IMG/VR virus record: IMGVR_UViG_3300021976_000006
Span: 30,232-94,231 of that record
From: a virus
Strand: one strand, 5' to 3'
DNA length: 64,000 nt
Shown here: piece after piece, positions 1-64,000 of the stretch
Layout of the letters: every line of letters begins with the position of its first letter
Numbering within the stretch: position 1 is the first letter of the stretch
The notes under the pieces: generated by a model
What the model was told of the DNA's origin: nothing
The model's input: only the letters and a program-made list of their open reading frames with translations
Database searches by the model: none
Program-made: the position numbers and the translations under genes

Positions 1-1366
1 ATTGTTGACCTAAGTTATTATATATACTACCTCTTTGTTGTCTAATTTGATTATTTGCTTGTTCTTGTTGCATATAAACATCTGCTAATTGATTTTGTGT
101 ATTAGCAAATACATTATTTTTATTAGCTCTAGCAATAGGATCACTAGAAGTAGTATTATTAATTTGTCTAAATTGAGCAGATTGATTTCTATCAATACGT
201 CTTGCTAAAGGATTTAAACTAATTTCTTCTGGCATATTATTTAAAACCTGATTTGTATAAGGATTTAATAATGGTTGTACATTTTGTTGTTGTTCTACTT
301 TACCAAACATTCCTCTACCAATATTAATTAATGAAGGAGCATATTGAGCTATTGAATTAAGAACACTACCTATTCCTGGAGTATTACTTCCTCCACCATT
401 TTGTCCTAACTGAGGAGTATAAGCAGTTGTACTAGGAGCCATACCAGTTTGACCTATTTGACCAAATGGTCTTGTTGGAGGTTTAGCTCCAAATGCTGTT
501 CCTGGAGATTGTATTCCGGTATTAGCAGATGGTGAAGATATTGGTAATAATCCTCTAGATTGTTGTAATAACATTCCTGGATTAAAACCAGTCGCTGGAT
601 TTTGTGCTGATAAATAAGGAGGTTTAGTAGGATCAACAAATGAACCCAAAGCCATTTTATCAGTTGGTTTTTTACTATTCTTATAGTTTTTGATATTTTG
701 TAAAATAGTGTTTTGAGTTATTTTATCATTATTATCTAAAGCTTGTTGATAATCTTTACTCTCTTTACTAGTTATAATAAATGTTCCTGATTCTGCTGTA
801 ACAAAATTATTCTTAGTATCTTTACCTTTAGAGTGAGGTTCATATAAACCACCAGTTTCAGGATTAATACCAGTATATTTTCTTAATACTTTACCAGTAG
901 CAGGATCAATTTGTAATTCACCTTTTTCTATATTAATAACTTCATTAGGTAACACTTCACCACCATCAGCAAATACTAAATTACCATAAGGATTACTATT
1001 AACAGTATCAAATTGTGATTCAATAGTTGTATTATAATTAGTTTTAGTAGCTTGTAGCTCAGCTGCTTTACGGGCTTTTTCAGCTCTTTGTTTCTTATTA
1101 GATCCAAATATACCAGCTATACCACCAATTAAACCACCTCCAATAGCACCTATAGCAGTTCCAATACCTGGAATTACTGATCCTATAGAAGCTCCTAAAC
1201 CAGCACCACTACCTGCTCCTGATAAAAAACCACCAGCATCAGTATCCTGACCTACAGCAGCACCTAGGAGATTTCCTCCTAAGCCTGCTATATTACCTAC
1301 AACGTTTGGATCAACGTTGCCGCCCCATGCATATTTAGTATAATTTATTTTTTTATTTTTCTTCAT
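1..1366 (-). CDS. Putative virion cargo/ejection protein (3' end runs off the window)
   Basis: Not in the ORF track. ATG at 1366 reads MKKNKKINYTKYAWGGNVDP..., followed by a Gly/Ala-rich hydrophobic segment (GAGLGASIGSVIPGIGTAIGAIGGGLIGG). The frame is also open at the window edge (...YNNLGQQ). It follows the muzzle gene, where crAss-like cargo genes usually sit. Confidence 0.6.
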   Translation of the reverse strand, partial: MKKNKKINYTKYAWGGNVDPNVVGNIAGLGGNLLGAAVGQDTDAGGFLSGAGSGAGLGASIGSVIPGIGTAIGAIGGGLIGGIAGIFGSNKKQRAEKARKAAELQATKTNYNTTIESQFDTVNSNPYGNLVFADGGEVLPNEVINIEKGELQIDPATGKVLRKYTGINPETGGLYEPHSKGKDTKNNFVTAESGTFIITSKESKDYQQALDNNDKITQNTILQNIKNYKNSKKPTDKMALGSFVDPTKPPYLSAQNPATGFNPGMLLQQSRGLLPISSPSANTGIQSPGTAFGAKPPTRPFGQIGQTGMAPSTTAYTPQLGQNGGGSNTPGIGSVLNSIAQYAPSLINIGRGMFGKVEQQQNVQPLLNPYTNQVLNNMPEEISLNPLARRIDRNQSAQFRQINNTTSSDPIARANKNNVFANTQNQLADVYMQQEQANNQIRQQRGSIYNNLGQQ

Positions 1367-1370
1367 TATA

Positions 1371-4300
1371 TTATCTTTGAGATAATTTGTAAATTGAGTT
1401 TACAAAGTTAACAATAATTTTGGACATTACCAAACTTTTATAGCTAAATCTTACAATTAAATACTTATCTCTTAATTTAGCTAACTTATACCATGGTTTG
1501 TTATAATCAATTGCTAATGGATTAACTACTTTATCCACATAATAATTATTTTTTATATCATTCCAACTTTTAGAAAATAAAGGTTTAATTGATTGTTCTT
1601 TACTTCTGTCAAAAAACTTATTAATATTCCAATCTTTTTCTTTTCTAGTAAGATTAGTACCATTTAAAGTTATAACATCTGTACACTGTTGATCATTATA
1701 TAATAATACAGTATCAAAGAAATCATTAAGTCTTTGTTCACCTAAAAATGATTCAGCATTAATATTTAATGAATCTGTTACTTTAGTATATAAAGGATTC
1801 TCATTAAATACAGTTTCTATAATAAACTCAGTATCATAACCTTCCCCATTAGATTTTAATAAATCATTATCATAATTATATGTTAAGAAATCTGTATTAT
1901 GAGAAATATACAATCTTGGTATATAACCATGATAACTTATCCATTTCTTAGAAATAGGATCATAAGATACTGTAAAAGATTTATTCTCAAATACATCAGG
2001 ATTATTATAATCTAGTTTAACACCATTTCTATAAATATACCCATTAACAAATGTTAAAGTACCAGTAGTATCAATAAGTTCAAAGTCTTTCTTAGTAACT
2101 ATTAATCTTTTTAATTCAGGATCAAAAGTAGCAATAATACCTATATCATTAATAGGATTATCAAAACCATTCTCTAACTCTAATTGAGGAAATTGTTTAT
2201 AAATATCTAATTTAAAATATTCATTTAATCCTAGTATATTAATATCTTCTAATTGCTCATTAAATAAGAAACATTTATTCTTATGTCTGTCTACAAATAA
2301 GTATCCATATGGACTCTCTACAAGACTAAATTTAGAAGTAGTTCCACCATATCCACCATCAATAGATATTAGCTCTGTAGGCTCTATACTAAGGAATTCA
2401 CCAGTACCTACAACTATATTATCAGCATTTTCAGATTTAATAGTCTGATTAGATGCAAATACATCATATAGACTATCTCTAGTAATAGTATATAGTTTAT
2501 CTTGTCTAGTAAAGAATATAGTAATAGGTCCTCTATTAAGAGGTAAATCTCTATAATTATTAGCTCTTGATATTCTATAGTTATCTATTTTATCTTCTAA
2601 ACTCTGTTTGTCAGAATATATAATTCTAGTCGAGTATCTTATACCATCATTTAATAATCCAAAATCAGCTAGCTCTGTAGAATTAGCAAAATAGTATTTT
2701 ATATAATGATTATTATAAGGAATTTCTATCTTATAAAACTCTTTACGTAAATTAGCTGTAGTATAACTTTCAAAAGTACTGTCTATTAAATAAGATTTAG
2801 GAAAGTATTTCTCATCAAGAGTAGAACCTTCTCTACGCATTCTAATATTAATATCAGTTTCACACATAAATGAACCAAATGTGGTAGCTCCCCATTCAAA
2901 TACTTGTACTACTCCTCCTGGAGCAGAATCTTTAATATTAATAGCATTAATTGTTGAACTAATAGGAATAGCTTCTCCCCAAGTTTTCTTATAATGATGC
3001 ATATCAATATATGTATCACCATTTCTACAGAATACTTCCATAATACCAAATGAGAAATTTCTTGCAGCTCCTATTTCTACATATTCTAAATCTTGTACTT
3101 GACCATATAAACTGTCGTTATTATTTATAACAGATATATAATAAGCAGTGTCATAACAAGATTTATCTTGCCATCTTGGATCAACACCATCTGCAAATTT
3201 TAATCCATCCATAGTTATAGTAGCAGAATTAGATCCTGCTGGATAATCTAAGTCAGAATAGTAATCTGCTAATAATGTAGGATCGCCAATAGGTTTTATA
3301 TCTAATGTTGATAATACAGGTAATTGTAATAAAGCAGTATCTTGACTTTGCCTAAAGTTTAAAGCAATACCTTCACTAGTTCCTACGAAGTTATTATCAA
3401 TATATATAATTTTATCTATATCTCTACTATAAATTTCATCTTTAGGAACAGCTCTTTTTAAGTACGGTATAGCAGAGTTCATTATCTTTTGCTTTCTACC
3501 AGATTCATCAGATGCTGTATTATTATAATAATAAATATAATGTGCATGAGTAGGATCAGCAGCTCTTTTATAACCTATATAATTTATAAATCCTTTATCT
3601 AATCCACAAACTTTTAATTTATATCCTGATATATTAGCTTGTTTAAATTTAAAAGCTACTTCAGGAGAAATAAATTCAAATTGTCTAGCACCAGATTGAG
3701 TTCCACCACTAGCTTGTTGAGTCTGTTCTATAGGACTAAATGAATCATTTTGATCAGTACCTTGTAATAGACCTTTAGCTAATATATTTTTATTAGACTC
3801 ATTTCTAGGAGTCATAAATATTTTAATCTTTTTAATTAGATCTCCATATTCAGCAGGTATAACTATATTTTCAAAAGATAGTTGAATACACCATTTAGTT
3901 AATTGATAATCAGTAGCTGTATTAATAGCGTTTTCATCACCTCCAACTATTGTAGTATATAAAGGATGTAATATATCAGAAGGCATCTTATGATGTCTTA
4001 TATAAGATTTACCATTAGAATCTTGTTCTCCATTAATAGGATAACCAAATCCATCAGGATACACTTCATTACTTCTCCAATAAGATAAATATCCTGTATC
4101 AGTAGCAGTATTTCGATCTCTCCACCAAGTGTTACCATCAGGAGATATACCGGTATCCCATCCACCACCAGGAACATATACTCTTCCATACTCTCCTAGT
4201 TTTGTACCTAAACCTGGAATTACATCGGGTAATCTTCCTGGAATATGAAATACTTCAGTTTCTGTACCATCTTTTAATTCAAACCCTACTCCAAATGAAT

Positions 4301-5576
4301 ATACAGCATCTCTCATAAATGATCTATTGTCATCTATAAGATTGTTATTTCCTAAATTAACTAAATATGATGGACTAATAGAATGTTTTCTAGGAGCATC
4401 ATAAGGAACATCAAATGAATGTGGTGTATCAAAATCTATATCTACAGCAGCATTAATTATAGTATCATCTTCAAATACTACATTATCAGCTACATTATAT
4501 TGTACTGTAATATTATTAGCTAATGCTTGATAATTAATCTGAGAAGCTGCTAATTTAACATTACCTCTAATAAGTCTATTATCTTTCTGAGTAATAGCTT
4601 CTGAAGCATAATATTTAATAGTACCCACTATAACTTCATTTAGAGATATAGAATCATCTATCTCTCCTTCATTACCTGTATATATATAAGTATCTCTTGT
4701 AATAGGAATATTTTTTACTATTTTAATAGTATAAGTACCATCAATTAATGGTTTTATAATTAATAAATTATAGCTAGTAAAATTAGGATCTAATGTACTA
4801 TTAATTCCAAATTCTCTAAAATCTACTAGTATAGATTTGTTAGTAGGAGTTGGTATAACATCACCATCTACTAATCCAAAATCTTTATTAGTGTAAGAAT
4901 CTATAGGTCGACCATCAAAAAAATCATAATAATTCTCTGTAGCTATAGACATAGGTCTAGATATAGTTAATACAGATGTAGTAAATGTGTCTCCTAGATT
5001 ATAACTTACTCCTATATAATATTGACCACTAGTAATATTACCTCCATTATTTTGTACAATAGGAGATATAATAGGTCTAAGAGCTGTATCTCCAAGAGAT
5101 AATAATGCTATATCTAATCCTGTAGAATCTATATCTATATTAAGTAATCTATCATCATTTAATCCATCTACCCAATAGATAATACGTTGTTGCTTATAAT
5201 TAATTCTATAAGTACCTTTAATCTCATAATTATCTTGAAAATTTAATAGTAAAGAATCATATAATACAGTAGTTATATTTTTAGGAGGATTAATATAAAT
5301 GATCTTATTATAAGCTGTTTCTTCTTCTAAGTTTTTAATAAAAAGAACATACTCTTCTGTACCTAACCATATATAGCCAAGTATAGTAGTGTTTGTTTCT
5401 CCATTTGGTTTATAGTATAAACTAAAAGACTTCTCGTTGGTGCGAGAAGTTCTATCAGTTACTATATTATTAATTATAGTATTAAAAGCAAAAGAATATG
5501 AGTTTTTAGGTTGTTTAGTAGGATTATCTACTCTAACAAGTCCATTCTCAAATGTATTTACAGTTTTATTAGACAT
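1371..5576 (-). CDS. Tail stabilization/muzzle protein (crAss-like, P22 gp10-like)
   Basis: 1401 aa; motifs IYWVDGLN, FMRDAVYSFG, VFHIPGR, IRHHKMP, WISYHGYIP typical of the crAss-like stabilization protein; lies after the tail tubular gene. Confidence 0.8.
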   Translation of the reverse strand: MSNKTVNTFENGLVRVDNPTKQPKNSYSFAFNTIINNIVTDRTSRTNEKSFSLYYKPNGETNTTILGYIWLGTEEYVLFIKNLEEETAYNKIIYINPPKNITTVLYDSLLLNFQDNYEIKGTYRINYKQQRIIYWVDGLNDDRLLNIDIDSTGLDIALLSLGDTALRPIISPIVQNNGGNITSGQYYIGVSYNLGDTFTTSVLTISRPMSIATENYYDFFDGRPIDSYTNKDFGLVDGDVIPTPTNKSILVDFREFGINSTLDPNFTSYNLLIIKPLIDGTYTIKIVKNIPITRDTYIYTGNEGEIDDSISLNEVIVGTIKYYASEAITQKDNRLIRGNVKLAASQINYQALANNITVQYNVADNVVFEDDTIINAAVDIDFDTPHSFDVPYDAPRKHSISPSYLVNLGNNNLIDDNRSFMRDAVYSFGVGFELKDGTETEVFHIPGRLPDVIPGLGTKLGEYGRVYVPGGGWDTGISPDGNTWWRDRNTATDTGYLSYWRSNEVYPDGFGYPINGEQDSNGKSYIRHHKMPSDILHPLYTTIVGGDENAINTATDYQLTKWCIQLSFENIVIPAEYGDLIKKIKIFMTPRNESNKNILAKGLLQGTDQNDSFSPIEQTQQASGGTQSGARQFEFISPEVAFKFKQANISGYKLKVCGLDKGFINYIGYKRAADPTHAHYIYYYNNTASDESGRKQKIMNSAIPYLKRAVPKDEIYSRDIDKIIYIDNNFVGTSEGIALNFRQSQDTALLQLPVLSTLDIKPIGDPTLLADYYSDLDYPAGSNSATITMDGLKFADGVDPRWQDKSCYDTAYYISVINNNDSLYGQVQDLEYVEIGAARNFSFGIMEVFCRNGDTYIDMHHYKKTWGEAIPISSTINAINIKDSAPGGVVQVFEWGATTFGSFMCETDINIRMRREGSTLDEKYFPKSYLIDSTFESYTTANLRKEFYKIEIPYNNHYIKYYFANSTELADFGLLNDGIRYSTRIIYSDKQSLEDKIDNYRISRANNYRDLPLNRGPITIFFTRQDKLYTITRDSLYDVFASNQTIKSENADNIVVGTGEFLSIEPTELISIDGGYGGTTSKFSLVESPYGYLFVDRHKNKCFLFNEQLEDINILGLNEYFKLDIYKQFPQLELENGFDNPINDIGIIATFDPELKRLIVTKKDFELIDTTGTLTFVNGYIYRNGVKLDYNNPDVFENKSFTVSYDPISKKWISYHGYIPRLYISHNTDFLTYNYDNDLLKSNGEGYDTEFIIETVFNENPLYTKVTDSLNINAESFLGEQRLNDFFDTVLLYNDQQCTDVITLNGTNLTRKEKDWNINKFFDRSKEQSIKPLFSKSWNDIKNNYYVDKVVNPLAIDYNKPWYKLAKLRDKYLIVRFSYKSLVMSKIIVNFVNSIYKLSQR

Positions 5577-6309
5577 TATTTAAATCGTTATAAAATTTAG
5601 TAAATTGAAACATATCTGGTTTAAGTCTATGAAAACTTCTCTTTAATGCTTCAAGTGTTTGTAGATCAGGCATCATAGCTTCTGCTCCAGCTTGGTTACA
5701 ATAGTATTGCCATTTAACATAAGCATCATCATAAAATCTAGGATCTATTTCTTTATTAAGAGCTTTAGCATATAAGTATTTATAAGTTATATACCAATAT
5801 AAAGCTTCTTTAAATGACTGATGATCTGGTACTAAAGGATAACCATCTTCATCTGATGGATAAGCGGTATATCTAATATTTAGAGTACCTTCTTTAAAAG
5901 AAGTTCTAAACCATGATCCTTCTATCCAGAATTCAGCATCTGGTCCTAACATATTACCTTTGACAAGTAATACATTGTTTATTTTCTCTTGATTATAAGA
6001 GTAAGGAGTATAGTATCTTCCTGATGGTGTTCTATCCTTTGGTCCATATAAATTACTCGAATAGAGCATATTAAAACCATTATATTCAACAGCATCTAGA
6101 CCTATATAATCACAAGGAAGTTCTCCTTTATAGTTCTTAATACATATACAAGCTGATTTATGAATATATTGAGGATAAACGTGTATAAAATCTAAAGCCT
6201 CGCTCATCCATTCTATAAAATCAGTAAATGCTTCTTCTTCTTTTAATTGAAGATCTCTATAGACTTTAGCAATAATAGTCTTACAACTAATTTGTTTTCC
6301 GTTTAACAT
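5569..6309 (-). CDS. Tail tubular/ring protein (P22 gp4-like)
   Basis: 246 aa, DEDGYPLVPD...EALYWYI motif; syntenic between IHF-like and stabilization genes. Confidence 0.7.
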   Translation of the reverse strand: MLNGKQISCKTIIAKVYRDLQLKEEEAFTDFIEWMSEALDFIHVYPQYIHKSACICIKNYKGELPCDYIGLDAVEYNGFNMLYSSNLYGPKDRTPSGRYYTPYSYNQEKINNVLLVKGNMLGPDAEFWIEGSWFRTSFKEGTLNIRYTAYPSDEDGYPLVPDHQSFKEALYWYITYKYLYAKALNKEIDPRFYDDAYVKWQYYCNQAGAEAMMPDLQTLEALKRSFHRLKPDMFQFTKFYNDLNNV

Positions 6310-6783
6310 TTATTCAAAGTATTTATTTACTTGATTAATTCCATTTTCTTTAATTAACTTAGCTAGATTTCTTTTATTATCTCTAGTAGGAATGAAGGAA
6401 TAAGCAGCTTTATTTTTAATAATAGTAGCAACTCTTTTATTCCAATAGTATCTTACATAATAATTATTTGAATGCTCGTTAAGATGTTTATTTTTGTATT
6501 GTTCTTCTGATTTATTAAATAAACCAAAATCTGGTTTTAGATTTCTTAAATCTACTTTTCTTTTTTTGATTCTAATAGTTCCTAATCTATATGGCATATC
6601 TAAGAATAAACCATCCAATACTTGATTAGATAATTCTTTATTAAATTCTTCACATATAGTTCTGAATGTTTTATAATCTATATTATATTTAGATGTTTCT
6701 GATACATCTTTAATATAATATTCATAAATGTGTTTTAATGTTAAAACGTTTTGTATAATATTTTTACCTCTTAAGTCTGACAT
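6310..6783 (-). CDS. IHF/HU-like DNA-binding protein of the crAss tail module
   Basis: MPYRLGTIRIKK ... YSFIPTR resembles the HU/IHF beta-arm; conserved crAss synteny. Confidence 0.65.
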   Translation of the reverse strand: MSDLRGKNIIQNVLTLKHIYEYYIKDVSETSKYNIDYKTFRTICEEFNKELSNQVLDGLFLDMPYRLGTIRIKKRKVDLRNLKPDFGLFNKSEEQYKNKHLNEHSNNYYVRYYWNKRVATIIKNKAAYSFIPTRDNKRNLAKLIKENGINQVNKYFE

Positions 6784-6785
6784 AG

Positions 6786-7457
6786 TTATTGTTCTGATGA
6801 AGCATCATTAGTATTTTTCTCTGCAATTTGTAAAAATAGATCTAGTTCTTTACTTTTTATTAAAGTATTAAGATCAGAAATCATTTTACCTGATATTGGA
6901 TATTTATCCACATCTGGATTATAACAAGATGATCCATCTACTTTAGTAAATATAGTAGCTTCTTTAGGATTACTAAATACACCTTCTATATTAATATACT
7001 TAAGTAGTGGGTTATTACAGCCTGTAATAAAAACATAACCATTGCTATAGTAAGCCAAGGGTTCTTTAGATGCATACTTATTATATTGATTCCATCTAAC
7101 ATTTGCTTTAGTTTTATATGGGTATCCTGATTGTTTATCTAATCCACCTATATAAGTAAATAGATCCATTTGATCTAATTCAATAGGTTGAGGAATAGTT
7201 TTTACTGTTCTAAATATATTATTACCAACAACTATAGTTCCAGGAGCAGCAGTATCTACTGCTTGTACTTCTACTTGTCCTAAATCTTGTTTAATATTAG
7301 AACTAATAGATCTACCTTTTTGTAATTGTTGTACAATTAACTTTTCTCGAATATAATTAATCATAAACTGTATTTGACGATCACTTATATTAAGATCATC
7401 AGGACGAGCTATTTTTATTAAATTCCTTATATTATATGTTAATTCTTGAATTGTCAT
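6786..7457 (-). CDS. Tail ring protein
   Basis: 223 aa, INIEGVFSNP ... YPI motif; position in the tail module. Confidence 0.55.
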   Translation of the reverse strand: MTIQELTYNIRNLIKIARPDDLNISDRQIQFMINYIREKLIVQQLQKGRSISSNIKQDLGQVEVQAVDTAAPGTIVVGNNIFRTVKTIPQPIELDQMDLFTYIGGLDKQSGYPYKTKANVRWNQYNKYASKEPLAYYSNGYVFITGCNNPLLKYINIEGVFSNPKEATIFTKVDGSSCYNPDVDKYPISGKMISDLNTLIKSKELDLFLQIAEKNTNDASSEQ

Positions 7458-7474
7458 TTGTTATATAATTTATA

Positions 7475-7506
7475 CAAAAATACATATTATTTTTCAATAA
7501 TACAAA
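7475..7506 (-). promoter_or_regulatory. Bacteroidota housekeeping-sigma promoter
   Basis: TTTG-20 nt-TATTTTTG upstream of the 7457 ATG. Confidence 0.65.
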
Positions 7507-7507
7507 T

Positions 7508-8077
7508 TTATATAGCTCTTTTAAAATATTTTTTACTAATATAGTAAAATACTCCTAGTACTCCAGTAGCAGATAGTATATACCATAGTATATTAACTGG
7601 TTCTTTCTGTTTGACAGAGTTCTTAGCTACAATAGCTTTCTTACCAGTTGAATCTTGTTTAGAATCTTTTGTTGTTTTAATATTATTTTTAATAGTGGTT
7701 TCTTTATCTAATTTAAAATTAATACCTTGAGATTTAACTTCTACTTCAGTTTTTAAAGAACCTCTTAAACTATCATAAGTTTGTCTAATATTAACAAAGT
7801 CATTATTAATTAAAGTTAAATTTTTAATATCACTAAGATTTTTAACAGGAATACTAGATTTATCTTTTTTGGGTTTTGTATATATAGTACTATCTGCTTT
7901 CTCTTTAATAGTAGTTACAGAGCTGTCACTAGAGACAACCTTTTCTTCTTTATGAGTAGTTGACTCAGATTGTTCTTTATACTTGTTAGAACTCTTAAAA
8001 ACCTTATTAAATACACCACAACTCGATAGAGTTGTAGCTATTAATAATATTGGTATAAACTTACTTAGCTTTATCAT
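7508..8077 (-). CDS. Lipoprotein, probable unimolecular spanin
   Basis: N-terminal lipobox (TTLSSC), S/T/K-rich middle, C-terminal TM helix (ILWYILSATGVLGVFYYI) followed by basic residues; downstream of the endolysin. Confidence 0.6.
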   Translation of the reverse strand: MIKLSKFIPILLIATTLSSCGVFNKVFKSSNKYKEQSESTTHKEEKVVSSDSSVTTIKEKADSTIYTKPKKDKSSIPVKNLSDIKNLTLINNDFVNIRQTYDSLRGSLKTEVEVKSQGINFKLDKETTIKNNIKTTKDSKQDSTGKKAIVAKNSVKQKEPVNILWYILSATGVLGVFYYISKKYFKRAI

Positions 8078-8267
8078 TATTTTTACTTTTTAATTCTGAA
8101 AATATACTATCCAGTTTTTCTACACGATCAGCTATAGGATCTATATTTATTGAGTCTTCTGTTACAACTACATGAATTTTTCTTTCAGGAATACCCTCAG
8201 CTTTATTACTGAGAGTTGTTCCTGATAAAACTATGGTCATAAATATTAATATACATGCATATTTCAT
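8061..8267 (-). CDS. Small membrane/secreted lysis-cassette protein
   Basis: N-terminal hydrophobic segment; lies between holin-like and spanin-like genes. Confidence 0.4.
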   Translation of the reverse strand: MKYACILIFMTIVLSGTTLSNKAEGIPERKIHVVVTEDSINIDPIADRVEKLDSIFSELKSKNNDKAK

Positions 8268-8572
8268 TATTTTTTGTCCTTTTTAATATCTTTAATAGTT
8301 TGACTTGCATTATTTATTAATGTATCTAATCTAGGTAACTGATTATTAACCCTATTTTGAGTTTCTTCCATCTTTTCTACTAATTTATCTTGAGAGGCTT
8401 TTATTTCAGAAATCATTGCTTTATTTAACTCTCTTTCAGTATTTCTACCATCTATAAATAAATATCCGGTAGTAAAAGTAGTCACTATACACCACATTAC
8501 TAATGTTTGTTTACCTACGAGATCAGCTAACTTCGTTAAAGCAGTTACTTTCTCTTCTACATTTTCTAGCAT
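8267..8572 (-). CDS. Holin-like membrane protein
   Basis: One TM segment plus coiled-coil C-terminus, directly downstream of the endolysin. Confidence 0.45.
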   Translation of the reverse strand: MLENVEEKVTALTKLADLVGKQTLVMWCIVTTFTTGYLFIDGRNTERELNKAMISEIKASQDKLVEKMEETQNRVNNQLPRLDTLINNASQTIKDIKKDKK

Positions 8573-8606
8573 TCATAATTATATTTTTTGGGTTTAAAAA
8601 TATTTG

Positions 8607-9074
8607 TTATATTAAGACATAACCATCTTTATCTACTTTACCTGCATTATATAATGCTAATAATTGTTTAACTGTATATCCAAAACTCATTTCAAAATGA
8701 GGATAATCTTTTATACTATTAAAATCTCCACCCCATTTAAATCCATATTTCTTAAATACTTCTACTACCTTTAACCAATTCTTATCTACTTTCCAATCTA
8801 TTTTACCATTAATTTGATTAGCAAAATCAATTGCCATTGCATAATTATGATATGAAGATCCGCCTTTAGCATTAGTTACTATTGATCCAGGTTTGGTTCT
8901 ACCTTGAGCATATAAAGCATCTGATCTTTCAAATGATCTTAATGTTTCAGTAATAAATGGGTGAACACCAATAGGCGTTACTTTTACTGCTTCTCTATAA
9001 GCTGCTATTGCTTTATCTCTTAACTTAGGATGTAACTTTTGAAGTCTTCCTATTGATATTAAATCTTCTGCCAT
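8607..9074 (-). CDS. Endolysin, M15 family L-Ala-D-Glu peptidase
   Basis: LYAQGRT, SYHNYAMAID, WGGDF...DYPHFE motifs. Confidence 0.9.
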   Translation of the reverse strand: MAEDLISIGRLQKLHPKLRDKAIAAYREAVKVTPIGVHPFITETLRSFERSDALYAQGRTKPGSIVTNAKGGSSYHNYAMAIDFANQINGKIDWKVDKNWLKVVEVFKKYGFKWGGDFNSIKDYPHFEMSFGYTVKQLLALYNAGKVDKDGYVLI

Positions 9075-9085
9075 TTTTATAATTT

Positions 9086-11530
9086 TTAAACTGCTAATGT
9101 AAATGTTTTCTTAGACCAAACTGCTGTAGCCTCTCTCCGGTATTCTTCAAGTAACGCTCTAAAAGATATGACTGTACCTATTGGATAAGATGCTACTGGA
9201 TAATTAGTATTCAGATATGCTAATGTAACAGTTGGAGGACCAAACTCTATAGGAACAAACTTCATTGGATTGTAATCAGATGTAATGATAGGAATCCAGC
9301 CGGTATTATCTGCATTAGTAGCCTTAAACCAGAATGATGAAGAACCTGTACTAACTTTTCTTTGGTATGTAGATCCCTGTAATGCTGTTATAACTCCGTT
9401 AGGATCTGCGGCTGTACCAGCAAAATTAAACCCAACTTTAGCCCCACTTACAAATACAGGCGGATCATTGGTTATTGCTAAAGCAGTACCAGTTACTAAT
9501 CCTGTTGATGAGTTTAGCCAAATAGTATTTGTCAAAGGATAGATACGTTCTATGAAATATTGAACACCTACAGCCGTTGCGACAAGGACGTAATCACCAA
9601 CATTTAAGTCAACAACACTTGACATACCTGTTATGATTCTGCTTCCAGTAGTAACATTTCCTGTTACAGCTATTGCATGCGCAGTACCCGCCCTAGAACA
9701 GTTATAGATTAAATCATCTCCTGATGATGGCAGTCTAGAAAACAATAACTGACCCACATCATATGTTCCAGATGTTGGGGGTAATGTTGATACTCTTTTT
9801 AGACCGTCAGAATATATCTTATTAGAATACGCACTGCTACTTTTAGCTTCGTTCTCTAATGAAAGTACCTGAAACGATTTTAATCTGGTAAAACCAGATG
9901 GACTTCCTATCAATAACAAAATACTCTTAACCTCTGGTTTAACAGAGAAGTAAACCGGAACTATACTAGGGGTAGGAGTGCCTGTTAAATAACAACCGCC
10001 ATAATTTGTTGAATAGGCAAACGTTTGAACACCTTGATTATATTCTACAGAAGTATCTAACATACTAGTTGTACTTGAAGTTATCTCTTCTCCAAAATCA
10101 TCAAAAAACTTGACTCCGATTTGTCCAGCACTTCCTGATAATCCACTTCTTATGACAGCAAATTTATGTCCTGTATCAGTAGTTAGTCTGACAGCAAAAG
10201 CATTTCTTTTAAGTTCAACATATTGACCATTGCCTTTATTTAGAAGTACAGCATCTACATCACCGACAATAGGACTGATAGGTGCTGCAACTCCTGTAGT
10301 AAAATCAGCAAATAACATCCCACTACAAGTGATTTGATTGTTAGCATACCTAACAGATTTCTCACCTAAATTACCAGAATCGTAAATGGTTCTACCAAAT
10401 TGAGCTTCTGCATATAGATTCTGGGAGCTTATATATCTATTCTGTTTAGTCTCACTATTATCTTGTAAAGCATTAGCCTCTCTTGCTCTTTGCCTGTCAA
10501 AAGTATAAGCTACTTCAATAACGTTATTTCTTGAGTCATTATTTATAATAAATGCAGGACCCGGCGGACTCGTATTAACCATGGATGAATTACCTTCATT
10601 TCTACAGTTTAATATCTTAGAGTCAAAGGCCCTATCCATCACAACGGCCTGAGAGAATCCAGGAGCAGATGTTTGCCAACTTAGTTCAAACGAGGGGCTA
10701 TAGTAGATATTATCATCTCCATACATCCTTACGCCAACCCGAGTCTGTCCAGGTAAATACCCTGTAGTAGTGGTAAATCTTCCTCCGTAGAATTTATTCT
10801 CATTACACCATCCTATATTTTCACCGTCACTTATAGTATCTTGATATACTCCATACTTATTTGAGTTGATAAACTGTAAATATACCTTGTTATAGGCAAA
10901 TCCAGCCTTATCCCCCATACAAACAAGCCCTTTGTAAAACCCATCTATTTTCTCAATATAGACATCACAAGTATCTAGGTTTGTAAGTCTTATGCCTTCA
11001 TATGCTGTATTATCCCATGATGTTAAAGTTCTTGTAGCTCTTATATTGAGTTTCAAAACGTTATTCCTGCTTGCCACATCAGGAGTTCCATACGATAATG
11101 CAGTTCTATCCTGAGTCCCAGCATAGAACAACTGACCCTTCATTTCAACATTAATGTTATCTTTAATATTAAGCGTATCTGTTATTCTAAAGATATAACC
11201 AGTAGGGAATAGTAAAGTTGACACCCTTGAATTGGGATTACTACCTAATAAATAAGCGACATCAGAAGCTCTTTGTAATGCAGCAGTATCATCTGCAATG
11301 TTATCTCCAACTGCACCAAATAATCGTACATCAATAGTATCAGAATAATTTAATTTAAAATATTCTATTCCTAATTTTCTATATATAGGAGTAGTTAATC
11401 CAATAAATGCATCATCTATAGGAGTAACATTATCAGGTTGTAATGTAACTTTAGTATAAGTAGAAACTTCTTTTGTCTTACTATTAATTATATTTGTTAG
11501 AGTATCACCTACTCTTATATATTCTGCCAT
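9086..11530 (-). CDS. Tail spike, beta-helix depolymerase-like
   Basis: IDVRLFGAVGDNIADDTAALQ (Pectate_lyase_3-type N-cap) followed by beta-helix repeats. Confidence 0.75.
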   Translation of the reverse strand: MAEYIRVGDTLTNIINSKTKEVSTYTKVTLQPDNVTPIDDAFIGLTTPIYRKLGIEYFKLNYSDTIDVRLFGAVGDNIADDTAALQRASDVAYLLGSNPNSRVSTLLFPTGYIFRITDTLNIKDNINVEMKGQLFYAGTQDRTALSYGTPDVASRNNVLKLNIRATRTLTSWDNTAYEGIRLTNLDTCDVYIEKIDGFYKGLVCMGDKAGFAYNKVYLQFINSNKYGVYQDTISDGENIGWCNENKFYGGRFTTTTGYLPGQTRVGVRMYGDDNIYYSPSFELSWQTSAPGFSQAVVMDRAFDSKILNCRNEGNSSMVNTSPPGPAFIINNDSRNNVIEVAYTFDRQRAREANALQDNSETKQNRYISSQNLYAEAQFGRTIYDSGNLGEKSVRYANNQITCSGMLFADFTTGVAAPISPIVGDVDAVLLNKGNGQYVELKRNAFAVRLTTDTGHKFAVIRSGLSGSAGQIGVKFFDDFGEEITSSTTSMLDTSVEYNQGVQTFAYSTNYGGCYLTGTPTPSIVPVYFSVKPEVKSILLLIGSPSGFTRLKSFQVLSLENEAKSSSAYSNKIYSDGLKRVSTLPPTSGTYDVGQLLFSRLPSSGDDLIYNCSRAGTAHAIAVTGNVTTGSRIITGMSSVVDLNVGDYVLVATAVGVQYFIERIYPLTNTIWLNSSTGLVTGTALAITNDPPVFVSGAKVGFNFAGTAADPNGVITALQGSTYQRKVSTGSSSFWFKATNADNTGWIPIITSDYNPMKFVPIEFGPPTVTLAYLNTNYPVASYPIGTVISFRALLEEYRREATAVWSKKTFTLAV

Positions 11531-11541
11531 TTCTTATTTAT

Positions 11542-13770
11542 TTAAACTGTTGTTCCTGTTGCGTCTTTCCAAGCAGCACCCCACCACCAAATTGGTTTTT
11601 GAAGTGTGGTATCAGCATACTGTCTCCCTATGTCTGATGCTCCGTATGTTGGTCTTTGTGCGGTTGTCCCACTTACAATCATAGCGACCCTATCGTAACT
11701 TTGCCAAACACCAGAAGCATCTTGTACTTGTAACCACAAACTCCTTTTACTCACATCCCCAGCAGCGGCAGACATAAATAATTTAAATGAACCTCCTGTT
11801 GTCGCTTCTGCATTTGATCTATAATAAACACCACCACCAGAAGCAGCAGGGAAGTTAGTTGCACCTACACCGGCTATAAAAGGCACTGATTTCGCTCCTG
11901 CACTTAAAGTTGTTCCAGGAACATTCGTGTTGCTATCTGTAATAGATATGTAAGCACCCCATATTTTCTCCCAACCTGTATTACCAATGAAAGCTCTTTT
12001 AATATATAAGCCATTACCGGATGTGGCATCATCTGTCCTCAACCACAATGATCCGGGAGTAGCTGTTACAACGCTTTCTGGATCACCTGTACCACTTAAT
12101 ATTTTAGTATTACCATTTAGTGTAAATCCTGTTGTATTTAATGTAGCAGCATTTACATCACCTATAGATATTATATTACCAGTTTTATGATCAAATGTTA
12201 TTGTAGCAACAGCAGTATTATCTGCTTTATATAATGTTGTTTTATATAATCCACTTGTATTAGTATTTCTACCAATAGATACTCCTCCTTCAGCAGTAGA
12301 TATTGTAGGAGAATTTATAGATAGTATTGAAGTACTATTACCAGTTGCTGGATCATGTGTTACATCGATAGGAATAACAGATATGTTATTCTCTTTAATC
12401 CCTCTATTTTGAGCAGCAGCACCTGAGTTTGTATAAGTTCTATTATTTAAATATGGGTTTGTCCTTGCTACTATAATATCATTTTTAGCAGAATAACTAC
12501 CTAAAGTATTTATAGGTCTATTCATTGACACTATTTTAGCTAGAGGATTAACTGTATTTGGAGTAAAGAAATTACCATCAAAATTAATATGTATCATTGC
12601 TGGAGTAAAAGCATTATATACAACATATGTATTATTTACTCCTGTAGGATCATAACTAGAGGTAATTTGATTTTCTACAAATGTATTACCAGATATATTT
12701 ATAACTAAACCAGCATCTACTGAAGGTATAGCTTCTATAATATGTACTTGTTCTGTAGTATATATAAAATTCTCTTTAAGATTGAGAATACAATTTTGAG
12801 GAATATCCCCAGAATTACCTAGATTTCTAAATCTAATAAAGGCTTTAGTACCTGCTAAATCTTTACAATTAAATTCTAAATATCCTCCTGTTATATTTAA
12901 GACTTTACATCTACCAATATACATCATATAAGATCCATTTAATTCAAAGTAGCAATTTCTAAAATTGATAACTTCTCCTAATGATCCTGCATTGAATCCT
13001 ATTCCTATATTTAGAGAGAATTGACAAGCATTAAATAATGCTCCATTTGCTAAAGTTTCCCCTACACATAAAAATCCATTACTTGCTGCTCTTGAGAACA
13101 TACATGATTCAAATACAGCATAATAAAAAGCGCCTGTTATTACTATATTATTTCTAAATGAAGTAACAGATACATTTTCCATTCTACCACATACAAATTG
13201 ATCGATAGTAATACCATCTATATCAGTTCTTAAAGTGGCATTATTAAGATAAATATTATGAAATGTAGAATCAGCTTGTCCTGCTGGACATTGTATAGCT
13301 GTTGTATATACTATATCTTCCCCAACCCAATTAATTTTAACTAAACCATCAGCTTTACCAAAAGTAGATCCTCTACGAGATAATCTTCCTTGACCTTGAA
13401 ATTTAATTTGTTTATTACTTGTTATATTTAAAGTTTTAGATATATTATAAGTTCCTTGTGGAAATACTAAGGTTTTATTATTAATAGTATCAATGGCTTT
13501 TTGAATAGCATCTGTATCATCAGTAATACCATCTCCTTTAACACCAAACCATTTTACATTAATATCTAAATCAAATATTCTTTTAAATACTTCAGTGCCA
13601 TGTTCTACAGTTATCATCTGTCTGTAGATATATCCATCTAAAGTAATTCCTACTGGATTGGGAACTTTTATAAGTTCTATTAACTCACCAGTAATAGAAT
13701 CCAGTACATTAGATAATACTATATCTCCATTATTTTTAACTGTTCTAATAAATTGCTTTATTTCTGCCAT
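11542..13770 (-). CDS. Tail spike, beta-helix depolymerase-like
   Basis: INVKWFGVKGDGITDDTDAIQKAID; C-terminal GTTAQRP...PIWW...WKDATG module common in phage spikes. Confidence 0.75.
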   Translation of the reverse strand: MAEIKQFIRTVKNNGDIVLSNVLDSITGELIELIKVPNPVGITLDGYIYRQMITVEHGTEVFKRIFDLDINVKWFGVKGDGITDDTDAIQKAIDTINNKTLVFPQGTYNISKTLNITSNKQIKFQGQGRLSRRGSTFGKADGLVKINWVGEDIVYTTAIQCPAGQADSTFHNIYLNNATLRTDIDGITIDQFVCGRMENVSVTSFRNNIVITGAFYYAVFESCMFSRAASNGFLCVGETLANGALFNACQFSLNIGIGFNAGSLGEVINFRNCYFELNGSYMMYIGRCKVLNITGGYLEFNCKDLAGTKAFIRFRNLGNSGDIPQNCILNLKENFIYTTEQVHIIEAIPSVDAGLVINISGNTFVENQITSSYDPTGVNNTYVVYNAFTPAMIHINFDGNFFTPNTVNPLAKIVSMNRPINTLGSYSAKNDIIVARTNPYLNNRTYTNSGAAAQNRGIKENNISVIPIDVTHDPATGNSTSILSINSPTISTAEGGVSIGRNTNTSGLYKTTLYKADNTAVATITFDHKTGNIISIGDVNAATLNTTGFTLNGNTKILSGTGDPESVVTATPGSLWLRTDDATSGNGLYIKRAFIGNTGWEKIWGAYISITDSNTNVPGTTLSAGAKSVPFIAGVGATNFPAASGGGVYYRSNAEATTGGSFKLFMSAAAGDVSKRSLWLQVQDASGVWQSYDRVAMIVSGTTAQRPTYGASDIGRQYADTTLQKPIWWWGAAWKDATGTTV

Positions 13771-13772
13771 TC

Positions 13773-13946
13773 TTATATTGTAAATATATCATCAGATTCT
13801 TCAGGTACAAAAGAATCACCTTGTTCTCCTTGAGGACCTGGAACTGAATTAGTTATTGAAGTAGATAAGTTATTAACTATATTAGGAGCTATTAAGCTTC
13901 CACAAGTACAGTTACAACTTCCACATTTATTACATTTGTTAAACAT
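13773..13946 (-). CDS. 57-aa Cys-rich peptide with a short collagen-like stretch
   Basis: Below the ORF-track cutoff. MFNKCNKCGSCNCTCGSLIAPNIVNNLSTSITNSVPGPQGEQGDSFVPEESDDIFTI; its stop is 2 nt before the spike ATG. Confidence 0.65.
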   Translation of the reverse strand: MFNKCNKCGSCNCTCGSLIAPNIVNNLSTSITNSVPGPQGEQGDSFVPEESDDIFTI

Positions 13947-13969
13947 TATTATTTTATTTAAAATTATAA

Positions 13970-14131
13970 CTATGCGTCGAACAAATCGTCGCTGAAAATA
14001 GGTGTAGGAACTTCTCCTGCTGGACCTGCTGGTCCTTCTTCACCCGGCATTGAAACTATATATTGCCTAGTTAAATTAATCTCCGCATTATAGTCACAAC
14101 TACAATTATCTATATTACATTTTACACACAT
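13970..14131 (-). CDS. 53-aa Cys-rich peptide with a short collagen-like stretch
   Basis: MCVKCNIDNCSCDYNAEINLTRQYIVSMPGEEGPAGPAGEVPTPIFSDDLFDA; ATG overlaps the upstream stop (TAATG). Confidence 0.65.
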   Translation of the reverse strand: MCVKCNIDNCSCDYNAEINLTRQYIVSMPGEEGPAGPAGEVPTPIFSDDLFDA

Positions 14132-14391
14132 TATGATAGTTTATTAACTTGTTTAAAAATTGCTTGTATAGCATTACTATTTAAATAATTAGTATATTGT
14201 AAGCTATTAAATTTATCTTGTTCCCAAGAACTTAAAGTCTTAGCATATAATAATAGTTCTTTGACTTTTAACTTACAACTATCCATACCAGATATTCTAG
14301 CTGTATAGTATTGTAAGATTTTATCATAAACTATTTTATCAGACTTAATCTTTAAATTATTGAATTCATCTAGAGTTAGAGTATTAGCCAT
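14131..14391 (-). CDS. Small structural protein (tail fibre hub region)
   Basis: 86 aa ORF coupled to its neighbours in the structural operon. Confidence 0.4.
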   Translation of the reverse strand: MANTLTLDEFNNLKIKSDKIVYDKILQYYTARISGMDSCKLKVKELLLYAKTLSSWEQDKFNSLQYTNYLNSNAIQAIFKQVNKLS

Positions 14392-15192
14392 TTAGCATCC
14401 ACAATTATAGTTACATGCTCTCTGAGCACTTACGATTAGTTCATTAGCCTTTACAAAGTCTCCATTATCAAATGCATACTGAGAAGCCCATTTAAGTAAC
14501 TCTATTTCGAATAAAGTATTTACTACATCATTATTATCACAATCACAACTAGTAGCTAATTTACCTACTTTATTATATAAACAAGTTGTAGTAGATACAT
14601 CAGTTATAAATTTAACATTAGCTTTATAAGATGGATAAAATAAATTAGTAGTATCTTGTAATTCTTCTACTAAGTATAAAATAGTACCACCATTAGTATC
14701 TTTAGTTTTATCTATATCATAAGTCTTCTCATTAACTAATACACTATCGTATTGTAGATAAGTAGCTAATCCAGTACCTGTAATAAAAGGATTACCAGTA
14801 GCAGCTATTACTCCTGTTTTAGCAGTAGTAAGTACACTATACATATTAAGATCAAATACTCCATCTTCAAATGGAATAAATATAGTTGTTTGTCCTAGAC
14901 TAATAGAAGTAATTTCTATTTCAGTACCAGAAGTAATTTGATTAATTGTAGGAGTAATAAAGTATTCTGGATGTAGTATATCTGCTACTCTAACATAAGT
15001 TTGTTTAAATATATCAGTAGTACTATATTGACTTATTGAAAATATAATTTTATTTATATCTCCTACAGCAGTATTAGGAAAACCATATCCAGTGGGATTT
15101 GATACTGAATAAATTCCTGTAGTATCTTTAACTCTGATAATACCACCAGTTTTATCTATATCTACAAAAGAGACTTTTGTTTGTAATGCCAT
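14392..15192 (-). CDS. Putative tail fibre hub/adaptor protein
   Basis: 266 aa, DTTGIYSVSNPTGYG N-terminus and Cys-rich C-terminus (CDC...CNYNCGC) as in crAss-like structural proteins. Confidence 0.5.
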   Translation of the reverse strand: MALQTKVSFVDIDKTGGIIRVKDTTGIYSVSNPTGYGFPNTAVGDINKIIFSISQYSTTDIFKQTYVRVADILHPEYFITPTINQITSGTEIEITSISLGQTTIFIPFEDGVFDLNMYSVLTTAKTGVIAATGNPFITGTGLATYLQYDSVLVNEKTYDIDKTKDTNGGTILYLVEELQDTTNLFYPSYKANVKFITDVSTTTCLYNKVGKLATSCDCDNNDVVNTLFEIELLKWASQYAFDNGDFVKANELIVSAQRACNYNCGC

Positions 15193-15210
15193 TATTTTTA
15201 TTGTTATTTA

Positions 15211-15242
15211 CAAAGTTACTAATAATTAATTATATTTCCAAA
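15211..15242 (-). promoter_or_regulatory. Bacteroidota housekeeping-sigma promoter
   Basis: TTTG-20 nt-TAACTTTG upstream of the 15192 ATG. Confidence 0.65.
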
Positions 15243-15248
15243 TATATT

Positions 15249-16253
15249 TTACGTTATGTTGAGTGTAGCTCCAGCATTTGTCGTAACTATTGACTTAACA
15301 CTGTCTACTGGTAATATATAAGAAGAATATGTGTAAGGAGGACGATATAAAGAATTAGTATTACCTGCCATAAAAATATCACCACAACTAACTAATTTAG
15401 TTGAACTCCATCCTGAGTTTTCTCCTGGAATAGGAGCTTCAGGAGTAGGATCAAAGTTATCTCTATATGGATTAAATACATTTTCCATAGAATTATTTTC
15501 TAATCGCATTCTACACCCACAATGACAAGCTATTGCATAACCGCCACTAGGTGCTTGAATATCCTGCATAAAGTTATTAAATAAATGAACTTCTCCCCAT
15601 AAAGTAGATGGGCCACGTTCCCATGTATCGTGATACCAATTACCATACAAAGTAGTTTTCAGATTAGCACTGTCATCAATAACTGCACTAAATCCTATAA
15701 GATTTGGGATTGGGTTGTGGTGCATCCTATTCCATGAACAGGTTACATAGCTTGCTCTATTCCCAATATCTAATAGTCCATCATAGAAATCATACCCACT
15801 ATCCAAATCTGAATATAAGTTGCAATGATCTACCCATACATGATGAGCATCTTCTTTAATTATGATATTGGATAACCCCTGTATCTTACCAATGGTCATA
15901 TTACGAATGATTACATTACTGTAGCCATACACCATCAAAGCAGCACCTTCCAGCACTGAACCAGTTACACCTAATATAGTCTTGTTAGATTTAATATTGA
16001 TGTATTCTGCACCATTACCATAAGCAATACCTCCTACCGGATCATATTTTATAATAATATGAAATGTTTCTGCAGCTTCACAAGCAGCTTTAAAATCTGC
16101 AAAATTAGTTGCTGTATACTCCTGAGTATCTGGATGATCTGCTCCACCAGTAGTAGTTCCATTTTCCATAGCATAGCCAAATATGTTAAACATAGGAGAA
16201 GGAGCTGTTGAGCTCCCACTACTTGCTATACTACCATATAATCCCCTTATCAT
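15249..16253 (-). CDS. Pectate lyase family 1 (PL1)-like protein
   Basis: GTTGG-like N-motif, SNKTILG, NVIIRNM, VWVDHC, DGLLDI, RGP; no signal peptide. Confidence 0.85.
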   Translation of the reverse strand: MIRGLYGSIASSGSSTAPSPMFNIFGYAMENGTTTGGADHPDTQEYTATNFADFKAACEAAETFHIIIKYDPVGGIAYGNGAEYINIKSNKTILGVTGSVLEGAALMVYGYSNVIIRNMTIGKIQGLSNIIIKEDAHHVWVDHCNLYSDLDSGYDFYDGLLDIGNRASYVTCSWNRMHHNPIPNLIGFSAVIDDSANLKTTLYGNWYHDTWERGPSTLWGEVHLFNNFMQDIQAPSGGYAIACHCGCRMRLENNSMENVFNPYRDNFDPTPEAPIPGENSGWSSTKLVSCGDIFMAGNTNSLYRPPYTYSSYILPVDSVKSIVTTNAGATLNIT

Positions 16254-16257
16254 TATC

Positions 16258-17058
16258 TTAGACTGCTAAATCACCCGATACTAACCAAACATCAGTTCCT
16301 GTTTTAATTAAAGTAGCAGTTGAAAATTGTACATTAGTTTTTAATTTACCTCCAGCTGAATTTAGTGTTACTCCTCCAATTGGAGTTATTGTTACTTGAC
16401 CAGCACCTAATTGGCTAACCATTATATTAGCTCCTATTGGAAAAGCTACTGTTGCATTAAGTGGTATTGTTAAAGTATTAGCACCAGCAACATTCATATT
16501 TATTAATTTCGTATTATCAGCTAATACTAATGTATAATTAGCTACCGGAGTATTAATAACTATGTTAATATCACTCTTACCATTTAACTGAGTTTGTATA
16601 GAACTAGTAACACCATCAACATAACTTAATTCTGTATTAGTTATTGTACCAATAGAAGTTGTTGCAGGTAATACTACAGTTCCTGTAAAGGTTGGTGAAG
16701 CAGAGTTTGCTTTTAAGCCTATTGCGGTGGCTTGTGCTGTACTAACTGGTTTAGCTGCATCAGATGTATTATTAACAGATCCTAGTCCAACCATAGCAGC
16801 AGTAATACCAGTAACTGTACCAGTAAATGCTGGATTAGCTAATGGAGCTTTTAAATCCAATGCTGCTTGTATCTCTGGAGTAATACCTCCACTACCACCA
16901 CCAATTGCTGGTAGACTATTAAAGGGAGTTTTACCATCAGCTATTTTAATTTTGGAAGTATCATTATAAAAGGTTATAACTGTATCTTTAGGAAATATTG
17001 TATTACCCGATACTGCTGATGCTTCTACTACTTCAATTACATTATATTTTTTTGCCAT
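16258..17058 (-). CDS. Putative head/tail fibre protein
   Basis: KIKIADGKTPFNSLP N-terminal fibre motif, VGLGSVNNTSDAAKPVSTAQ repeat, C-terminal LIKTGTDVWLVSGDL domain. Confidence 0.6.
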   Translation of the reverse strand: MAKKYNVIEVVEASAVSGNTIFPKDTVITFYNDTSKIKIADGKTPFNSLPAIGGGSGGITPEIQAALDLKAPLANPAFTGTVTGITAAMVGLGSVNNTSDAAKPVSTAQATAIGLKANSASPTFTGTVVLPATTSIGTITNTELSYVDGVTSSIQTQLNGKSDINIVINTPVANYTLVLADNTKLINMNVAGANTLTIPLNATVAFPIGANIMVSQLGAGQVTITPIGGVTLNSAGGKLKTNVQFSTATLIKTGTDVWLVSGDLAV

Positions 17059-17070
17059 TTATTTAAACTA

Positions 17071-17112
17071 AAAAAGGAGTAATCAATAATCTATTGACTA
17101 TTAATCACTCCC
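17071..17112 (-). terminator. Probable intrinsic terminator after the auxiliary capsid gene
   Basis: Minus strand GGAGT...ACTCC stem followed by a T-run. Confidence 0.4.
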
Positions 17113-17136
17113 TTTAATTAAAGATTAATTATTTAA

Positions 17137-18087
17137 TTATCCTTCTACTGTAAGTGCTTCAGCTGGCTCAGATGCAATATATGGAGTAAGGATAGCTTCA
17201 AAAGCTGTGCCTGCACCTGCAGTAATTGCAATATAAGTTGTCCTTGGAGCTGCTTTTTCTCCCTCTACTACTGAATTAGTATCATGAATATGATCTTCTT
17301 CAATTACATAAGTATCGTAATTTGTACCAGCTACAGACAAATATTGACCTGATGGTGCTGGGAATGAAGTCCAGTTAGTTTTACCAACATAACCTTGACC
17401 ACGTTGTTCTAATGTACGTACTTGTGAGAAATTACCATTTCCAAATCCTGGAGCAGTAGTATAAACTATTGTACCTGAAGCTGCTGGAAAAGCAATTGGA
17501 TAAACTGTATTATCAAGAGATGTTGAAAATACATCAAAGAAGTATTGAGCAGGATACTCACCAATATAATTGGCTGTACCAGCTACTGATTTTGCTGTCA
17601 AAATCAAAGTAGTTGTACCAGTTGCAGTTACAGTTGAAGCAGGATCAGCATTAATCTGTGTCCTAAATTTATCTCCTAAAGTAGTTGCTGTTTCACCGGT
17701 TACTGCTATTACAGAATAAGTACGTTTGTTTTGACGAGCCTGAAGAATTTCTTTATCAGATTTATCAATTACAGAAACTGTGTACTCAATTCCTACAACA
17801 GGAGCGGCTAAAGTTACTGTTACTACTTGTTCAACTCTCGCTGCATAAACTTGCTTTTCATAGCTTCTAACATCCTTCAATGAGATTAAATCAGAAAAGA
17901 CTCTTGTTCCATCAGGGGCACCTACTACAATACGAAATTTATCACCAGCGGCAATAGTATCTGCAGGAGCATAAGGAGTTCCGTCTTTCTTAACTATAAT
18001 CCATTGACCTGCTGTTAAAGCTGCAACTGTTGCAGCGGCTGCACCACCAGTGGTTACTAAGACTTTATAAACTCTGTTTGTTACCAT
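17137..18087 (-). CDS. Auxiliary capsid (decoration) protein
   Basis: 316 aa Ala/Thr-rich protein with highly expressed codon usage; position downstream of MCP in the crAss layout. Confidence 0.6.
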   Translation of the reverse strand: MVTNRVYKVLVTTGGAAAATVAALTAGQWIIVKKDGTPYAPADTIAAGDKFRIVVGAPDGTRVFSDLISLKDVRSYEKQVYAARVEQVVTVTLAAPVVGIEYTVSVIDKSDKEILQARQNKRTYSVIAVTGETATTLGDKFRTQINADPASTVTATGTTTLILTAKSVAGTANYIGEYPAQYFFDVFSTSLDNTVYPIAFPAASGTIVYTTAPGFGNGNFSQVRTLEQRGQGYVGKTNWTSFPAPSGQYLSVAGTNYDTYVIEEDHIHDTNSVVEGEKAAPRTTYIAITAGAGTAFEAILTPYIASEPAEALTVEG

Positions 18088-18104
18088 TATTTTATTTTAT
18101 TTAT

Positions 18105-18779
18105 TTAATTTTTATTTAATTCATTTAAATTTGTCTGATACCTTGGAGACTCAAAGTTTTCAAGTACCATTGAAACTGCCATATTTAGTATATCACTATG
18201 AACATGAGAACTTAATTCACAATCTACATCTGTAGTTGGTATTATATATTCTGTTCCTAATCTAATACTAACAGGTACTTTAATATAAGTAATTGTTACA
18301 TTTGATAATGTATAGTTTCCTTTAGTTTCATATACAATATTTTTACCTTGTATATAGTATAGTGGCTCATCAGCTGAAGGTGTCCAAAAAGGATCTTTCA
18401 ACATTTGATTAATAAACTCATGTGTAGTTTGTATACCACCAACAATATGAGTTCCACAAGTATCTCCACCTGTTGTAGTACATGAATGTCTTACTAAATG
18501 TAGATAATCTGCTGGTAAAGCTAAAGTATATCCAGTAGCTGTAGGAGTAGGACTTAAGCTAGCAGTTTTAACTATCCAGCTTAAATCATCTATTCTTTGT
18601 TGGTCTTGTTCAAAACCAAGTTGTCTCTTATCATTTGGATAAGCTCTATCTTCAATAAATTGATCTTGAGCTTTATTTAACCAATAGTCTTTTTGTTCAG
18701 CTAATATATAAGGAAATTCAAAGTCTTTAGTTTTATCAACTTCTATATCAAAGTTATTATGAAAATCCCTTGCTGTCAT
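18105..18779 (-). CDS. Head-tail ring protein
   Basis: WLNKAQ...GFEQDQQRIDDL...YIKVP...CELSSHVH..I...AV, a conserved crAss ring-protein pattern. Confidence 0.65.
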   Translation of the reverse strand: MTARDFHNNFDIEVDKTKDFEFPYILAEQKDYWLNKAQDQFIEDRAYPNDKRQLGFEQDQQRIDDLSWIVKTASLSPTPTATGYTLALPADYLHLVRHSCTTTGGDTCGTHIVGGIQTTHEFINQMLKDPFWTPSADEPLYYIQGKNIVYETKGNYTLSNVTITYIKVPVSIRLGTEYIIPTTDVDCELSSHVHSDILNMAVSMVLENFESPRYQTNLNELNKN

Positions 18780-19564
18780 TATTTACCTTTTTTCTTATCA
18801 GAACTATTTAATTGAGCCATTAAATCTACTTTGAGACTTTGTCTTGATGGGTCATCAATATAAGTCAATGCTGATTCCTCATCATGACCTATGAAGTCAT
18901 CTCCATAGTAATATGAACTCTTATTTTTTCTAAGGATAGTTGCTTGTACCAATTCTTTTAATAGAATTTTACTATCACGTTTTTTATCTTTAGCTTGTGC
19001 TACAAACTTAGCAGGATCTTTTTCTAATTGTTCATATAGTTTAGCTTCTATTACAGAAGGTGAAACACTATCAAGATTAGTAAATCCTGGGTAAAGTTTT
19101 AAAATATCTTTTTTATTTTCAGCAGATAGAGATCCATATAGTGTATACGCTTCAATTTTAACTGATGCTTTACTATTTGCAACTTCTGCTTCTTTATTTT
19201 CATCAATAATGTAGTAGTCTTTAATACCAAAATCAGAATCTGTAATAGACCTTGCTATCCTTTTATGACCACCTATTAAAAACAGATATTGAAGTTCTTG
19301 TTTTGCAGTTGAGATATCAAGCTCTTGCTCTTTATCTGACATAACAATAGCAAATTCATGCCAGTATTGTGATGTATTACTTAAATCAACTTGTAATTTT
19401 TTACCTAGTCTAACTTCATCTTCTTCACTAAGACCTGTATATAGAACTCCTCTTTCATCATAATAAGAAGTAATATAATCTTTAGTATTTTTATATCTAA
19501 CGAAACCATTAAATGCGTTAGTACCTGTTTTCTCTATTAGTTTAATCTTTACTATTTTACTCAT
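18779..19564 (-). CDS. Conserved crAss-like protein downstream of MCP
   Basis: 261 aa, YTGLSEEDE.RL; synteny. Confidence 0.55.
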   Translation of the reverse strand: MSKIVKIKLIEKTGTNAFNGFVRYKNTKDYITSYYDERGVLYTGLSEEDEVRLGKKLQVDLSNTSQYWHEFAIVMSDKEQELDISTAKQELQYLFLIGGHKRIARSITDSDFGIKDYYIIDENKEAEVANSKASVKIEAYTLYGSLSAENKKDILKLYPGFTNLDSVSPSVIEAKLYEQLEKDPAKFVAQAKDKKRDSKILLKELVQATILRKNKSSYYYGDDFIGHDEESALTYIDDPSRQSLKVDLMAQLNSSDKKKGK

Positions 19565-19580
19565 AAAATTTTTTGAAATA

Positions 19581-19602
19581 AGGGTAGCTTAATTGCTACC
19601 CT
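19581..19602 (-). terminator. Hairpin after MCP (terminator or attenuator)
   Basis: AGGGTAGC-6nt-GCTACCCT perfect stem. Confidence 0.45.
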
Positions 19603-19617
19603 CACTAAATTATTTAA

Positions 19618-21051
19618 TTACGCCGCAAGGATCAATTCTCCGCAGCTCATTGGATTTTGAAGCATGATACCAGTTTCAGCCAAAGCATGTACTGCATATC
19701 CATCAAATGTACTAGATCCCAATCTTGATGCTGAAGTTGAGTGACCAGCAGGTGATGTTGAACCACCAGTGTACCACATTACAGCTTCACGATCTTTCTT
19801 AGCAACTTTCATGATGTTAGATTCACCGTTATACATTCCATAATCAATAAAGGTTGCTCTATATGATTCTACTGGACGACCAGTAAGTGGATTTAATTTA
19901 CGATTATGAATTGGATCATCATACAAAGGTTGATGTACTACTGTCATTTCAATTCCATTAATACCTTTATAAGTTAAGAACTGACCGCCTAATGTAAGGT
20001 TTTGTCCTGAACCAGTAATAAATGTTGAATCTACCAATGTCCATCCTTTAATTGATTCTTTCATTGCTCTATCAAAAGCATCCATGAAACCCCAACCAGC
20101 CATAGCGATGAATTTAGCATCACCATCACCTTTAACATTATATGTTAAATCGATCATAAATTCACGAATAACATTCTCTGTCAATTGAGTATAGTACCTT
20201 TTGTTAGAAGGTGAAATTTGCTGACGCAAACCTGCACCAATATAAACTGGACGACCAGTTTCTCCTTTTAGACTTACTGAACCATTTGGATTAGCATTAT
20301 ACACTGAGTACAATTGTGATCTATCCAATTCACGATACCATTGTGCAAGGAAAGTCCATTCCTGAACATCAGCCCATAAGAAAGAAGATTTACCTGAAGC
20401 AGGATCTTTCATTACAATAGCCATAACATCTGTTTGAGCTGAACCAGTGATCTCACGTGTTTTACGTTGAGTAGTCAAATGATTCCTCATTTCAAATGGA
20501 CTACCATAAGTAGTAATACCTGATCTGCTAGATCCTTCTTCAAATGCTGAGTAATCTTTCGAGAACTCTTTACCAGCCGCAATTAGAGCAGGTGGAATAA
20601 AAGCAGCTGAATCTGGATTAAGAAGCCTTAAGGTGTAAATAAATCCTTCTCCATCTTGAATTGCATCTCCCTCTACGATAACAGGATACTCTCTGTCATC
20701 TGGAATAAGCACCTCACCGGAAACAAATTCTTTTTCTGCTAGTACTACTCTAAAAGTTTGATTATACAAACCTGGAGTAGATCCACCATCACCTAGATTC
20801 CTTAATACTTTAATTGGTCTTTCTAAATCACCAATAAGTCTCCAACCATATTCTCTGTTGTTAAGTATTCTAGTTCTACCAAGACCACCAGTAAACAAAG
20901 ACAATGGGTTCTTGTATTTCCAACCAAACACAAATGATAGTGTGTTATTAACCATTTCTGGTTCAGTTAGGAATGCAGTAGCCAAGTTATTGGTATCTGT
21001 AAGTCCTGCAAACTTTTTACCTTGATAAAGTTGTAAATTGTTTACGTTCAT
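19618..21051 (-). CDS. Major capsid protein (crAss-like HK97 fold)
   Basis: 477 aa; GLTDTNNL, GRPVYIGAGLRQQI, HQPLYDD...P.TGRPVESYR, GIML.NP motifs; strongly biased codon usage. Confidence 0.9.
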   Translation of the reverse strand: MNVNNLQLYQGKKFAGLTDTNNLATAFLTEPEMVNNTLSFVFGWKYKNPLSLFTGGLGRTRILNNREYGWRLIGDLERPIKVLRNLGDGGSTPGLYNQTFRVVLAEKEFVSGEVLIPDDREYPVIVEGDAIQDGEGFIYTLRLLNPDSAAFIPPALIAAGKEFSKDYSAFEEGSSRSGITTYGSPFEMRNHLTTQRKTREITGSAQTDVMAIVMKDPASGKSSFLWADVQEWTFLAQWYRELDRSQLYSVYNANPNGSVSLKGETGRPVYIGAGLRQQISPSNKRYYTQLTENVIREFMIDLTYNVKGDGDAKFIAMAGWGFMDAFDRAMKESIKGWTLVDSTFITGSGQNLTLGGQFLTYKGINGIEMTVVHQPLYDDPIHNRKLNPLTGRPVESYRATFIDYGMYNGESNIMKVAKKDREAVMWYTGGSTSPAGHSTSASRLGSSTFDGYAVHALAETGIMLQNPMSCGELILAA

Positions 21052-21085
21052 TATTTATTATTTAATTTTTAATTTATTTATTTGT

Positions 21086-22153
21086 TTATTTACGTTTTGG
21101 AATAAATGATTTAAATGCATCAAAATTACTCTCTTCTTTTGGATCACTTGAACTTTTACCACCTTTAACAGTTGTTTCATTATTCTTTAATGTCCAATTC
21201 AGTTTTTTAGTTAATGCTGTAGCTCCTGCTTTTTTAGCTGAACTAAAATCATATTTTTTATACTTAAGATAAGCTAACTCTAATTGTATTTTAACTGGAT
21301 CTGCTTGATATTCTCTTTCATAATCTGTTAAACCATCTTTGCCTCTTACTAATAGATATTTCCTAAAAGCATCTTTCTCTGCTTTAGTAACATCTAATCC
21401 TGCTAGACTTTCTGAACTATCAATTGTATTACTAACTGTATGAATATATTGATTATACTGTTCTTTTTGTGCTTCTGCTTGAAGCTCTTGATTCTTTAAT
21501 AGAATCTCAGTTTGTTTCTCAAAAGCTTTTTCTAATTGCTTAGCAGCAATCTTAGATTGTTTATCAAGTATCAAACCATCTTTATAATCAGTTACGGTTT
21601 CTTTAATTTCTTCAGCAGTATAATTTTGAAGTTTTAGATACTCAGTTAATACTCTTTCTTGATCTGCTTCAGAATCTAAATCTAATGTATTTAAATCTAG
21701 TGGTTTCTGAAGAGTTTCAAGATATTTATTAATATCACCACCTTTCTCTAGATAATCTAAGAATTGTCTTCCTTGTTCAGGAATTGATTCTTTGTATTGA
21801 TTAATACCTGTTTCAATTGTTTTCTTAACTGATTCATATACTACATCAACATTATCTGGAATATCTTCTTTATCCTCAAAAGTTACTAAACCTTCATCAC
21901 TTAAATGTGATAGAAAAGCTTTATAAGAAAATGCTGGAATCTCATCATCTGATTCTTCCTCTTCTGACTCTTCTTGATTTTCTTTCTCTTCTTCTTTTTC
22001 CTCTACTGGTGGTACAAAAGTATCATCTGTCTCTATACCATCTAAAGTATTGATAGTTTCAATTCCATCATCAGTTCCATCATTAATAATTTGAGATTCT
22101 TGTTCTTCAAATCCATCTAGGAAACTACTTGTTTCGTTTATTGTTTCTAACAT
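21086..22153 (-). CDS. Putative scaffolding protein
   Basis: Acidic, coiled-coil 355 aa protein between portal and MCP. Confidence 0.55.
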   Translation of the reverse strand: MLETINETSSFLDGFEEQESQIINDGTDDGIETINTLDGIETDDTFVPPVEEKEEEKENQEESEEEESDDEIPAFSYKAFLSHLSDEGLVTFEDKEDIPDNVDVVYESVKKTIETGINQYKESIPEQGRQFLDYLEKGGDINKYLETLQKPLDLNTLDLDSEADQERVLTEYLKLQNYTAEEIKETVTDYKDGLILDKQSKIAAKQLEKAFEKQTEILLKNQELQAEAQKEQYNQYIHTVSNTIDSSESLAGLDVTKAEKDAFRKYLLVRGKDGLTDYEREYQADPVKIQLELAYLKYKKYDFSSAKKAGATALTKKLNWTLKNNETTVKGGKSSSDPKEESNFDAFKSFIPKRK

Positions 22154-22232
22154 AGTGCAAAATTACTATTTATTTTTTAATATAAAAAATTTTATTACTC
22201 TTTTTATTTATTTGTTAATATTTCTATAGCTT

Positions 22233-24602
22233 TTATGAAGATTTAGGTTTTGACCTAGCTTTAATTTTATCTGCTGCTATCTTTTTTTCAGCTATTTCTT
22301 TATCATTTTTCATTTTCTCACGCTCAACTTGAAGTTTTCTATTTTCAAGATCCATTTTATCTGAGTGTTCAGCTGCCGCTTGATCTAATTTATCATATTC
22401 TACAATATCTGGAATACCATTATTATCAGTATCTTCAGTAGCACTATTATTAACACCACCAAAGGTTTTAATATATGTGATCTCTTTATTAATATCACCT
22501 TTAATAACTTCACGATTATCCAAACGATCTTGTAGATCAGATTGCATTTTAGCTTGAGCTTCCAACATCTGTTGTTGTAGAGCTTGTGCTTGTTGTCCTT
22601 CTTCTTGTCTTTGTGCATCTGCTCTTGCTTCAGCTCTTTTAACAGTATTTTTAATATCTGCCACTGAATCAGAATCAAATATAGCTACTAACTCTGTAAG
22701 TGATATAATACCTGAAGCTACTGCTTGTTGAGCAATCATCTTAAGATCTTCTAGAACTTTAACTTCTTTAGAAGTATTAGTAACAAAGACACCATAATCA
22801 GCATTTCTAAAATCATCACTGATTTCTAAAAATACTCTTGTCATATCATCACCAATATAATTTATCTTTTTACCTTCTGGTAATGCTACTTTAGCACATT
22901 CTATAAGTTGAGTAAGTACGTGCTTCTTAACTTCATTATGTACATAGAATAAAGGCTCTGTAATATGAGAAGATTGTACTACTGACCTTTCTACTCCACC
23001 AACTGTTTCAGATGAACTAATAGCTCCCTGACGTTGTTTAGATACACCTATCAATGAATCACATTGATCTTCTATCTTATTTAATATCATTAGATACTGA
23101 CCTACTGATTGAGATAAACTCATATCAACAGCTGTAAATTGATTAAATTGGGAAGTCTGTCCTTGGAATTTACCTTTACCTTCTTCAAATGAATTAATAA
23201 AAGCAATACCCATACTATCAAAATAGTACATCCATTTCTCAAGATCAATACCTTGTGATCGTGGTATCTGAGCTAAATCCATTACCATTTTTTTACCTTT
23301 GGCTTTAGCTATCTCAAACTCCATACGATACATTATAATGTTATATAGATACTGATGATGTTTAACTAGATCAACTAATGATGTAGCTTCTGAATTTCTT
23401 CCATTATATACAGTACCAACATATCCAAGTTTACATTGTGAAGGATTATCGATACTTCTGTATTGTACAGATTTAGGTCTAATCCTAACATAGATGTCTC
23501 CACCTATTTTAGTACCTTCCCATACTTCATTAATCCATACCCAGTTAACTGTTTCACCTCTATCTTCTTGAACCTTATATGTTTCATCTACAATAGTTTC
23601 TTGTTCTTCTAAGTTATCATCATAATAACATAAGAATCCAATCTTACGTAGAGATTTCCATTCAACTCTAATTACAGGAATATAATTAGCCATTGAACTT
23701 TGATTCTGATTAGATGGTGCTGTATAAGTAATATCGATTTTACCATCAGAAGGATCTAATCCTAAATTAGTAGATCTGAAACTATTAGTTTCTATTTGAT
23801 CTACTTCTCCTGGTGTTAAGTCATCGTAATAACTATCAATAACCTCAGAGCATGTACAGTACTTAGTATGTGCAGCCCATTGACCGTCTTGTATATAATC
23901 TAAATCTGGATTTTTATCATATCTAAAATCTAATGGATTTACTACTTCAACTATTGGAGACGATGATTCTATACCAACATAATAGTATTCTTTAGCTGAT
24001 ATACATAAGTCTTTAAATCCTTTATTAAATTTATATAATAGGTTTTGTTCAGGTATCAAGTACTTAGCAATCTTATTAGCTACTGACTCTCTTACATCAG
24101 CATCAGAGTAAGTCATATACTTCTCAATTTCTTCAGGAGTCATAGCTTGCTCAGGATTCTCAATATTTACACCTTGTTGCATTAAATCACCAACTAACTC
24201 TGATTCTAAATACTGTAATAAAAGTTCTTTACGCTTTTCTTGTATTTGAGATACAGCTTCTGAATTAACAGCCGCTACTCTAAAGTTAAATGGTCTTTTA
24301 ATTTCTTCACCTTCTAATAGTTTAATCTTAGAAGTTATAATATTATAGTTATTTAAACGGGCAGGAAACTCATCTGCAAATCCATATGGATTAGTAACAT
24401 AAGCAAAGTCCTTCTTATCTATAATATTGTTATACAAATCATAGTTAATTCTATCTTTAGCAAATAGAGCTGTATTAGTAACTCCTGCCATTCTGATAAC
24501 ATTTTCTACATTCTGTATTCCCCAGTCTTTATTTTTCTTTGATCTAGCGATCTTCTGTCTAGGTGATAAATTATCACTGGGTATTAAAACTGAATTCGTC
24601 AT
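22233..24602 (-). CDS. Portal protein
   Basis: 789 aa; NYNII..KI..L.GEE.KRP, WINEVWEG, GVSKQRQG motifs; between terminase and MCP. Confidence 0.9.
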   Translation of the reverse strand: MTNSVLIPSDNLSPRQKIARSKKNKDWGIQNVENVIRMAGVTNTALFAKDRINYDLYNNIIDKKDFAYVTNPYGFADEFPARLNNYNIITSKIKLLEGEEIKRPFNFRVAAVNSEAVSQIQEKRKELLLQYLESELVGDLMQQGVNIENPEQAMTPEEIEKYMTYSDADVRESVANKIAKYLIPEQNLLYKFNKGFKDLCISAKEYYYVGIESSSPIVEVVNPLDFRYDKNPDLDYIQDGQWAAHTKYCTCSEVIDSYYDDLTPGEVDQIETNSFRSTNLGLDPSDGKIDITYTAPSNQNQSSMANYIPVIRVEWKSLRKIGFLCYYDDNLEEQETIVDETYKVQEDRGETVNWVWINEVWEGTKIGGDIYVRIRPKSVQYRSIDNPSQCKLGYVGTVYNGRNSEATSLVDLVKHHQYLYNIIMYRMEFEIAKAKGKKMVMDLAQIPRSQGIDLEKWMYYFDSMGIAFINSFEEGKGKFQGQTSQFNQFTAVDMSLSQSVGQYLMILNKIEDQCDSLIGVSKQRQGAISSSETVGGVERSVVQSSHITEPLFYVHNEVKKHVLTQLIECAKVALPEGKKINYIGDDMTRVFLEISDDFRNADYGVFVTNTSKEVKVLEDLKMIAQQAVASGIISLTELVAIFDSDSVADIKNTVKRAEARADAQRQEEGQQAQALQQQMLEAQAKMQSDLQDRLDNREVIKGDINKEITYIKTFGGVNNSATEDTDNNGIPDIVEYDKLDQAAAEHSDKMDLENRKLQVEREKMKNDKEIAEKKIAADKIKARSKPKSS

Positions 24603-24626
24603 TTGTAATTAATTATTTTGTGAAAT

Positions 24627-26798
24627 CTAAACAAATAGTTTCTTTGTAAAGAATTTATCCATTGATGATTCTTCTTGTGCTTCTTCAACTGTTATATTAT
24701 GCATCTCTACAGCTTGTAGTATACATAAGGCAAATGATATAAATCTATCAAAGTTACCTTCATCATTGTAAGCTATCAACTCTGTTAATAAAGGAATTGA
24801 TAATATCTTAGTAAGTTGTAGAATACCTGGCTCTATTTCTTCTTTAAGCCAATCTCTCATCTTAATTTCTAAATCATCTTTAATCTGTTTACTCATATGA
24901 ATACCATAACCACGTTCTACCTTACTAGAAGGAGATATTGATTTAATAATATTAGGTTGAGTATGCAATAAATGTAAACAATTTCTTGTTTGAAAATATT
25001 GTTTTAATCCTGTATTTTGATTTTCATATAATGCTCTACATTGATACCATTCTAATAATCTCCTACATTGTTCATAGAAGTCATTAGCAAAATCAGGTCT
25101 ACCAGTATATTCTGCAACTGGTAAATTATATGTTTGTCCTGAGTGTACAAATCTTTTGTATATGAAGATAGAACCATATGAAACAGAGTTCTCTGCTTTA
25201 TCTTGATCATAAGGGTCAATCCCTGCAATATATTGTCCATAACCAATAGTCTCTGTAGGTTCTTCCCACACAACTACTGCTCCTTTAGGATCTACTGATT
25301 TATTAGTAGGATATGTAGCAGGTATTAAATCTTCACCTTTAAAGTAAGCTTTACCATCTGATGAACTTCTATACATCCATCCTGGAGTACCAAGTGATTT
25401 CTTTCTCTCTGTTGACTCTAAACTAGCAAGATGCTCCTTTAGTTCTGCTACAGGAAATAAGTTACCTGTAAGTACTAAGAATGCTTCTGATGGAAGAACA
25501 GGTCTATTCTGTAACTCTGAATATAAAGGCTGTTTAGATTTACCATTAGCTAATTTCTCTCTTTCTTTTACTAGATATTCCTTAGCAGCTTGTTCATTAG
25601 TAATTCCCTCTTCATCTTTGTACTGATTGAGTGTCTTCCACGCAGGTACAAAATAACCAATTTTTCCTTTATTCTCAAATTCATCATCAAAAACTAAACA
25701 GTCATATGCTTCAGGGTCATAGAATACTTTTTTAACAGCTTCTGTTGTACCACCTTCCATATCACCACCTGTACCAAACATCCATATAGTACCAAATTTC
25801 TCAGCACCATTTGCAGTACATTCTTTTAAAGCACCTAGAGCTGCCTCTAAGTTACCCATAAATCCTATCTCTTCTAAAGCAGTAAAACCAGGCCTTGTAC
25901 CATTGGCTGCTAATGGATTATCTTTAAAAGATCTATGATAAATCATAGACTTACTTCCTTTTTTAATCCAAGTATCTCCTACTTTAGTTTCATACTCAGC
26001 AACAATAGTTTTACCTGATTGCCAAGTACCTGAGTATTTCTTTAACATTGGTGCTGGATAATATCTATCACCCATCTCTACACCACCTGTAAGGTTCTCA
26101 AAACCTAATATAACTTTCTTAATTAAACCAGAGCTGTATTTAGTATCAATAGCACCAATAAGTGTTTCTGATTTTGGTTTAGCTCTTAAGTCATCATACC
26201 AAAATACTCCATCATGCAAAAAGTTCCAACCTATTAAGTTAGAACCAAAGAATGATTTACCTCCACCCCTAGATTCTATATCTACTACATTTCTAGCTTG
26301 GTTTTCCATAAGTGGTCTACCTAGATTACCTTCATGTATCTTCTGGAGATATTCTCTAGCTTCTACATATTGTATCTCTTTAAACCTTCTACTGTTCTCT
26401 CTGATAAGTTCATAATCTGATTCAGTAGGACTTATAATCCTTTTGTTCTCAAACTCATCATAGAACATTGCAGAGTCTTTTAATTCTCTGTCACATGTAT
26501 GGTAGTTATCATGTTCAAAGCCAGAGAATCCTCTAGCTTCTAAAAATAATCTACCTTTTTCCCATTCAAGATCTCTTAAGAAAGGATGGTCAATAACCTT
26601 CTGTTTAGAGTTCTTTCCTTTATTTAATTCAATCTTCCAATGGTTTATATATTGGTAAACTGGACCAGGCATATATTTACCCCCAACCCAGTATCCCTCT
26701 ATACATCTTCGTCTTTCTTCTTTCCAGAAAGATCTATATTCCATAGATAAAGGATTTAATCTCTCTATCTGTGTTTTAAATAATGCGTTATTAATCAT
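24627..26798 (-). CDS. terL: Terminase large subunit
   Basis: Walker A SRGGGKS, Walker B LEEIG, FGTGG, nuclease GIDPYD ... NFDRF. Confidence 0.92.
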   Translation of the reverse strand: MINNALFKTQIERLNPLSMEYRSFWKEERRRCIEGYWVGGKYMPGPVYQYINHWKIELNKGKNSKQKVIDHPFLRDLEWEKGRLFLEARGFSGFEHDNYHTCDRELKDSAMFYDEFENKRIISPTESDYELIRENSRRFKEIQYVEAREYLQKIHEGNLGRPLMENQARNVVDIESRGGGKSFFGSNLIGWNFLHDGVFWYDDLRAKPKSETLIGAIDTKYSSGLIKKVILGFENLTGGVEMGDRYYPAPMLKKYSGTWQSGKTIVAEYETKVGDTWIKKGSKSMIYHRSFKDNPLAANGTRPGFTALEEIGFMGNLEAALGALKECTANGAEKFGTIWMFGTGGDMEGGTTEAVKKVFYDPEAYDCLVFDDEFENKGKIGYFVPAWKTLNQYKDEEGITNEQAAKEYLVKEREKLANGKSKQPLYSELQNRPVLPSEAFLVLTGNLFPVAELKEHLASLESTERKKSLGTPGWMYRSSSDGKAYFKGEDLIPATYPTNKSVDPKGAVVVWEEPTETIGYGQYIAGIDPYDQDKAENSVSYGSIFIYKRFVHSGQTYNLPVAEYTGRPDFANDFYEQCRRLLEWYQCRALYENQNTGLKQYFQTRNCLHLLHTQPNIIKSISPSSKVERGYGIHMSKQIKDDLEIKMRDWLKEEIEPGILQLTKILSIPLLTELIAYNDEGNFDRFISFALCILQAVEMHNITVEEAQEESSMDKFFTKKLFV

Positions 26799-27048
26799 AG
26801 TTTATATTCTTTCCAAAGTCTTCAATGTCTACAACTTTTCCTGCTTTACTCATTATTGCTTGTAAATGCTGTTCTATATATTCAGAACAAAAAGTTTCAA
26901 TCATTGCTAACCCTAGATTAGCATCATCTAATCTATTCTTTAATAGTTTTAAATCAGCTTCTTTTGTATATATTTCATTCTTTAATAATCTAATTTGTGT
27001 ATTTAAACTATCTCTAAATCGAACTATATCTTCATGTGTATATTCCAT
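26791..27048 (-). CDS. Hypothetical coiled-coil protein
   Basis: ORF coupled to terL. Confidence 0.45.
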   Translation of the reverse strand: MEYTHEDIVRFRDSLNTQIRLLKNEIYTKEADLKLLKNRLDDANLGLAMIETFCSEYIEQHLQAIMSKAGKVVDIEDFGKNINYD

Positions 27049-27051
27049 ATA

Positions 27052-27576
27052 TTATATTTCTTCACTATCAGCTAATGAAGGTTGAGCATTACTCTTAGTA
27101 GTACCTTGTCCTTCTTGTTTATCCATAGCAGCTTGTAGTTTATCAAAGGTAGCAAGTAGAGCTGAAGTATTAGCAGCCATCTTATCTAACTTATCATAAT
27201 TATCTATATCATAATCCATCTTTCTAAGGAAGTTAGTTCTCTTCTCTATAGTTTCTACCCATTGTCTATAATGACGCCTAAAAGCAGTATCTGATATAGA
27301 CTCCCATCTAGTTATTGCACCAGATATCTTTATCTTATTATTCTTATAAAAGTCTTTATCTTTCAAATAATCTTTACCAAGAAGTTCTGTTTTATCTTTC
27401 TCAGGCATATTAAAGAATTTAGAACCAGTATCAAAAGCTAATACTATAAACCACATCACATCTGATGAATTGGTATAGTCTTTCTGTAATTTCTTAAACT
27501 CTTCTACTTTCTTTAAATCTGGATATAGTTTCCAGAAGTTAAATTCTGGATCTATTGTATGTAGTATTTTACTCAT
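27052..27576 (-). CDS. Hypothetical protein upstream of terL (possible small terminase)
   Basis: Helical 174 aa protein; assignment by position only. Confidence 0.3.
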   Translation of the reverse strand: MSKILHTIDPEFNFWKLYPDLKKVEEFKKLQKDYTNSSDVMWFIVLAFDTGSKFFNMPEKDKTELLGKDYLKDKDFYKNNKIKISGAITRWESISDTAFRRHYRQWVETIEKRTNFLRKMDYDIDNYDKLDKMAANTSALLATFDKLQAAMDKQEGQGTTKSNAQPSLADSEEI

Positions 27577-27808
27577 CCTTTTTAATCATTGAATATTTAT
27601 CAAAGAATAATCTTATTAATAATCCCATATCTTCTGGGTTACCAGTATATTTATTATCTTTATTATATATTAGAGAAGGTCCAATTTTAGTATAAGCTGT
27701 TTCTTCTTTGATAGGATTCATGTAAACTATTTTTAATTCAGCTTCATCTGGTAATTCTTCTATAACTTCTCTTAAATGACCTATTGTCATATATTTGTAT
27801 TTACTCAT
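27569..27808 (-). CDS. Hypothetical protein
   Basis: Overlapping start/stop packing in the operon. Confidence 0.5.
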   Translation of the reverse strand: MSKYKYMTIGHLREVIEELPDEAELKIVYMNPIKEETAYTKIGPSLIYNKDNKYTGNPEDMGLLIRLFFDKYSMIKKDE

Positions 27809-27809
27809 A

Positions 27810-28139
27810 TTAATAAAATTTGAATCCTACTGATTTGTTAATTGTATTATTAGTATTAAAGACAATAGGATCAATATCTCTATACCTACCTAATACTACA
27901 ATAGGATCTCTATTTCTAACACCAATCTCAGTTCTTTGTCTTCTGACATTACCTTTACTATTAAATACTTCTCTGACGTATGCAATATCATATTTCCATA
28001 CTTTCTCTTTAGTTTTAACAGCTCTTTTAACTAAGTGGTATTCATCATTATCTCCTTTGTCATATACATCACTAACTGAATAAAATTCTATGTAGTCTGT
28101 ATTTTTATATTTGGAGAAATCATACTCTTTGTTTATCAT
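27810..28139 (-). CDS. Hypothetical protein
   Basis: Operon packing. Confidence 0.5.
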   Translation of the reverse strand: MINKEYDFSKYKNTDYIEFYSVSDVYDKGDNDEYHLVKRAVKTKEKVWKYDIAYVREVFNSKGNVRRQRTEIGVRNRDPIVVLGRYRDIDPIVFNTNNTINKSVGFKFY

Positions 28140-28320
28140 CTAATCTCTTAATAGCATTAGGTTTAACGGCAAACTTTCCCCAGTAGTGTAGATGAACAGA
28201 TTGAAATTCACCTGCTTGCATAGTTTCAGCTACAAACTTAAACTCTGTTCTAACAGCTTTTTCTACAATCTCTTCATCTATACCTAATCTACCAGCGATT
28301 ATCTTTATAATATTATTCAT
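28120..28320 (-). CDS. Small HU/IHF-like protein
   Basis: Helix-helix N-terminus followed by VHLHYWGKFAVK, the HU motif equivalent of V.L.GFG.F. Confidence 0.6.
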   Translation of the reverse strand: MNNIIKIIAGRLGIDEEIVEKAVRTEFKFVAETMQAGEFQSVHLHYWGKFAVKPNAIKRLDDKQRV

Positions 28321-28720
28321 CTATTTTATCTATAGTATTAATATCAGTAGATACTTCCATTACTCTAGATGTATTTCTCTTAGTGGTTTCTTCTACATTA
28401 ATATCTTCAATAGGTTGACCATCAGTTACATATTCATAAATATCTCTTTTACATTTAACTAGAAAGTCTTTTAACTCACTAAAACCAGTATCTCCTAAAT
28501 GTGTAACAGGATAAGTAATTCTTTCTCCTGAATCAACTTGTTTAAAAGATTTCCAAAGAATCTTATTATTAATTCTTTTAGTATATTCATTATATCCTAT
28601 ATAAAGAAAATCTGTTTCATTAATTGGATATATCAGGGTATCATATTTTTTATCATACATAGATGATCTTTTACTAGGTTTAAAACCTAAAGAGATCATT
28701 TGCTGAGTAGTAAGAGCCAT
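28313..28720 (-). CDS. Hypothetical protein
   Basis: ORF track, operon packing. Confidence 0.5.
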   Translation of the reverse strand: MALTTQQMISLGFKPSKRSSMYDKKYDTLIYPINETDFLYIGYNEYTKRINNKILWKSFKQVDSGERITYPVTHLGDTGFSELKDFLVKCKRDIYEYVTDGQPIEDINVEETTKRNTSRVMEVSTDINTIDKIDE

Positions 28721-28721
28721 A

Positions 28722-28907
28722 TTATTCTTGTATTAAGTTAATGCTTAAGTAAAATCTATTATCTTTTGATACTGTTACTGTACTCTCATACTTATTAGCA
28801 ATACCTTTCTCTTCTATATATTGTTCTATTCTATCTTCAATAATATGTTGACGTTCTATCAACTCTTCCATGGAATCATAAGAGGTTCCAATTGTATCTA
28901 TAATCAT
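28722..28907 (-). CDS. Hypothetical protein
   Basis: ORF track, operon packing. Confidence 0.45.
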   Translation of the reverse strand: MIIDTIGTSYDSMEELIERQHIIEDRIEQYIEEKGIANKYESTVTVSKDNRFYLSINLIQE

Positions 28908-28909
28908 AT

Positions 28910-29284
28910 TTATAATTCTATTTTGAAACTAACTATATATGTACTATCAGTATCAGGTACATATACTCTAGGATGTACAATTTGAATATTATCTATCTTA
29001 GTTACGTAGTTTTTATCTCTAAGAGATTTCATAATGTTATTCAAATTGAAAGAAGAAATACCTAATGTGGTTCTAATCTCTTCTCTTGATAATGAACTAA
29101 ATATCATCTTAGATAGTTTATTATCTGCATAACCTTCTTTAGTATATTTAGATTGTAGTTTACATAACTCTGTAAGTACATCTAGTTCTCTATTAGTTAG
29201 ATTCATATGACCATTTAAGGTCTTTAAATAAACTTTGTAGAAATCTTTTAATTCTACTTTCCTTCTTAATATTTTTTCATTCAT
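28910..29284 (-). CDS. Winged-helix DNA-binding protein (RepL-like)
   Basis: LTNRELDVL...REEIRTTLGISSFNLNNIMKSLRDKNYV HTH pattern. Confidence 0.55.
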   Translation of the reverse strand: MNEKILRRKVELKDFYKVYLKTLNGHMNLTNRELDVLTELCKLQSKYTKEGYADNKLSKMIFSSLSREEIRTTLGISSFNLNNIMKSLRDKNYVTKIDNIQIVHPRVYVPDTDSTYIVSFKIEL

Positions 29285-29449
29285 AATTTAATATTTTAAA
29301 ACTAATTGTTTAAAGGTACAATTAGTAAAACCGGATGACCCCTAGCAGGATCATAGAGAAGACTAACTCTACTGATGTGATTACATCCCTTCTGTCTTTT
29401 TTAGGTGGGTTGAGTAGACTAACTCAACAAAATTTAAAGTCCTTTTAGG

Positions 29450-29522
29450 TAGCGGGTAGTGGATCTGCACCACTGATCTCCGGGTAATGAGCCCAGCGAG
29501 ATAACTACTTCTCTAACCCGCA
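29450..29522 (-). tRNA. tRNA-fMet (CAT), initiator type
   Basis: Reverse complement TGCGGGT...CTGGG CT CAT TA CCCGG...AGTGG TGCAGAT CCACT ACCCGCT A. Has three G-C pairs at the anticodon stem base and an unpaired 1:72 position. Confidence 0.85.
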
Positions 29523-29591
29523 CTATATTTTAAAACTAATACCTCATTTGTGGCTACTCACTTGTTAGGGCTCGAGTATTAGTTTTATATT

Positions 29592-29780
29592 TTAAAGTAT
29601 ATTAATTAATTCAGCTAATTTAACTTCAGCTTGATCTCTTAGTTTACCTTGAAGAATACCTTGTTGTAAAGGTTGTATTTGTACTTTCTCTCCAATAACT
29701 TCAGTAGACTTAAACTGTGGTACCATTACCATTGTACCTAAAGCTTTAATTAATATTTCTATCTTGTGTCCTGTTTCCAT
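29592..29780 (-). CDS. Hypothetical protein
   Basis: ORF preceded by a TATCTTTG promoter box at 29800-29807. Confidence 0.5.
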   Translation of the reverse strand: METGHKIEILIKALGTMVMVPQFKSTEVIGEKVQIQPLQQGILQGKLRDQAEVKLAELINIL

Positions 29781-29854
29781 AACTTAATTTATTATCCTAC
29801 AAAGATAAGTAAAAAAAATGAGAAAAACAAGTTTTCTCACAATTATTTTTTTTA

Positions 29855-30211
29855 TTATTTTAATTTATATTGTTTTATTAACTTCTGTAATTCAATATCA
29901 AGATGATAATAATGTTTAGAGTTAAACCTAACTATTTTAATACCATTGTTTCTACAGAAGATATTTTTGATATTATCATTAGTTTTATTCCTATGATATA
30001 ACTTACCATCATATTCTAATATTAAATTAGACTGAGGAAAGAAGAAATCATATCTATAATATCCTCCTTTAGGTGATGTAAAGCCTTTAAAGCTTACTTC
30101 TCTTTCGTACTTGATGTTATTCTTATTAAGAAAGTAAATGATTAAATCTTCAGCTTTAGAAGGTTCTACATTAGTAGTAAAGTATTGTAATTTAGACTTC
30201 TTTATCTTCAT
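29855..30211 (-). CDS. DUF559/Vsr-like PD-(D/E)xK endonuclease
   Basis: YRYDFFFPQSNLILEYDGKLYH...KNIFC...GIKIVRF. Confidence 0.75.
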   Translation of the reverse strand: MKIKKSKLQYFTTNVEPSKAEDLIIYFLNKNNIKYEREVSFKGFTSPKGGYYRYDFFFPQSNLILEYDGKLYHRNKTNDNIKNIFCRNNGIKIVRFNSKHYYHLDIELQKLIKQYKLK

Positions 30212-31010
30212 ACTTTTCTATAACTTCATTTAACTTAGTAACATCTTTATTATCAACAGCATCTTTAATACTTAACCAGAACTCTAATTGAAGAGTTGCT
30301 TCTTCCCACATTAAACTCCATTGTTCTGATGATATTTGATTGTCTTCCATATTATTTATAATTTTGATAACTTAACTCTTTAACCCAGTTTGTATTATCA
30401 AGATAATAAAGTTTACCATCAATATTAATTACAATTGTATTATTCTCCATCTTCTTTAACTTCCATATTAATATTCTTAGCTTTTAAAGCTTTTCTGAAT
30501 TCTCTAAGGAATTCTTCACCAGCAGGTAGATTACTATAGTCTTCAAAGTTCTTAACTAGTTCTCGTAGCTTAATAGTCTTTCTTAGTGCACTTTTATTTT
30601 TTATCATATTAATTATTTTGTTCCCAGTCTGTAAACTTTACTGTTTTATATTTGCTTGCCCATGTACCTTTCTTTCTTTTAGAAACTTGTACTGTACCAA
30701 ATTGTTTTCTTATACCTAATTTTTTAAAATACTTTTTTGCCATAGTTTTATGAATATAAAATAGTTTATAATTTTATTCATTTATTAATTAACATGTCCT
30801 TAGGACATAGAGAGGTTTCCTGCAAGAATCTCTTCTTACATTCTCCTTGGCTTACATATTGATTGAAGTCGTCATACCTCTCAAAACCCGTTAATACTGG
30901 AGAGTGCTTATACCCATCTTTTATCCAGTCAACAATCACTATTGTAAGTTGCTTAAACTCATGATACAAAGGTAAGTAAAATAATTGATAAATCCTAATA
31001 ATATTGGATA

Positions 31011-31370
31011 TTATTTTACTTTATCTACAAATTTTTGTATCTCATTCATCATCCAAGTTAATAAATAAGCATGAGCTTCATCATTATCATTATCTGCTGG
31101 TATACCAACATGTTCCATTATATAATTAGTACAATGTAAACATTCATGTGCCCATATTCCCCAACTATTAATATTCTCAGGTCTCATAAATATATAAACA
31201 CATCTATGATCTTTATAATAACCATTAAAGGCTAATGCTTTACAATCTAAATCTCTATCTGTAAAACTTAATTTAAGTTCTTTACCACTTTCATTAAAAT
31301 CATCAGTAATAACTACTACTAATCTCTTTGGATAAAGAGGTATTTTCTTTATTAATTTATTCATGGACAT
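31011..31370 (-). CDS. HExxH zincin-like protein
   Basis: WAHECLH...DEAHAYLL. Confidence 0.55.
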   Translation of the reverse strand: MSMNKLIKKIPLYPKRLVVVITDDFNESGKELKLSFTDRDLDCKALAFNGYYKDHRCVYIFMRPENINSWGIWAHECLHCTNYIMEHVGIPADNDNDEAHAYLLTWMMNEIQKFVDKVK

Positions 31371-31932
31371 ATTTATAACCTTTTATGTGATTTACTTTAA
31401 TTTCTTTTCCTTTAACTCTTTTAAAACCATTAATAGCATTCCTTAATCTTTCTGCTCTAAAACCTTCTTCTTCACAACAAATTCTAGAAGACTCATATTT
31501 AGCAACTATTTCATTTGTTTTTATATCAATTTTTAATATTGGTTTACATCTATATTTCTCAGGATTCTCTCTAATTCTTTTATTTATAGTTTCTTTATTA
31601 GATGAACCAGTAATATTTCCACCACCTCCAGATCCTATACAATCTTCAACATTTGTTAAACCACATATATTTTTATATTTATTATAATAAAATTGTTCCC
31701 AATATTTCCATTCTTCAATAGGAACTTCATCTAATATAATTAATACTGGTTTTTGTCCTTTTGTTATTAAAGATCTTATCCAGTTATTTTTATGTGTTTT
31801 ATATTGATCTTCATAATCATATTTAGAAATATGAATTGAATATCTATGTTTTGGATTATTAGCTTTACCTATATATCTAATATTTGAAATGTTATCAGGT
31901 TCTGATAGAGCATATATAAATGTTGTTTTCAT
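31357..31932 (-). CDS. Free-standing GIY-YIG homing endonuclease with NUMOD1-like C-terminus
   Basis: FIYAL...RYIGKANNPKHR...H; C-terminal YESSRIC...IKGYKY. Start moved from 32040 to ATG 31932 because a promoter occupies 31937-31968. Confidence 0.75.
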   Translation of the reverse strand: MKTTFIYALSEPDNISNIRYIGKANNPKHRYSIHISKYDYEDQYKTHKNNWIRSLITKGQKPVLIILDEVPIEEWKYWEQFYYNKYKNICGLTNVEDCIGSGGGGNITGSSNKETINKRIRENPEKYRCKPILKIDIKTNEIVAKYESSRICCEEEGFRAERLRNAINGFKRVKGKEIKVNHIKGYKYVHE

Positions 31933-31936
31933 AATA

Positions 31937-31968
31937 CAAAGATACAAATAATATTTTATAAAAACAAA
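31937..31968 (-). promoter_or_regulatory. Bacteroidota housekeeping-sigma promoter
   Basis: TTTG(-33)-20 nt-TATCTTTG(-7). Confidence 0.7.
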
Positions 31969-32106
31969 TGTAGGGGGTACTTTTTTTAAAAATTTTAAAA
32001 AATATATGTGTTTAATGTCACCAGGAAGCCTGACAAACACTCCCCCTACATAATTTCACATTGGTACACGGGGTACTAATTCCTTTACACATTAAACAAA
32101 ACTGCT

Positions 32107-32349
32107 ATGTATTCATTAAAAGTATTACACGTATCAAAATCAGCTAAATCAGCATTAGTAGAAGTAACTAAAGAGTTTGGTTTCTTAACATCTACTGTAG
32201 CTAGAGGCTTTATCAGGTTGAATAAAGAAACAACAGTTGGTGCTACTATGGAACTACCTGCTACTACTAAGGTATCAGAAAGAGTTCACACAGATACTAA
32301 CAAAGACACTGGTGAAACAGCATCATTCACTTGGGTTGTACTAGATTAA
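32107..32349 (+). CDS. Hypothetical early protein (first gene after the strand switch)
   Basis: 80 aa, highly expressed codon usage, followed by a terminator. Confidence 0.6.
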   Translation: MYSLKVLHVSKSAKSALVEVTKEFGFLTSTVARGFIRLNKETTVGATMELPATTKVSERVHTDTNKDTGETASFTWVVLD

Positions 32350-32359
32350 CACACAAATT

Positions 32360-32380
32360 GGCTCTTCATTGAGCCTTTTT
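32360..32380 (+). terminator. Intrinsic terminator
   Basis: GGCTC-TTCATT-GAGCC-TTTTT. Confidence 0.6.
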
Positions 32381-33308
32381 GCTTATTTATCCACTTTAAT
32401 ACTTTACTATGAAAGCTCAAAACATTATTGGCACTATTGGTGCTACAGAAAACACTCCAACAGTTGGTTCAGTTGATAAATCTATTCTTAAAAGAATGAA
32501 GAAATCAGCAGTTAAACCTATTGGTAGGACAGTTGGTTCATTTGGTTCATTAAGATTTATGAGTCATGTTCAAACTAAATAAAAGAACTAAAAAACGTAT
32601 CAAAAGAGATAAACAGGAAGCTTTAGAGCTATTCTTATTCCTTGATACTTACTGCTAATGCAGACAATACTCCTAAGCATGAGTTATAAACTGCTTATTT
32701 ACTTTATTAAGTAATTAAAGATATTAATCGAACATACGAAGTATGTGAAGATATTACATAGCAGTAATTAGACAACTAGTAGTAATGTAAATCTCATAGT
32801 TACCATAGGGTCGAGTAGTATTTACTATTAGTTGTTCTTAATACACTATTAAAACATGCAATTATAGTTGTAAAAGAGAGGTTTTTGTGTTTATCTTATT
32901 AGTTAGCTGATACACATTGCACATTAACTCTCTCTTTATTAAAAACCCAATTAACCTAATCATTAAAACCAATTAATATAGCTATTATGAACATTTCACT
33001 TGGAATACTACTAGTTATATTAGTAGTTTCAGCTATTGTAATATTAAACCTTTTAGTAGGTTTACACAATAAAATACTAGATATTACAACTAAATTAGAG
33101 CAAATTGATAATAAACTTGATGAATTATGAATAGTATACCATCATCTCCATTTAATAAAAATGAATGGACATTATTAGGAATAGCATTAATAGCATTCAT
33201 TATACTATTATATAATCTATGATAACTAAACTAAAAACATACGGTATAAAAGCATTTCAATTATACTATAAATACTCCTATTTATTTAACAGATAAATCT
33301 AAACAACT

Positions 33309-33518
33309 ATGAAATTATTATTAATAGCCAATTGTATTTACTTACCATTTAATTTACCAAACAGTAAATATGTATCTGGAAGTATATCAGGAAATATATT
33401 CTTAAATGAAATATATACTATTGAAGAAATAAAAGAGAAGCATAAAGATAGTAATTATCCATTAATAGAATGTGATGATTTACATGATTTATGTAAGAAA
33501 TGGGGAACTAAACTTTAA
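33309..33518 (+). CDS. Hypothetical protein
   Basis: ORF track; A-rich leader typical of this region. Confidence 0.45.
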   Translation: MKLLLIANCIYLPFNLPNSKYVSGSISGNIFLNEIYTIEEIKEKHKDSNYPLIECDDLHDLCKKWGTKL

Positions 33519-33707
33519 ACTATAACTATGAAAAAGATATTAATATTACTAACAATAGTAATAATGAGTTCCTGTACTAAGAGTATAGTAGAAGCTCCAG
33601 AACAACCTAAAACAGAACAAGTAAAAGATATTATAAGAGCTGAAACTCTAATGGTATCACCTGATTTTGTTAAAGGTACAGATAACAAACAACTAATTAA
33701 ATAGATC

Positions 33708-34100
33708 ATGAGTATATTAATATTTACAATAATACTAATAGCAGCAATAGCTATGTTAGCATTTGGTACATATATGAGCTGTAATGATGCTGATGCATCA
33801 TTTTTTATAATTGCATCAGCTATGGCTTTTTGTGCAATAATGACCATATATATTTATACTTCTAATGAATTAGATAATAAATCAAAAATACATTATTACA
33901 AAGTAAAAGAATTAGAAAGAAATACAATGTTTACTATTACTGATAGTATTGGTGGATATAATAATATTCAGAAAAATACAACTATATCAGGTAGAACTGA
34001 ACTATATGCTGATACAATATGGGTTAATATGAATACACTTAAAATAGATACTAAAGATAGTACAGCTATGATGTGTGTTATTATTAATGAAATAGAATAA
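33708..34100 (+). CDS. Membrane protein (2 TM)
   Basis: Two N-terminal hydrophobic segments. Confidence 0.5.
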   Translation: MSILIFTIILIAAIAMLAFGTYMSCNDADASFFIIASAMAFCAIMTIYIYTSNELDNKSKIHYYKVKELERNTMFTITDSIGGYNNIQKNTTISGRTELYADTIWVNMNTLKIDTKDSTAMMCVIINEIE

Positions 34101-34295
34101 AAAAGCTAATTAAGCTAGTTTATGAACAGCAACAGGTTTTAACTAAAGGCATCTTAAATGAGTAAGCGTCCTTAAAGAAACTGAAAGAGGTGTGATTCCT
34201 TTATAGAAAATAGTGCTAAGTAACACCGTAAACTGCTTAAATAAACAAATTAAACACTAGTTATATCATTGAATATAACACAAAAACAAAACACT

Positions 34296-34724
34296 ATGAA
34301 CACAAGTAATGTAAAACTAGCTAGTCTAGGAGATGTAAAAATTGCAAAAGATGGTCGTGGATATTATGCTGCAAGCTTTCAAGATCCAACAAATCCATTT
34401 GCTAAAACAGTAACACGTAATTTTTGGCAACAAAAGAATGCTGCTGGTGAAGCTATTTGGAGAGGTGCTGATCCTTTACAAGTAAAACCATTTTTGAATA
34501 AAACTATTCCTGGTTATTTAGCTACACGTAAAGTACAACCATATGCCATTACTGGTAGTGATAATGTAGAACGTTCAGCTGATACTTACACAACTGTTAT
34601 TTTAGGTAATGAATTAGATTCTCAAGTTTTTAAAGCTTTAGGTCATCCATTAGCTGAAGAACCAATGGTTGCTGCACCTGCAGAAGTAGTAGCTGCTCAT
34701 CAAGAAGATATTGCAATTGCATAA
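34296..34724 (+). CDS. Highly expressed early protein (possible OB-fold/ssDNA-binding)
   Basis: Biased codon usage, beta-rich core and acidic/Ala tail; ATG at 34296 preferred over the TTG at 34269. Function is a guess. Confidence 0.4.
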   Translation: MNTSNVKLASLGDVKIAKDGRGYYAASFQDPTNPFAKTVTRNFWQQKNAAGEAIWRGADPLQVKPFLNKTIPGYLATRKVQPYAITGSDNVERSADTYTTVILGNELDSQVFKALGHPLAEEPMVAAPAEVVAAHQEDIAIA

Positions 34725-34740
34725 TCTTAAGACCAATTAA

Positions 34741-34776
34741 ATAAATAGAGAGTGTAGAAATATACTCTCTATTTAT
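34741..34776 (+). terminator. Long hairpin (terminator or processing site)
   Basis: ATAAATAGAGAGTGTA-GAAA-TATACTCTCTATTTAT. Confidence 0.55.
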
Positions 34777-34807
34777 ATTATTTAAACCTAACTTAAATAA
34801 TAAAACT

Positions 34808-35449
34808 ATGAAAACTAAAGAATTAAAACTTTCTAATAAAACTAAGAAAGAAGAACAACAATTAGATCATTTACAAATTCTATTAAGATATATATTTGAT
34901 TTATTTGCTACAACAGCAAGAGTATTTAATATGTCTAAATACATAGAGAATAATATTTCTAAACGTAAAGAAGAAGGTAAAAATGAAGGACAGTGGGGAT
35001 TTATTCAAAGTTCTCGAATTGATAATTTAATACTTATATTAAATAGATTAGAAATTGGTTCATTTGTTGATCTAGGATCAGGATGTGGTATATTAATAAC
35101 TATTGTTAAAATATATTATCTACATATATATAATAAATTTATTAAAGTAGCAGGTTATGAAATTGAAGATGATTTAGTTAAAATTGGATCATATTATCAT
35201 GTTTGTAGAAAAAATATATTAACTTTAGATAAAGAAGATATTAAATCATTTGAAGCATTATATTTTTATGAACCATTACAAAGTCCTACATTAGCTAAAG
35301 AATTTGTTGAAAATCTTGAATCTATAATGTATAGTGGACAATATATTATTTATGCTCGTGCTGGATCAATTTATGAATATTTAAATAAATGTGAATTATT
35401 AATATATTTAGGTGAGCATTTTAATCATTATATTTATAAAAAGATATAA
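34808..35449 (+). CDS. Class I SAM-dependent methyltransferase
   Basis: Motif I FVDLGSGCG, GYEIE, YFYEP. Confidence 0.7.
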   Translation: MKTKELKLSNKTKKEEQQLDHLQILLRYIFDLFATTARVFNMSKYIENNISKRKEEGKNEGQWGFIQSSRIDNLILILNRLEIGSFVDLGSGCGILITIVKIYYLHIYNKFIKVAGYEIEDDLVKIGSYYHVCRKNILTLDKEDIKSFEALYFYEPLQSPTLAKEFVENLESIMYSGQYIIYARAGSIYEYLNKCELLIYLGEHFNHYIYKKI

Positions 35450-35627
35450 TCATGAATAAATATTTTATAAGTTATAATGCTATTGATATAGCATCTAACC
35501 AACAAATATCTGATACAATAATAATAAGATTATTTGAAGATCAATTAGAAATTAATACTATTATATTCAAAATAAATAATAAAGATAAATCAATAAGAAA
35601 TATTAATATAATAAATATATCTAAATT

Positions 35628-35990
35628 ATGAGTAATACAATAATTGTAACAATTGTTATAGTATCATTTGTTACTATGGTCATTATATCTAGTATGATTA
35701 TTGAACCATTAGCTATGTTATTAGCATTTAGAGTACAACCAAAAACATTTAGATTACATAAACCAAAGAATGATAATAATTATTATTTACAAGTAAGATT
35801 ATTCTTTATTTATTATTATGTTTATCGAACACTAGATGATTATAATATAACTCTACATTTAGATAAATTTTGCTTAAATTATCCAAATCATATAATAATC
35901 AGTAAAAGAAAAATGATATTTGATGATAGATATAAAGTAATTAAATTCTTTAGTGATATGAGTAATCCATCAGATAATATAAACTTATAA
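35628..35990 (+). CDS. Membrane-anchored hypothetical protein
   Basis: N-terminal TM segment. Confidence 0.45.
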   Translation: MSNTIIVTIVIVSFVTMVIISSMIIEPLAMLLAFRVQPKTFRLHKPKNDNNYYLQVRLFFIYYYVYRTLDDYNITLHLDKFCLNYPNHIIISKRKMIFDDRYKVIKFFSDMSNPSDNINL

Positions 35991-35992
35991 TT

Positions 35993-36247
35993 ATGAAAAA
36001 GATAATAATACCAAATATAACTGGCGATGAAATACCTATTGAAAACATTAAAAAACGTGATAAAATATTAGTTAAAGACAGAAGTAATAATATACTTGGT
36101 ATAGTTGCAATTATTGAAGATGGTAGTGGTGATGATTATTTTAAAATTATACAGTTTAATGGTAAACATAGTGATCAACATTCTAAAACATTAAATCAAT
36201 TAATGATACTTTACAACAATTATAATTTCTATTTATTAGAAGAATAA
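35993..36247 (+). CDS. Hypothetical protein
   Basis: ORF track. Confidence 0.45.
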   Translation: MKKIIIPNITGDEIPIENIKKRDKILVKDRSNNILGIVAIIEDGSGDDYFKIIQFNGKHSDQHSKTLNQLMILYNNYNFYLLEE

Positions 36248-36254
36248 CCATTAA

Positions 36255-37077
36255 TTTCTCAACAAGTTTATGACTTCTGTATATATTGATTAAATATAAT
36301 AGCTTCAGGGCTATCACCTATTGATATATACGCATAGATTTACATAAATGGCACGGCAAAACCAGTTGAAATTTAATACCAATATATCTGCTAAGAAGTA
36401 TATTATTTATAGTATATAAGCTGTAAATTGAGAAAATAGGCGTAAAATATAATAAAAGAATGGTAAATTGAGTAGTGGTATTTATATCATGAACATATGA
36501 AAACAGAGTAACTATTATATTACTACCTAGAAGTAAGATTTAAGAATGAGGATTCAACTTCCTCTATATTGGCAAAAATAAATATCTATCCAACAAAATA
36601 TGTTATAACATAGCAGGTAGTTTACTACAATTTACACAAGTTCCCCAGCTAATAGAATAATTTTGTAGTTAAAATCTATTGGGTAAAGGAAATTCAAGGT
36701 GCAACCTTGTAGATATTTATTTAAAAACATTAACCAATTAATCTGTGCAATAGGAGATAATCAGTGGGCACTGTTCTCTATCTACAGTGGGATGGGCTTA
36801 CCACACCTAATTGGTTAAAAAAAACATAATAGACTTCCTGCTCGATGCAGATAAATGAGAGGGGATTCTAACTCATAAGCTAATCCAATAGCTGTTGTCT
36901 GACTAGAGATAGTGGAGAGAAGACCCTTAAATGTCATAATAACATTTGACATCTATTCCTTTGGAAAGACAGGAAGTTTATTTAAAAATACTAATTTCAT
37001 AGTTAGTTAAGTTTAGGGTTAAATAGTAAGGTGTACTCCCGGAGAGATTAAATGTCATAAAGCAGCCTTACTATTTA
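36255..37077 (+). ncRNA. Tandem cluster of about six structured RNA modules
   Basis: No ORF of 60 aa or more for ~840 nt. Consecutive closing stems at 36255/36435, 36576/36722, 36730/36818, 36828/36982 and 37020/37077, plus a tRNA-like T-arm at 36548-36564. Confidence 0.6.
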
Positions 37078-37497
37078 TTAAATCAAAGAAATGAAACTAC
37101 CAAGAAAATTAAAGAAGAAGTTTTACAAGATAAGACTTCATCGCTACAAATTATATTTGCAACAAGATTTTAATTGGATATTTAAAAGAAGAATGGTTAT
37201 TGTATATAATTATGTATTAGCCAATATTCCAATTAAATTATCTAATAATGATTTAATATTTATAAAAAATGGTTTATTAAGTAGTCCTAAATTTAAAAAA
37301 GATGTATAAAATAACAATTGAAATAAATATGTGGAGCAACTATGTTGTTACTTTACACAGAAGATTTTTATTTATCTATTGGAGATTAGGTGAATATATT
37401 ACTCCTAACGAAAGTAGAATGAAAGGTCAAATCTTTCAATGGATGAATAAATATAAAATATCATCAGAAAAAGTAATTTACTTAAACAATAATTAAT

Positions 37498-37725
37498 ATG
37501 AAAACAATTTATAAGAAATTAATACTATTAGTAGTATTATTAGCTTTAATATCAGCAATATTATATGGTGCTGGTGCGGGTAGTAATGGTTTATTATCAA
37601 TAGCTAAATGGAGTGAAGAATCAAGAGCTTGCTTAATGGGTTTTTGGGCAGTATTTGCATTAATATCTGTAATAGTTGCTTTAACAATAGATAATGATGG
37701 TATTAATACTATAATGGGTGATTAA
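37498..37725 (+). CDS. Small membrane protein (2 TM)
   Basis: Two hydrophobic segments. Confidence 0.5.
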   Translation: MKTIYKKLILLVVLLALISAILYGAGAGSNGLLSIAKWSEESRACLMGFWAVFALISVIVALTIDNDGINTIMGD

Positions 37726-37899
37726 TTATGCCAATAATATTAAGATTATGTATAGTACTATTAATATTATTTACATTATTATTTTCAGCAATTGAGCTAA
37801 TATTATTTATACCAATATATTTATTTACTGGTAAAATGTTTATAACAGCATCATATGTTGATGAACTATTAAAAAGAATAAGAAAAAATTTAAAAAACT

Positions 37900-38643
37900 A
37901 TGAATAAAATAACCACAAGGTGGAGTATACTAGGTATATTTCTACTATCTTTAGTATTCTTTAATACTAATGCACAGGATAAACATATTATTGAAAAATT
38001 AGATGGTACAAAAGTAGTTGTAACTACATTAAATAGTTATGATAAAACTGTAGCTCAAGTATCAAATGGTGTAGGAACTGTTTATGATGATTTAAAATCA
38101 GCTGCACCTAAAGTAGGTGATGCTATTAAAAGTCTCTCTAAAGAGCTTAAAGTAGGTGCTAATAAAGTATGGGATGTGTTAGTTAAACAACAACTTGTTT
38201 GGTCTGTTGCATTTTTACTATTAACATTAACATCAATAACCAATTGGTATATATTTTATAAGCGTAATTTTCCTAAACTCAATAAAGATTCATTTATTAT
38301 GGGTAAAAGAGATAATTATGTTAATATACCTAATCCAGAATTTAGTCAAAATTGGTATGATATATGGTCAGGTGATAATAGTAATTATAATGCTGATAAG
38401 AAAAGAGATATTCGATACCAAAAAACTATTAGAGTATTAGAAGGTCAAATTGATATTGTATTACCCAAACCAGATTTATCAAAAGAATACGGTATGAGTG
38501 GATTTAAATATTTACATCTTGTAATTTGTATTTTATTATCATTGCTATCTTTTTATCATTTTAATGATATGTTAACAGGTTTTATGAATCCGGAGTTTGG
38601 TGCGATGAAAACTATTGCAGAGATTGCATCTCAAATTAAATAA
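37900..38643 (+). CDS. Membrane protein with signal peptide
   Basis: N-terminal signal (…NTNAQ) plus two TM segments. Confidence 0.55.
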   Translation: MNKITTRWSILGIFLLSLVFFNTNAQDKHIIEKLDGTKVVVTTLNSYDKTVAQVSNGVGTVYDDLKSAAPKVGDAIKSLSKELKVGANKVWDVLVKQQLVWSVAFLLLTLTSITNWYIFYKRNFPKLNKDSFIMGKRDNYVNIPNPEFSQNWYDIWSGDNSNYNADKKRDIRYQKTIRVLEGQIDIVLPKPDLSKEYGMSGFKYLHLVICILLSLLSFYHFNDMLTGFMNPEFGAMKTIAEIASQIK

Positions 38644-39259
38644 TTATGTTGTTTGCAATATTAAAAGTTCTAATATTCTCCTTATTAGGAGGATTTATAG
38701 GACAACTAATTTTCAGACATAGATCTGATTGTGCTTATGAAATATTCAGAGAAATATTTGAAATTAGTTTAATCATTACAGGAGTTTTTACAATATTAAT
38801 TATATTATCTTTATTTATAAATATATAACCATGGCAGTGATTTTAACAATACACGGAAAAGACGAAACAAAGCAAGTAACTAAAATGACTAATGTTGTTT
38901 TGTTAGATCATAAGAATAAACCATTATCTACTGATAAATGGTTAGAGAAGTTATATGAAATAGCTTCAACAATTGCAGGTAAAAATTACAGAGGTCATAA
39001 ATTTGAAATAACATGATATTAATAATTGTACTACTCGTAATACTTTCTACTATAATAGATTGTATAATTTATTATTCATTAGAAAAACCATTCAGAGAAC
39101 CATGGATGTTAGTTCCATATTCTTGTTTACTTTATACATCTATAATAGTAATTTTATTATTATGGTGGAGATTTAAATATCCATTAAGGAAATAGAAGAA
39201 GAGGGGTTTTTTGTTTAAAGTTTTGTTTATCCTTAAAATAAATCAAAACTTATTAAACT

Positions 39260-39629
39260 GGGGGTGCCTGGTTTTGACATTTAGTGATTATTATATTTTC
39301 AGCGGTTGGAAGCTTATATACAACCTTAAAATTTTAAGTAAACAATAACAGGCAAAACAATTAAATTGTCAGAAACAACTTTCAACGATATAATGCGTCA
39401 AGTATCTAACGTTGAATTAGAAATGGCTGCGTAAGCAATCATTAGATTAGGATATTAAGGGATTTTTAACCTTCAACTTAAAATTCCATCATTTTCCCAA
39501 TTTAGATTAGTGTAAATTGGATAACTTTTTCTAGGTTTTTTGAATAAAAATCTAGTTATTTTGTTAAAAGCTGTAACAAGAGATATAGTATTTTTTAGAT
39601 GGACAAGGGTTCGACTCCCTTCACCTCCA
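39260..39629 (+). ncRNA. ssrA: tmRNA
   Basis: 5' GGGGGTG pairs with 3' CACCTCC-A, including the G3.U70 Ala determinant. 5' ...TGGTTTTGAC and 3' GGAC-AAGGG-TTCGACT-CCCTT T-arm are present. Internal tag ORF 39351-39434 ends ...LEMAA*. Confidence 0.92.
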
Positions 39630-39808
39630 CGTAATACCCTGATTATCAATTAATTAGATAATATTCTACACGTTTGATTAGCGTTGGGATAAATAAATCG
39701 ATCTGCTTGTAGGCTCAAGGTAACCTTCAATAAATAATACAGGTGACACGTAGTCTTTGTACTCTCGGGAGTAACTGTATTATTATTTTAAACTTAAATT
39801 AAATAATT

Positions 39809-40285
39809 ATGAAAAAGAAATTAGAATTAGATGATCAAACTGCAAGATCAATATATAAAATAGCAGATATAGCAACTAAATTAGTATTAGAATCTAACTG
39901 GGGAAAAGAATTTTTTAGTGAAAAATTATCTGATAGAATTAAATCGTATGTAGATGTTTGTAAAGAATTATGTAGACCTATTTTAACAATAAAAGATTTT
40001 AAATTTTTACCTGAAAATCAAAGAGCTAAAGCTTTAGCAAATCACCAATGGGAAAATATTAGTGAATTATTTAACCAAGGATGGAAACCAGATTTTACAA
40101 ATATAAATCAAGCTAAATATTATGTTTGGTATGAAAGAAAATCTACTGGTTGGGTGGTGTGCTACTTCAGCGATCGGGGCTACTATTCTATCTGTGGGTC
40201 TGGTTTTTACTTTAAAGATTCAGAAACAGCTTTATATGTAGCTAATACATTTTTACCAATAATGACCATTATTTTAGAACCATAG
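39809..40285 (+). CDS. DGR target protein 1 (158 aa)
   Basis: Contains VR1 (40146-40211), matching TR1 except at adenines. Confidence 0.9.
   Translation: MKKKLELDDQTARSIYKIADIATKLVLESNWGKEFFSEKLSDRIKSYVDVCKELCRPILTIKDFKFLPENQRAKALANHQWENISELFNQGWKPDFTNINQAKYYVWYERKSTGWVVCYFSDRGYYSICGSGFYFKDSETALYVANTFLPIMTIILEP
40146..40211 (+). repeat. DGR variable repeat VR1
   Basis: 66-nt match to 40315-40380; 17 mismatches, 16 of them at template A. Confidence 0.93.
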
Positions 40286-40314
40286 GGTTACATATTTTAC
40301 TTATAGTTTTATAT

Positions 40315-40380
40315 CTAGTTAGGTAGTGAACTACTACAACAATCAGAACTACAATTCTAACTATGAGTCTAGTTTCTACT
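40315..40380 (+). repeat. DGR template repeat TR1
   Basis: Intergenic, AAC/AAT/TAC-rich copy of VR1 upstream of the RT. Confidence 0.93.
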
Positions 40381-40482
40381 CAATAATAAATACTAATATG
40401 AACCTCACCTCTTGGTGAAAAAAAGCGAAATCCAGAAAAGACATTAGTATATTAATAGAAAATGTCTTATGTTGAGTAAAAA

Positions 40483-41439
40483 ATGAAAAGAATAAATAAC
40501 CTCTATAATGATATTTGTAGTATTAATAATCTTATTCTAGCTGATAAAAAAGCTAGAATAGGAAAGTTAAAACAACTAGATATTATAAAACACGATAAAG
40601 CAAAAGGATGTAATATTTTAAAACTTCATAATATATTAATGGAGGAAAAATATAAAACATCTAAATATCATATATTTACTATATATGAAGGTAAGAAAAG
40701 AGAAATATATAAATTACCATATTATCCTGATAGAATAGTTCATCATGCTATTATGAATAAACTTGAATCTATTTTTGTATCTATATTTATTTCTAATACA
40801 TTTAATTGTATTAAAAATAGAGGAATAATGGGAGCTTATAAAGCTGTTAAAAAATCATTATTAGATATAGAAAATACTCAATATTGTTTAAAATTAGATA
40901 TAAGAAAATTTTATCCTAATATTAATAATAATATTTTAAAACTATTATTAAGAAAAAAGTTCAAAGATGAAAAATTACTAAAATTATTAGATGAAATTAT
41001 TAATAGTACAAAAGGACTACCAATTGGAAATTATTTAAGTCAATATTTTGCTAATTTTTATTTAACATATTTTGATCATTGGTTAAAAGAAATTAAAGGT
41101 GTTAAATATTATTTTAGATATTGTGATGATTTAGTTATATTATCTAGTAATAAGGAATATTTACATTTGCTATTTTTAGATATTCAAGATTATTTATCAA
41201 ATATATTAAAATTAGAAATTAAAAAAAACTATCAAATATTTCCAGTTAATATAAGAGGTATTGATTTTGTTGGTTATAAATTTTATCATAAATATATTTT
41301 ACTTAGAAAATCTATAAAGAAAAGATTCATTAAAGTTGCAAAATATAGTAAAGCTATACAATCATTAGCTGCTTATTTTGGATGGTTAAAATATTGTAAT
41401 AGCATAAACTTAAGAAATAAATATTTAAAAGATGAATAA
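40483..41439 (+). CDS. DGR-type reverse transcriptase
   Basis: YYPDRIVHHA, LKLDIRKFY, GLPIGNYLSQ (SQ signature of DGR RTs), YFRYCDD, GIDFVGY; 318 aa with no maturase, endonuclease or RNase H domain. Confidence 0.95.
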   Translation: MKRINNLYNDICSINNLILADKKARIGKLKQLDIIKHDKAKGCNILKLHNILMEEKYKTSKYHIFTIYEGKKREIYKLPYYPDRIVHHAIMNKLESIFVSIFISNTFNCIKNRGIMGAYKAVKKSLLDIENTQYCLKLDIRKFYPNINNNILKLLLRKKFKDEKLLKLLDEIINSTKGLPIGNYLSQYFANFYLTYFDHWLKEIKGVKYYFRYCDDLVILSSNKEYLHLLFLDIQDYLSNILKLEIKKNYQIFPVNIRGIDFVGYKFYHKYILLRKSIKKRFIKVAKYSKAIQSLAAYFGWLKYCNSINLRNKYLKDE

Positions 41440-41827
41440 GAAAGAAGCAGAAAAAGCTTTAAATAAGCTACAATTAGAAGTTAATAAACTCAGAGATATA
41501 ATAGATGCTCCTGAAAGTTTATTTGATATTACTACATATACAGAAGTATGTAAAAGATTAAATATTACAGAGAAGTCTTTAAGTGAATTTGAAACTCTTA
41601 AAGAGTATAGATACCATCAGATATTAAATATTCAGAAATTATTCAATGAAGATGCTGTAAATCCTAGATGGTATCCTTGGTTCTCTAGAACTGGTTCTGG
41701 TCTGGTTTTCTTCATTTCTTCCTGCTTCAGTGACTGCTACTATGGGCAGGTTGCTTACTTCAAAGATAAAAAAACCTCTGATTATATAGGTAAGACATTT
41801 AAATTTATCTATAACGATTTAAAATAA
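41432..41827 (+). CDS. DGR target protein 2 (131 aa), paralog of target 1
   Basis: Overlaps the RT stop; contains VR2; shares Y..VCK.L...F....HQ..NI..LFN....Y.W(F/Y)...YFKD..T..Y...TF..I with target 1. Confidence 0.9.
   Translation: MNKKEAEKALNKLQLEVNKLRDIIDAPESLFDITTYTEVCKRLNITEKSLSEFETLKEYRYHQILNIQKLFNEDAVNPRWYPWFSRTGSGLVFFISSCFSDCYYGQVAYFKDKKTSDYIGKTFKFIYNDLK
41689..41756 (+). repeat. DGR variable repeat VR2
   Basis: 68-nt match to 41846-41913; all 18 mismatches at template A. Confidence 0.93.
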
Positions 41828-41845
41828 TAATATAGGTCAATATTA

Positions 41846-41913
41846 AACTAGTTCTAGTCTAGTTTTCAACAATTCTAACTACAACAATGACAACTACAAT
41901 GAGCAAGTTACTT
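41846..41913 (+). repeat. DGR template repeat TR2
   Basis: Intergenic A-rich copy of VR2, distinct in sequence from TR1. Confidence 0.93.
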
Positions 41914-42041
41914 TTACTTTAACAATATTGATGTTGACCATAGCTCTTGCTAAAAAAATAAAATTAATAAAAAAGTCTTTAGTAATATTTATGAAAGAGA
42001 CTTATAAAAGTAAAATTAATATTAAAAACCTAAATTAAATA

Positions 42042-42530
42042 ATGAAGAAATTACTATACTTTGCTTATGGTAGCAATTTACTAAGTGCTAGATTAAGAGC
42101 TAGAATTGGTAGTGCTATCCATTTTAAGAACTATCGACTCAAAGACTATAAACTAACATTTGATTGTCAAGGATATGCTAATATACAAAGATCTATTGGA
42201 GATCATGTAGAAGGATGTTTATACAGTGTATCAGGTGAAGAATTAGCAATGTTAAATCAATATGAAGCTTTATATCATGCAGAGTTCTTTGAGTATGATT
42301 CTGATACTATAATTGCTATTTATATTGGTAATTATGAACCTGTTAAACACTCAAGAGTACATAATTTAGCTCCAATGAGAGCATACTTAGAAATTGTTAT
42401 GTTAGGTATGTTAGAGAAAGGATTAAAGCTATCTCATGACAAAGTTAAAAGGATTTATGATTCATTACCATTAGAAAGAGTTCATATTAAGTCTAACAGA
42501 AAAGCTAAACGCTTTAGAAAAAGAAAATAA
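42042..42530 (+). CDS. Gamma-glutamylcyclotransferase (AIG2/GGCT-like)
   Basis: YFAYGSNL...ANI...VEGCLY...LNQYE. Confidence 0.85.
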   Translation: MKKLLYFAYGSNLLSARLRARIGSAIHFKNYRLKDYKLTFDCQGYANIQRSIGDHVEGCLYSVSGEELAMLNQYEALYHAEFFEYDSDTIIAIYIGNYEPVKHSRVHNLAPMRAYLEIVMLGMLEKGLKLSHDKVKRIYDSLPLERVHIKSNRKAKRFRKRK

Positions 42531-42642
42531 CCAGTAAAATGTGCCTTTTTAAGGTAGAGGAACAATAACGTATTTGAGTAGCCAAAAGCTAATGTCAAAT
42601 GGAACAACCTCATAGCTTCATTTAGTTATCAATTTACACCCA

Positions 42643-42750
42643 GGTAGGATAGTATAAATTATATATAAAATACTTTGATATTTTATATATTTCTGGAATT
42701 ACGATAGGCTCGTTGTCTTATTGATGGTGATTCGAGTTCACCTCCTACAA
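42643..42750 (+). ncRNA. tRNA-like element / pseudo-tRNA
   Basis: GTAGGA/TCCTAC acceptor, canonical T-arm GGTGA-TTCGAGT-TCACC, 8-nt anticodon-like loop, ~30-nt hairpin inserted in the D-loop. Confidence 0.5.
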
Positions 42751-42889
42751 CAAAGTAGTAATACTTAGTAAGTTGATTATCTGATCTTACTTTAAATAAA
42801 ACAGGTTGTGGTTAAGTGATGAAAGATTTGTGAAATAAATGGTTAACTGGTAGGTAGTTTTTATCTACCAGTTATTTAAAATAAAAAAT

Positions 42890-43591
42890 ATGTACAATTT
42901 AGATACAAATATATTAGGTTTATTGAATAAGCCTGATAGTGAAGAGAAAGTTAAGGAACTATTGTCAGATTGGACATCCCAATTAGCAGATAGAACAATT
43001 AGATTTAGAAAAGATCAATCTCCTAGAAGTTTTAAAGATTTATTATATAAATTCTTTTACGAAAAAATACCTACTTATGAAGGTAGATCAAAACAATGTG
43101 ATCAAGGTAGAAGAAGAAGTTTAATAGATTTCTTTATGTTACAAAAGCATTATTTAGTTAAACCATTATCTATAGAAGAATGTTATGATATATATTTTAA
43201 TAGACTTAATAGAAGTGTAGATGATTATGCTAAAAGGCTAAAAACAATGGCTTACGGTGATATATATATACAAAACTCAATAATGAGAGAATTAACTCAT
43301 TATTATTGTCCTACTGTAAAGAGAAATGTATTTATTAAACATGTTCCTTATGAACCAATATTCTATGATGAAAATTATAGAAGAATAATTAAAGAAGACA
43401 CTAGAACTATTGATCAAAAATATAAAGATGACAAATTAGATCAATTTGATAAATATGACGCTAAAATAACTAGTGATAGAAGAAAAGTATCAGAAGTTAT
43501 ATCAGATACTATTGAAATAACCAAAGAGAAAATTGGTAAAATAAATATTAAAATGGCTACTAGACTACCTATGTTTAGTAATAACACTTGA
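42890..43591 (+). CDS. Hypothetical protein (paralog of 46111-46599)
   Basis: Shares FF...TY...C....RRS..D and YC....K.V motifs. Confidence 0.55.
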   Translation: MYNLDTNILGLLNKPDSEEKVKELLSDWTSQLADRTIRFRKDQSPRSFKDLLYKFFYEKIPTYEGRSKQCDQGRRRSLIDFFMLQKHYLVKPLSIEECYDIYFNRLNRSVDDYAKRLKTMAYGDIYIQNSIMRELTHYYCPTVKRNVFIKHVPYEPIFYDENYRRIIKEDTRTIDQKYKDDKLDQFDKYDAKITSDRRKVSEVISDTIEITKEKIGKINIKMATRLPMFSNNT

Positions 43592-43680
43592 AGAGATACA
43601 AATCCTAGATTTACTAATAAATCAAAAGGATTTAAAACATATAATAGAAAAATTATTAAATAATAAACTTAAAACTAATT

Positions 43681-44826
43681 ATGAAACAGTATAAATTAAT
43701 AAAAGAATATCCCGGATCTCTTAAATTAAATGTAAAAATACATAGAAACTTTGAAACAGGTTATGGATATAGCTGGGTTGGTGGAGGTATTATACATGGA
43801 GGATTAACAGATGAACATGTATATAATAATCCAGAATTTTGGGAGGAAATAGTTGAAAAAGATTATGAAGTATTAGCTATAATAGGAAATACATCTGGTA
43901 TAATTTACAATTTAGATGGTAATAAATTCATTGATAAAGATGGATATAAAATAACTAATTTTCCACATAATAATAGTGGTTGTAAAATTCTTACTGTAAA
44001 ACGCTTATATGATAATCAAATATTTATAGTGGGAGATGATATTCTTGAACAAAATGAACATTCTAAAATAGAATATTTTGAATTAAGAGGAGATGATTTA
44101 GTTTTAAGAATTAATCATCAGGTAACCAAAGGATCATCAACTATTGATATTAATAGTAAATTTGAGAAATATGTTCCTAAAGATTATGAGATATTATCTT
44201 TTAGAGATAAAAATGGTACTGGTATTTTTAAATCAGCATTAGTAATTAGAACCTCTAAAAATTTATTTGGTTGGGAATTTAACCAAACTGCTGGATATAG
44301 TACTGAAGAAGATATGTTATTAACTATTGAACAAAATGTATTTGAAATTCATTCAGTAAAAAGATTATCAGACGGAGAAGTATTTACTATCGGTGATAAG
44401 ATAGAAAATATAAAATATGATACTGTTCGAGGAAATATAAACAAAATAATATTAGAAGATGGTTATATTCAAATATGGTATAAATGTAATACAAATTCAT
44501 TTGATAGATTAGAAAATATATATATAATTACAAATCCATTATTCAAAACAGAAGACGGTGTTGATATATTTGTAGGTGATACTATTTATTGTGTATCTCT
44601 TTATTCATTTGCTTTATGGAATGGAAAAATGAGTACAACTAATTATAGAACTTATTATCATAAGAGAAATAAAACGTTTTCAACTAAAGAAGCAGCGGAA
44701 GAATATATTATAATGAATAAACCTTGTTTATCTTTAGAAGATGTGTATGGATGTACAGAAACACATTCTATGACACTTGCTGCATGTACTTTAACAAAAT
44801 TAGTAAAATCAAGAATATGCCAATAG
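43681..44826 (+). CDS. Hypothetical protein with internal domain duplication
   Basis: KDYE(V/I)L and VKRL.D...F.(V/I)GD each occur twice. Confidence 0.6.
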   Translation: MKQYKLIKEYPGSLKLNVKIHRNFETGYGYSWVGGGIIHGGLTDEHVYNNPEFWEEIVEKDYEVLAIIGNTSGIIYNLDGNKFIDKDGYKITNFPHNNSGCKILTVKRLYDNQIFIVGDDILEQNEHSKIEYFELRGDDLVLRINHQVTKGSSTIDINSKFEKYVPKDYEILSFRDKNGTGIFKSALVIRTSKNLFGWEFNQTAGYSTEEDMLLTIEQNVFEIHSVKRLSDGEVFTIGDKIENIKYDTVRGNINKIILEDGYIQIWYKCNTNSFDRLENIYIITNPLFKTEDGVDIFVGDTIYCVSLYSFALWNGKMSTTNYRTYYHKRNKTFSTKEAAEEYIIMNKPCLSLEDVYGCTETHSMTLAACTLTKLVKSRICQ

Positions 44827-45247
44827 AATTAATAATACTTATTACTTATATTATAATAGCAATAATAGCAGCAGCTATAGCAAATGTATATTTTCCTTTT
44901 AATCAAGGAGATAATCCACCAGAATTTATTTTTGGAATGCTTTGGCCATTAGTTATAGTAATATTTACAGTTCATTTACCTTATAAATATTTAGTAATTT
45001 TAATACAAAACCTTAAAAATCATGTTAATACCAAAGAATAACTATTTAAAAAATGTATCAACATTCTTTATTGAATTGTTGAATTTTACTATGATGATAT
45101 TCATAGTTTTTGTGTCAATTATATTATCTTCATTGGTAATAGAATTTGCAAAGTTTCAAGAAGTTTGGGCTAATTTATTCATAATGGTAGGTACATTAGT
45201 ATTTGCATTAAGATTAACTTATTTTCTAAAGATTAAATCACAATTAG

Positions 45248-45628
45248 ATGAAATCACTTGAAATAACGAATAACCAAAAATTGATGATTCTGGAAATGGC
45301 TAAAAAGTTGTTTCCAGAATTTGATATTTTATTTAATCAAGTGGGTTTTGAAGATTATGTGTTTTTTGATATAAAAGATGAACAATCTGATAATTTATTT
45401 AGGATTATTGATAGTAATCATCCTATACAAAAAGAAGAATGTAGAATTCATTGGTTTGAATTTTGTATGGTACATTTACCTGAAAGATTCTATCCAAAAT
45501 ATGACACATTTATAAATGGTACAGGAGCCGATTTTTCTGAAGATCATTTTGCAGAATGTATTATACGCAAATTAGAACACCCTGTAGAATATATTTATAA
45601 ACAATTTAAAAATATGTATTCAAAATGA
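45248..45628 (+). CDS. Hypothetical protein
   Basis: ORF track, coupled to neighbours. Confidence 0.5.
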   Translation: MKSLEITNNQKLMILEMAKKLFPEFDILFNQVGFEDYVFFDIKDEQSDNLFRIIDSNHPIQKEECRIHWFEFCMVHLPERFYPKYDTFINGTGADFSEDHFAECIIRKLEHPVEYIYKQFKNMYSK

Positions 45629-45793
45629 TTGGTATAATTAGTAAAGCAGTTAAACCAGAAGAGGCGTTAAAGATGATAAATAGATTTATATCATCATCCT
45701 TATTTGGTGAGGCCTCTACTAAAGAAAAAGAATTATTAGTAAGAATAAAACAAGAGTTAAAAAAACAAATAAATAATAAACTAAAACTTTCAA

Positions 45794-46111
45794 ATGATGA
45801 ATAATCAAGAAAAAAAACCATTGTATTTCTATGGTCAAAAACCATATACTGTAACTAAAAATAATAAAAAAGAGAAAATTGTTCGTCGTTTTGCATTAGC
45901 TGGTCTAATTGGTAATGATGGCATAATTAGTATTGGTAAAGCTGTATGTTCTGAAAAGGACATATTTACAAAGAAAAAAGCAAGAGCTATTGCTACTGGT
46001 AGAGCTGGTAAAAAACAAAAGCAAGAAGGCTTGTTAAAAGTAAAAGAAGGAGAAACTCCTGGTGCTAGTTTTGTAAATTATGCTAAAAAATATCAAAAAG
46101 AGGAGGAATAG
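45794..46111 (+). CDS. Conserved phage protein
   Basis: G.AVCS..D.F.KK.AR.IA..RA pattern seen in many phage small proteins. Confidence 0.55.
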   Translation: MMNNQEKKPLYFYGQKPYTVTKNNKKEKIVRRFALAGLIGNDGIISIGKAVCSEKDIFTKKKARAIATGRAGKKQKQEGLLKVKEGETPGASFVNYAKKYQKEEE

Positions 46112-46599
46112 TGGATTTACGCGATAAAGTGGCGTTAACAAAAGAAGCAGTATTAGAAAAAATACAAAAAGCAGAAAACTATTATAAAACTCTTGAGAAA
46201 CTTGAATTTAGGAAATTACCTTCAGATAAAGTTAAGATGAGAAAAGATAATACAGCTGAAAGCTTTGTAAGAAAGTTCTTTGACAAATTTAATACTGAAT
46301 TTGCTACATATTACTCTGTAAGTGGTAATTTATATTGTAATATTGATACTCGTAGAAGTATTGGTGATGTATATCGTACAGCACAATGTTATTTAGGTAA
46401 GAAAATTACTCTAAAAGATATTATGATTGAAACATATAAACGTGTATTAGATCAAAAAATATGTGAGAACTATTGTTATCAAATAAATAAAAGAGTATAT
46501 AAAGAACGTGGTCCAAATAAAAATGGACAATATTATGACCCATCACAATTAGATGAGTTTGGATTAACCAAAGCTCATTATGATTTACTAATTAGTTAA
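46111..46599 (+). CDS. Hypothetical protein (paralog of 42890-43591)
   Basis: Shared motifs as above. Confidence 0.55.
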   Translation: MDLRDKVALTKEAVLEKIQKAENYYKTLEKLEFRKLPSDKVKMRKDNTAESFVRKFFDKFNTEFATYYSVSGNLYCNIDTRRSIGDVYRTAQCYLGKKITLKDIMIETYKRVLDQKICENYCYQINKRVYKERGPNKNGQYYDPSQLDEFGLTKAHYDLLIS

Positions 46600-46616
46600 A
46601 CAAAAAAATCTTTCAC

Positions 46617-47384
46617 ATGTCACAAAAAAAGAAATTATTAATAGGTATTCCAGGATTTAGTAACTCTGATAAAATGTTTGGTGTAACTGGTAATTATATG
46701 CATTTTGCCAATAAATATGGTAATGTGCGTATTATTATGCCACATGAAGAGTTCGTAGAAGTGGACTTATTAATATTACCAGGAGGACTGGATTTATCTC
46801 CAAGTTCATATGGAAAAATCCCTGGTTATCAAACGTCAAACCATGATGTATTTAAAGAATATTTCTTTAAAAATAGGCTAGCAACCTATGTAGAAAAAGG
46901 TACACCTATCTTTGGTATTTGTTTAGGTTTTCAAAGTCTTAATGTTTTCTTTGGTGGAACATTAACTCAAAATTTACCTTTTCATCCACAAAGCCGTAAT
47001 AGATGGGAAGCAGCTCATGAGGTGATTTTAACTCAACAATATATACAATATCTTAAGAAACATCCTAAGCCAAAAACTAAGGATGAGAAAAAGAATATTC
47101 CAACTATTGAAGTTAATTCACATCACCATCAAGCTGTATGTATAACTACGAATGATGCTAATGAAATAATAAAAAGCGATCTTGCTAAAGGTTTCTATAT
47201 GGTAGCACATTATCCAGAAAGTTATGATACAAACGTTGTAGAAGCATTCAAACATGAAACTCTTCCTATTGCAGGAGTTCAATATCACCCTGAAGAATTC
47301 TTTGATGTTATATCTGATCAATTGATAAGGTCTATTTTACCTAAAGAGGTAGAAGAACCAAAGGAACAGTTAGAAGTTCAATAA
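46617..47384 (+). CDS. Class I glutamine amidotransferase / peptidase C26
   Basis: LPGGLD, GICLGFQ, VNSHHHQAV, GVQYHPE catalytic triad. Confidence 0.9.
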   Translation: MSQKKKLLIGIPGFSNSDKMFGVTGNYMHFANKYGNVRIIMPHEEFVEVDLLILPGGLDLSPSSYGKIPGYQTSNHDVFKEYFFKNRLATYVEKGTPIFGICLGFQSLNVFFGGTLTQNLPFHPQSRNRWEAAHEVILTQQYIQYLKKHPKPKTKDEKKNIPTIEVNSHHHQAVCITTNDANEIIKSDLAKGFYMVAHYPESYDTNVVEAFKHETLPIAGVQYHPEEFFDVISDQLIRSILPKEVEEPKEQLEVQ

Positions 47385-47478
47385 AAAATAATAAGTAGTA
47401 GGTGCGTGTGCGTATTAGCAGGCTTAATTTGGGCTATTGGTCAACCTACTACTTATTTATTAAAAGAGAGGGAGATTA

Positions 47479-49392
47479 GTGAGTGAGGAAATAAAAGATA
47501 GAAAAACGTTTGTATATGATATTGAAACAATTAAATCAGTATTCACGTATACAGCTATTAATATCGATACACTAGAAATAGTAAAATATGTAATACATAA
47601 AGAAAGAAATGATTTATTTTTATTAATAAAACATTTAAAACAATGTAAAGGATTAATTGGATTTAATAATCTCAATTTTGATTATCCAATAATACATATG
47701 ATACTAACAGATCATATTGATTGGTTAGATTTTTCTAATGAAGAAGTAATTGATATTATATATAGAAAAGCTCAATATATAATTAATGGTCAAAATCAAG
47801 AAGGATTTTTTCCTTCAATAAGAGATAAAGAAGTTATAATTCCACAACTAGATTTATTTAGAGTTTGGCATTATAATAATAAAGCTAGAATGACATCATT
47901 AAAATCTTTACAGATTAGTATGAATTATCCAAATGTATTGGATATGCCTATTCATCATAGTAAAGAAGATGTAACTATAGAAGAAGTAGAAGAAATTCTA
48001 AAATACAATCTTAATGATGTGCTATCAACTTTTGAATTCTATAAGAAATCAATTGAGAAAGTAGCATTAAGAAAACAAATACAAGCTAAATATAAAATAC
48101 CTTGTATTAACTATAGTGATAGTAAAATAGGTGAAAGCTTATTATTAAGTTTATATAGTAATCAAACTGGTGAGAATTCTTGGGACATTAAGAAATTAAG
48201 ATCTTATAGAAGTTCAATAGCCTTTAAAGATATTATACTAGACTACATTAAATTTGAATCAAAAGAGTTCAATGAACTACTAAGTTATCTAAAGAACAGA
48301 ACAATAACAGAAACTAAAAAAGCTTTTGAAAAATCTGTAAGATATAAGGGATTTCAATATGATTATGGTACTGGTGGTATTCATGGCTGTATAAAATCTG
48401 GAGTGTATGAATCTGATGATAAATATATAATAATAGATGCTGATGTCGCTTCTCTATATCCTAATGTAGCAATTAAGAATAGAATGTACATAGAGCATCT
48501 AGGAGAGACTTTCATTGATCTATATGATAAAGATATAGTACAAGAAAGATTAAGAGCTAAGAAAGCAGGAGAGATGTCTATTTCAGATGCTCTTAAGTTA
48601 AGTGCTAATAGTGTATATGGTAAATCAAATGATGAGAATAGTTTTCTCTATGATCCTAAATATACTATGGCTACAACTATTAATGGTCAATTATTGCTAA
48701 CTATGTTAGCAGAGATGATTGTTGATGGTGTTAAAGATATAACAGTACTTCAGGTTAATACTGATGGTATAACTGTTAGAATTCCTAGAGAACAACAAGA
48801 AGTATACTATGCTTATTGTAAAGAATGGGAAAAGAAAACTAATTTAGATTTAGAATATGTTGAATATTCTAAAATGGTAATTAGAGACGTCAATAATTAT
48901 ATTAGTGTTAAATTAGACGGTAAAACTAAAAATAAAGGTGCTTTTGAAATTAATAAAATAGTTGGTAATGAACCAGCTTATCATAAAGATAATAGTTTTA
49001 AGGTAATACCTATTGCTATTGAGAAGTATTTTGTTGAAGGAATTCCTGTTTCTGATACTATTTATAATCATAAAAATATATATGATTTTTGTGGTAGACA
49101 GAAATTTGGAAGAGATTCATCAGGAGAAATTCATTATCTTGAAAATTCTACTATTAAAATAGAAAAACAACAAAAGAATGTTAGATATTATATATCTAAA
49201 TCTGGAAAATCCTTTGTAAAGAAATATACAAAAGGTTCAAATGAGGCAATAAATAAAGGATTTCAAGTTGAAATCTTTAATGAATATATAGAAAAAGATA
49301 TTAAAGATTATAATATAAATTATAGTTTTTATATTAATGAGGCATATAAGATTATATATGCTGTTCAAAATGATCAAATAGCACTTTTATAA
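47479..49392 (+). CDS. DNA polymerase family B
   Basis: Exo I YDIET, FNNLNFD, DVASLYP, KLSANSVYGK, NTDG. Confidence 0.93.
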   Translation: MSEEIKDRKTFVYDIETIKSVFTYTAINIDTLEIVKYVIHKERNDLFLLIKHLKQCKGLIGFNNLNFDYPIIHMILTDHIDWLDFSNEEVIDIIYRKAQYIINGQNQEGFFPSIRDKEVIIPQLDLFRVWHYNNKARMTSLKSLQISMNYPNVLDMPIHHSKEDVTIEEVEEILKYNLNDVLSTFEFYKKSIEKVALRKQIQAKYKIPCINYSDSKIGESLLLSLYSNQTGENSWDIKKLRSYRSSIAFKDIILDYIKFESKEFNELLSYLKNRTITETKKAFEKSVRYKGFQYDYGTGGIHGCIKSGVYESDDKYIIIDADVASLYPNVAIKNRMYIEHLGETFIDLYDKDIVQERLRAKKAGEMSISDALKLSANSVYGKSNDENSFLYDPKYTMATTINGQLLLTMLAEMIVDGVKDITVLQVNTDGITVRIPREQQEVYYAYCKEWEKKTNLDLEYVEYSKMVIRDVNNYISVKLDGKTKNKGAFEINKIVGNEPAYHKDNSFKVIPIAIEKYFVEGIPVSDTIYNHKNIYDFCGRQKFGRDSSGEIHYLENSTIKIEKQQKNVRYYISKSGKSFVKKYTKGSNEAINKGFQVEIFNEYIEKDIKDYNINYSFYINEAYKIIYAVQNDQIALL

Positions 49393-49409
49393 ATAAATTT
49401 AAATACATC

Positions 49410-50147
49410 ATGGAAAAAAAGGTATTATACAAAACCAAATTTGGTAAACCTATTGTCGAAGGACAAAAATATTCTGTTGTTACCAAAGATAACAGAGTAA
49501 TACAAACAGTTGCATCTACAAGAACACCTGAAGATGAATCAATTGTTGAAAGATTTTTAACAAAAACTGGAGCTGACAAATTTGTTAAAGCTCAATTAGT
49601 TAAACCAGGACCAACAAGATCTGCTAAAGAAGCTGCTGAAGATATAATAGCTAAATTACCTATTTTTGAACAATTGGAATATATTTGTGAAAAAGAAGAA
49701 TTTGTTGAATGGTTAAAACGTAATACTTTAAAAGTAAATTCTAACTCTACTGGTGTATTTTTACTTCAAGGAAATACTAGTCGTAGATTAATGTCATTTA
49801 CTTGGAATATGAGAAGTAATACAATGTCTTGTTGTGGAGCTACAGAAATGAATAATCATAGTGGTGAATTAGATGCTACTGCTGCTAGATCTTTAACAAA
49901 GGAAAGACTTATAATTTTAGCAGAATATCTAGTTAATGATTTTAATTTAGCATGTAGAATGGGTGCTAAAAATAGAGGAGTTGTAACCTATGTTAGAAAT
50001 CCAGATAACTTATCAGATTTATCTGCTAGAATTGGATTCTTATTAGCAGCATCAGATTTGTTTGTTAAAACAGGTCGATTTATAAATCCTAATTCAAGTA
50101 ACACTTTAGATGTATATGCTATATCTGATAAATGGTATGTGAGTTAA
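49410..50147 (+). CDS. Hypothetical protein
   Basis: 245 aa with SCCGATE and FINPNS. Confidence 0.55.
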   Translation: MEKKVLYKTKFGKPIVEGQKYSVVTKDNRVIQTVASTRTPEDESIVERFLTKTGADKFVKAQLVKPGPTRSAKEAAEDIIAKLPIFEQLEYICEKEEFVEWLKRNTLKVNSNSTGVFLLQGNTSRRLMSFTWNMRSNTMSCCGATEMNNHSGELDATAARSLTKERLIILAEYLVNDFNLACRMGAKNRGVVTYVRNPDNLSDLSARIGFLLAASDLFVKTGRFINPNSSNTLDVYAISDKWYVS

Positions 50148-50162
50148 TAAAAACTAAAAATA

Positions 50163-52139
50163 ATGAATGAGGAAGAAATAAAAGTAGCAGAAACAGAATA
50201 TTCTAGAGCTATAAGTGAGGATGAAATAAAAGAAAAATTTAATTCATATAGAGAAAGTATAAAATCAGGAGTTGATCCTTACATAAACTATAGAAATCAA
50301 CAACTAAATGCTGAATATCTTCAAAATAATAATCCTTTTATGAATGATGTATTTGGCTCAAAACCTAAAACTCCTATAGAGTCATATAGAACAGTTTTTA
50401 TGGATACTAGTGATGCACCTGATACTTATAATGGGAGTTTTAATATTCAATTCAAAGATAATCCTGCTTTTAATATAAAAAATGAAGAAATAGAGACAAT
50501 ACCAGAGCCAAGAATAAAAGTACCAGAACCAGTAGTTGGATCAATGGCTTGGTATACTGAAAAATTTGGAAAAACTATTGCTGAAAAAGTTGTTAAAAAA
50601 GCATATAGTAAAGAATTACTACAGTCTATTGGTAATTCAAATAGTGACCAATATGGTCAAGCAAAACCAGTAAATATTAGTAAAATAATGGTTAATAATA
50701 ATACTGTAAATTATAAATATGGATCTTATACTAATTTACCAGAAGCGGTTCCTGAAGAAAATATACAAGTAGGTGCCTTTGATTTTGATGACTTACCAGA
50801 TTTAGATTGGGATAATGCAGAAAAATTAGAAAATGAAGTAGAAGAACAACCAAAAGTAATGAAAAAAGATTATCAATATAGAGTAATCTTATCTCATAAT
50901 AAGATGAAAATTAATTATATTCAATGTCCTGTTGATTACAAAGGTTCAGATGCTGATTTATTAGCAACCGCTACTGTTGGAAGTAATAGAGATATAAGAT
51001 TAATTGGTTATATTCCTAAATTTGATAAGAGCGGTAAAGAAATAATACCACCAAAGAAAAAAGGTAAATATATGCCTCCTAAATATCCTGGTCTAGTTAA
51101 TAGAAATACAATTCCTATATCAGAGTTTATTGAAAAAACAAATAGTATATTTACTAGAGAAATAACTTTTGATGAATTTTTTAGAGCTAAAAGTATTTCT
51201 AGAATGAATAAAAGACAACTTAATCAACGAATAGTTGATGAAAATTGTCCAATTAATATGTTAGTTTATGATAATATTTCTAGTCAATATGGTATCACTA
51301 CTGGAAATATCAGAAATAATACATTTTTAGAGGTTATTACTATTGCTAATATGCATGGTGCTAATGGATATATTGATAAATCTCAATTTAGGTTAGAGGA
51401 ATTCAATTCTGCCGTTATTGATATTGTCGCTGATGACAGAATATTAATGAGATTTTTTAGAGCTAAACCTGGAAGTTCACTTAAATCTAGAACTCTTTAC
51501 GGAGGTACCATAGCTGAAAGAAAGAGATTAGATGGTAAAATATTAGGTGATGATAGAATATTAATACGTGAAAACTATGTAATTGATATTAATAAACCTG
51601 GTAATTTAGTATTACAAATTGTTAACGATAATAGAGACGCATATATATATACATTAGCTGAAGAATCTAAATTATTAACAATTAATCCTGATCAACTTCA
51701 AAAACTTAGAGGTAAAACTATTAAAAAAGTTGAGAAAAATAAACAAGCTATTATTAGAGATGATAGAAGACTTAAGGGTCTTAAAAAAGGAGATGTAGTA
51801 TTGGTGGAGGCCATATTGACAAAACCAAGTAAAAGTTTATCTTTAGTAACAATTATGGCTAATGGTAAAAGACAAACAATTTTCTTAAAACAATTAAAGC
51901 CTTATGCTGAAATCGATAAAAAAACCGTTAAAAAAGAGAGTAAACCAAGTGGTATCATCGACGTCAGTAAAACGTCAGGCAGTCTCTACAACGAAAGTAG
52001 TAAAGAAACCACTAGTGAAATTAAACCTAAAGCCGTTGTTAAAAAAAGAGCAGCCAAAACAACTGTTATCAGCGAAGGTATTAGTTCGTACATCTTCTCA
52101 AACAAAGATCACTCAAACATCGTCGAGCTCCCTTTTTAA
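50163..52139 (+). CDS. Large hypothetical protein
   Basis: 658 aa ending ELPF; overlaps the next ORF by 236 nt. Confidence 0.6.
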   Translation: MNEEEIKVAETEYSRAISEDEIKEKFNSYRESIKSGVDPYINYRNQQLNAEYLQNNNPFMNDVFGSKPKTPIESYRTVFMDTSDAPDTYNGSFNIQFKDNPAFNIKNEEIETIPEPRIKVPEPVVGSMAWYTEKFGKTIAEKVVKKAYSKELLQSIGNSNSDQYGQAKPVNISKIMVNNNTVNYKYGSYTNLPEAVPEENIQVGAFDFDDLPDLDWDNAEKLENEVEEQPKVMKKDYQYRVILSHNKMKINYIQCPVDYKGSDADLLATATVGSNRDIRLIGYIPKFDKSGKEIIPPKKKGKYMPPKYPGLVNRNTIPISEFIEKTNSIFTREITFDEFFRAKSISRMNKRQLNQRIVDENCPINMLVYDNISSQYGITTGNIRNNTFLEVITIANMHGANGYIDKSQFRLEEFNSAVIDIVADDRILMRFFRAKPGSSLKSRTLYGGTIAERKRLDGKILGDDRILIRENYVIDINKPGNLVLQIVNDNRDAYIYTLAEESKLLTINPDQLQKLRGKTIKKVEKNKQAIIRDDRRLKGLKKGDVVLVEAILTKPSKSLSLVTIMANGKRQTIFLKQLKPYAEIDKKTVKKESKPSGIIDVSKTSGSLYNESSKETTSEIKPKAVVKKRAAKTTVISEGISSYIFSNKDHSNIVELPF

Positions 52140-53010
52140 GACTAAAGCCAAAGAAAGAGTTGAGAAATCTAAAGGGCCTTGGAAACCAAAGATAAGAAGT
52201 AGACATCCATCTCATAGTATTTTGAGAAGGAAACTACCTTTTTTACCTTTTTTATCCGTTGTTCGTTTAGGATCTACTACTGAAGTACCTGATACTTTAG
52301 ATAAAGGTGGAAGACGTATTGAATGTAATTCTATTGAAGCTATTAGGAATAGTTCTTCTAAATTTAGAATGAAAGAATGTTTTATGAAAGCTGAAGTAAA
52401 AACAGCTAATTGGACAGATAAAGTAGATAATATTGGAACTTTACATGAAGATTGGAAAACCCCAATTGTAGCTAAAAGTATCTATGGATCTAAAGGTAAA
52501 GGTAATACTTTAATTAGAACACAAGATGAATTTGATCAGTGGAGAAAAGGTAGAGATATAAATCACTATATTTTTGAAGCTTTTTATAATTATTCATTAG
52601 AATATCGACTTCATATTACAAGTGAAGGTTGCTTCTACACATGTAGAAAGGCTTTAAAGCCAGATGTACCTGAATCTGAAAAATGGAGAAGACATGATGA
52701 TGTTTGTGTATGGTTAATGGAAACCAATGAAGGTTTTAAAAGACCTAATAGCTGGAATGATATTGTTAGTGATTGCATCAAAGCTTTAAAAGCTGTTGGT
52801 GCAGATGTATTATCCTTTGATGTAAAAGTCCAAGGAGGAAATACAGGAAAAGGGAAACAGAGAGAGTATCAAGACTATATATTAATCGAGTGTAATTCTG
52901 CAAGTTCTATGTCAAATGGTGTAGACGAAGTGTCAGTTTGTGCTAGTAAATATATTGAGGAGATACCAAAAATATTGCGTAGAAAACATGGGTTACAAAA
53001 CAAACTATAA
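51904..53010 (+). CDS. ATP-grasp peptide ligase (phiEco32/YheCD-like)
   Basis: N..EAI.NSSSK..MK, PIVAK..YGSKGKG, EYRLH, DVK, ILIECNSA. Confidence 0.75.
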   Translation: MLKSIKKPLKKRVNQVVSSTSVKRQAVSTTKVVKKPLVKLNLKPLLKKEQPKQLLSAKVLVRTSSQTKITQTSSSSLFKTKAKERVEKSKGPWKPKIRSRHPSHSILRRKLPFLPFLSVVRLGSTTEVPDTLDKGGRRIECNSIEAIRNSSSKFRMKECFMKAEVKTANWTDKVDNIGTLHEDWKTPIVAKSIYGSKGKGNTLIRTQDEFDQWRKGRDINHYIFEAFYNYSLEYRLHITSEGCFYTCRKALKPDVPESEKWRRHDDVCVWLMETNEGFKRPNSWNDIVSDCIKALKAVGADVLSFDVKVQGGNTGKGKQREYQDYILIECNSASSMSNGVDEVSVCASKYIEEIPKILRRKHGLQNKL

Positions 53011-53785
53011 AATATTTAATACATCAGATAAAACAACGGTATTCTCTAATAGGAGTACCGCTTGTTTTGCTGAATGGAGTAGTGTACCATCTGATGATAA
53101 AGCTAAAGGCTTTAAAAAAGAATGGAGTATGGAAGTCTATTCAACATTATCTGATATGAATCTAAAAGATTATTCTTTAGTGAAATATTGGATGGAGATA
53201 TTAAATGATTTAGGATTAAAAGCTACTTATGAAAAAGTAGATTTAAAAAAATATGTTGGTGAATTACCAATAGGACTTGATAAAACAGATAAAGCTTGGA
53301 TGTGGACATTTCATTTTGCAGATTATACATCAAAAGCACAATTACGATTTGCTTTACATTTGATGAGATATCTATATGAAGTAGATATGTGGAAAGCAAT
53401 TGAAGAAACCAAAAAACTATCTAAAGAATATCCAAATATACATCCATTTGAGTTATTTCAATATGCTCAAATGTGGACTTGTGGATATTTAGGAGGTGGT
53501 CATATATTATGGAGCAGTAGAAGCTTTAAAAGATTTGTAACTAAATCTGATTTAGAAACTTATTATAAAAAATGGGCTATAGAAAAAGAAAATTACAATG
53601 AAGTACATGGTATGTTAGCTAAATATAGTTTATATACCTATAAATATGTATCTTATACTTTACCAAAAGATGAAAAATCTGAAAGAAATAGAATACTACA
53701 AGATAAATTAATGAAGGGACCTTTATTAACTATTGAACAATATAAAGAAGAAATTAAAAAATTTGAAAATGACGAAACCAAATGA
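52988..53785 (+). CDS. Hypothetical protein in the ligase cluster
   Basis: ATG at 52988 in frame with the track ORF. Confidence 0.55.
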   Translation: MGYKTNYKIFNTSDKTTVFSNRSTACFAEWSSVPSDDKAKGFKKEWSMEVYSTLSDMNLKDYSLVKYWMEILNDLGLKATYEKVDLKKYVGELPIGLDKTDKAWMWTFHFADYTSKAQLRFALHLMRYLYEVDMWKAIEETKKLSKEYPNIHPFELFQYAQMWTCGYLGGGHILWSSRSFKRFVTKSDLETYYKKWAIEKENYNEVHGMLAKYSLYTYKYVSYTLPKDEKSERNRILQDKLMKGPLLTIEQYKEEIKKFENDETK

Positions 53786-54494
53786 TAAAATTCAAAACCA
53801 GTGGAAAGACAAGTTTAAAGTATTTGTTATAGGAGGTAATAGATTTTATGCCAATTGGGTAGGTGAGACAGTAGCTACTATGGAAGAAGCTGATATAGTC
53901 TTATTTACAGGTGGAGAAGATGTTACTCCAGAACTATACAATGAACCTCAACATCCAAAAACCTTCTGTAATCCGGAAAGAGATGCTGATGAGTCTAAAG
54001 CTTTTGATAAAGCTCAAGAACTTAAAAAGCATTGTCTTGGAATTTGCCGCGGAAGTCAGTTTTTGTGCGTTATGGCAGGAGGAAAATTAGTACAACATCA
54101 AGAAAATCCGGTATTTGTTCATAATACTATTTCATATGATCTAGATGAAAGTTTTGAAATTACTTCAACACATCATCAAGCACAATATCCATATGATTTA
54201 CCAAAAGATAATTATAGAGTATTAGCATGGACAAAAGGAATAAGTAATATTCACCAAGATGGTAGTGGCCAAGAAATGCCTTTACCAGGTGAAAAAGAAT
54301 GTGAAATTGTATTTTATAAAAATACAAAATCATTAGGAATCCAAGGACATCCAGAAATGATGTTTAGAAAAGATAAATATGAACATAGTTTTAAAATATT
54401 GAATAAAATACTTATAAATTTTATGAACAATGTTTATAATATGACTTGTGGAAGAACAATGGTACAAATAATGGATATAGAACCAGAATTATAA
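53769..54494 (+). CDS. Class I glutamine amidotransferase / peptidase C26
   Basis: FTGGEDV, GICRGSQ, STHHQ, IQGHPE. Confidence 0.88.
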   Translation: MTKPNDKIQNQWKDKFKVFVIGGNRFYANWVGETVATMEEADIVLFTGGEDVTPELYNEPQHPKTFCNPERDADESKAFDKAQELKKHCLGICRGSQFLCVMAGGKLVQHQENPVFVHNTISYDLDESFEITSTHHQAQYPYDLPKDNYRVLAWTKGISNIHQDGSGQEMPLPGEKECEIVFYKNTKSLGIQGHPEMMFRKDKYEHSFKILNKILINFMNNVYNMTCGRTMVQIMDIEPEL

Positions 54495-54496
54495 GA

Positions 54497-54877
54497 ATGA
54501 TAAATAAAAAAATATTGGTCTATGGAAGCCTAAGATCAGGAGAATTTAATTTTAACAGATTTAAAGAATATTTTCCAAATGGAATTGAATACATTAAAAC
54601 AACAACGGTAAAAGGATTTGATCTACATAGTTTAGGTTCTTATCCTGGTATAGTTAAATCTAAAGATCCAGAAAAAGAATTAGTAGTAGATATTATGCAT
54701 TGTGATAATCCTTGCTACTATGCTATTAATGGTATGGAATTAGGTGCTGGATATAAAAATGAAGATGTTTTAATTGAAGGTGTTCCTCATACAATTTATG
54801 TATATCAAGGTAATCCAAATAGACTAGTAGAGTCTGGTGATTGGAGTAAACACTTAAAAGATGTCAAAACTAGATAA
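54497..54877 (+). CDS. Gamma-glutamylcyclotransferase (AIG2-like)
   Basis: VYGSLR, LGSYPG, ME...GY, SGDW. Confidence 0.85.
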   Translation: MINKKILVYGSLRSGEFNFNRFKEYFPNGIEYIKTTTVKGFDLHSLGSYPGIVKSKDPEKELVVDIMHCDNPCYYAINGMELGAGYKNEDVLIEGVPHTIYVYQGNPNRLVESGDWSKHLKDVKTR

Positions 54878-55083
54878 AAGTTGGAAAGAAGAAGTACCTA
54901 ATTATACAGATAGTTGTAAAACTACTTATATAGCAGGTGCTTCTGCTTTTCAAGAAAGAACTATTAGAAAGCTAAAAAGAGAAATATCTATACACAAAAA
55001 ATGCTCCTCTTGGTATAAGAAAAGTAGGACTAAAAATTGCGTTAGAAATTATTAAAAATTTAAAATCACATTAACCATTAGAT

Positions 55084-55902
55084 ATGGAAAATAAAATTAA
55101 TATGGGTAGCATCTTAGTAGGTGCTGATCCTGAAGCATTTGTAAGAGATAAATATACAGGAGAAATTGTTTCAGCAATTGGACATATTCCTGGTGATAAA
55201 GATCGTCCTCACCCTATTAGTGAGCAAGGGCATGCTATTCAAACAGATAATGTTATGGTAGAGTTTTGTGTTCCACCATCTAAATCAGGTAAAGAACTAT
55301 TTGGTCATATTACCTATTGTTTAGGTATTATTAATAGTATGTTACCAGCTAACATAGAAACTATTGTACAGGCATCTGCAACTTTAGATAAACGATTTTT
55401 AAAATGTAAACAAGCAAAAACATTTGGATGTGATCCTGATTTTGATGTTTATACTTTAGCTCCTAATACTCCTCCTGATTCAAAAGGTCAATTGAGAAGT
55501 GCTGGTGGACATATTCATGTTGGATATGAACAACCTAACTTTCAACATAATCTTAAGATTGTAAGAGCTATGGATTTATTCTTAGGTATTCCATCTATTT
55601 TATTAGATAAAGATACTGAAAGAAAGAAAATGTATGGTAAAGCAGGAGCTTATAGAGAAAAACCATATGGTGTTGAATATCGTGTATTATCTAATTTTTG
55701 GATAGAAAATGAAATAACTACTGAATGGGCATTTAATCAAACTATGAAAGCTGTTCAATATGCTTCTGAAGAAGATTGGATTGATGATGAAACATCAGTT
55801 AATATTCAATTAGCAATTAATAACCAAGATTTAGCTTTAGCTTGTACAATTGCTAAACGTTTTGATATACTTTTGGACTTTCAAGAGAGATATTTAGTTT
55901 AA
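55084..55902 (+). CDS. phiEco32-like COOH-NH2 ligase type 2
   Basis: GADPE, DNVMVEF, FGCDPD, RSAGGHIHVG, YGKAG..R.KPYGVEYRVLSNFW. Confidence 0.9.
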   Translation: MENKINMGSILVGADPEAFVRDKYTGEIVSAIGHIPGDKDRPHPISEQGHAIQTDNVMVEFCVPPSKSGKELFGHITYCLGIINSMLPANIETIVQASATLDKRFLKCKQAKTFGCDPDFDVYTLAPNTPPDSKGQLRSAGGHIHVGYEQPNFQHNLKIVRAMDLFLGIPSILLDKDTERKKMYGKAGAYREKPYGVEYRVLSNFWIENEITTEWAFNQTMKAVQYASEEDWIDDETSVNIQLAINNQDLALACTIAKRFDILLDFQERYLV

Positions 55903-55918
55903 TATAAAATAATTAAAA

Positions 55919-57664
55919 ATGAATTTAGAAAACATTATACTTACAATAGTCTTAATAAATACCATTGCCTTTGGTATTACAAAATTTATATTTAAGCGTA
56001 GATATACAGCATTTTTTTGTGGTATAATTGGTTTTAGTTCAAAAAAGAATTCTAATCCTGATAAGCTATCTTTGTTAATGCTTCATAACTCTCTAAAAAG
56101 AGGTGAAGATAATACAGGTAGTTATAGTCCAGAAAATGGAGTTCTTAAGTCTACTAAAAACGCAACAGATTTTTTATCTGAATTTGAGATGCCTAAAACA
56201 CATCTATTTATAGGTCACGTTAGAAAATCTAGCGTTGGATCTAAAATAGAACAAAATGCTCATCCAATTGAATATGATAATATAGTACTTGCTCATAATG
56301 GTACTTTGAAAAATTATTGGAAAATGCTAGCTGATGCTAAAATTGACAGTAAAGATATTAATACTGATACTCAAGTTTTAACAAAATTGTTAGATGAAGA
56401 TAGTAAGAAAGAAAATGTAGTGTTTTCTACATTAAGTTTATATGAAGGAGCCGCTGCATTATTATTCACAGATAAAAGACAACCAGATATTCTATATGCT
56501 TATAGAAATAATGAAAGACCATTATTTTGGGGTATGGTAGAAGGAAGTATGTATATATCTTCAATGGAAGAAAGTTTAAAAATTATAGGATGTGTTGAAA
56601 CTGAAGAATTTCTACCATTATATGTTCATACTATTAAAGGTGGGAAGATATTATCATCTACATTTTATAAAGAAAGAGAAGAACCAGTTATTGCAAGACA
56701 TACTACTTATCGTCCAACAGAGTATGGAAATATTACAAATGTTAAATATAAAAACGCTGAAGATAGTGCTGAAGAATTTGTTAAAAAAATAAAAGCAGCA
56801 GAAAGCGTTAATACAGAGAAATTAGTTGATAAATGGGTAAAAGCAACAATTGATTTTGACGATGAATATGGTGATGAAACAAATAAAGCAAAAATAACCA
56901 GAGGTAAATGGTATTTTATCGATGATAGCTCAGTTACTAATGAGTTTGATATTCAATTTAAAGATGATGCTAACAATAGTGTGTGGTTAAACAAATTTAT
57001 GTTTAATACTACTTTTATTGGTTATCCAAATGGATATTGTCAAGCAGTTGTTAATATTTTTGATTTAGATAAAAATCCAGCAAGTGTCTTATTCACAAAA
57101 GATACAATTATATCATTAGCGCCAAATGCAATTATTGATAAAGAAAATAAATTAAGCTGTGTTGCAAACTCAGATATTTTTGATATTGAAGTTAGTTGTA
57201 TTCGTCCTGTTGAAGACAGTGAAGTTGAAAAGTTTGCAGAGAAATCTATGAAACAAATTAATGAAGAACTGAAAGGAGGCTCGCAGAAAGCTATAAATTT
57301 TACTGATGTGGTACTGAAAAAAGACGGTACCAATATCTCAGAATTTGTAATGAACTCTGATAGAGATGATGATACAATGATAATATTACCACAAATGAAA
57401 ATTGTTAAAGATGATAAAGAAGAATCACCGTTTGTAGATGCTGAAACTGAAATAATAATAGAACCTGATGAAACTGAAGAAGTAGTTCATTATATTCTAG
57501 ATGTTCTCAGTGGACCAATGGATGATATTCAAGAATTAGTTATGGCAACTACATTTACAGAATTACAAGAAAAAGTTCAAGAATTTAAAGACTTAATGGA
57601 TGAATCATATAATGTTCAGATGGTTAAGGAGACTTTACTTGATGATAGTCAAACTGAAAGCTAA
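55919..57664 (+). CDS. Class II (Ntn) glutamine amidotransferase with hydrophobic leader and acidic C-terminal extension
   Basis: CGIIG at residue 34, RG.D..G, GHVRKSS.G, AHP, HNGTL, DT. Confidence 0.8.
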   Translation: MNLENIILTIVLINTIAFGITKFIFKRRYTAFFCGIIGFSSKKNSNPDKLSLLMLHNSLKRGEDNTGSYSPENGVLKSTKNATDFLSEFEMPKTHLFIGHVRKSSVGSKIEQNAHPIEYDNIVLAHNGTLKNYWKMLADAKIDSKDINTDTQVLTKLLDEDSKKENVVFSTLSLYEGAAALLFTDKRQPDILYAYRNNERPLFWGMVEGSMYISSMEESLKIIGCVETEEFLPLYVHTIKGGKILSSTFYKEREEPVIARHTTYRPTEYGNITNVKYKNAEDSAEEFVKKIKAAESVNTEKLVDKWVKATIDFDDEYGDETNKAKITRGKWYFIDDSSVTNEFDIQFKDDANNSVWLNKFMFNTTFIGYPNGYCQAVVNIFDLDKNPASVLFTKDTIISLAPNAIIDKENKLSCVANSDIFDIEVSCIRPVEDSEVEKFAEKSMKQINEELKGGSQKAINFTDVVLKKDGTNISEFVMNSDRDDDTMIILPQMKIVKDDKEESPFVDAETEIIIEPDETEEVVHYILDVLSGPMDDIQELVMATTFTELQEKVQEFKDLMDESYNVQMVKETLLDDSQTES

Positions 57665-57668
57665 AATT

Positions 57669-60043
57669 ATGAAAGAAGTAATAATAGACGGAAAACCTTA
57701 TCCCGCAGATAGTAAATACATAACTCAAGATTATATTAGTGGACAGTATATATTAACCTCAAAAGCAATAAATGTTTTAACATCTATAAATCTATTAAGA
57801 GATACAGGTTATGATGGAGAGGGAACAATTAAGCTAATGAGTATAGCTGAGGTTCCTCGCTATTTAAGAGAAGGTTTAATTAAAGTATTAATAACCAGAT
57901 TTGGTGATATTTACATTATTCCTAATGTAGCAATACGAGGAAGAGGTATATTACACGAATCTAGAAATGCAGATACTGCACATTTTATGTATGATGATTA
58001 TACACATCCTCGTCAAAATGTTGCTAATAAATTTAGAGCTTTTGATAATATTGTTAAAGCATTTAGAGATATTGACAATAGATTGATTCCTCAAGAAGAT
58101 AGAAGAATGCTTATGAAGAGGAATTTTGAGTATGGTGTTGATTCTACTACCTATAAAATACTTGGTGGATTTGGTTACACTTTTGGAGTTGAACTAGAGA
58201 CAAACTCTGGTAGACTATCACAAGATGATGTAATTGGATTAAATCTTAGATGTGAATTTGATGGTTCATTAAGAGATAACCCAGATCAAAGAAAAGAAGA
58301 TGTTCTTGGTAAAAGAAAAAAATCATAAATTATTTGTTTAATTTATAAATTATATGTATATTTGTACTGGAGGAGAATGTTAATGAAAACTCAAGTACAA
58401 GAAGATATTTTTGATAATTTAAATAATGAAAAAGTAAATTATTTTTTAGGATTACTAGCTACAGATGGTTCAATATATGAAAATAGAATTGAATTAGCTT
58501 TAGCTGAAAAAGATTTAGATATAGTAGAACAATTTAAAGAATTTTTAGATAATAAAGTTACAATAAGAGAGAAATATAAAACTATAAAAGATAAAACTTT
58601 TAAGTCATATAGATCTGCTTTTAGAAGTAATAATATTGTTAACACTTTAAATGGTTATGGAATAACTAAAAGAAAAACATTAAATTTAAAATTAACAATA
58701 CCATTTAATTATAATTTATTGAGAGGTATAATAGATGGAGATGGTTGTTTTTTATTTAACCCTGAAAAATATTGTAGTAAACTACATATAGTCTCAGCTT
58801 CTAAAGATTTTATAAATCAAATTATAAAATTTTATGAACAAGAAAACTATAAATATAATTTACTAGTTGTTATTCGTGGAAAATCAATTTACTACAATTT
58901 AAATATTTGTGGTCAAAAGGATTTATTAAGAATAATAAATAATTTATATCTAAACGCTAATGTATTTTCAAAAAGAAAATACGCAACGGCCCAACAGATT
59001 AGAAATAATCTTGTTGAAAGACTCGAAACTCAGGGAACCAGCGTTAGGAATCCTGAAGCAAGCCTGCAACTAAATGAAGAATAATTAAAGGAAAAAATGT
59101 GATTTAATTATTTTATGATATTTAGCCAAGAGGAAGCAGCAACGACTATAATGGGTCCATCTTAATATTAAGTTAAAGATGAAGGGATAGTCTAGGTGGA
59201 GAAAACCACTAGGGGGAATATATTACAGGAGTTCTAAAAGGAGATGCAGGAATGTATCAATTACAGAAAGTATGTAATAAGCTTGCTCAAAGATGTACAA
59301 TCAACAATAAATGTGGAGTTCACGTTCATATAGGTGGAGCAAAATTCACTAAAGAAAATATTGTATATATGTATATGTTAGGAGAGATTCTACAAAATGA
59401 AGTATATCAAATGCTACCAGCTTCAAGGAGAAGTAATAGTTATTGTAAGAAATTAAAAAATCTTACATTAAGTCCTAAAGCTTTAGCAGGTGTTAATACT
59501 TCTATTGGATATGAAATCCTAATAGATGATTTTTACAATAAAATTTTCAAAGAAGTTTCTCATGGTAAAGCACCAGATAGAAACTCTAATAAGAGAACAA
59601 ACCATCCAATGGGTAGTAAATGTGGTTATAATAAAGATACTCAGCGTTATTGCTGGTTAAACTTTGTTACTGCTATGTTTAATACTAAAAATAATCCAGA
59701 AGCTATGACTCTAGAGTTTAGATCTCATAGTGCAACTTTAAACTATAATAAGGTTAAAGCTTGGGTTAAAATTTGTATGGCATTTGTTTCTTTTGTTGAG
59801 AATAACAAAGCTTCTATCAAAAGAGGTTATTGGTTAGACTCAGAGAAAAATGAATATTCAATTGATTTATCTACAATTATTAAAGCAGCTTATCCTAAAG
59901 GATACAAACTTCTATTGAAGTATGTAGAAGAAAGGAAAAATAAGTTCTTTTATGATAAAGGAGACATTGAAGAAGAAGAGTATAAAACAGACAAAGACGG
60001 TATTAAACAACTAACTATTAAGGAGGACAGCCAATGTGTGTAA
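57669..60043 (+). CDS. Amidoligase (glutamine synthetase/COOH-NH2 ligase fold), spliced join(57669..58310,59213..60043)
   Basis: Exon 1 FGVELET...DGSL...VLG joins in frame to GEYITGVLKG...CGVHVHIG...RY.WLN...TLEFR.H. Confidence 0.8.
58311..59212 (+). mobile_element. Group I intron in the amidoligase gene
   Basis: Exon ends in U (GGT) and intron ends in G. P3 GACTCG/TGGGTC, P4 TCAGG/CCTGA, P7 GACTA/TAGTC, P9 GTGG-AGAAAA-CCAC. Confidence 0.82.
58377..59084 (+). CDS. Intron-encoded LAGLIDADG homing endonuclease
   Basis: YFLGLLATDGS and LLRGIIDGDG; start moved downstream of the TTTG-20 nt-TATATTTG promoter (58333-58364). Confidence 0.88.
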   Translation: MLMKTQVQEDIFDNLNNEKVNYFLGLLATDGSIYENRIELALAEKDLDIVEQFKEFLDNKVTIREKYKTIKDKTFKSYRSAFRSNNIVNTLNGYGITKRKTLNLKLTIPFNYNLLRGIIDGDGCFLFNPEKYCSKLHIVSASKDFINQIIKFYEQENYKYNLLVVIRGKSIYYNLNICGQKDLLRIINNLYLNANVFSKRKYATAQQIRNNLVERLETQGTSVRNPEASLQLNEE

Positions 60044-61284
60044 TACTCATCGCAGGAAAAGGTACAGATAAGTATTCAGATTTTTTTACAAATGCTATTA
60101 GGATAGCAGGAACAAGGAATAGAGATGGTTTTGGATTTGCTTATAAAAAAGCATCTACCAAAACTGTCTATATGGCAAAAGGATTCATGGTTATGGACAG
60201 AATGATTGATGAAATCAAATGTCAAAACCTAAAAGAAGAAGATGAATTAATTGTTCATGTAAGGATGAAATCAGCTGGAGCAATAACTCCAGAAAATACT
60301 CATCCTTTTGAATTAAATTATGCTAATCTTAATAGTCCTGTTAGTTATGCAACTCATGGTAAAACTACCTTATATCCTGTAATGTTTCACAATGGAACTT
60401 TTGCAGACTTTAAGGATTTTGTACTAGCTACTCAAATGAGTGATACTTATCACTTTGCTAATAATTTTATGAAGTCTAGACAAATTTGGAATTTTTTGAA
60501 AGAAGATTCTAAGAAATTTATCAAAACTTTTAGAGATGTTATAGGTTTTAATAAACTTGTATTTTTAAGTAGAGAATGTCCAATGATTACTATTGGAGAA
60601 TTTATAACTGATAATGGTTATATTTTTTCTAATACTGGTTATAAATCAACATTAATGCCTTTTAATTATAGTAGTAATGTACAACAAAGACCAAAAATTA
60701 CAGACAGAACTGAAGATGGGCCTGTTAATAGTTTAAATACCAATATTGTTAAAATTGATAAAACTAATTTTAATCATTTTTATCTTAAATCACACTGTAG
60801 AAGCGTAGGTGGAGGATCTAAAATTGAAGAAGGTGAATATTTTGTTATCAAAACATATAATGATAAAGATAGAACTTGTCTTTTAGAGGAGAAAAACTAT
60901 AATGGTTCTTTCAAATTTATATCATTTGATGTTCTTGATAGTGTATTTATTCGTATACCAAAACCTGGTTACAGTAAAAGATATATGGATTATATCAAAT
61001 TAGTTGGTAAAGTAGAAGCTACAAAGTCTGCTATTAAAAAAATATTTAATAAAGTTCTACAAGTTAGTGGAAGAAAGAAATCAGGTAAACCTGAAACTAT
61101 TGATATTAAATATAAAAATAACATTGTCAAGTATGATTATATAGGTGTACTAATGTTCTTAAATGATTATAAGCATTATATTGATGCTTACAGAGTTGAT
61201 GAATTGTTAAAACTTAGTGAACCTATTGAACAAACTAAAGAAGTTATATTACTTCCAGCAGAAGGTGCAAGTTGTGAATGTTAA
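60034..61284 (+). CDS. Class II (Ntn) glutamine amidotransferase
   Basis: MCVI N-terminal Cys, NRDGFG, HVR..SAG, NTHPF, HNG, SDT. Confidence 0.85.
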   Translation: MCVILIAGKGTDKYSDFFTNAIRIAGTRNRDGFGFAYKKASTKTVYMAKGFMVMDRMIDEIKCQNLKEEDELIVHVRMKSAGAITPENTHPFELNYANLNSPVSYATHGKTTLYPVMFHNGTFADFKDFVLATQMSDTYHFANNFMKSRQIWNFLKEDSKKFIKTFRDVIGFNKLVFLSRECPMITIGEFITDNGYIFSNTGYKSTLMPFNYSSNVQQRPKITDRTEDGPVNSLNTNIVKIDKTNFNHFYLKSHCRSVGGGSKIEEGEYFVIKTYNDKDRTCLLEEKNYNGSFKFISFDVLDSVFIRIPKPGYSKRYMDYIKLVGKVEATKSAIKKIFNKVLQVSGRKKSGKPETIDIKYKNNIVKYDYIGVLMFLNDYKHYIDAYRVDELLKLSEPIEQTKEVILLPAEGASCEC

Positions 61285-61298
61285 ATAATAAATAATGA

Positions 61299-63218
61299 AT
61301 GATAAATAAAGAGAAAGATAAGATTCAAGAAGAAGCTGTAAAGCTTTCAGAATCTTATCCCTCTTTACTATTATCACTAGCTACAGGTGTAGGAAAATCA
61401 CTTGCAGCTATTAAAATTATAGAGCGTAATAGTGAAGAGAATTGGTATATATTATGTAAAGAAACTAATCATATAGGAAACTGGTTAAAAGAATTTATAA
61501 CTCATGGTAAGGAACACTTACTATCAAAAGTAACAATATTTTGTTATGATAGTTTACATAAGTATATAGGAACAGAAGCTAATTTAGTATTGGATGAAGG
61601 TCATGCAATTACTGAATTAAGACTTAAGCAAATTAAACAAATAAAAAGCAATAAAGTAGTAATATTATCTGCTACCGTTGAACAAGATAAAAAATACCTA
61701 TTAGAACAGATTACAGGCTCTTTAAAAGAATATCATATATCTATAGCAGATGCTATTAATAAAGGTCTCTTACCTGCTCCTAAGGTGTTTATAGTTGATG
61801 TAATACTTACTAATGAACAGAGAATAACTTATAATAAGTTAACAAACTCTGTTGATTATTTTAAAGGTATGTATATGCAGTCTAGAGATCAAGGTTACCA
61901 ATTTAAATGGTTGAACACAGCTCTTAAAAGAAAGCAATTTTTATCTAATTGTAAAACAAGTAAAGCAGAAGAAATATTAAAACATTTAAGTAATAAAAGA
62001 TTAGTTTGTTTCACAGGATCAATACAACAATGTATAGATTTAGGTGGAAAAAATGTAGTTCATTCAAAGAATAAAGACAAAGCAAATATCATTCATAGAT
62101 TTAATAATCTTAATATTGATAAATTATTTGCAGTTAATATGCTTAGAGAAGCTATGAATTTAACTAATATAGAAGCTGGTATAATAGTACAGCTAGATAA
62201 CAAGAAACTTTCATTTATTCAAATGTTGGGTAAATACTTTGCCCATATCCCTTTAACTCGGTGAAACCTTAACTTGAAAGAAGAAGGCAATACCGAGCCA
62301 AGCCTAGAAATAGGAAGGTGTAGAGACTATCCGCTTTGTAGCGGAGTAGGCTTATCTGATAAATAAGTCGAAACAGGGGACTTTTTATAAATAAATTTTG
62401 ATATTCCAAATATTCTTCGTACCTTTGTACAAATAAAAAGAATATGGAAATTTGGAAAAAAATAGAAAACAGTTATTACTATGCTGTTTCAAATAAAGGA
62501 AGAATAAAAAGATTAGCACATCAAACATGGTCAGTTAGAAATAATTCATATTCTCAATATAAAGAGAGAATATTAAAATTATCTAATAATAATTCAAAAA
62601 AATATTGGAGACTTACTATTGATTATTTAGATAATATTTCTAAAGCAGAATCAATTCATAGATTAGTAGCATTAAATTTTATTGAAAATCCAAATAATTT
62701 ACCACAAGTAAATCATAAAGATGGTAATAAAGATAATAATAATGTTGATAATTTAGAATGGTGTACTAATTTATATAATATGCAACATGCTATTAGAACA
62801 GGATTAAGGGATAATTTCTTACTAAGTTTACAGGGAGAAAAATCTAATTTTAACAAATATTCAGAAGAAACTTTAATGAAAATACCTAAATTAATTGAAG
62901 AAGGTAATTCATATAAAAAAATAGGAGAAATATTAAATATTCCTCCAACATTAATTTCTGAAATAAAATCTAAAAGAGCATGGAAACATTTAAATATAAT
63001 TATTCCTGAATCAAAATTATATAAAAAGAAGATATAGTCCGATCCTCAGAGAAATCTGAGTCTTTGACAATTATCATGTTAAAGAAAAACAAAAGAGAGT
63101 ATTTAGAGCTGATTTACCAGAATGTTATGTATTAGTAGTAAAAAATACTCAAGATGAAGTATATCTTGAGACAGTATTAGAGGGATTTGATACAAAATAT
63201 TTATATAAATATGACTAG
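61299..63218 (+). CDS. SF2 DExH helicase, spliced join(61299..62231,63096..63218), 351 aa
   Basis: ATGVGKS, DEGH, SAT; motif VI QMLG|RVFR is restored only by splicing. Confidence 0.88.
62232..63095 (+). mobile_element. Group I intron in the helicase gene
   Basis: P1 GGGU/GCCC with U.G, P10 AAATACTTT/AGAGTATTT, CTCGGT/ACCGAG (P4), GAAGGTGTAGAGACTA, GATATAGTCC, terminal G. Confidence 0.92.
62444..63037 (+). CDS. Intron-encoded NUMOD4-HNH homing endonuclease
   Basis: EIWKKI...YAVSNKGRIK, HRLVA..F, VNHKDGNKDNNNVDNLEWCT...N..HA; own promoter TTTG...TACCTTTG at 62397-62427. Confidence 0.92.
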   Translation: MEIWKKIENSYYYAVSNKGRIKRLAHQTWSVRNNSYSQYKERILKLSNNNSKKYWRLTIDYLDNISKAESIHRLVALNFIENPNNLPQVNHKDGNKDNNNVDNLEWCTNLYNMQHAIRTGLRDNFLLSLQGEKSNFNKYSEETLMKIPKLIEEGNSYKKIGEILNIPPTLISEIKSKRAWKHLNIIIPESKLYKKKI

Positions 63219-63444
63219 AAAAATTGAAAAATTAATTAATGACTTTACTTTAGATGAACTATTAAAATACAAAAAATCTTTAGAACAGTTTATAGAGAAT
63301 ATTGATATTGCTTATAAAATTAAGTTATCAAGAAAAATTAATAAAAATCTAAAAAATAAATGTCAAATTGATGGTGATAAAACTTGTGATTGTTATTTAT
63401 GGTGTAAATCTAAAGATAAACAATTTGATAGTTTAGGTATGTAA
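63211..63444 (+). CDS. Small Cys-containing hypothetical protein
   Basis: ATG overlapping the helicase stop; C-x6-C-x-C-x3-C. Confidence 0.45.
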   Translation: MTRKIEKLINDFTLDELLKYKKSLEQFIENIDIAYKIKLSRKINKNLKNKCQIDGDKTCDCYLWCKSKDKQFDSLGM

Positions 63445-63513
63445 TATAAAATAAATTTTGTATCTTTGTAGCCCTCTTTTTCAATTGTGTGAAAGAGATA
63501 AGTGAGGAGATTA

Positions 63514-64000
63514 ATGAATAAAGAACAACAGATTTTATCTGAGGTAACAATATTTGGAAAATATTCTAAATATGTGCCTAAATTACAAAGAAGAGAATCA
63601 TGGTCTGAAATCTGTAATAGATATGAAGACATGATGTTAGAGAAGTATCCTAGATTAACTGAAGTCATCGTAGATGGTATGAAGTTAGTTAGAGATAAAA
63701 AGATTTTACCTTCTATGAGAGCAATGCAATTTGCGGGTAAACCTATCAATATTAATAATTCAAGAATATACAATTGTGCATATTTACCAATTGATGATTA
63801 TAGAGCTTTTTCTGAAGCTATGTTCTTATTACTTGGTGGTACTGGAGTAGGTTACTCTGTACAATTCAAACATATAGAGAAGCTACCAGAGATAACTATG
63901 CCTACTAAAACTAGAAGATACTTAGTTGGAGATAGTATTGAAGGATGGGCTGATAGTATTAAAATATTATTAAAGTCATATTTTGATACTATCAGCCCAT
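63514..64000 (+). CDS. nrdJ: Class II (B12-dependent, monomeric RTPR-type) ribonucleotide reductase, 5' part
   Basis: Not in the track (runs off the edge). RRESW.E, LPSMRAMQFAG, RIYNCAY, LLLGGTGVGYSVQ, DSIEGWAD. Confidence 0.85.
   Translation, partial: MNKEQQILSEVTIFGKYSKYVPKLQRRESWSEICNRYEDMMLEKYPRLTEVIVDGMKLVRDKKILPSMRAMQFAGKPININNSRIYNCAYLPIDDYRAFSEAMFLLLGGTGVGYSVQFKHIEKLPEITMPTKTRRYLVGDSIEGWADSIKILLKSYFDTISP

Follow-up and report, generated by a model that had tools for sequence, protein, structure and literature searches.

Two template/variable repeat cassettes around a single reverse transcriptase in the diversity-generating retroelement of a crAss-like soil phage

Introduction

What is known of the mechanism of diversity-generating retroelements (DGRs) comes mainly from a single element with one template. 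A locus in which one reverse transcriptase (RT) gene lies between two complete but different pairs of template repeat (TR) and variable repeat (VR) raises a question: does one enzyme copy two templates, each for the benefit of its own target gene? Such a locus lies in the stretch of 64,000 nucleotides analysed here (the window), positions 30,232-94,231 of record IMGVR_UViG_3300021976_000006; the full genome of this crAss-like phage from soil is 94,231 bp long and is rated 100% complete (CheckV). A preliminary description of the window had proposed that the RT serves two independent template RNAs, so that two paralogous proteins diversify in parallel from separate libraries. Our comparison with related loci supports this proposal, and we consider it probable that the DGR is made up of two complete cassettes around one RT, that either TR can be copied, and that each cDNA enters its own VR only.

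Results

The genes follow one another in the order target 1, RT, target 2, with the start of target 2 overlapping the stop of the RT gene. The features of the locus are as follows.

39809..40285, + strand: target gene 1, an ORF of 158 aa matching phrog_11581 (E 3.6e-12), in which VR1 makes up codons 113-135
40146..40211, + strand: VR1, the variable repeat of target 1, with 16 A-specific differences and one C>T relative to TR1
40315..40380, + strand: TR1, non-coding template repeat 1, which pairs with VR1 and has an in-frame TAG where VR1 has TGG
40391..40484, + strand: structured handle (spacer) RNA 1, after TR1 and before the RT start codon, matched by Rfam RT-18 and by our own model R1
40483..41439, + strand: DGR-type reverse transcriptase, 318 aa (PF00078, E 1.7e-14; phrog_1423, E 7e-99)
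41432..41827, + strand: target gene 2, paralogous to target 1 and 131 aa long, in which VR2 makes up codons 86-109
41688..41756, + strand: VR2, the variable repeat of target 2, with 18-19 differences from TR2, all at TR adenines
41845..41913, + strand: TR2, non-coding template repeat 2, beginning 18 nt past the target 2 stop
41926..42018, + strand: structured handle (spacer) RNA 2, a second copy with no RT gene after it, matched by our own model R1

The two cassettes are built alike: the TR lies downstream of its VR at a distance of 100-105 nt, a structured RNA of ~95 nt sits directly 3' of each TR, both TRs are intergenic, and both VRs fall in the 3' part of protein-coding targets.

Realignment bore out the repeat coordinates and mismatch counts of the preliminary description. 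Pair 1 (VR1 40146-40211 against TR1 40315-40380) spans 66 nt with 17 mismatches, 16 of them at TR adenines (12 A>G and 4 A>T, altering 16 of the 23 adenines in TR1); the sole non-A mismatch, a C>T, falls at TR 40376 / VR 40207, five bases short of the 3' end. Pair 2 (VR2 41689-41756 against TR2 41846-41913) spans 68 nt with 18 mismatches, which alter 18 of the 26 TR2 adenines and no other position, and extending the pair by one base 5' adds a 19th adenine mismatch. By a hypergeometric calculation, mismatches placed at random would land on adenines to this extent with P ~4e-9 in pair 1 and ~1e-10 in pair 2. The TR adenines occupy mostly codon positions 1 and 2 within AAC/AAT codons, and richness in these codons is typical of DGR templates. 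VR/TR similarity runs a few bases past the last adenine difference before the sequences diverge, and the C>T of pair 1 falls there; a GC-rich IMH of the BPP-1 kind is not apparent at the VR/TR 3' ends, in a region of 25% GC. Faithful copying of TR1, with its in-frame TAG in place of the TGG in VR1, would truncate target 1.

Our own diagonal scanner found these two TR/VR pairs and no others on either strand of 36000-46000, and over the whole 94,231-bp genome each TR has a single VR, its own. A gapped alignment gives 62% identity between TR1 and TR2, and cross-templating would require at least 22 non-A mismatches at 42-43 non-A positions, in agreement with the earlier claim that the TRs are related yet unable to template each other's VR; because they are too different, each cDNA should home to its own VR only. 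The word "independent" holds for the template sequences; the two TRs may share one long RNA, since target 2 overlaps the RT stop.

The RT ORF is intact, and its translation contains the motifs GNYLSQ and YCDD, of the DGR type (GxxxSQ in motif 4 and catalytic YxDD), while none of the DGR-specific NCBIfam models scored above cut-off for this protein. A second DGR RT elsewhere in the genome, which according to the preliminary description would have spoken against one enzyme for two templates, was searched for and is absent: the 94-kb genome, rated complete, has a single PF00078 match, the RT at 40483..41439. Nor did Avd (PF05635) find a match in the 94-kb genome at E <= 1; the Avd gene is common in DGRs and is not universal.

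Each cassette also has a copy of a structured RNA akin to Rfam RT-18. Handle RNA 1 matches the Rfam family RT-18 (RF03021) at 40406-40482 with 44.6 bits, above the gathering score of 41.3, whereas handle RNA 2, at 27.9 bits (E 0.033), stays under it. We built a covariance model, R1, from 35 single-TR loci, with no twin locus included; we drew up its structure manually on the alignment and afterwards checked it for covariation; RNAalifold had predicted six pairs and no more from the wide alignment (A5). R1 matches handle RNA 1 with 48.2 bits (E 2.7e-10) and handle RNA 2 with 42.0 bits (E 1.2e-8), and these are its only two matches in the 94-kb genome, one just 3' of each TR. Across 80 related loci (590 kb) it has one match each, just 5' of the RT, and a second only in the twin locus L040. 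Within the family 87.7% of cells are paired, against 35-49% when the partners are slid, and there are 88 double-change cells against 22 in shuffles; where handle RNA 2 departs from copy 1 in its base pairs, the changes are compensatory. The RT-18 and RT-17 consensus, with a hairpin, an A-run and then a UAGUA...GAAA stem, can be aligned with both copies. By analogy with the Bordetella phage DGR, where the noncoding segment downstream of the TR acts in this way (PMC6182149), we infer that the structured RNA is the handle by which the RT recognises the template and primes on it, an analogy left incomplete by the lack of an Avd-like gene in the window phage.

The search of related genomes for the same layout, put forward as a check in the preliminary description, yielded seven further loci with two TR/VR pairs and one RT, six in the same layout and one with both cassettes upstream. 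The multi-TR loci thus number eight: the window, L040, L120, L168, L169 (in which the RT is cut by the contig end), L170, L171 (with cassettes stacked in tandem) and the near-identical L175/L176, counted as one. Their RTs form one clade, in which the twin layout is conserved. Each pair carries 11-23 adenine mismatches, 15 of the 17 pairs have no non-A mismatch, and the cores of the upstream pairs are free of non-A mismatches in all eight loci. Every one of the eight has two handle RNAs, and in the window, L040, L120, L168, L170 and L175/L176 the copies flank the RT on both sides, each directly 3' of a TR. The TAG/TGG position of TR1/VR1 recurs in L040. L087, a close relative with a TR1-like sequence, has a target, a TR and a handle RNA with no RT in its 11.6 kb, and L172 holds a cassette without an intact adjacent RT. 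Three candidates were rejected on inspection: a second "TR" in L091 (an AT-rich direct repeat), an extra pair in L094 (a VR-VR comparison) and a 1.6-kb "pair" in L170 (two real pairs sharing one diagonal).

The most direct sign of activity comes from L175 and L176, which have the twin layout and differ at 25 of 6321 nt. Of these 25 differences, 15 cluster inside a 44-nt stretch of the downstream VR, where 13 fall on TR2 adenines, and TR1, TR2 and VR1 are identical; a template on the downstream side is therefore at work in nature. For the window phage itself, public runs holding its DNA are limited to two from one soil sample, probably its source, and their Logan contigs run through both VRs without variants, at a depth of 7-10x and in an assembly type that drops rare variants, so that they are no evidence of invariance. 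A scan of 39200-42600 for sigma-70 promoters and terminators gave 26, against 25.2 in shuffles.

The two targets are paralogs (33% identity, E 1e-10) that sit in the early/replication arm of the crAss-like genome. Target 1 is a small protein of an uncharacterised phage family, phrog_11581, of unknown function, and sequence searches with the targets against Pfam, NCBIfam and the PDB returned no match. The AlphaFold2 model of target 1 (pLDDT 90.8) is helical, with a beta hairpin at the VR. Foldseek against the PDB gave nothing below E 3 for the target model; with VIA-align wide the highest Z was 4.6, the 50 top-ranking rows contained no lectin, and no PDB fold was a credible match. The good matches are to uncharacterised phage proteins only. 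The closest target 2 orthologs (P0002-P0005) are 50-60% identical to it, and between P0002 and P0003 9 of 25 residues differ in the VR block as against 4 of 91 outside.

Discussion

Each cassette can be described as a small target gene with a VR in its 3' part, a cognate non-coding TR and a structured RNA. The RT would copy either TR RNA, misincorporating at adenines, and each cDNA would replace its own VR only, so that each of the two paralogs encoded in the early region would have a library of its own, ~1e13-1e14 peptide variants in size. Service of two templates by one RT is supported by the single RT gene, the handle at each TR, the conserved layout and the rewriting of the downstream VR in a pair of relatives. 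Both cassettes are presumably active in the window phage, with the RT presumably acting on handle and template in trans.

Could one of the cassettes instead be a fossil of past retrohoming, with the other alone active? Cassette 1 would be the likelier fossil, because of its C>T mismatch and the in-frame TAG in TR1. In L175/L176 it is the downstream VR alone that differs, so the evidence for an active upstream cassette is less direct; Zeta crAss-like phages are reported to have extra TR-VR pairs that are decaying (PMC12386605), and cassettes without an intact adjacent RT do occur (L087, L172). We nevertheless regard a fossil cassette as unlikely. Five bases separate the non-A mismatch from the repeat's 3' end, a place of normal VR/TR divergence (IMH vs IMH*), and the cores of the upstream pairs are clean of such mismatches in 8 of 8 multi-TR loci. 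The TAG/TGG position recurs in L040, and L087 has the same A-to-G changes at that DNA position, which argues for a selected feature and not decay. Furthermore, it is handle RNA 1 that scores highest of the two copies and passes the Rfam threshold.

That the whole element is now silent, its RT intact-looking but unused and both VR/TR patterns historical, seems to us very unlikely. The contigs from the source sample lack variants, as silence would predict, but contig data cannot reveal minor variants; the missing Avd also points this way. Against silence stand the intact RT ORF with its catalytic motifs, cores of 61-69 nt without a non-A mismatch even though the paralogs have diverged so far that 33% identity is left, and the recent rewriting in a relative with the same layout. 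Still harder to credit is service of TR2 by some other RT, from the host or a co-infecting element. Nothing speaks positively for it, and it depends on a possible host-encoded RT, beyond the reach of the phage genome alone, whereas the single PF00078 match in a genome rated 100% complete, the membership of handle RNA 2 in the same family as the RNA adjoining this RT family in 80 of 80 relatives, and the co-inheritance of the twin layout with one RT clade all favour the resident enzyme.

A broader and more tentative possibility is that the cassette (target, TR and handle) is a portable unit read in trans, with an early, non-lectin intracellular binder as its cargo. The unit of the system would then be target gene, TR and handle RNA, not the classical target-TR-RT operon; recognition of an RT-18-like handle in trans would leave cassettes free to duplicate, so that they could sit on one side of the RT or the other (window, L040, L120, L168, L170, L175), follow one another in tandem (L171) or occur with no intact RT next to them (L087, L172). 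The diversified cargo would be intracellular binders, for example host-takeover or anti-defence proteins, and not receptor-binding proteins.

A lineage with one RT and two template RNAs, each with a handle, offers a natural experiment on the RNA needs of the enzyme. The orphan Rfam motif RT-18 would gain a role from it, as RT-17, to which both copies align, probably would too, and the lineage hints at how multiplexed targeted mutagenesis could be designed compactly and without Avd. The targets, which are small, have no recognisable lectin fold and sit in the early/replication arm, would widen the range of phage proteins under hypermutation.

Comparison with known DGRs

The window shares with BPP-1 (mtd-VR, TR, spacer RNA, avd, brt) adenine-specific transfer from TR to VR, a VR at the 3' end of the target, a TR followed by a noncoding structured segment abutting the RT gene, and the GxxxSQ and YxDD motifs. 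BPP-1 has one TR, whereas there are two in the window, and a separate handle RNA goes with each; BPP-1 has avd and the window none; and the BPP-1 target is a C-type-lectin tail fibre, in contrast to the early/replication-arm proteins of 131-158 aa found here. The handle RNAs differ as well: among the motifs of Weinberg et al. 2017 (PMC5737381), who placed RT-10 in BPP-1, those of the window are of the RT-18/RT-17 type, handle RNA 1 matching RT-18 above the gathering score within the Rfam set RT-18, RT-17 and RT-14.

DGRs with more than one TR have been noted before. The Stenotrophomonas sp. SKA14 DGR has two TRs and six VRs (PMC6642488), and the Zeta crAss-like phages Lera and ct1yV3 carry three TR-VR pairs, of which two in Lera, with 3 and 10 non-A substitutions, were suggested to have decayed (PMC12386605). 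These share with the window one RT locus, more than one distinct TR and cognate VRs. The earlier reports are counts or figure-level descriptions, whereas the window has clean pairs and a covarying handle for each TR, and in its lineage the layout marks an RT clade and the second VR is rewritten between near-identical genomes. A full-text literature search for "two template repeats" gave no match, and the passages searched of Wu 2018, Roux 2021 and Paul 2015 hold no discussion of multi-TR elements. The layout itself has already been counted in surveys; in the present case it is common to a whole lineage and demonstrably active in a relative.

Closer at hand are the single-TR, multi-target DGRs of the same RT family (for example L006, L022, L014, L028), with RTs 56-67% identical and the same target family and handle RNA. 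They have arrays of 1-3 targets, and in L014, L016 and L028 one of the targets is encoded downstream of the RT. All VRs in these DGRs, the downstream one included, depend on one TR, and there is a single handle RNA; the downstream target of the window clade, by contrast, comes with a TR and a handle of its own. Over part of the window RT gene, the RTs of human-gut crAss-like phages (LMMB, cr60_1, cr56_1 and others) match it at 66-71% nucleotide identity, and these phages share with the window membership of the Crassvirales, a presumed target-TR-RT order and the absence of an annotated Avd. Comparison of gene arrangements in cr60_1, cr56_1 and LMMB shows that the RT is immediately preceded by a single large tail or tail-fibre gene belonging to the structural module, whereas the window combines small targets, early-region neighbours and two cassettes.

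One reverse transcriptase between two template-variable repeat pairs

The window covers bases 30232-94231 of a 94,231-bp IMG/VR virus record. The diversity-generating retroelement (DGR) sits in the plus-strand (early/replication) arm of this phage genome, some 8 kb from the start of that arm, just after a tmRNA gene and among small genes of unknown function. The preliminary description had one reverse transcriptase (RT) drawing on two cassettes, one on either side of it, and every feature that it gave was recovered in place. The elements of the locus are:

39260-39632, plus strand: phage-encoded tmRNA gene (Rfam RF00023, 58.7 bits against a gathering score of 47)
40146-40211: variable repeat VR1, in target 1
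40315-40380: template repeat TR1
40483-41439, plus strand: RT, an RVT_1 protein (phrog_1423, E 7e-99) with motifs GNYLSQ and YCDD
41432-41439, plus strand: overlap of the RT stop with the target 2 start, ATGAATAA
41689-41756: variable repeat VR2, in target 2
41846-41913: template repeat TR2
42042-42530, plus strand: gamma-glutamyl cyclotransferase-like gene (PF06094, E 3e-7), directly 3' of handle RNA 2

Comparison of each VR with its TR reveals substitutions confined almost entirely to template adenines. In pair 1, 17 of 66 positions are mismatched, 16 of them at TR adenines (23 present) and one a C>T five bases from the 3' end; in pair 2, all 18 mismatches over 68 positions fall at TR adenines (26 present). 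The hypergeometric probability of this adenine restriction arising by chance is 4e-9 for pair 1 and 1e-10 for pair 2. Scanning along diagonals, with TR adenines counted as wildcards, found only these two pairs on either strand near the RT, and the same scan of the whole genome matched each TR with a single VR. The templates are not interchangeable, as had been claimed, since placing TR1 on VR2 or TR2 on VR1 gives at least 22 non-adenine mismatches over 42-43 non-adenine positions; the targets are paralogs, as the same description held (158 and 131 aa, 33% identity, E 1e-10). A second DGR RT elsewhere in the genome, which it had named as evidence against its own reading, was looked for and not found: the RT ORF is the sole PF00078 match in a record that CheckV scores as 100% complete (94,231 bp). 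The genome also has no Avd-like gene (PF05635). With its start codon overlapping the RT stop, target 2 may share a transcript with the RT and TR2, and the two templates are not necessarily transcribed separately.

The TR adenines concentrate at positions 1 and 2 of AAC/AAT codons, a placement that allows about 9e12 peptide variants for TR1 and about 3e14 for TR2. The TRs also carry in-frame stops (TAG, TAA, TGA) where the VR has sense codons for Trp or Phe, as at TR1 40320-40322 against VR1 40151-40153 (plus strand) and likewise in both TRs of the related locus L040; faithful copying of these stop-codon adenines would truncate the target. Across 159 TR/VR pairs from related loci (L006-L167) and the window, the VR reads G at 86% of TR adenines followed by G (n=486) and at 14-35% of those followed by A, C or T. 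Either selection for Gly/Trp codons (AGT>GGT, TAG>TGG) or misincorporation that depends on sequence context could explain this bias.

Genome setting and target proteins

Terminase, portal and major head protein are encoded on the minus-strand arm (1 to ~32000), and DNA polymerase and metabolic genes on the plus-strand arm, where glutamine amidotransferase-like genes also occur farther along. GC content is 25-34%, the major head protein shares 45-50% identity with its Crassvirales phage counterparts, and the only public runs containing the stretch are those of one soil metagenome. The tmRNA gene, for which ARAGORN gives a predicted tag of 27 residues with AA at its end, precedes target 1 by about 180 nt.

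Neither target has a match in Pfam, NCBIfam or PDB sequence searches. A confident AlphaFold2 model built on an alignment of 77 family members (pLDDT 90.8) has a helical N-terminal part, a short beta hairpin bearing the VR, and then two helices. Foldseek against the PDB returned nothing below E 3, and the best Z in an all-against-representatives fold search was 4.6; no lectin stood among the 50 best matches listed for the latter, and the only good matches are uncharacterised phage proteins, some of them from crAss-like viruses. Their location in the early/replication arm suggests that the targets, unlike the annotated tail proteins that adjoin DGR RTs in described crAss-like phages, are not virion receptor-binding proteins. 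Small DGR targets of 120-185 aa form a large family in L006-L167, arranged in tandem arrays of 1-3 genes, with no Pfam family and with the motif W.PDW...Q.KYYPWF...SGFGFS...VGSRLCF; the large targets (~440 aa) of the same RT family end in the same GSRLCF motif.

A handle RNA behind each template

The 100-130 nt 3' of TR1 are homologous to the 100-130 nt 3' of TR2. Both segments resemble the Rfam motif RT-18 (RF03021), one of the RT-1 to RT-19 motifs found near RT genes by Weinberg et al., most of them without assigned function (PMC5737381). So that copy 2 could be tested without circularity, the region before the RT start was aligned from 35 related single-TR loci (alignment A6), and three helices were written down on it before pairs were counted. 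In these helices 87.7% of cells form pairs, a share that drops to 35-49% with partners slid; double-sided changes occur in 88 cells, against 22 in shuffles, and compensatory change is seen in 11 of the 13 pairs. The covariance model built from A6 (R1) has exactly two matches in the whole 94-kb genome, each directly 3' of a TR:

40391-40484, plus strand: handle RNA 1, R1 match (48.2 bits, E 2.7e-10)
40406-40482, plus strand: handle RNA 1, RT-18 match (44.6 bits, gathering score 41.3)
41926-42018, plus strand: handle RNA 2, R1 match (42.0 bits, E 1.2e-8)
41941-42013, plus strand: handle RNA 2, sub-threshold RT-18 match (27.9 bits, E 0.033)

To gauge its specificity, R1 was applied to 80 related IMG/VR loci (590 kb) and gave 81 matches at E <= 0.001: one abutting every RT start, and an extra one only in L040, which also has two TRs. 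Stem differences between the two window copies are compensatory (CACC/GGTG vs TAGC/GCTA; GACATT/AATGTC vs GTCTTT/AAAGAGAC). Processivity of cDNA synthesis and its specificity for DGR RNA depend, in the Bordetella phage DGR, on a noncoding segment 3' of the TR (PMC6182149); by analogy, a second functional template would require a full handle copy of its own, as is present behind TR2.

The twin layout in related loci

RT relatives number in the hundreds in IMG/VR and JGI metagenomes (56-67% identity), and 154 related loci were retrieved and scanned for TR/VR pairs. In the family's usual design a single TR, some 100-180 nt 5' of the RT, serves either a tandem array of 1-3 small paralogous targets on the same side or a single large one (~440 aa). 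The layout of the window recurs in L040 (both pairs clean), L120, L168, L170 (a 94,209-bp contig, RT 67% identical) and L175/L176; L169 has the downstream cassette with its RT cut by the contig end, and L171 carries two cassettes in tandem, both upstream of the RT. Two handle RNAs are present in every multi-TR locus. Adenine differences number 11-23 per pair, and the cores of 15 of the 17 pairs are free of any other difference. Other arrangements include:

L014 5307-5397, L028 5307-5397, and L016: single upstream TR also serving a target downstream of the RT, with one handle RNA only
L087 8039-8726, minus strand: target, clean pair and handle RNA, with no RT in 11.6 kb
L172 2700-3513: target, clean pair and handle RNA, with only a 32-residue RT remnant

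The pairs in the last two, which lack an intact adjacent RT, have 16-18 adenine differences.

When 128 RTs were placed in a FastTree phylogeny, the seven multi-TR RTs clustered together with one RT whose contig is too short for its layout to be judged (SH-like support 86); at most two label changes are required, and the starred branches are compatible with a single origin. The twin layout is thus inherited within the lineage and has persisted while RTs diverged to 51-69% identity and targets to ~40%. L014, L016 and L028 form the sister group of this clade, and their state, a downstream target served by the upstream TR with one handle, may be ancestral to the twin layout.

Evidence for use of the two templates

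The main rival reading is that one of the two cassettes is a fossil. Contigs of the probable source sample show no VR variants at 7-10x depth, and contigs cannot reveal minor alleles. A relative provides direct evidence. L175 and L176, which were taken from separate metagenome data sets, can be aligned gap-free across 6321 nt and differ at 25 positions. Of these, 15 are inside 44 nt of the downstream VR, 13 of those 15 at adenines of the downstream TR; neither TR differs between the two loci, nor does the upstream VR. From this concentration, the template behind the RT gene, the unusual one, has been used recently in nature in a relative. Between the target 2 orthologs P0002 and P0003 from Logan, 9 of 25 residues differ in the VR block and 4 of 91 elsewhere. 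Together, the single RT, the handle RNA at each TR, the layout in relatives and the rewriting between L175 and L176 support the interpretation of one RT serving two templates; we consider it likely that both cassettes are functional templates for this RT, and improbable that one is a fossil.

Comparison with known DGRs

The textbook DGR has one TR per RT. A figure in a 2019 survey includes a Stenotrophomonas DGR with two TRs and six VRs (PMC6642488), and since multi-TR elements are thus already on record, the category of one RT with several templates is not new. What the present locus and its relatives add is that the second template is accompanied by its own covarying handle RNA; that this handle is an RT-18-type motif, previously without an assigned role; that the cassette of target, TR and handle behaves as a module, found before or after the RT or as a tandem pair; that the twin design marks a clade; and that the downstream template is in use in nature.

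Follow-up and report, generated by a model that had tools for sequence, protein, structure and literature searches.

The window, a 64,000-nt stretch of the IMG/VR virus record IMGVR_UViG_3300021976_000006 (positions 30,232 to 94,231 of that record), carries a DGR in which a single reverse transcriptase (RT) is accompanied by two small target genes and by no gene for Avd. The cassette is identified as a DGR by the clade and motifs of its RT, by TR/VR differences that fall almost exclusively on adenines, by coding VRs near the C-terminal ends of the targets, and by non-coding TRs. All evidence considered, we find it fairly probable that this Avd-less DGR, situated in the early/replication block, diversifies small soluble binders that likely operate inside the host cell. 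Phage DGRs are generally regarded as host-range devices that act on tail proteins. The novelty lies in the targets: phage proteins of ~150 aa without a recognisable fold make up a family that DGRs diversify repeatedly, that is located outside the structural module in every genome examined, and that in this phage provides the sole DGR targets.

All elements of the cassette are on the plus strand. Target 1 (T1, 158 aa, 39809-40285) contains VR1 (40144-40211, residues ~113-135) and is followed by the matching non-coding template TR1 (40313-40380). A two-hairpin spacer RNA (spacer 1, 40401-40482) leads from TR1 to the start of the RT gene (40483-41439, 318 aa). Target 2 (T2, 131 aa, 41432-41827), recognised as an ORF, by a family profile search and by an AF2 model, contains VR2 (41688-41757, residues ~86-109). 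Downstream of T2 lie a second, different template, TR2 (41845-41914), and spacer RNA 2 (41930-42012), which repeats the two-hairpin element of spacer 1. A tmRNA gene (39260-39632, plus strand; ARAGORN; Rfam RF00023, 58.7 bits, E = 2e-21) and a gamma-glutamyl cyclotransferase-like (GGACT/GGCT-like) gene (42042-42530, plus strand; PF06094, E = 3e-7; phrog_2520) are flanks, and are not part of the DGR. Elsewhere in the window, TerL, the portal, the MCP and tail-spike-like ORFs (9086-13770) form a minus-strand block, and the DNA polymerase (47479-49392) is part of a plus-strand block. The targets therefore have the same orientation as the replication genes, and ~26 kb separate them from the tail ORFs. 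The initial annotation had described targets of 158 and 131 aa on the early/replication strand, more than 25 kb from the tail spikes and between a tmRNA region and a GGCT gene, with too little space between TR1 and the RT gene for an ORF, and with T2 overlapping the RT stop. The ORF calls, the distances and the database matches confirm this picture: the overlap is 8 nt long, and the 102 nt between TR1 and the RT gene are occupied by the structured spacer RNA.

The changes between templates and targets are clean in both pairs. In pair 1 (VR1/TR1), 17 of the 24 TR adenines are changed, and the 1-2 differences at other bases are at the edges. Pair 2 (VR2/TR2) has changes at 19 of the 27 TR adenines and a single non-A difference. 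Adenine makes up ~35-39% of the TR bases, and mismatches of this number that all fall on A would be expected by chance with a probability of ~1e-8, as calculated from the counts. A search of the complete 94,231-bp genome yields one VR per TR and no more. The TRs lie between genes, and the VRs near the C-terminus of the target ORF. The codons that follow the VR, 24 in T1 and 22 in T2, have no counterpart in the template, which agrees with the ~23-24 invariant codons noticed earlier. In the VR frame, TR1 is rich in AAC/AAT codons and presents a TAG opposite Trp115 of T1. Read-through of the T1 TAG into TR1 was considered, but rejected, because ARAGORN detects only a tRNA-Met and the tmRNA in the whole genome, and because code 11 leaves the long ORFs uninterrupted.

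Both TRs are followed by the two-hairpin spacer. Compared with the Rfam families RT-18 and RT-17 (RF03021 and RF03020), spacer 1 is like RT-18: the match (40406-40482) extends over the whole model and scores 44.6 bits, against a gathering score of 41.3. Spacer 2 has no Rfam match at E ≤ 0.01, and is recognised solely by its alignment and covariation with other spacers. In an alignment of 15 TR units, consisting of the two described here and 13 others, 87.8% of the cells are paired, and 10 of the 12 pairs exhibit compensatory changes, a level that was reached in none of 500 shuffles. Both spacers of this phage retain the pairing.

The two targets are paralogous proteins (130 aa aligned at 33% identity, E = 1e-10) and mildly basic (pI ~8.3). 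Their earlier description as small soluble proteins is borne out by the absence of TM or signal-like segments, with maximal Kyte-Doolittle 19-residue means of 1.29 for T1 and 1.01 for T2. The N-terminal part of T1 matches phrog_11581 (E = 3.6e-12), and neither protein is similar in sequence to annotated structural PHROGs. The AF2 model of T2, built from a 141-sequence alignment, has a pLDDT of 94.5. It begins with a long N-terminal helix (23 residues), which is followed by two helices, a beta-hairpin, a loop and two C-terminal helices. With five helices and one beta-hairpin in total, this is not a four-helix bundle. VR2 maps to the second strand of the hairpin and the following loop. The highest-entropy columns of the family correspond to T2 residues 94-104, a hypervariable core is bordered by conserved flanks, and in the model the variable stretch would be presented on a beta-strand and loop held between conserved helices. 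The T1 model is poor (pLDDT 61, 7-sequence alignment); its fold is inferred from the paralogy with T2, and the fold statement rests on one T2 model. A Foldseek search of the PDB with this model returned nothing at E ≤ 0.001, and a wide VIA search gave a best Z of 3.7 (rmsd 3.5 over 64 residues), with a best Z of 2.2 in a second look. In BFVD and the ESM Atlas, only uncharacterised phage proteins were found. A PDB profile search with the family had no credible match, and hhalign against the C-type lectin (CLec)-type tail target of cr60_1 reported a probability of 0.2%. Chains with the C-type lectin fold are absent from the Foldseek and VIA lists, an absence that does not exclude the fold; family members of Suoliviridae, moreover, have ~22 VR residues in common with a CLec-type tail protein. 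A confident model without a solved look-alike suggests that T2 is not recognisably a C-type lectin.

The T1/T2 family comprises 938 clusters at 50% identity (profile search, E ≤ 1e-3), mostly of 115-190 aa. Pfam matches are all below the gathering score, for 141 family members, 9 locus paralogs and 10 longer or tandem forms alike. It is a large, previously unnamed phage protein family. In ~10 other viral contigs, family members are found next to the RTs of DGRs, in modules of replication or early genes, with DNA polymerase, helicase, clamp, metallophosphoesterase and repressor genes as neighbours; the early/replication placement is thus a recurrent one. The overlapping RT/T2-type arrangement is also found in two of these loci (L003 and L004). 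Searches of GenBank phages with tblastn identified no match for T2, and for T1 only three hypothetical proteins of Suoliviridae. In three Suoliviridae crAss phages (cr60_1, cr56_1 and cr115_1), a protein of the family is a remote second target of a tail-protein TR, a relationship unreported until now. It is encoded 46-59 kb from the RT gene, and shares the VR motif SGLLCVGSHL.PG.A.A..GT, ~22 residues, with the Mtd/sulfatase-like tail protein. The genome of our phage contains no homolog of this Mtd-like tail protein. A profile search of phage crAss001 did not detect a family member, and its published virion proteome is hence uninformative for the family.

The RT belongs to phrog_1423 (E = 7e-99), matches PF00078 (E = 1.7e-14), and contains the motifs IGNYLSQ (GxxxSQ) and YCDD, which are invariant in the RT alignment. 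It is 51-64% identical at the amino acid level to the RTs beside related cassettes. The Avd HMMs PF05635 and TIGR02436 have no match at E ≤ 10 in the complete 94-kb genome and none in five related records, three of them complete, and the cassette offers no free ORF space for avd. The DGRs of lineage 3 are devoid of avd (Wu et al. 2018, PMC5758913), and the RT of the crAss phage LMMB has been placed in this lineage (PMC7290462). Judging from the architecture and from the RT matches to LMMB and Suoliviridae, the cassette appears to be of the Avd-less lineage 3/Architecture A type. It is not of the Avd-dependent Architecture B (BPP-1 type). Missing Avd is ordinary for this crAss/Bacteroides DGR lineage. 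The initial annotation had seen no Avd gene and had suggested an accessory-independent RT, and both points agree with the genome-wide HMM search and with the properties of the lineage. The accompanying statement that phage DGRs need Avd describes BPP-1, but is too strong as a rule, since the accessory gene is absent from 29% of the catalogued DGRs (PMC5758913). The ~102-aa phrog_19665 ORF that follows the RT gene in other loci (L005, L007 and L008) was weighed as another possible accessory and dismissed, as it has no homolog in this genome.

The cassette is an intact DGR of the Avd-less crAss/Bacteroides lineage that has moved in among the early and replication genes of a crAss-like phage. A single RT serves two self-contained RNA units, each consisting of a TR followed by the conserved two-hairpin spacer. 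Adenine-mutagenised cDNA copied from TR1 would rewrite ~20 codons of T1, and that from TR2 ~20 codons of T2. The RT would work without Avd, presumably through direct recognition of the spacer RNA. The targets would be made alongside the early and replication genes, and would be soluble hypervariable binding proteins, most likely intracellular players in phage-host conflict and not tail tips.

The cassette could instead be a relic that diversified its targets in the past and is now inactive in this phage. Decay of DGRs is common in crAss-like phages (PMC7290462, PMC11054128), and two relatives (L006 and L009) keep RT remnants only. In addition, contigs from two runs of one sample, which may be the source of the phage, contain no VR variants, although contigs are blind to rare ones. 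On the other hand, the RT ORF is not truncated and retains the catalytic motifs, both TR/VR pairs are nearly free of non-A decay, and both spacer RNAs have preserved their pairing, so that we consider inactivity improbable. Cassettes of a related kind appear to be active in nature, judging from two near-identical natural loci (L010 and L011). They differ at 30 of 10,324 positions, and 15 of the 30 differences are inside the 74-nt VR of the small target downstream of the RT gene, 13 of them at TR adenines. Even less credible is a role of T2 as the missing accessory that replaces Avd in function, an option raised in the initial annotation. The overlap of the RT and T2 genes, which suggests translational coupling and recurs in other loci, the coiled-coil-like N-terminus of T2 and the basic character of both targets could be taken in its favour. 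However, single-TR relatives have all their targets upstream of the RT gene, which is followed by the unrelated phrog_19665 ORF that is absent here, and the same-lineage RTs of Suoliviridae work with a small target that is encoded far away. A T2-like gene also outlives the loss of the RT: a complete 96.9-kb relative has kept target and TR next to an RT remnant of only 33 aa, which suggests that the gene is kept for its own sake. Moreover, the T2 model lacks the four-helix bundle architecture, and a constantly rewritten sequence would be an unlikely obligate cofactor. The predicted complex of RT and T2, calculated without controls, scored 0.00 and 0.03, which speaks neither for nor against such a role.

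More delicate is the question where the targets act. The intracellular, anti-defence reading is plausible and has one published precedent, the DGR of Quimbyvirus, whose second target is non-structural, lies in a defence-related island and was interpreted in terms of phage-host conflict (Benler et al. 2021, PMC8008677). In its most specific form, which is possible but tentative, the T1/T2 proteins would be early intracellular antibody-like hypervariable binders, built on a scaffold without recognisable C-type lectin character and tuned by the DGR against variable host factors, such as the sensors of defence systems. The crAss-type phages would then diversify attachment (via the tail protein) and intracellular coping (via the small protein) in parallel, sometimes from one template. 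Alternatively, though we think it rather unlikely, the small proteins could be extracellular or virion-associated adhesins, which dock or oligomerise on the particle through the N-terminal helix or are released at lysis, and which bind host surface glycans with the variable loop. The DGR would then serve host range as in BPP-1, and its targets would be receptor-binding modules of unusually small size, with genes apart from the structural block. The finding that the Suoliviridae family members are diversified by the tail protein's own TR and share ~22 VR residues with it weighs against the intracellular reading and would also be compatible with a surface-binding or virion-associated function, as would the 23-residue helix of the T2 model and the predominance of tail proteins among viral DGR targets (Roux et al., PMC8144416). 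Yet the ~10 related cassettes and the three Suoliviridae copies are all embedded in replication genes or in groups of small early-type ORFs and not in structural modules, and T1 and T2 have neither signal peptides or TM segments nor similarity to structural PHROGs or, according to hhalign, to the cr60_1 tail target. The position of a gene in crAss-like phages says little about when or where its product acts. If the targets do act inside the cell, phage DGRs would serve a second purpose, in the conflict between phage and host within the cell, and the family would offer a very small natural scaffold tolerating ~10-20 randomised positions that could be useful for binder engineering.

With respect to the known systems, the cassette is most similar to the lineage 3 DGRs of crAss phages (LMMB, cr60_1, cr56_1 and cr115_1; PMC7290462). 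It shares with them the RT (~67-70% nucleotide identity to the Suoliviridae and LMMB RTs, 55% amino acid identity), the TR-spacer-RT core, including the two-hairpin type of spacer RNA, and the absence of avd. In contrast, the proximal gene that they diversify encodes an Mtd/sulfatase-like (CLec3-class) tail protein of 414-486 aa and sits next to lysis and structural genes, and they have one TR unit instead of two. The BPP-1 DGR (Mtd, Avd, bRT) is alike in the adenine-specific TR-to-VR transfer into the C-terminal part of the target, the AAC/AAT-rich template and the structured spacer RNA after the TR. It differs in its requirement for pentameric Avd, in its target, a trimeric C-type-lectin tail-fibre tip, and in its G+C-rich IMH, which has no equivalent in this AT-rich element. 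Quimbyvirus is comparable in having a target outside the structural module and, like Suoliviridae, in using one TR for one structural and one distal target. However, its distal target has a C-type lectin domain, whereas the T1/T2 proteins are much smaller and have no recognisable domain, and our phage has no structural target. Annotatable DGR variable domains are systematically linked to C-type lectin folds (PMC8144416). Other multi-pair cassettes of crAss-like phages also have several TR-VR pairs served by one RT, but they involve Avd, tail-fibre targets with CLec and Ig-like domains, and extra pairs with non-A decay. The two pairs of the present cassette are clean, and a separate spacer RNA accompanies each TR. 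The Avd-free RT together with the TR-spacer unit, which is present twice, is a compact candidate for a minimal DGR.

A scan for sigma-70 promoters gave counts at chance level, and no plus-strand terminator was found inside the cassette. The tmRNA is a recurring neighbour of the small-target family in crAss phages. In cr60_1, an annotated tmRNA is located ~1.5 kb from the family member.

The window spans positions 30232-94231 of a complete virus genome of 94,231 bp (G+C about 24-30%), whose major head protein shares 45-50% identity with its counterparts in Suoliviridae-type crAss phages. Terminase, portal, major head and tail-spike-like ORFs form a minus-strand block, and DNA polymerase and further replication-type genes form a plus-strand block. 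The DGR cassette has the order T1, TR1, spacer, RT, T2, TR2, spacer, and lies between a tmRNA gene directly upstream of T1 (39260-39632, predicted tag of 27 residues) and a gamma-glutamyl-cyclotransferase-like gene (42042-42530). The first target protein, T1 (39809-40285, 158 aa), contains the variable repeat VR1 (40144-40211), which pairs with the template repeat TR1 (40313-40380). The second, T2 (41432-41827, 131 aa), has an 8-nt overlap with the RT stop at its ATG end and contains VR2 (41688-41757), the partner of TR2 (41845-41914). T1 and T2 are paralogs across nearly their full length (33% identity, E=1e-10), and neither has a hydrophobic segment (maximal 19-residue hydropathy 1.29 and 1.01, respectively).

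Of the 24 adenines in TR1, 17 are changed in VR1, which otherwise departs from its template at 1-2 marginal positions; of the 27 adenines in TR2, 19 are changed in VR2, together with a single non-A position. AAC/AAT codons are abundant in both templates, read in the VR frame. A genome-wide scan with the TR adenines as wildcards assigned a single VR to each TR, with no VR in any tail gene. The locus is a real DGR and probably an active one. The initial annotation was correct on every checkable point of its description: the small paralogous targets without transmembrane or signal segments, the two flanking genes, the overlap of T2 with the RT stop, the lack of room for an ORF between TR1 and RT, and the absence of a visible Avd gene. 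Its estimate of about 23-24 codons after each VR holds for T1 (24) and is close for T2 (22). In the VR frame, TR1 contains a TAG (40322-40324) where VR1 has TGG (40151-40153, Trp115 of T1), so that exact copying of TR1 would cut T1 short. Glycines conserved in the target family (G88, G90 and G105 of T2; G114, G130 and G132 of T1) are templated by AGT or GAG and encoded by GGT or GGG in every case.

The 102 nt from TR1 to the RT are filled by RNA structure. The same element follows TR1 and TR2, and consists of two hairpins separated by an A-run, the first of 4 bp with a TCTT-type loop and the second of 8 bp around a conserved GTA...GAA. The alignment covered 15 TR units: the two of the window, 11 of related viral contigs and two of Suoliviridae whose targets are classical tail proteins. 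In it, 87.8% of the cells are paired, and compensatory changes occur in 10 of the 12 pairs; neither shuffles nor slid registers approach this pairing. The first spacer scores above the gathering score of Rfam RT-18. Since a covarying spacer is shared by both TRs, each TR is a self-contained DGR RNA. An RT working without Avd, the accessory protein of DGRs such as BPP-1, may recognise this spacer, which is the obvious candidate.

The RT (318 aa; phrog_1423, E=7e-99) has the GxxxSQ and YCDD motifs, and shares about 67-70% nucleotide identity with the RTs of Suoliviridae crAss phages and crAssphage LMMB. The Avd models PF05635 and TIGR02436 have no match at E<=10 in the complete genome, and five related viral records, of which three are complete, likewise lack PF05635. 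The LMMB RT has been assigned to lineage 3 of Wu et al., which is typically without avd and has a 'target-TR-RT' core (PMC7290462, PMC5758913). The same authors found 29% of DGRs to be without any accessory gene, and the genomes concerned had no avd at a distance either (PMC5758913); among Zeta crAss-like phages Avd occurs in two genomes only (PMC12386605). The absence of Avd thus stands, but it is an ordinary state explained by lineage rather than an unusual one. Because lineage-3 relatives have been published without avd, accessory independence is the published expectation, and this RT would be expected to share it. In three single-TR relatives, an ORF of about 102 aa (phrog_19665, function not known; L005:7233-7538, L007:5934-6245, L008:7861-8169) is conserved directly 3' of the RT and overlaps it. 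It could be a lineage-specific accessory; a homolog is absent from the window's genome.

What is new are the targets. Word-based searches returned few near homologs of either target; a profile built from these retrieved 938 clusters at 50% identity, 175 of them at E<=1e-10. Nearly all are 115-190 aa long, and a few are tandem doubles. No member searched matches a Pfam family, and there is no match among PDB sequences. In the confident AlphaFold2 model of T2 (pLDDT 94.5, 141-sequence alignment), a long N-terminal helix is followed by two further helices, a beta-hairpin and a loop, and the protein ends in two helices; VR2 occupies the second hairpin strand and the loop. Sequence entropy in the family is highest at the columns for T2 residues 94-104; conserved Gly90, Phe93, Gly105 and a YFKD...GK.F..IY tail frame them. 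Fold searches with the model gave nothing convincing (best VIA Z 3.7; no C-type lectin chains among the matches listed), its neighbours in the Atlas and BFVD are uncharacterised phage proteins, and hhalign against the CLec-type tail target of phage cr60_1 gave a probability of 0.2%. The predicted fold is apparently not recognisable as CLec or Ig, and the search results are compatible with a cryptic CLec variant, as expected by Roux et al. for unannotated VR domains (PMC8144416). The targets define a small, unannotated and apparently non-CLec family that is a recurrent object of DGR diversification, overlooked as such in crAss phages until now.

Ten viral contigs encode relatives of T1 and T2, and seven of them have an adjoining full RT and clean TR/VR pairs. 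Four share the T-TR-RT-T-TR architecture of the window (L003, L004 and the near-identical L010 and L011); in the other three, a single TR accompanies two or three small targets. Neighbouring genes encode DNA polymerase, helicases, a sliding-clamp-like protein, a metallophosphoesterase, a repressor-like protein and, as in the window, phrog_11079. L010 and L011, which stem from separate metagenomes, show 30 differences over 10,324 positions. Half of these differences (15) fall in the 74-nt VR (6796-6869) of the RT-downstream target, 13 of them at TR adenines, and the other VR (5201-5282) is identical. By this sequence comparison, the cassette type is active in nature. Two further loci, L006 and L009 (the latter a complete 96.9-kb genome with terminal repeats), are cases of DGR decay with target retention, in which a T2-like gene and TR persist beside a C-terminal RT remnant of about 33-43 aa. 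The T2-like gene is thus retained in its own right.

T1 also matches, by direct and profile search, 'hypothetical proteins' of Suoliviridae genomes, encoded 46-59 kb from the RT inside blocks of small ORFs. The VRs of cr60_1 gp86 (L013:4980-5387), cr56_1 gp09 (L014:1480-1887) and cr115_1 gp88 (L018:2370-2738) match the 3' 60-65 nt or so of the one TR next to the RT, departing from it almost exclusively at adenines. In cr60_1 and cr56_1 the same TR diversifies a 414-aa Mtd/sulfatase-like tail protein, and the VR peptide pattern SGLLCVGSHL.PG.A.A..GT is common to both targets; the linear cr115_1 record ends before its proximal target is complete. An annotated tmRNA lies about 1.5 kb from the cr60_1 family member, and a tRNA-Leu near that of cr115_1. 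We found no mention of a remote small target in the crAss DGR literature examined, and the protein appears to be a previously unreported second target. The window's phage lacks a homolog of the Suoliviridae tail target, hence its DGR serves small proteins only. The cr60_1 tail target (L002:1460-2701, 414 codons, Mtd-like) has one in-frame stop under code 11, at codon 32, which could be explained by recoding, by a sequencing error or by a true start further downstream.

The explanation as a whole, an Avd-independent DGR whose early-region targets act as soluble hypervariable binding proteins, is reasonably probable. Within it, the reading of T1 and T2 as intracellular binders has even chances at best. 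A non-virion, early role is suggested by the consistent location of family members away from structural modules across about 13 genomes, by co-orientation and likely co-transcription with early/replication genes, and by the lack of an export signal. Quimbyvirus offers a precedent, as its DGR target is likewise distal and non-structural (PMC8008677). The template common to the small protein and the tail protein in Suoliviridae, and the long N-terminal helix of the T2 model, would also suit surface or virion-associated adhesins, but the genomic placement and the missing export signal make such a role rather unlikely. The proposal that T2 doubles as the accessory factor is very improbable, as the RT/T2 arrangement that inspired it is not conserved and the T2-like gene outlives the RT.

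The internally repeated protein phrog_11079 (function not known; two matched stretches) is encoded at window positions 43681-44826 and at L010:3479-4783, within 2-3 kb of a small-target cassette in two different phages. The only public runs that contain the window's phage carry the label soil metagenome, whereas the annotated phages closest to it were obtained from human faeces.

Follow-up and report, generated by a model that had tools for sequence, protein, structure and literature searches.

The window, i.e. the whole 64,000-nt stretch of viral DNA that was analysed, most probably contains an Avd-less DGR, in which the elements follow one another in the order target 1 with VR1, unit 1, reverse transcriptase (RT), target 2 with VR2, and unit 2. 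We put the probability of this reading, including the roles attributed below to the individual elements, at about 80%. Each unit, of ~180-200 nt, would constitute a complete cis-acting DGR RNA, in which a template repeat (TR) is combined with four helices, H1 to H4. The scaffold is real and of a known kind; its topology and its duplication are new.

With regard to the layout of the locus, all the features described here are located on the + strand. Target gene 1, identified from the ORF list (positions 39809-40285), encodes a protein of 158 aa and harbours VR1 at 40146-40211, and target gene 2 (41432-41827) encodes a protein of 131 aa and harbours VR2 at 41689-41756, both VRs being found near the 3' ends of the ORFs. 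TR1 (40315-40380) and TR2 (41846-41913) were recognised by their match to the VRs. VR1 aligns with TR1 without gaps over 66 nt and shows 17 mismatches, 16 of which are at TR adenines; VR2 differs from TR2 at 18 positions, all of them TR adenines. The RT gene (40483-41439) encodes a protein of 318 aa, whose translation exhibits the motifs LPIGNYLSQ and YCDD and which matches Pfam RVT_1 (1.7e-14) and PHROG 1423 (7e-99). Its best PDB match, over the full length, is the reverse transcriptase chain 8ub7_A (bRT; E 7.5e-36). Based on its motifs (I/LGxxxSQ and YxDD) and on this closest solved structure, the RT is predicted to belong to the DGR clade; the relatives of its own clade are mostly found in Bacteroidota. 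A scan for promoters and terminators around the units showed promoter-like sites at chance level and no terminator on the + strand, which says little by itself, though it is compatible with co-transcription.

The one Pfam model used for Avd (PF05635), a poorly conserved protein, gave no match in the complete 94-kb phage and none in five related records. Avd is present in about 74% of DGRs and is thus not universal, and Avd-less DGRs have been described by Wu et al. 2018 (PMC5758913). In that survey, which deals with gene architectures and not with RNA, the closest counterpart is the architecture A1 (TR-RT), or 'Lineage 3', which shares with the window the target-TR-RT order, the lack of an accessory gene and Bacteroidota-dominated relatives, the likeness being one of layout. 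Compared with these A1 DGRs, the window is unusual in having another target-TR unit 3' of the RT. The control of DGR reverse transcription by RNA has been worked out for BPP-1 only, which needs Avd, and the published conservation survey covers only Avd-containing DGRs. In the literature searched, we found no RNA structure or pseudoknot for an Avd-less DGR, although one may have been published. The window locus and its ~160 relatives provide a comparative model for the Avd-less class, in which the stop, thumb-ring and RT-binding modules would be common, the Avd module absent and the priming helix relocated.

The four pairings described in both units by an earlier, sequence-only reading are all present in the sequence at the positions then given. 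In unit 1, the 5' strand of H1 (GGTTACATATT, 40286-40296) directly follows the stop codon of target gene 1 and pairs, with one bulged A, with the 3' strand AATATGAACC (40395-40404), which ends in a conserved ..ACC directly 5' of H2. H2 and its A-run (40405-40424), corresponding to positions 1-16 of Rfam RT-18, comprise a tetraloop hairpin (TCACC-TCTT-GGTGA, 40405-40418) and the adenines at 40419-40424. A linker (40425-40437), unpaired in both the Rfam and the RNAalifold consensus, leads to H3 (40438-40468), an 8-bp stem formed by AAGACATT (40438-40445) and AATGTCTT (40461-40468). The loop of H3 had been read as a 15-nt AGTA...GAA loop; its length and these residues stand, and it is in reality an internal loop of the sarcin-ricin type (AGUA/GAA) followed by a 2-bp inner stem (TA/TA) and a UUAA tetraloop. 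The core of H4 pairs TACTCAATA (40377-40385) with TGTTGAGTA (40470-40478), and a duplex calculation extends it to TTT-C-TACTCAATA (40373-40385) and TGTTGAGTA-A-AAA (40470-40482), with an energy of -8.3 to -9.3 kcal/mol. The last base of the unit 1 tail (40470-40482) immediately precedes the RT start codon.

In unit 2, H1 was first read as GGTCAATATT (41835-41844) with GATGTTGACC (41930-41939), and can be lengthened to GGTCAATATTAA (41835-41846) with TTGATGTTGACC (41928-41939). This longer duplex has an energy of -13.1 kcal/mol, is present in the minimum free energy (MFE) fold, and its true partner ranks first among 68 alternative partners. H2 (TAGC-TCTT-GCTA, 41941-41952), identified from the sequence and from Rfam, is followed by an A-run (41953-41958), the two together spanning 41941-41958. 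H3 (41973-42003) consists of AAGTCTTT (41973-41980) and AGAGACTT (41996-42003), with the AGUA...GAA loop and an AT/AT inner stem. As for H4, the pairing itself is confirmed, and its register is probably shifted by a few bases from the one first proposed, TTACTTTTA (41908-41916) with TAAAAGTAA (42005-42013), to TTTTACTTT (41912-41920) with AAAGTAAAA (42007-42015). This second register is homologous to that of the second unit of a distant relative, L037, and its energy is about equal to that of the first (-5.1 vs -5.5 kcal/mol).

H2 and H3 are the known Rfam motif RT-18/RT-17 (RF03021 and RF03020), which is found next to RT genes and was described by Weinberg et al. 2017 (PMC5737381). RT-18 matches unit 1 at 40406-40482 with 44.6 bits, for a gathering score of 41.3, and unit 1 lies directly upstream of the RT gene, as in Rfam RT-18. 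On unit 2, RT-18 (27.9 bits at 41941-42013) and RT-17 (22.2 bits) both remain below gathering; our own covariance model, R1, whose seed includes the unit 2 sequence, gives 53.1 bits there (E 4.7e-8). The Rfam motifs exhibit the same CNCUUG-type hairpin loop, AAAA, linker, stem with UAGUA/UGGUA...GAAA and A-rich 3' tail (AAAGCA...) directly upstream of RT genes. They differ in that their models begin at the 5' side of H2 and lack both H1 and the strand with which the tail pairs in H4, and they had been assigned neither to DGRs nor to a function. In addition, the RT-18 model has a 4-bp stem around H3 that the window units do not form. The matches to RT-17 and RT-14 are weaker than those to RT-18. 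RT-14 was rejected as an identity, its match being below threshold and its 5' helix containing non-canonical pairs, as was RT-10, the BPP-1 motif, which has no sequence-level match in the window units. JAR3D assigned a sarcin-ricin loop to RT-17, RT-18 and RT-10 alike. The Rfam family, which covers half of the scaffold, had been missed by the sequence-only reading, as had the published overall logic and the H1/H4 pseudoknot discussed below.

Single-sequence folding cannot separate the scaffold from chance, whereas comparative data can. The folds of the individual units are not significantly stable (z of -1.5 for unit 1 and -1.9 for unit 2), and, because H1 and H4 cross, each MFE fold shows one long helix only (H4 for unit 1, H1 for unit 2). 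Across 37 homologous units, 84.8% of the cells of the four-helix structure are paired, compared with 70.6% in shuffles and 37-44% when the structure is slid, and the covariation score is 0.471 vs 0.200, with none of 500 shuffles as high. With R1, all 80 viral loci and 79 of the 80 genome loci proved to carry a single scaffold immediately 5' of the RT, the wider pool of relatives comprising 456 viral and 134 genome matches.

H1 is predicted by RNAalifold without guidance, and 10 of its 13 pairs are changed on both sides in homologs, where 5' strands of the GGTTGTATGCTGC type pair with the strand preceding H2 through many compensatory changes. The GG/CC pairs adjoining the hairpin are conserved. 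When H1 strands were swapped between loci, the duplex energy went from -15.35 (cognate) to -9.48 kcal/mol (swapped), with p<=1e-4 for 68 distinct loci, although these loci are phylogenetically related, so that this and the following p-values overstate their independence. H2 (4 of 5 pairs changed on both sides, 92% paired, invariant A-run), H3 (two-sided changes in 7 of its 8 outer pairs and in the two inner ones) and the inner stem have 85-92% of their cells paired, with many double changes. H1, H2 and H3 are strongly supported by more than 150 homologous loci. The covariation of H4 is weaker, and only modestly above controls: its swap test gave p=0.004 in these related loci, and on the MAFFT alignment H4 alone is 70.9% paired compared with 67.7% in shuffles, 6 of 500 being as high. 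Its compensatory variants include TGC/GCA, TGG/CCA, TGT/ACA and TAC/GTA, and, at the distal end, TATT/AATA, TGTA/TACA and TTATT/AATAA. Two control pairings were null in the swap test, namely the 5' flank with the tail (p=0.41) and a local primer hairpin (p=0.22; 0.047 in another run). The outcome of the covariation check proposed with the sequence-only reading was therefore strongly positive for H1 to H3, and modestly so for H4.

The sequence is AT-rich, with 172 inverted repeats in 2.3 kb, which would favour a reading in which only the Rfam part (H2 and H3) is real and H4, perhaps H1 too, is a functionless chance complementarity. The weak fold z-scores, the low energy of unit 1 H1 taken alone (-6.9 kcal/mol) and the slight excess of H4 over shuffles go in the same direction. 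Nevertheless, we regard chance pairing as very unlikely. H1 covaries overwhelmingly in the 68 distinct loci and is found blind by RNAalifold, and H4 keeps its register in most loci and varies by several kinds of compensatory change, while the control pairings are null. Moreover, H4 coincides with the 3' limit of the A-only TR/VR identity, and its tail matches VR better than TR, as does the proven primer strand of BPP-1.

The arrangement of the units closely follows that of the BPP-1 DGR RNA, which consists of the avd 3' end, TR and a 140-nt spacer and is known from priming studies (Naorem et al. 2017, PMC5703328; Handa et al. 2018, PMC6182149) and from the cryo-EM of bRT-Avd:RNA (Handa et al., bioRxiv 10.1101/2023.10.23.563531). 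In both systems, a duplex between the sequence upstream of TR and the spacer encloses TR, and H1 would be equivalent to the cPRT Stop. H1 would clamp the ..ACC strand on the 3' side of TR to the sequence that follows the stop codon of the target gene and so hold TR in a closed loop; by analogy with BPP-1, it would also be the roadblock that ends cDNA synthesis. A tetraloop hairpin follows this duplex directly in both cases, and then adenosines, which in BPP-1 dock in the minor groove of two G:C pairs at the duplex end; H2 and its invariant A-run, directly after H1, are the likely counterparts of the stop stem-loop and its A-minor adenosines. Next comes a single-stranded stretch, the linker occupying the position of the 'Thumb Ring' and probably being its counterpart, and then a stem-loop with a sarcin-ricin-like loop, H3, which would correspond to the RT-binding element. 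Where copying begins in BPP-1, a spacer strand is base-paired to the 3' end of TR, as is probably the case in the window. The RT-binding and priming role that the sequence-only reading had attributed to the scaffold is supported by the identity of H2 and H3 as Rfam RT-18/RT-17, with this order of elements and with the full-length homology between the RT and bRT (8ub7_A).

Several differences from BPP-1 are observed. The spacer is ~100 nt in the window compared with 140 nt in BPP-1, the upstream strand of H1 lies after the stop codon of the target gene and not inside avd, no stem-loop corresponds to the Avd-binding one at the 5' end of the BPP-1 spacer, the stretch from TR/H4 to the H1 3' strand being 9-14 nt long in the window and 8-25 nt long and variable in homologs, and two complete units are present for one RT. 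Another difference concerns the primer strand: in BPP-1 it is located 2 nt before the stop strand, whereas in the window its likely counterpart follows the RT-binding hairpin and forms the 3' end of the spacer. Due to this position, H4 crosses H1 as a pseudoknot, whereas the BPP-1 helices are nested. In homologs, the TR 3' end has a single conserved partner, the 3' tail that follows H3, which gives the crossing topology. A local primer hairpin as in BPP-1, between the TR 3' end and the stretch before the H1 3' strand, was rejected, there being no room and no conserved partner.

By analogy with BPP-1, H4 is probably the template:primer duplex, with its 5' strand as the template side and the tail as the primer strand. 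H4 would base-pair the 3' end of TR, which is not transferred, with the final ~9-13 nt of the unit, present the first template base to the RT and supply the priming nucleotide. The position of the mismatches is consistent with this role. In unit 1, the last A-mismatch of TR1 (A40371) is 2 nt 5' of the H4 5' strand, and the sole non-A mismatch of TR1/VR1 (C40376) falls within that strand; the first non-A TR/VR mismatch is 0-11 nt into the H4 5' strand or just past it in 32 of 37 units. In unit 2, A41910 of TR2 is a G in VR2, which fits an initiation of cDNA synthesis 3' of A41910. VR and TR share an ancestral 3' end, which blurs the A-mismatch boundary, and the VR bases at this shared end are invariant (CGCCTTTGC), perhaps due to protein coding.

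A further likeness to BPP-1 is the preference of the primer strand for VR over TR (IMH vs IMH*), which was stated for BPP-1 by Naorem et al. 2017 (PMC5703328) and which we calculated for its strand Sp47-56 as -16.7 kcal/mol with VR vs -10.1 with TR. In unit 1, the tail AGTAAAAA is the exact complement of VR1 (TTTTTACT), where TR1 reads TTTCTACT. Of 29 loci, 23 likewise have a tail that matches VR better than TR (6.4 of 8 pairs with VR, 5.1 with TR; Wilcoxon p=3e-4), and the preference does not hold in unit 2.

In almost every locus, the tail also adjoins the start codon of the RT gene, and translation initiation may account for part of its conservation (AAAGCAAAGG). Bacteroidota make little use of Shine-Dalgarno pairing. 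It is conceivable that the tail is kept as the translation-initiation region of the RT, that its pairing with TR is incidental or a translational switch by which RT translation is occluded, and that priming occurs elsewhere. This would account for a tail that ends 0-6 nt before the RT ATG and resembles a Shine-Dalgarno site, and the second unit of L037 is also directly 5' of an ORF. However, the tail of unit 2 in the window still pairs although it is at least 26 nt upstream of the next start codon (42042), the clade is mostly found in Bacteroidota, with their limited use of such sites, and the lack of room and of a conserved partner between TR and the H1 3' strand leaves no place for a BPP-1-like primer strand. 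A ribosome site would also leave the VR-over-TR complementarity unexplained. A tail kept for translation alone is thus, in our opinion, unlikely. Priming and translation roles of the tail are not mutually exclusive.

If H4 is the priming helix, Avd-less DGRs of the Bacteroidota type may use a circularly permuted DGR RNA, in which the primer strand has moved to the 3' end of the spacer and is pseudoknotted, giving a minimal, duplicable cassette of ~200 nt of RNA and a single protein, with one RT able to drive two copies. We give this generalisation even odds. Should it be true, and should the RNA be cleaved where priming takes place, the priming event would in addition detach the template from the RT message. 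A compact DGR with a single protein and multiple templates would be of interest for reprogramming DGRs for targeted mutagenesis in laboratory bacteria.

With regard to the duplication, unit 2 follows both the RT and target gene 2 instead of directly preceding the RT gene. A single RT probably acts on both units, on one in cis and on the other downstream. No relatives of target protein 2 were found in viral contigs, so no further twin-unit phages were obtained by that route, and R1 detected no second unit in 159 of 161 related loci. This rarity, the RT-18 score of unit 2 below the Rfam gathering score and a tail that is no more complementary to VR2 than to TR2 might indicate that the RT uses unit 1 only, unit 2 being a duplicate that is silent or in decay. 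We consider this highly improbable, as all four helices are intact in unit 2 and the VR2/TR2 differences are confined to TR adenines. In addition, a complete orthologue of the second unit is present in the distant relative L037, whose RT is 61% identical, and retains the helices through compensatory changes: compared with unit 2 of the window, its H1 shows 3 double changes and 2 wobble-to-Watson-Crick changes, and its H3 shows 1 double change. The adenine-confined differences and this orthologue support the earlier claim that TR2 is still under selection. As also proposed earlier, the template RNA appears to be portable, the natural duplicate showing that a unit of ~180-200 nt is complete and self-contained. 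Unit 2 has retained its helices in the long term away from an RT start, which separates the constraints of RNA structure from those of translation.

The locus is a diversity-generating retroelement (DGR) comprising two template/target cassettes and one reverse transcriptase (RT), with every element on the + strand at 39809-42015, within a 94,231-bp phage record. Target gene 1 (158-aa ORF, 39809-40285) carries the variable repeat VR1 (40146-40211), matched by the template repeat TR1 (40315-40380), and target gene 2 (131-aa ORF, 41432-41827) carries VR2 (41689-41756), matched by TR2 (41846-41913). Of the 17 differences between VR1 and TR1, 16 fall on TR adenines, as do all 18 between VR2 and TR2. 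The translated RT (318 aa, 40483-41439) exhibits the DGR hallmark LPIGNYLSQ plus YCDD. Its best solved match, over the full length, is 8ub7_A (E 7.5e-36), the reverse-transcriptase chain of entries 8ub7-8ube, which we take to be the bRT of the BPP-1 RNP.

Both targets are very small, and no Pfam domain is found in either protein. The sole PHROG match of target 1 is an uncharacterised family, and a search among viral contigs found no relatives of target 2. Read in the target frame, TR1 exhibits TAG where VR1 has TGG (40315-40331 and 40146-40162, respectively), and many of the VR differences, judged by eye, replace A with G where an AG occurs. Immediately 5' of the DGR lies a phage-encoded tmRNA (39260-39632, + strand; Rfam tmRNA, 58.7 bits, E 2e-21), to which ARAGORN assigns a 27-residue tag, GKTIKLSETTFNDIMRQVSNVELEMAA. 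The gene following unit 2 (42042-42530, + strand) is gamma-glutamyl cyclotransferase-like (AIG2/GGACT; Pfam 3e-7, PHROG 2520) and is outside the DGR.

The four pairings that the sequence-only reading described in both template-RNA units are confirmed, all being found in place: 5' flank with post-TR strand (H1), a TCTT-loop hairpin before an A-run (H2), an 8-bp hairpin (H3), and TR 3' end with the unit's 3' tail (H4). The single-sequence fold z-scores (unit 1, -1.5; unit 2, -1.9) are not decisive. The MFE fold of each unit has one or the other of the long-range helices H1 and H4 but not both, since they cross (columns 35-48/181-193 against 161-168/278-285 of the unit alignment A2) and a nested fold has no place for the two together.

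Half of the scaffold is the already known Rfam family RT-18/RT-17. RT-18 (RF03021, gathering 41.3) matches unit 1 with 44.6 bits (40406-40482) and unit 2 with 27.9 bits (41941-42013), RT-17 (RF03020) matches them with 33.3 and 22.2 bits, and RT-14 gives 32.7 bits in unit 1 and no match in unit 2. In these models, hairpin 2, whose loop is of the CNCUUG type, is joined through the A-run and a linker to hairpin 3 with its UAGUA...GAAA, and the 3' tail is rich in A. Motifs RT-1 to RT-19 are located beside RT genes, and only RT-10 has been linked to a DGR, that of BPP-1 (Weinberg et al. 2017, PMC5737381). As a JAR3D survey (2026) places a sarcin-ricin internal loop in RT-14, -16, -17, -18, -19, and -10, the H3 loop, earlier read as a 15-nt AGTA...GAA loop, is present but is really an AGUA/GAA sarcin-ricin-type loop with a 2-bp stem and a tetraloop cap. 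This inner stem covaries across homologs.

The homolog set comprises 80 viral and 80 genome loci, the latter for the most part Bacteroidota, with RTs 49-67% identical to the window RT. With a covariance model built for this analysis (R1, spanning the unit from H1 3' strand to tail), a single scaffold that runs up to the RT start is detected in each of 80/80 viral and 79/80 genome loci, the single miss being a locus without upstream sequence. TR/VR pairs are found in most loci, and 37 distinct units were aligned (A2). On this alignment, unguided RNAalifold recovers distal H1, H2, H3, and the inner stem, with compensatory changes in 18 of 18 pairs. The four-helix structure has 84.8% of cells paired, compared with 70.6% after shuffling and 37-44% after sliding, and a covariation score of 0.471 vs 0.200, which 0/500 shuffles reach.

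Pairing is found in 88% of the H1 cells, and both sides have changed in 10 of its 13 pairs. An alignment-free swap test compares the duplex energy of a locus's own two windows with that obtained with windows of other loci. Cognate H1 strands give -15.35 kcal/mol vs -9.48 when swapped (p<=1e-4, n=68), the cognate partner being within the top 10% in 54 of 68 loci. H1 is therefore established as a real helix. The covariation of H4 is weaker (-7.33 cognate vs -6.74 kcal/mol swapped, p=0.004, where two other window pairings, used as controls, give p=0.41 and 0.22; 70.9% paired on a MAFFT alignment vs 67.7% in shuffles, 6/500 of which are as high, and 21-40% when slid). The covariation expected of the scaffold is strong for H1-H3 and modest for H4. 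Little variation is available to the H4 tests because most loci carry CCT-A-TGC / GCA-A-AGG. The core variants are compensatory (TGG/CCA, TGT/ACA, TAC/GTA), some clades carry A-U or C-G in place of the central mismatch, and distal extensions occur (TATT/AATA, TGTA/TACA, TTATT/AATAA, and TCAATA/TGTTGA in the window phage). A subfamily (L047-L082 and L112-L162), mostly from gut Bacteroidales, exhibits upstream of the RT a three-way junction in place of the simple hairpin 2, with a GCC...GGC closing stem and two inserted hairpins, then the A-run; R1 matches there are ~135 nt, at 31-44 bits.

H4 is probably the template:primer duplex that primes cDNA synthesis, as suggested by three independent observations beyond covariation: a transfer limit, a VR-favoring tail, and the placement of unit 2. 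In 32 of 37 units, TR and VR first differ at a non-A base 0-11 nt into the H4 5' strand or just past it, after at least 45 nt in which adenines alone differ; in unit 1, A40371 is the last A-mismatch, and C40376, the only non-A mismatch, falls within H4. H4 thus marks how far information transfer extends. In 23 of 29 distinct loci, the tail has greater complementarity to the 3' end of the VR than to that of the TR (6.4 vs 5.1 Watson-Crick pairs out of 8; Wilcoxon p=3e-4), and in unit 1 its sequence AGTAAAAA is perfectly complementary to TTTTTACT of VR1, where TR1 has TTTCTACT. In BPP-1, the duplex of Sp47-56 with the VR 3' end (-16.7 kcal/mol) is more stable than that with the TR (-10.1), a preference already noted and proposed to set homing direction (Naorem et al. 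2017, PMC5703328). The H4 tail thus shows the same preference as a primer strand of proven function. In the window, at least 26 nt separate the unit 2 tail from the start codon that follows; as pairing is kept here away from start codons, the RT ribosome site alone does not account for H4. Unit 2 has two H4 registers of about equal energy, of which 41912-41920 / 42007-42015 is homologous to that of unit 2 in the related locus L037 (TACTTTAA/TTAAAGTA) and puts A41910 (G in VR2) within the copied region. In the main clade (L003-L163), the VR 3' end is near-invariant (..CGCCTTTGC, fully complementary to the tail GCAAAGG); in the TR, the corresponding end varies (CTATGC, CTAAGC, AATTGC, CTCTGC, CTGAGC), with non-A differences among these.

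The proposed RT-binding and priming role of the scaffold is supported, the order of its elements mapping to that of the BPP-1 DGR RNA. In the cryo-EM structure of the BPP-1 RNP (Handa et al., bioRxiv 10.1101/2023.10.23.563531), the upstream avd strand is followed by the TR, and TR117-129 pairs with Sp47-56 as the template:primer duplex (priming nucleotide A56, first template base G117), with the Avd-binding stem-loop Sp3-33 between the two. The stop strand Sp59-70 pairs with the avd strand and is followed by a 2-bp tetraloop hairpin, A80 and A81, which dock in G:C pairs of the stop duplex, a single-stranded 'Thumb Ring', and the bRT-binding stem-loop with internal loops. The stop duplex resembles H1, with GG/CC conserved beside the hairpin, the stop hairpin and A-minor adenosines resemble H2 and the invariant A-run, the Thumb Ring resembles the ~13-nt linker, and the RT-binding stem-loop resembles H3. 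Putative stop duplexes were found in 207 of 278 DGRs in a survey of Avd-containing, not Avd-less, elements (Handa et al.).

The window units are DGR RNA of a known kind in a variant topology: the putative primer strand is relocated and creates a pseudoknot, and the Avd module is missing. In BPP-1, the primer strand precedes the stop strand; its putative counterpart in the window comes only after the RT-binding hairpin, so that H1 and H4 cross. The gap between TR/H4 and the H1 3' strand is only 9-14 nt, too short to hold an Avd-binding hairpin, and Avd (PF05635), the usual DGR helper protein, was not found in the complete phage or five related records. Accessory-free TR-RT architectures and an Avd-less lineage have been described, with a distinct mechanism suggested (Wu et al. 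2018, PMC5758913); our literature search found no description of the RNA of Avd-less TR-RT DGRs.

Natural duplication of the unit is rare: among 161 loci, a second scaffold is found only in the window and in L037 (L037:4413-4507, 39 bits), downstream of the L037 RT, which is 61% identical to the window RT, and of a second target gene. DGRs with two TRs have been reported earlier. L037 unit 2 is nearer to window unit 2 than to either unit 1 (alignment A4), and the two are orthologous. Between them, three H1 pairs and one H3 pair are changed on both sides, two H1 pairs pass from wobble to Watson-Crick, and the loops of H2 are not alike. These helix changes, together with the adenine-only VR2/TR2 differences (18/18), argue that unit 2 has been kept functional over a long time, in agreement with the earlier suggestion that TR2 is still under selection. 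One RT would use both units. L037 is an AT-rich phage contig (IMGVR_UViG_3300020050_012416), in which target 1, unit 1, RT, target 2, and unit 2 occupy L037:2287-4510, the sole twin layout besides the window among the 161 loci; an ORF starting at 4508 follows its unit 2 directly.

Follow-up and report, generated by a model that had tools for sequence, protein, structure and literature searches.

The error profile of the reverse transcriptase (RT) of the diversity-generating retroelement (DGR) of Bordetella phage BPP-1 depends mainly on the nucleotide located 3′ of a template adenine (PMC12875486, PLoS Genetics 2026). When the template nucleotide that has just been read is a G, incorporation opposite the adenine is strongly biased towards C, which is equivalent to an A>G change, and a 3′ G also lowers the mutation rate, whose mean is 30.2% (bioRxiv 10.1101/2025.03.24.644984). 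For adenines that precede C, G is inserted in 26.8% of cases, and transient slippage, wherein the preceding template base is re-used, has been proposed for the AC/ACC context (PMC12875486). In the phage collection searched, the RTs nearest to the enzyme described below are those of crAss-like gut phages, which share up to 56.7% amino acid identity with it (e.g., the uncultured phages cr60_1 and cr115_1, and crAssphage LMMB; PMC7290462).

Here we describe a DGR encoded within a 64,000-nucleotide stretch of viral DNA (hereafter the window), which corresponds to positions 30,232 to 94,231 of IMG/VR record IMGVR_UViG_3300021976_000006. In this element, every template adenine that is followed by G is represented by G in the variable repeats (VRs) of the target genes. 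The original prediction made from this DNA was that the RT reads an A located 5′ of G almost always as G. We compared the element with DGRs whose RTs are related to that of the window and with those of the BPP-1 clade, in which adenines before G are frequently retained.

Results

A single RT gene is flanked by two template and target cassettes

The virus record is complete (94,231 bp, 28.7% GC), and its DGR spans positions 39809 to 41913 of the window, where target 1/VR1, TR1, the RT gene, target 2/VR2, and TR2 follow each other in this order. It is an Avd-less DGR in which one RT gene is positioned between two small paralogous targets, each followed by its own template repeat (TR). Avd is present in the prototype DGR and is absent from many others. 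A profile search of the whole 94,231-bp record, which a divergent accessory protein could escape, yielded no match to Avd (PF05635), and there is no spare ORF within the cassette.

Target gene 1 (39809..40285, + strand, 158 aa) and target gene 2 (41432..41827, + strand, 131 aa) were taken from the ORF list, and each carries its VR near the C-terminus. VR1 (40146..40211, + strand) aligns without gaps to TR1 (40315..40380, + strand) at an offset of 169, with 16 mismatches at template adenines and one elsewhere. Similarly, VR2 (41690..41756, + strand) aligns without gaps to TR2 (41847..41913, + strand) at an offset of 157, and each of its 18 mismatches falls on a template adenine. The sole non-A mismatch of the two pairs is a C>T at 40376. 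VR1 and VR2 lie 71 to 74 nt 5′ of the stop codons of their genes. The RT gene (40483..41439, + strand) encodes a protein of 318 aa that matches Pfam RVT_1 (E=1.7e-14) and carries the motifs LPIGNYLSQ and YCDD; the pattern IGxxxSQ is one that we take to be a mark of DGR RTs. The locus combines a DGR-type RT and adenine-specific TR/VR mismatches with VRs that lie in the 3′ part of each target and non-coding TRs, both intergenic, near the RT. The VR ends are G-rich (GGGTCTGGT and GGGCAGGTTGCT) opposite TR ends that contain A, and these are candidate IMH (VR) and IMH* (TR) sequences. They are followed by a C>T mismatch in the case of TR1 and by a 2-nt indel in the case of TR2.

Target 1 is paralogous to target 2 and to the targets of two related elements, L035 and L114, and has no Pfam match. 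Its AlphaFold model (pLDDT 86) was compared with PDB structures in a search for a C-type-lectin or Ig-like fold, and no fold match was obtained (best Foldseek E=0.14, best VIA-align Z=4.3). L035 and L114 share with the window the arrangement of two full TR/VR cassettes that flank the RT, and the targets of these three twin-template elements are very small (124–172 aa). Most other relatives have one template that serves one to three VRs upstream of the RT.

All ApG adenines of the window templates are G in the VRs

The two templates contain 11 adenines that are followed by G (hereafter ApG adenines), which are located at 40317, 40321, 40325, 40345, 40366, and 40371 in TR1 and at 41850, 41856, 41861, 41902, and 41906 in TR2. 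As originally predicted, all 11 (six in TR1 and five in TR2) are G in VR1 and VR2, compared with 10 of the 37 other template adenines (Fisher, p=1.6e-5; p=0.0018 when only changed sites are considered). The number 37 departs from the 38 counted earlier through the choice of repeat edges. In the VRs, these other adenines are represented by A (14), T (12), G (10), and C (1). The two pairs together hold 34 adenine changes, and the observation that just one of these is A>C also held.

Read in the target frame, TR1 has AGT TAG GTA where VR1 has GGT TGG GTG, such that the template places a TAG codon (40320–40322) at a position where target 1 has Trp. We take TAG to function as a stop in this genome because it terminates target 1 and because no sign of recoding was found. 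Stop-codon recoding that would render this TAG harmless was considered and rejected, as readthrough of TGA or TAG merges no substantial ORFs. The in-frame stop that had been noticed in TR1 is thus a genuine one.

Three of the ApG changes are synonymous in the target frames (GTA>GTG, CTA>CTG, and CAA>CAG; VR positions 40156, 41704, and 41749), in agreement with the original prediction, and the other eight are non-synonymous, most of which restore a conserved Gly or Trp. Because most ApG sites encode such conserved residues, selection alone would also give G at those sites. The corresponding explanation holds that ApG adenines are mutated like all others, that only VR alleles preserving the Gly, Trp, and Arg scaffold survive, and that G at synonymous sites reflects chance, codon preference, or hitch-hiking. 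This explanation is weighed below against the data from related elements.

The location of the sites raises a different concern. Ten of the 11 lie in the flanks of the repeats, of which 40366, 40371, 41902, and 41906 are in the 3′ flank, and only 40345 (CAG>CGG) is clearly in the hypervariable core. As written, the 5′ homology arms contain no perfect TR/VR run longer than 3 nt for TR1 and 6 nt for TR2. If each ApG is read as G, these runs grow to 14 and 21 nt. We found no exact match to the TR1 or TR2 core in viral contigs, so no second VR allele of this phage is available.

The ApG pattern recurs among related RTs

A total of 240 loci with RTs 50 to 67% identical to that of the window were collected from viral, metagenome, and genome collections, in which no RT more than 67% identical to it was found. 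The relatives found in genome assemblies are nearly all from Bacteroidota. Repeat pairs were called at each locus by a diagonal scan for mismatches at adenines of one copy, and duplicates were removed. A TR/VR pair is present beside the RT in 211 of the 240 loci, and 274 pairs were scored, of which 167 come from viral and metagenome contigs and 107 are new pairs from the genome set (Bacteroidota).

Among the 274 pairs, which represent VRs that have passed selection rather than cDNA, 646 of 766 ApG adenines are G, whereas 51 are kept as A and 69 are C or T. The outcome is alike in the 167 viral and metagenome pairs (G416/A27/C11/T30) and in the 107 genome pairs (G230/A24/C6/T22), and most of the T and C outcomes fall on repeat edges. 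In the former set, the 484 ApG sites make up 11.8% of template adenines, and A is kept at 5.6% of them. In the hypervariable part, 28% of the adenines that precede A, 32% of those that precede C, and 16% of those that precede T become G, and 23 to 54% remain A. In the core, adenines become C before C in only 3% of cases and T before T in 19%, and thus a general rule in which the 3′ neighbor is copied was rejected for this clade.

The two other twin-template elements, L035 and L114, resemble the window in the design of their templates and have G at 17 of 19 ApG adenines. L035 template 1 reads TCT AGT TAG GTA GTG opposite the VR sequence TCT GGT TGG GTG GTG, and its template 2 reads AGT TGA GTT opposite GGT TGG GTT, and so an in-frame stop at a Trp codon recurs both as TAG and as TGA. 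Most ApG sites are Gly or Trp residues conserved across the six twin-template targets, and the synonymous ApG sites of the three elements, the window included, are G in seven of seven cases. The view of these templates as a mixture of fixed AG positions and randomized AAY or TAC positions fits the window, L035, and L114.

Comparison of synonymous ApG sites among homologous RTs, which had been suggested as a check, reveals that the pattern extends beyond the two alleles of the window. Where a four-fold synonymous third position precedes G, the VRs have G in 82 of 87 cases in the viral and metagenome set and in 51 of 54 in the genomes, or 133 of 141 overall, although many of these counts derive from a few conserved flank positions. 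An RT that is blind to context would yield G at about 25% of such sites, and the same expectation applies to the seven synonymous sites of the twin-template elements. Furthermore, with five or six scaffold ApG sites per template, well under 1% of the copies made by a context-blind RT would be functional. The contrast with the BPP-1 clade described below likewise persists at synonymous sites (p=0.008). Of the GG dinucleotides in VR flanks, about half are encoded as AG in the templates (235 versus 267), a proportion that is difficult to reconcile with such template positions being truly costly.

Selection is nonetheless at work in these elements. An in-frame TAA is present near the 3′ end of approximately 25 further templates of the clade. 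The VR copies of this codon are TAT, TAC, or TTC but never a stop, and we conclude from this that selection purges bad copies. Template stops elsewhere in the clade thus appear to be tolerated and purged in the absence of a fixed rule. Together with the eight non-synonymous sites of the window, most of them restoring conserved Gly or Trp, these templates speak for an origin of the pattern by selection alone, which we nevertheless judge to be quite improbable given the synonymous sites. The original argument that protein-level selection is insufficient holds to this extent, as 133 of 141 synonymous sites are G; at the same time, selection clearly contributes, as is evident from the Gly/Trp scaffold and the purging of TAA.

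Flank differences are largely confined to ApG on the 5′ side

We considered whether the ApG sites in the flanks are copied at all. The 3′ differences could be fixed IMH/IMH* differences that set the direction of homing, and the 5′ sites could lie beyond the usual crossover point, such that the VR keeps its own G. The 3′ flanks of relatives lend some weight to this view. They exhibit uniform differences at non-ApG adenines, namely CAC>CGC and a synonymous CTA>CTT before TGC (68 of 76 and 51 of 57 cases), as well as occasional non-A mismatches. These uniform differences look like a fixed IMH/IMH* difference of the kind described for BPP-1 (PMC12875486). Because CTA>CTT is uniform at a synonymous site that is not ApG, fixed differences resembling IMH/IMH* can mimic a copying rule. 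The window is also in keeping with this view in that 10 of its 11 sites lie in flanks and the C>T at 40376 comes after the last ApG site, and the sites at 40366, 40371, 41902, and 41906 may be fixed differences of the IMH/IMH* type rather than products of copying.

The 5′ flanks give a different picture. In the relatives, 215 of 235 ApG adenines of this region are G, whereas 130 of 200 non-ApG adenines are kept as A, and template C, G, and T match at 95% or more of their positions. TR/VR differences in the 5′ flank are essentially confined to ApG, which uncopied flanks would leave unexplained. The 35% of other 5′-flank adenines that are mutated place this flank inside the copied tract. Moreover, where a non-ApG adenine located further 5′ is mutated, and the ApG site is thereby bracketed within the copied tract, G is present at 32 of 35 such sites. 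Neither these bracketed sites nor the core site at 40345 (CAG>CGG) can be accounted for by flanks that escape copying, and we regard this explanation of the whole pattern as rather unlikely.

The ApG rule has exceptions

The strictest form of the original prediction would be that the RT places C opposite practically all ApG adenines and that selection plays no part. Much of the evidence given above is of the kind expected from such an enzyme, including the 11 of 11 sites of the window, the 17 of 19 sites of L035 and L114, and the 133 of 141 synonymous sites. Without such conversion, a template with an in-frame TAG or TGA would come at a cost, and the homology of the 5′ arms arises only after conversion.

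However, L114 keeps A at two of its 10 ApG sites, both of which are in the context CAGA (TAC AGA GTT > TGC AGG GTT and AAT CAG AAT > TTT CAG GGT), and an adenine in this same context is turned to G in window TR1. Interior ApG adenines remain A in every paralogous VR of L347 and L397, and such adenines are also kept in L366 and L389. A small sample of 16 sites that truly lie between hypervariable codons of relatives, which was chosen by hand because automatic definitions of “core” or “dense” regions swept in a conserved Gly codon of the 3′ flank (GTC AGT TC > GTC GGT TC), gives G10/A4/T2. In addition, the 11 sites of the window cannot separate a rate of about 90% from one of 100%. The ApG-to-G rule is strong but not absolute, and “deterministic” is too strong a word for it. 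The claim that A 5′ of G is almost always read as G therefore survives as a large effect of the 3′ neighbor, evident in 274 pairs from the same RT clade, and fails as determinism in the light of L114, L347, L366, L389, L397, and the core sample. We consider a fully deterministic RT to be unlikely.

Discussion

A probable context bias of the RT combined with selection

The reading that we favor, and which we believe is probably correct, is that a strong context bias of the RT acts together with purifying selection on Gly and Trp scaffold codons. cDNA synthesis proceeds 3′ to 5′ along the template RNA, and hence the G of a 5′-AG-3′ dinucleotide is read before the A. Once C has been placed opposite this G, a second C would most often be added opposite the adenine, which amounts to A>G in the coding sense. 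The likely cause would be that the RT briefly uses the preceding template base a second time, or that the primer end has a related effect. In the window clade, this bias may be strong enough for ApG adenines to act as disguised Gs. Template drift from G to A at GpG would then be nearly invisible and would accumulate, especially in a genome with 29% GC, reaching scaffold Gly codons (AGT for GGT) and even a Trp codon (TAG for TGG). Selection would remove the few copies in which a scaffold codon retains A or acquires T or C.

All ApG data presented here come from VRs that already passed selection, and we infer from them a per-site rate of ApG-to-G conversion of roughly 60 to 95%, and thus below 100%. 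The synonymous sites, the confinement of 5′-flank differences to ApG, the bracketed sites (32 of 35), and the homology arms argue against selection as the sole cause. From these sequence comparisons, we infer that the bias originates in the RT and not in selection or repair. Near-complete conversion at ApG would require a postulated property of this RT, as a 3′ G lowers the mutation rate of the BPP-1 enzyme.

The natural data argue that one candidate cause, in which the C just added acts without regard to the template base, is not sufficient. In AAY codons, a second A that was converted to G is accompanied by G at the first A in 42% of cases, versus 16 to 30% otherwise, which is far below the approximately 85% observed when the template has G. 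Selection for Gly could explain this mild effect.

A step other than polymerization might also generate the pattern. An ordinary polymerase would suffice for near-complete A>G if the template RNA underwent A-to-I editing at ApG, inosine being read as G, or if cDNA-T:VR-G mismatches were repaired in favor of the resident G, G:T being the best-repaired mismatch. For editing, there is no deaminase gene to be seen beside the cassette among the ORFs of 36000–46000, and known bacterial RNA editing acts on a different, narrow motif. Repair, for its part, would be independent of the 3′ neighbor in the template and would erase faithfully copied adenines at variable sites, where 23 to 54% are kept as A. 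We therefore view a mechanism of either type as very improbable.

A further proposal goes beyond the combination of RT bias and selection. If unselected cDNA made by the RTs of this Avd-less clade has C opposite 90% or more of the ApG adenines, then ApG decoding could serve as a second decoding rule that keeps template DNA unlike VR DNA, in that the template has in-frame stops and neither continuous homology arms nor an IMH. The cDNA would regenerate the arms, and the rule would give homing its direction and shield the template from homing and from TR-VR recombination. We offer this as a possibility about which we are doubtful.

Implications for DGR analysis and engineering

If ApG is effectively G for these RTs, there are consequences for how DGRs are found and described. 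Counts of template adenines would overestimate the diversity that a DGR can generate, given that 11 of the 48 adenines in the window templates would be fixed. Such elements would be misjudged by software that flags in-frame stops in templates or numerous adenine mismatches in their flanks. The RT clade would also represent a natural variant in which A>G at AG is nearly complete and A>C at AC is almost absent. An error profile unlike that of BPP-1 would be useful for engineered mutagenesis systems such as DGRec, where template design relies on context rules. Finally, comparison of two RT clades whose rates at a single dinucleotide are opposite provides a handle on the proposed slippage.

Comparison with known DGRs

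The pattern had been put forward originally as a departure from the usual context-tolerant A>N model of mutagenesis. That model has been revised, and the pattern does not depart from the current one, because an A>G bias caused by a 3′ G has been measured for the BPP-1 RT (bioRxiv 10.1101/2025.03.24.644984). Misalignment is not a novel concept either, as re-use of the preceding base has already been proposed, in that case for the AC context (PMC12875486). The direction of the bias is thus already known, whereas its strength in the window clade and its use by templates are not described in the literature examined.

The likeness to BPP-1 is that the 3′ neighbor governs insertion and that a G at this position favors A>G. 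Adenines that change before G become G rather than C or T, as is true for 11 of 11 sites in the window and for 646 sites versus 69 in the window clade. The differences concern how often the change occurs and how the templates are composed. In natural pairs of the BPP-1 clade, a 3′ G keeps A at 17 of 31 sites, whereas the window clade keeps A at 51 of 766 (in post-selection VRs). The 65 natural BPP-1-clade pairs nearly avoid ApG in their templates (31 of 1487 adenines, 2.1%; A17/G13/C1) and agree with the BPP-1 experiments, whereas in the window clade the ApG share is 11.8%, with sites at scaffold Gly and Trp codons that include in-frame stops. The two clades differ at ApG overall (Fisher, p=3e-12) as well as at the synonymous sites noted above. 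The 39 pairs of the Hankyphage clade (27 ApG among 1014 adenines, 2.7%; A12/C8/G5/T2, many at repeat edges) hold too few trustworthy ApG sites to say much. At adenines before C, the A>C change that corresponds to 26.8% G insertion by the BPP-1 RT occurs at 3% of core sites in the window clade. The enzymes themselves are distant, as BPP-1 Brt is 31.5% identical to the window RT over 97% of its length, and the window record is without an Avd match.

The closer relatives are the DGRs of crAss-like and other Bacteroidota phages and prophages, which resemble the window in having a TR just upstream of the RT and adenine-specific mismatches. These DGRs mostly use one template for one to three VRs, whereas the window carries two TR/VR cassettes that flank its RT.

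Organization of the twin-template element

The order target-VR-TR, RT, target-VR-TR is found in the window element (39809-41913) and in two metagenomic relatives, L035 (2287-4407) and L114 (1833-3989), whose RTs are 61-63% identical to the window RT. The targets of these three elements are small paralogues of 124-172 amino acids, which have in common a WYPY/F motif ahead of the VR and a YFKD motif past it.

The AlphaFold model of target 1 (window 39809-40285) is confident (pLDDT 86), although its VR loop scores low. From the N to the C terminus, the protein is predicted to form helices, a beta hairpin (residues 103-122), the VR loop, and C-terminal helices. No match to this model was found among solved folds (Foldseek E ≥ 0.14; VIA Z ≤ 4.3), and these comparisons did not establish a C-type-lectin fold.

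The DGR is immediately preceded by a tmRNA gene predicted by ARAGORN (39260-39630), whose tag has 27 residues and ends in AA. Just downstream is a gamma-glutamyl cyclotransferase-like (GGACT/AIG2) gene (42042-42530; Pfam E = 3e-7). Within 43589-43663, the TGA stop of the ORF at 42890-43591 is followed by 24 in-frame sense codons until TAATAA, which sits right ahead of the next gene. A check across the whole window gave no support for recoding of TGA or TAG.

Template features and error profile of related DGRs

Among relatives, the VR end GTCGGTTCCCGCCTTTGC is almost invariant (e.g., L003:1339-1406), and templates carry GTCAGTTCCCACCTATGC or variants, non-A mismatches among them, at the matching 3′ flank. 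This contrast looks like a conserved difference of the IMH/IMH* type, the 3′-end VR/TR difference known from BPP-1, involving chiefly template adenines.

Template in-frame stops are not rare within the window clade (RTs 50-67% identical to the window RT), because an in-frame TAA lies close to the TR 3′ end in some 25 long templates, each of roughly 120 nt. These include templates of loci L045, L047, L057, L062, L066, L068, L069, L072-L074, L077, and L080, among others, and several derive from gut samples. The VR counterparts of the template TAA are TAT, TAC, or TTC.

In the hypervariable core of window-clade repeats, an adenine preceding C almost never becomes C (3%), whereas the BPP-1 RT inserts G at such adenines at 26.8% (PMC12875486). 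Because outcomes at A-before-C differ too, the window-clade error profile departs from that of BPP-1 at more than ApG.
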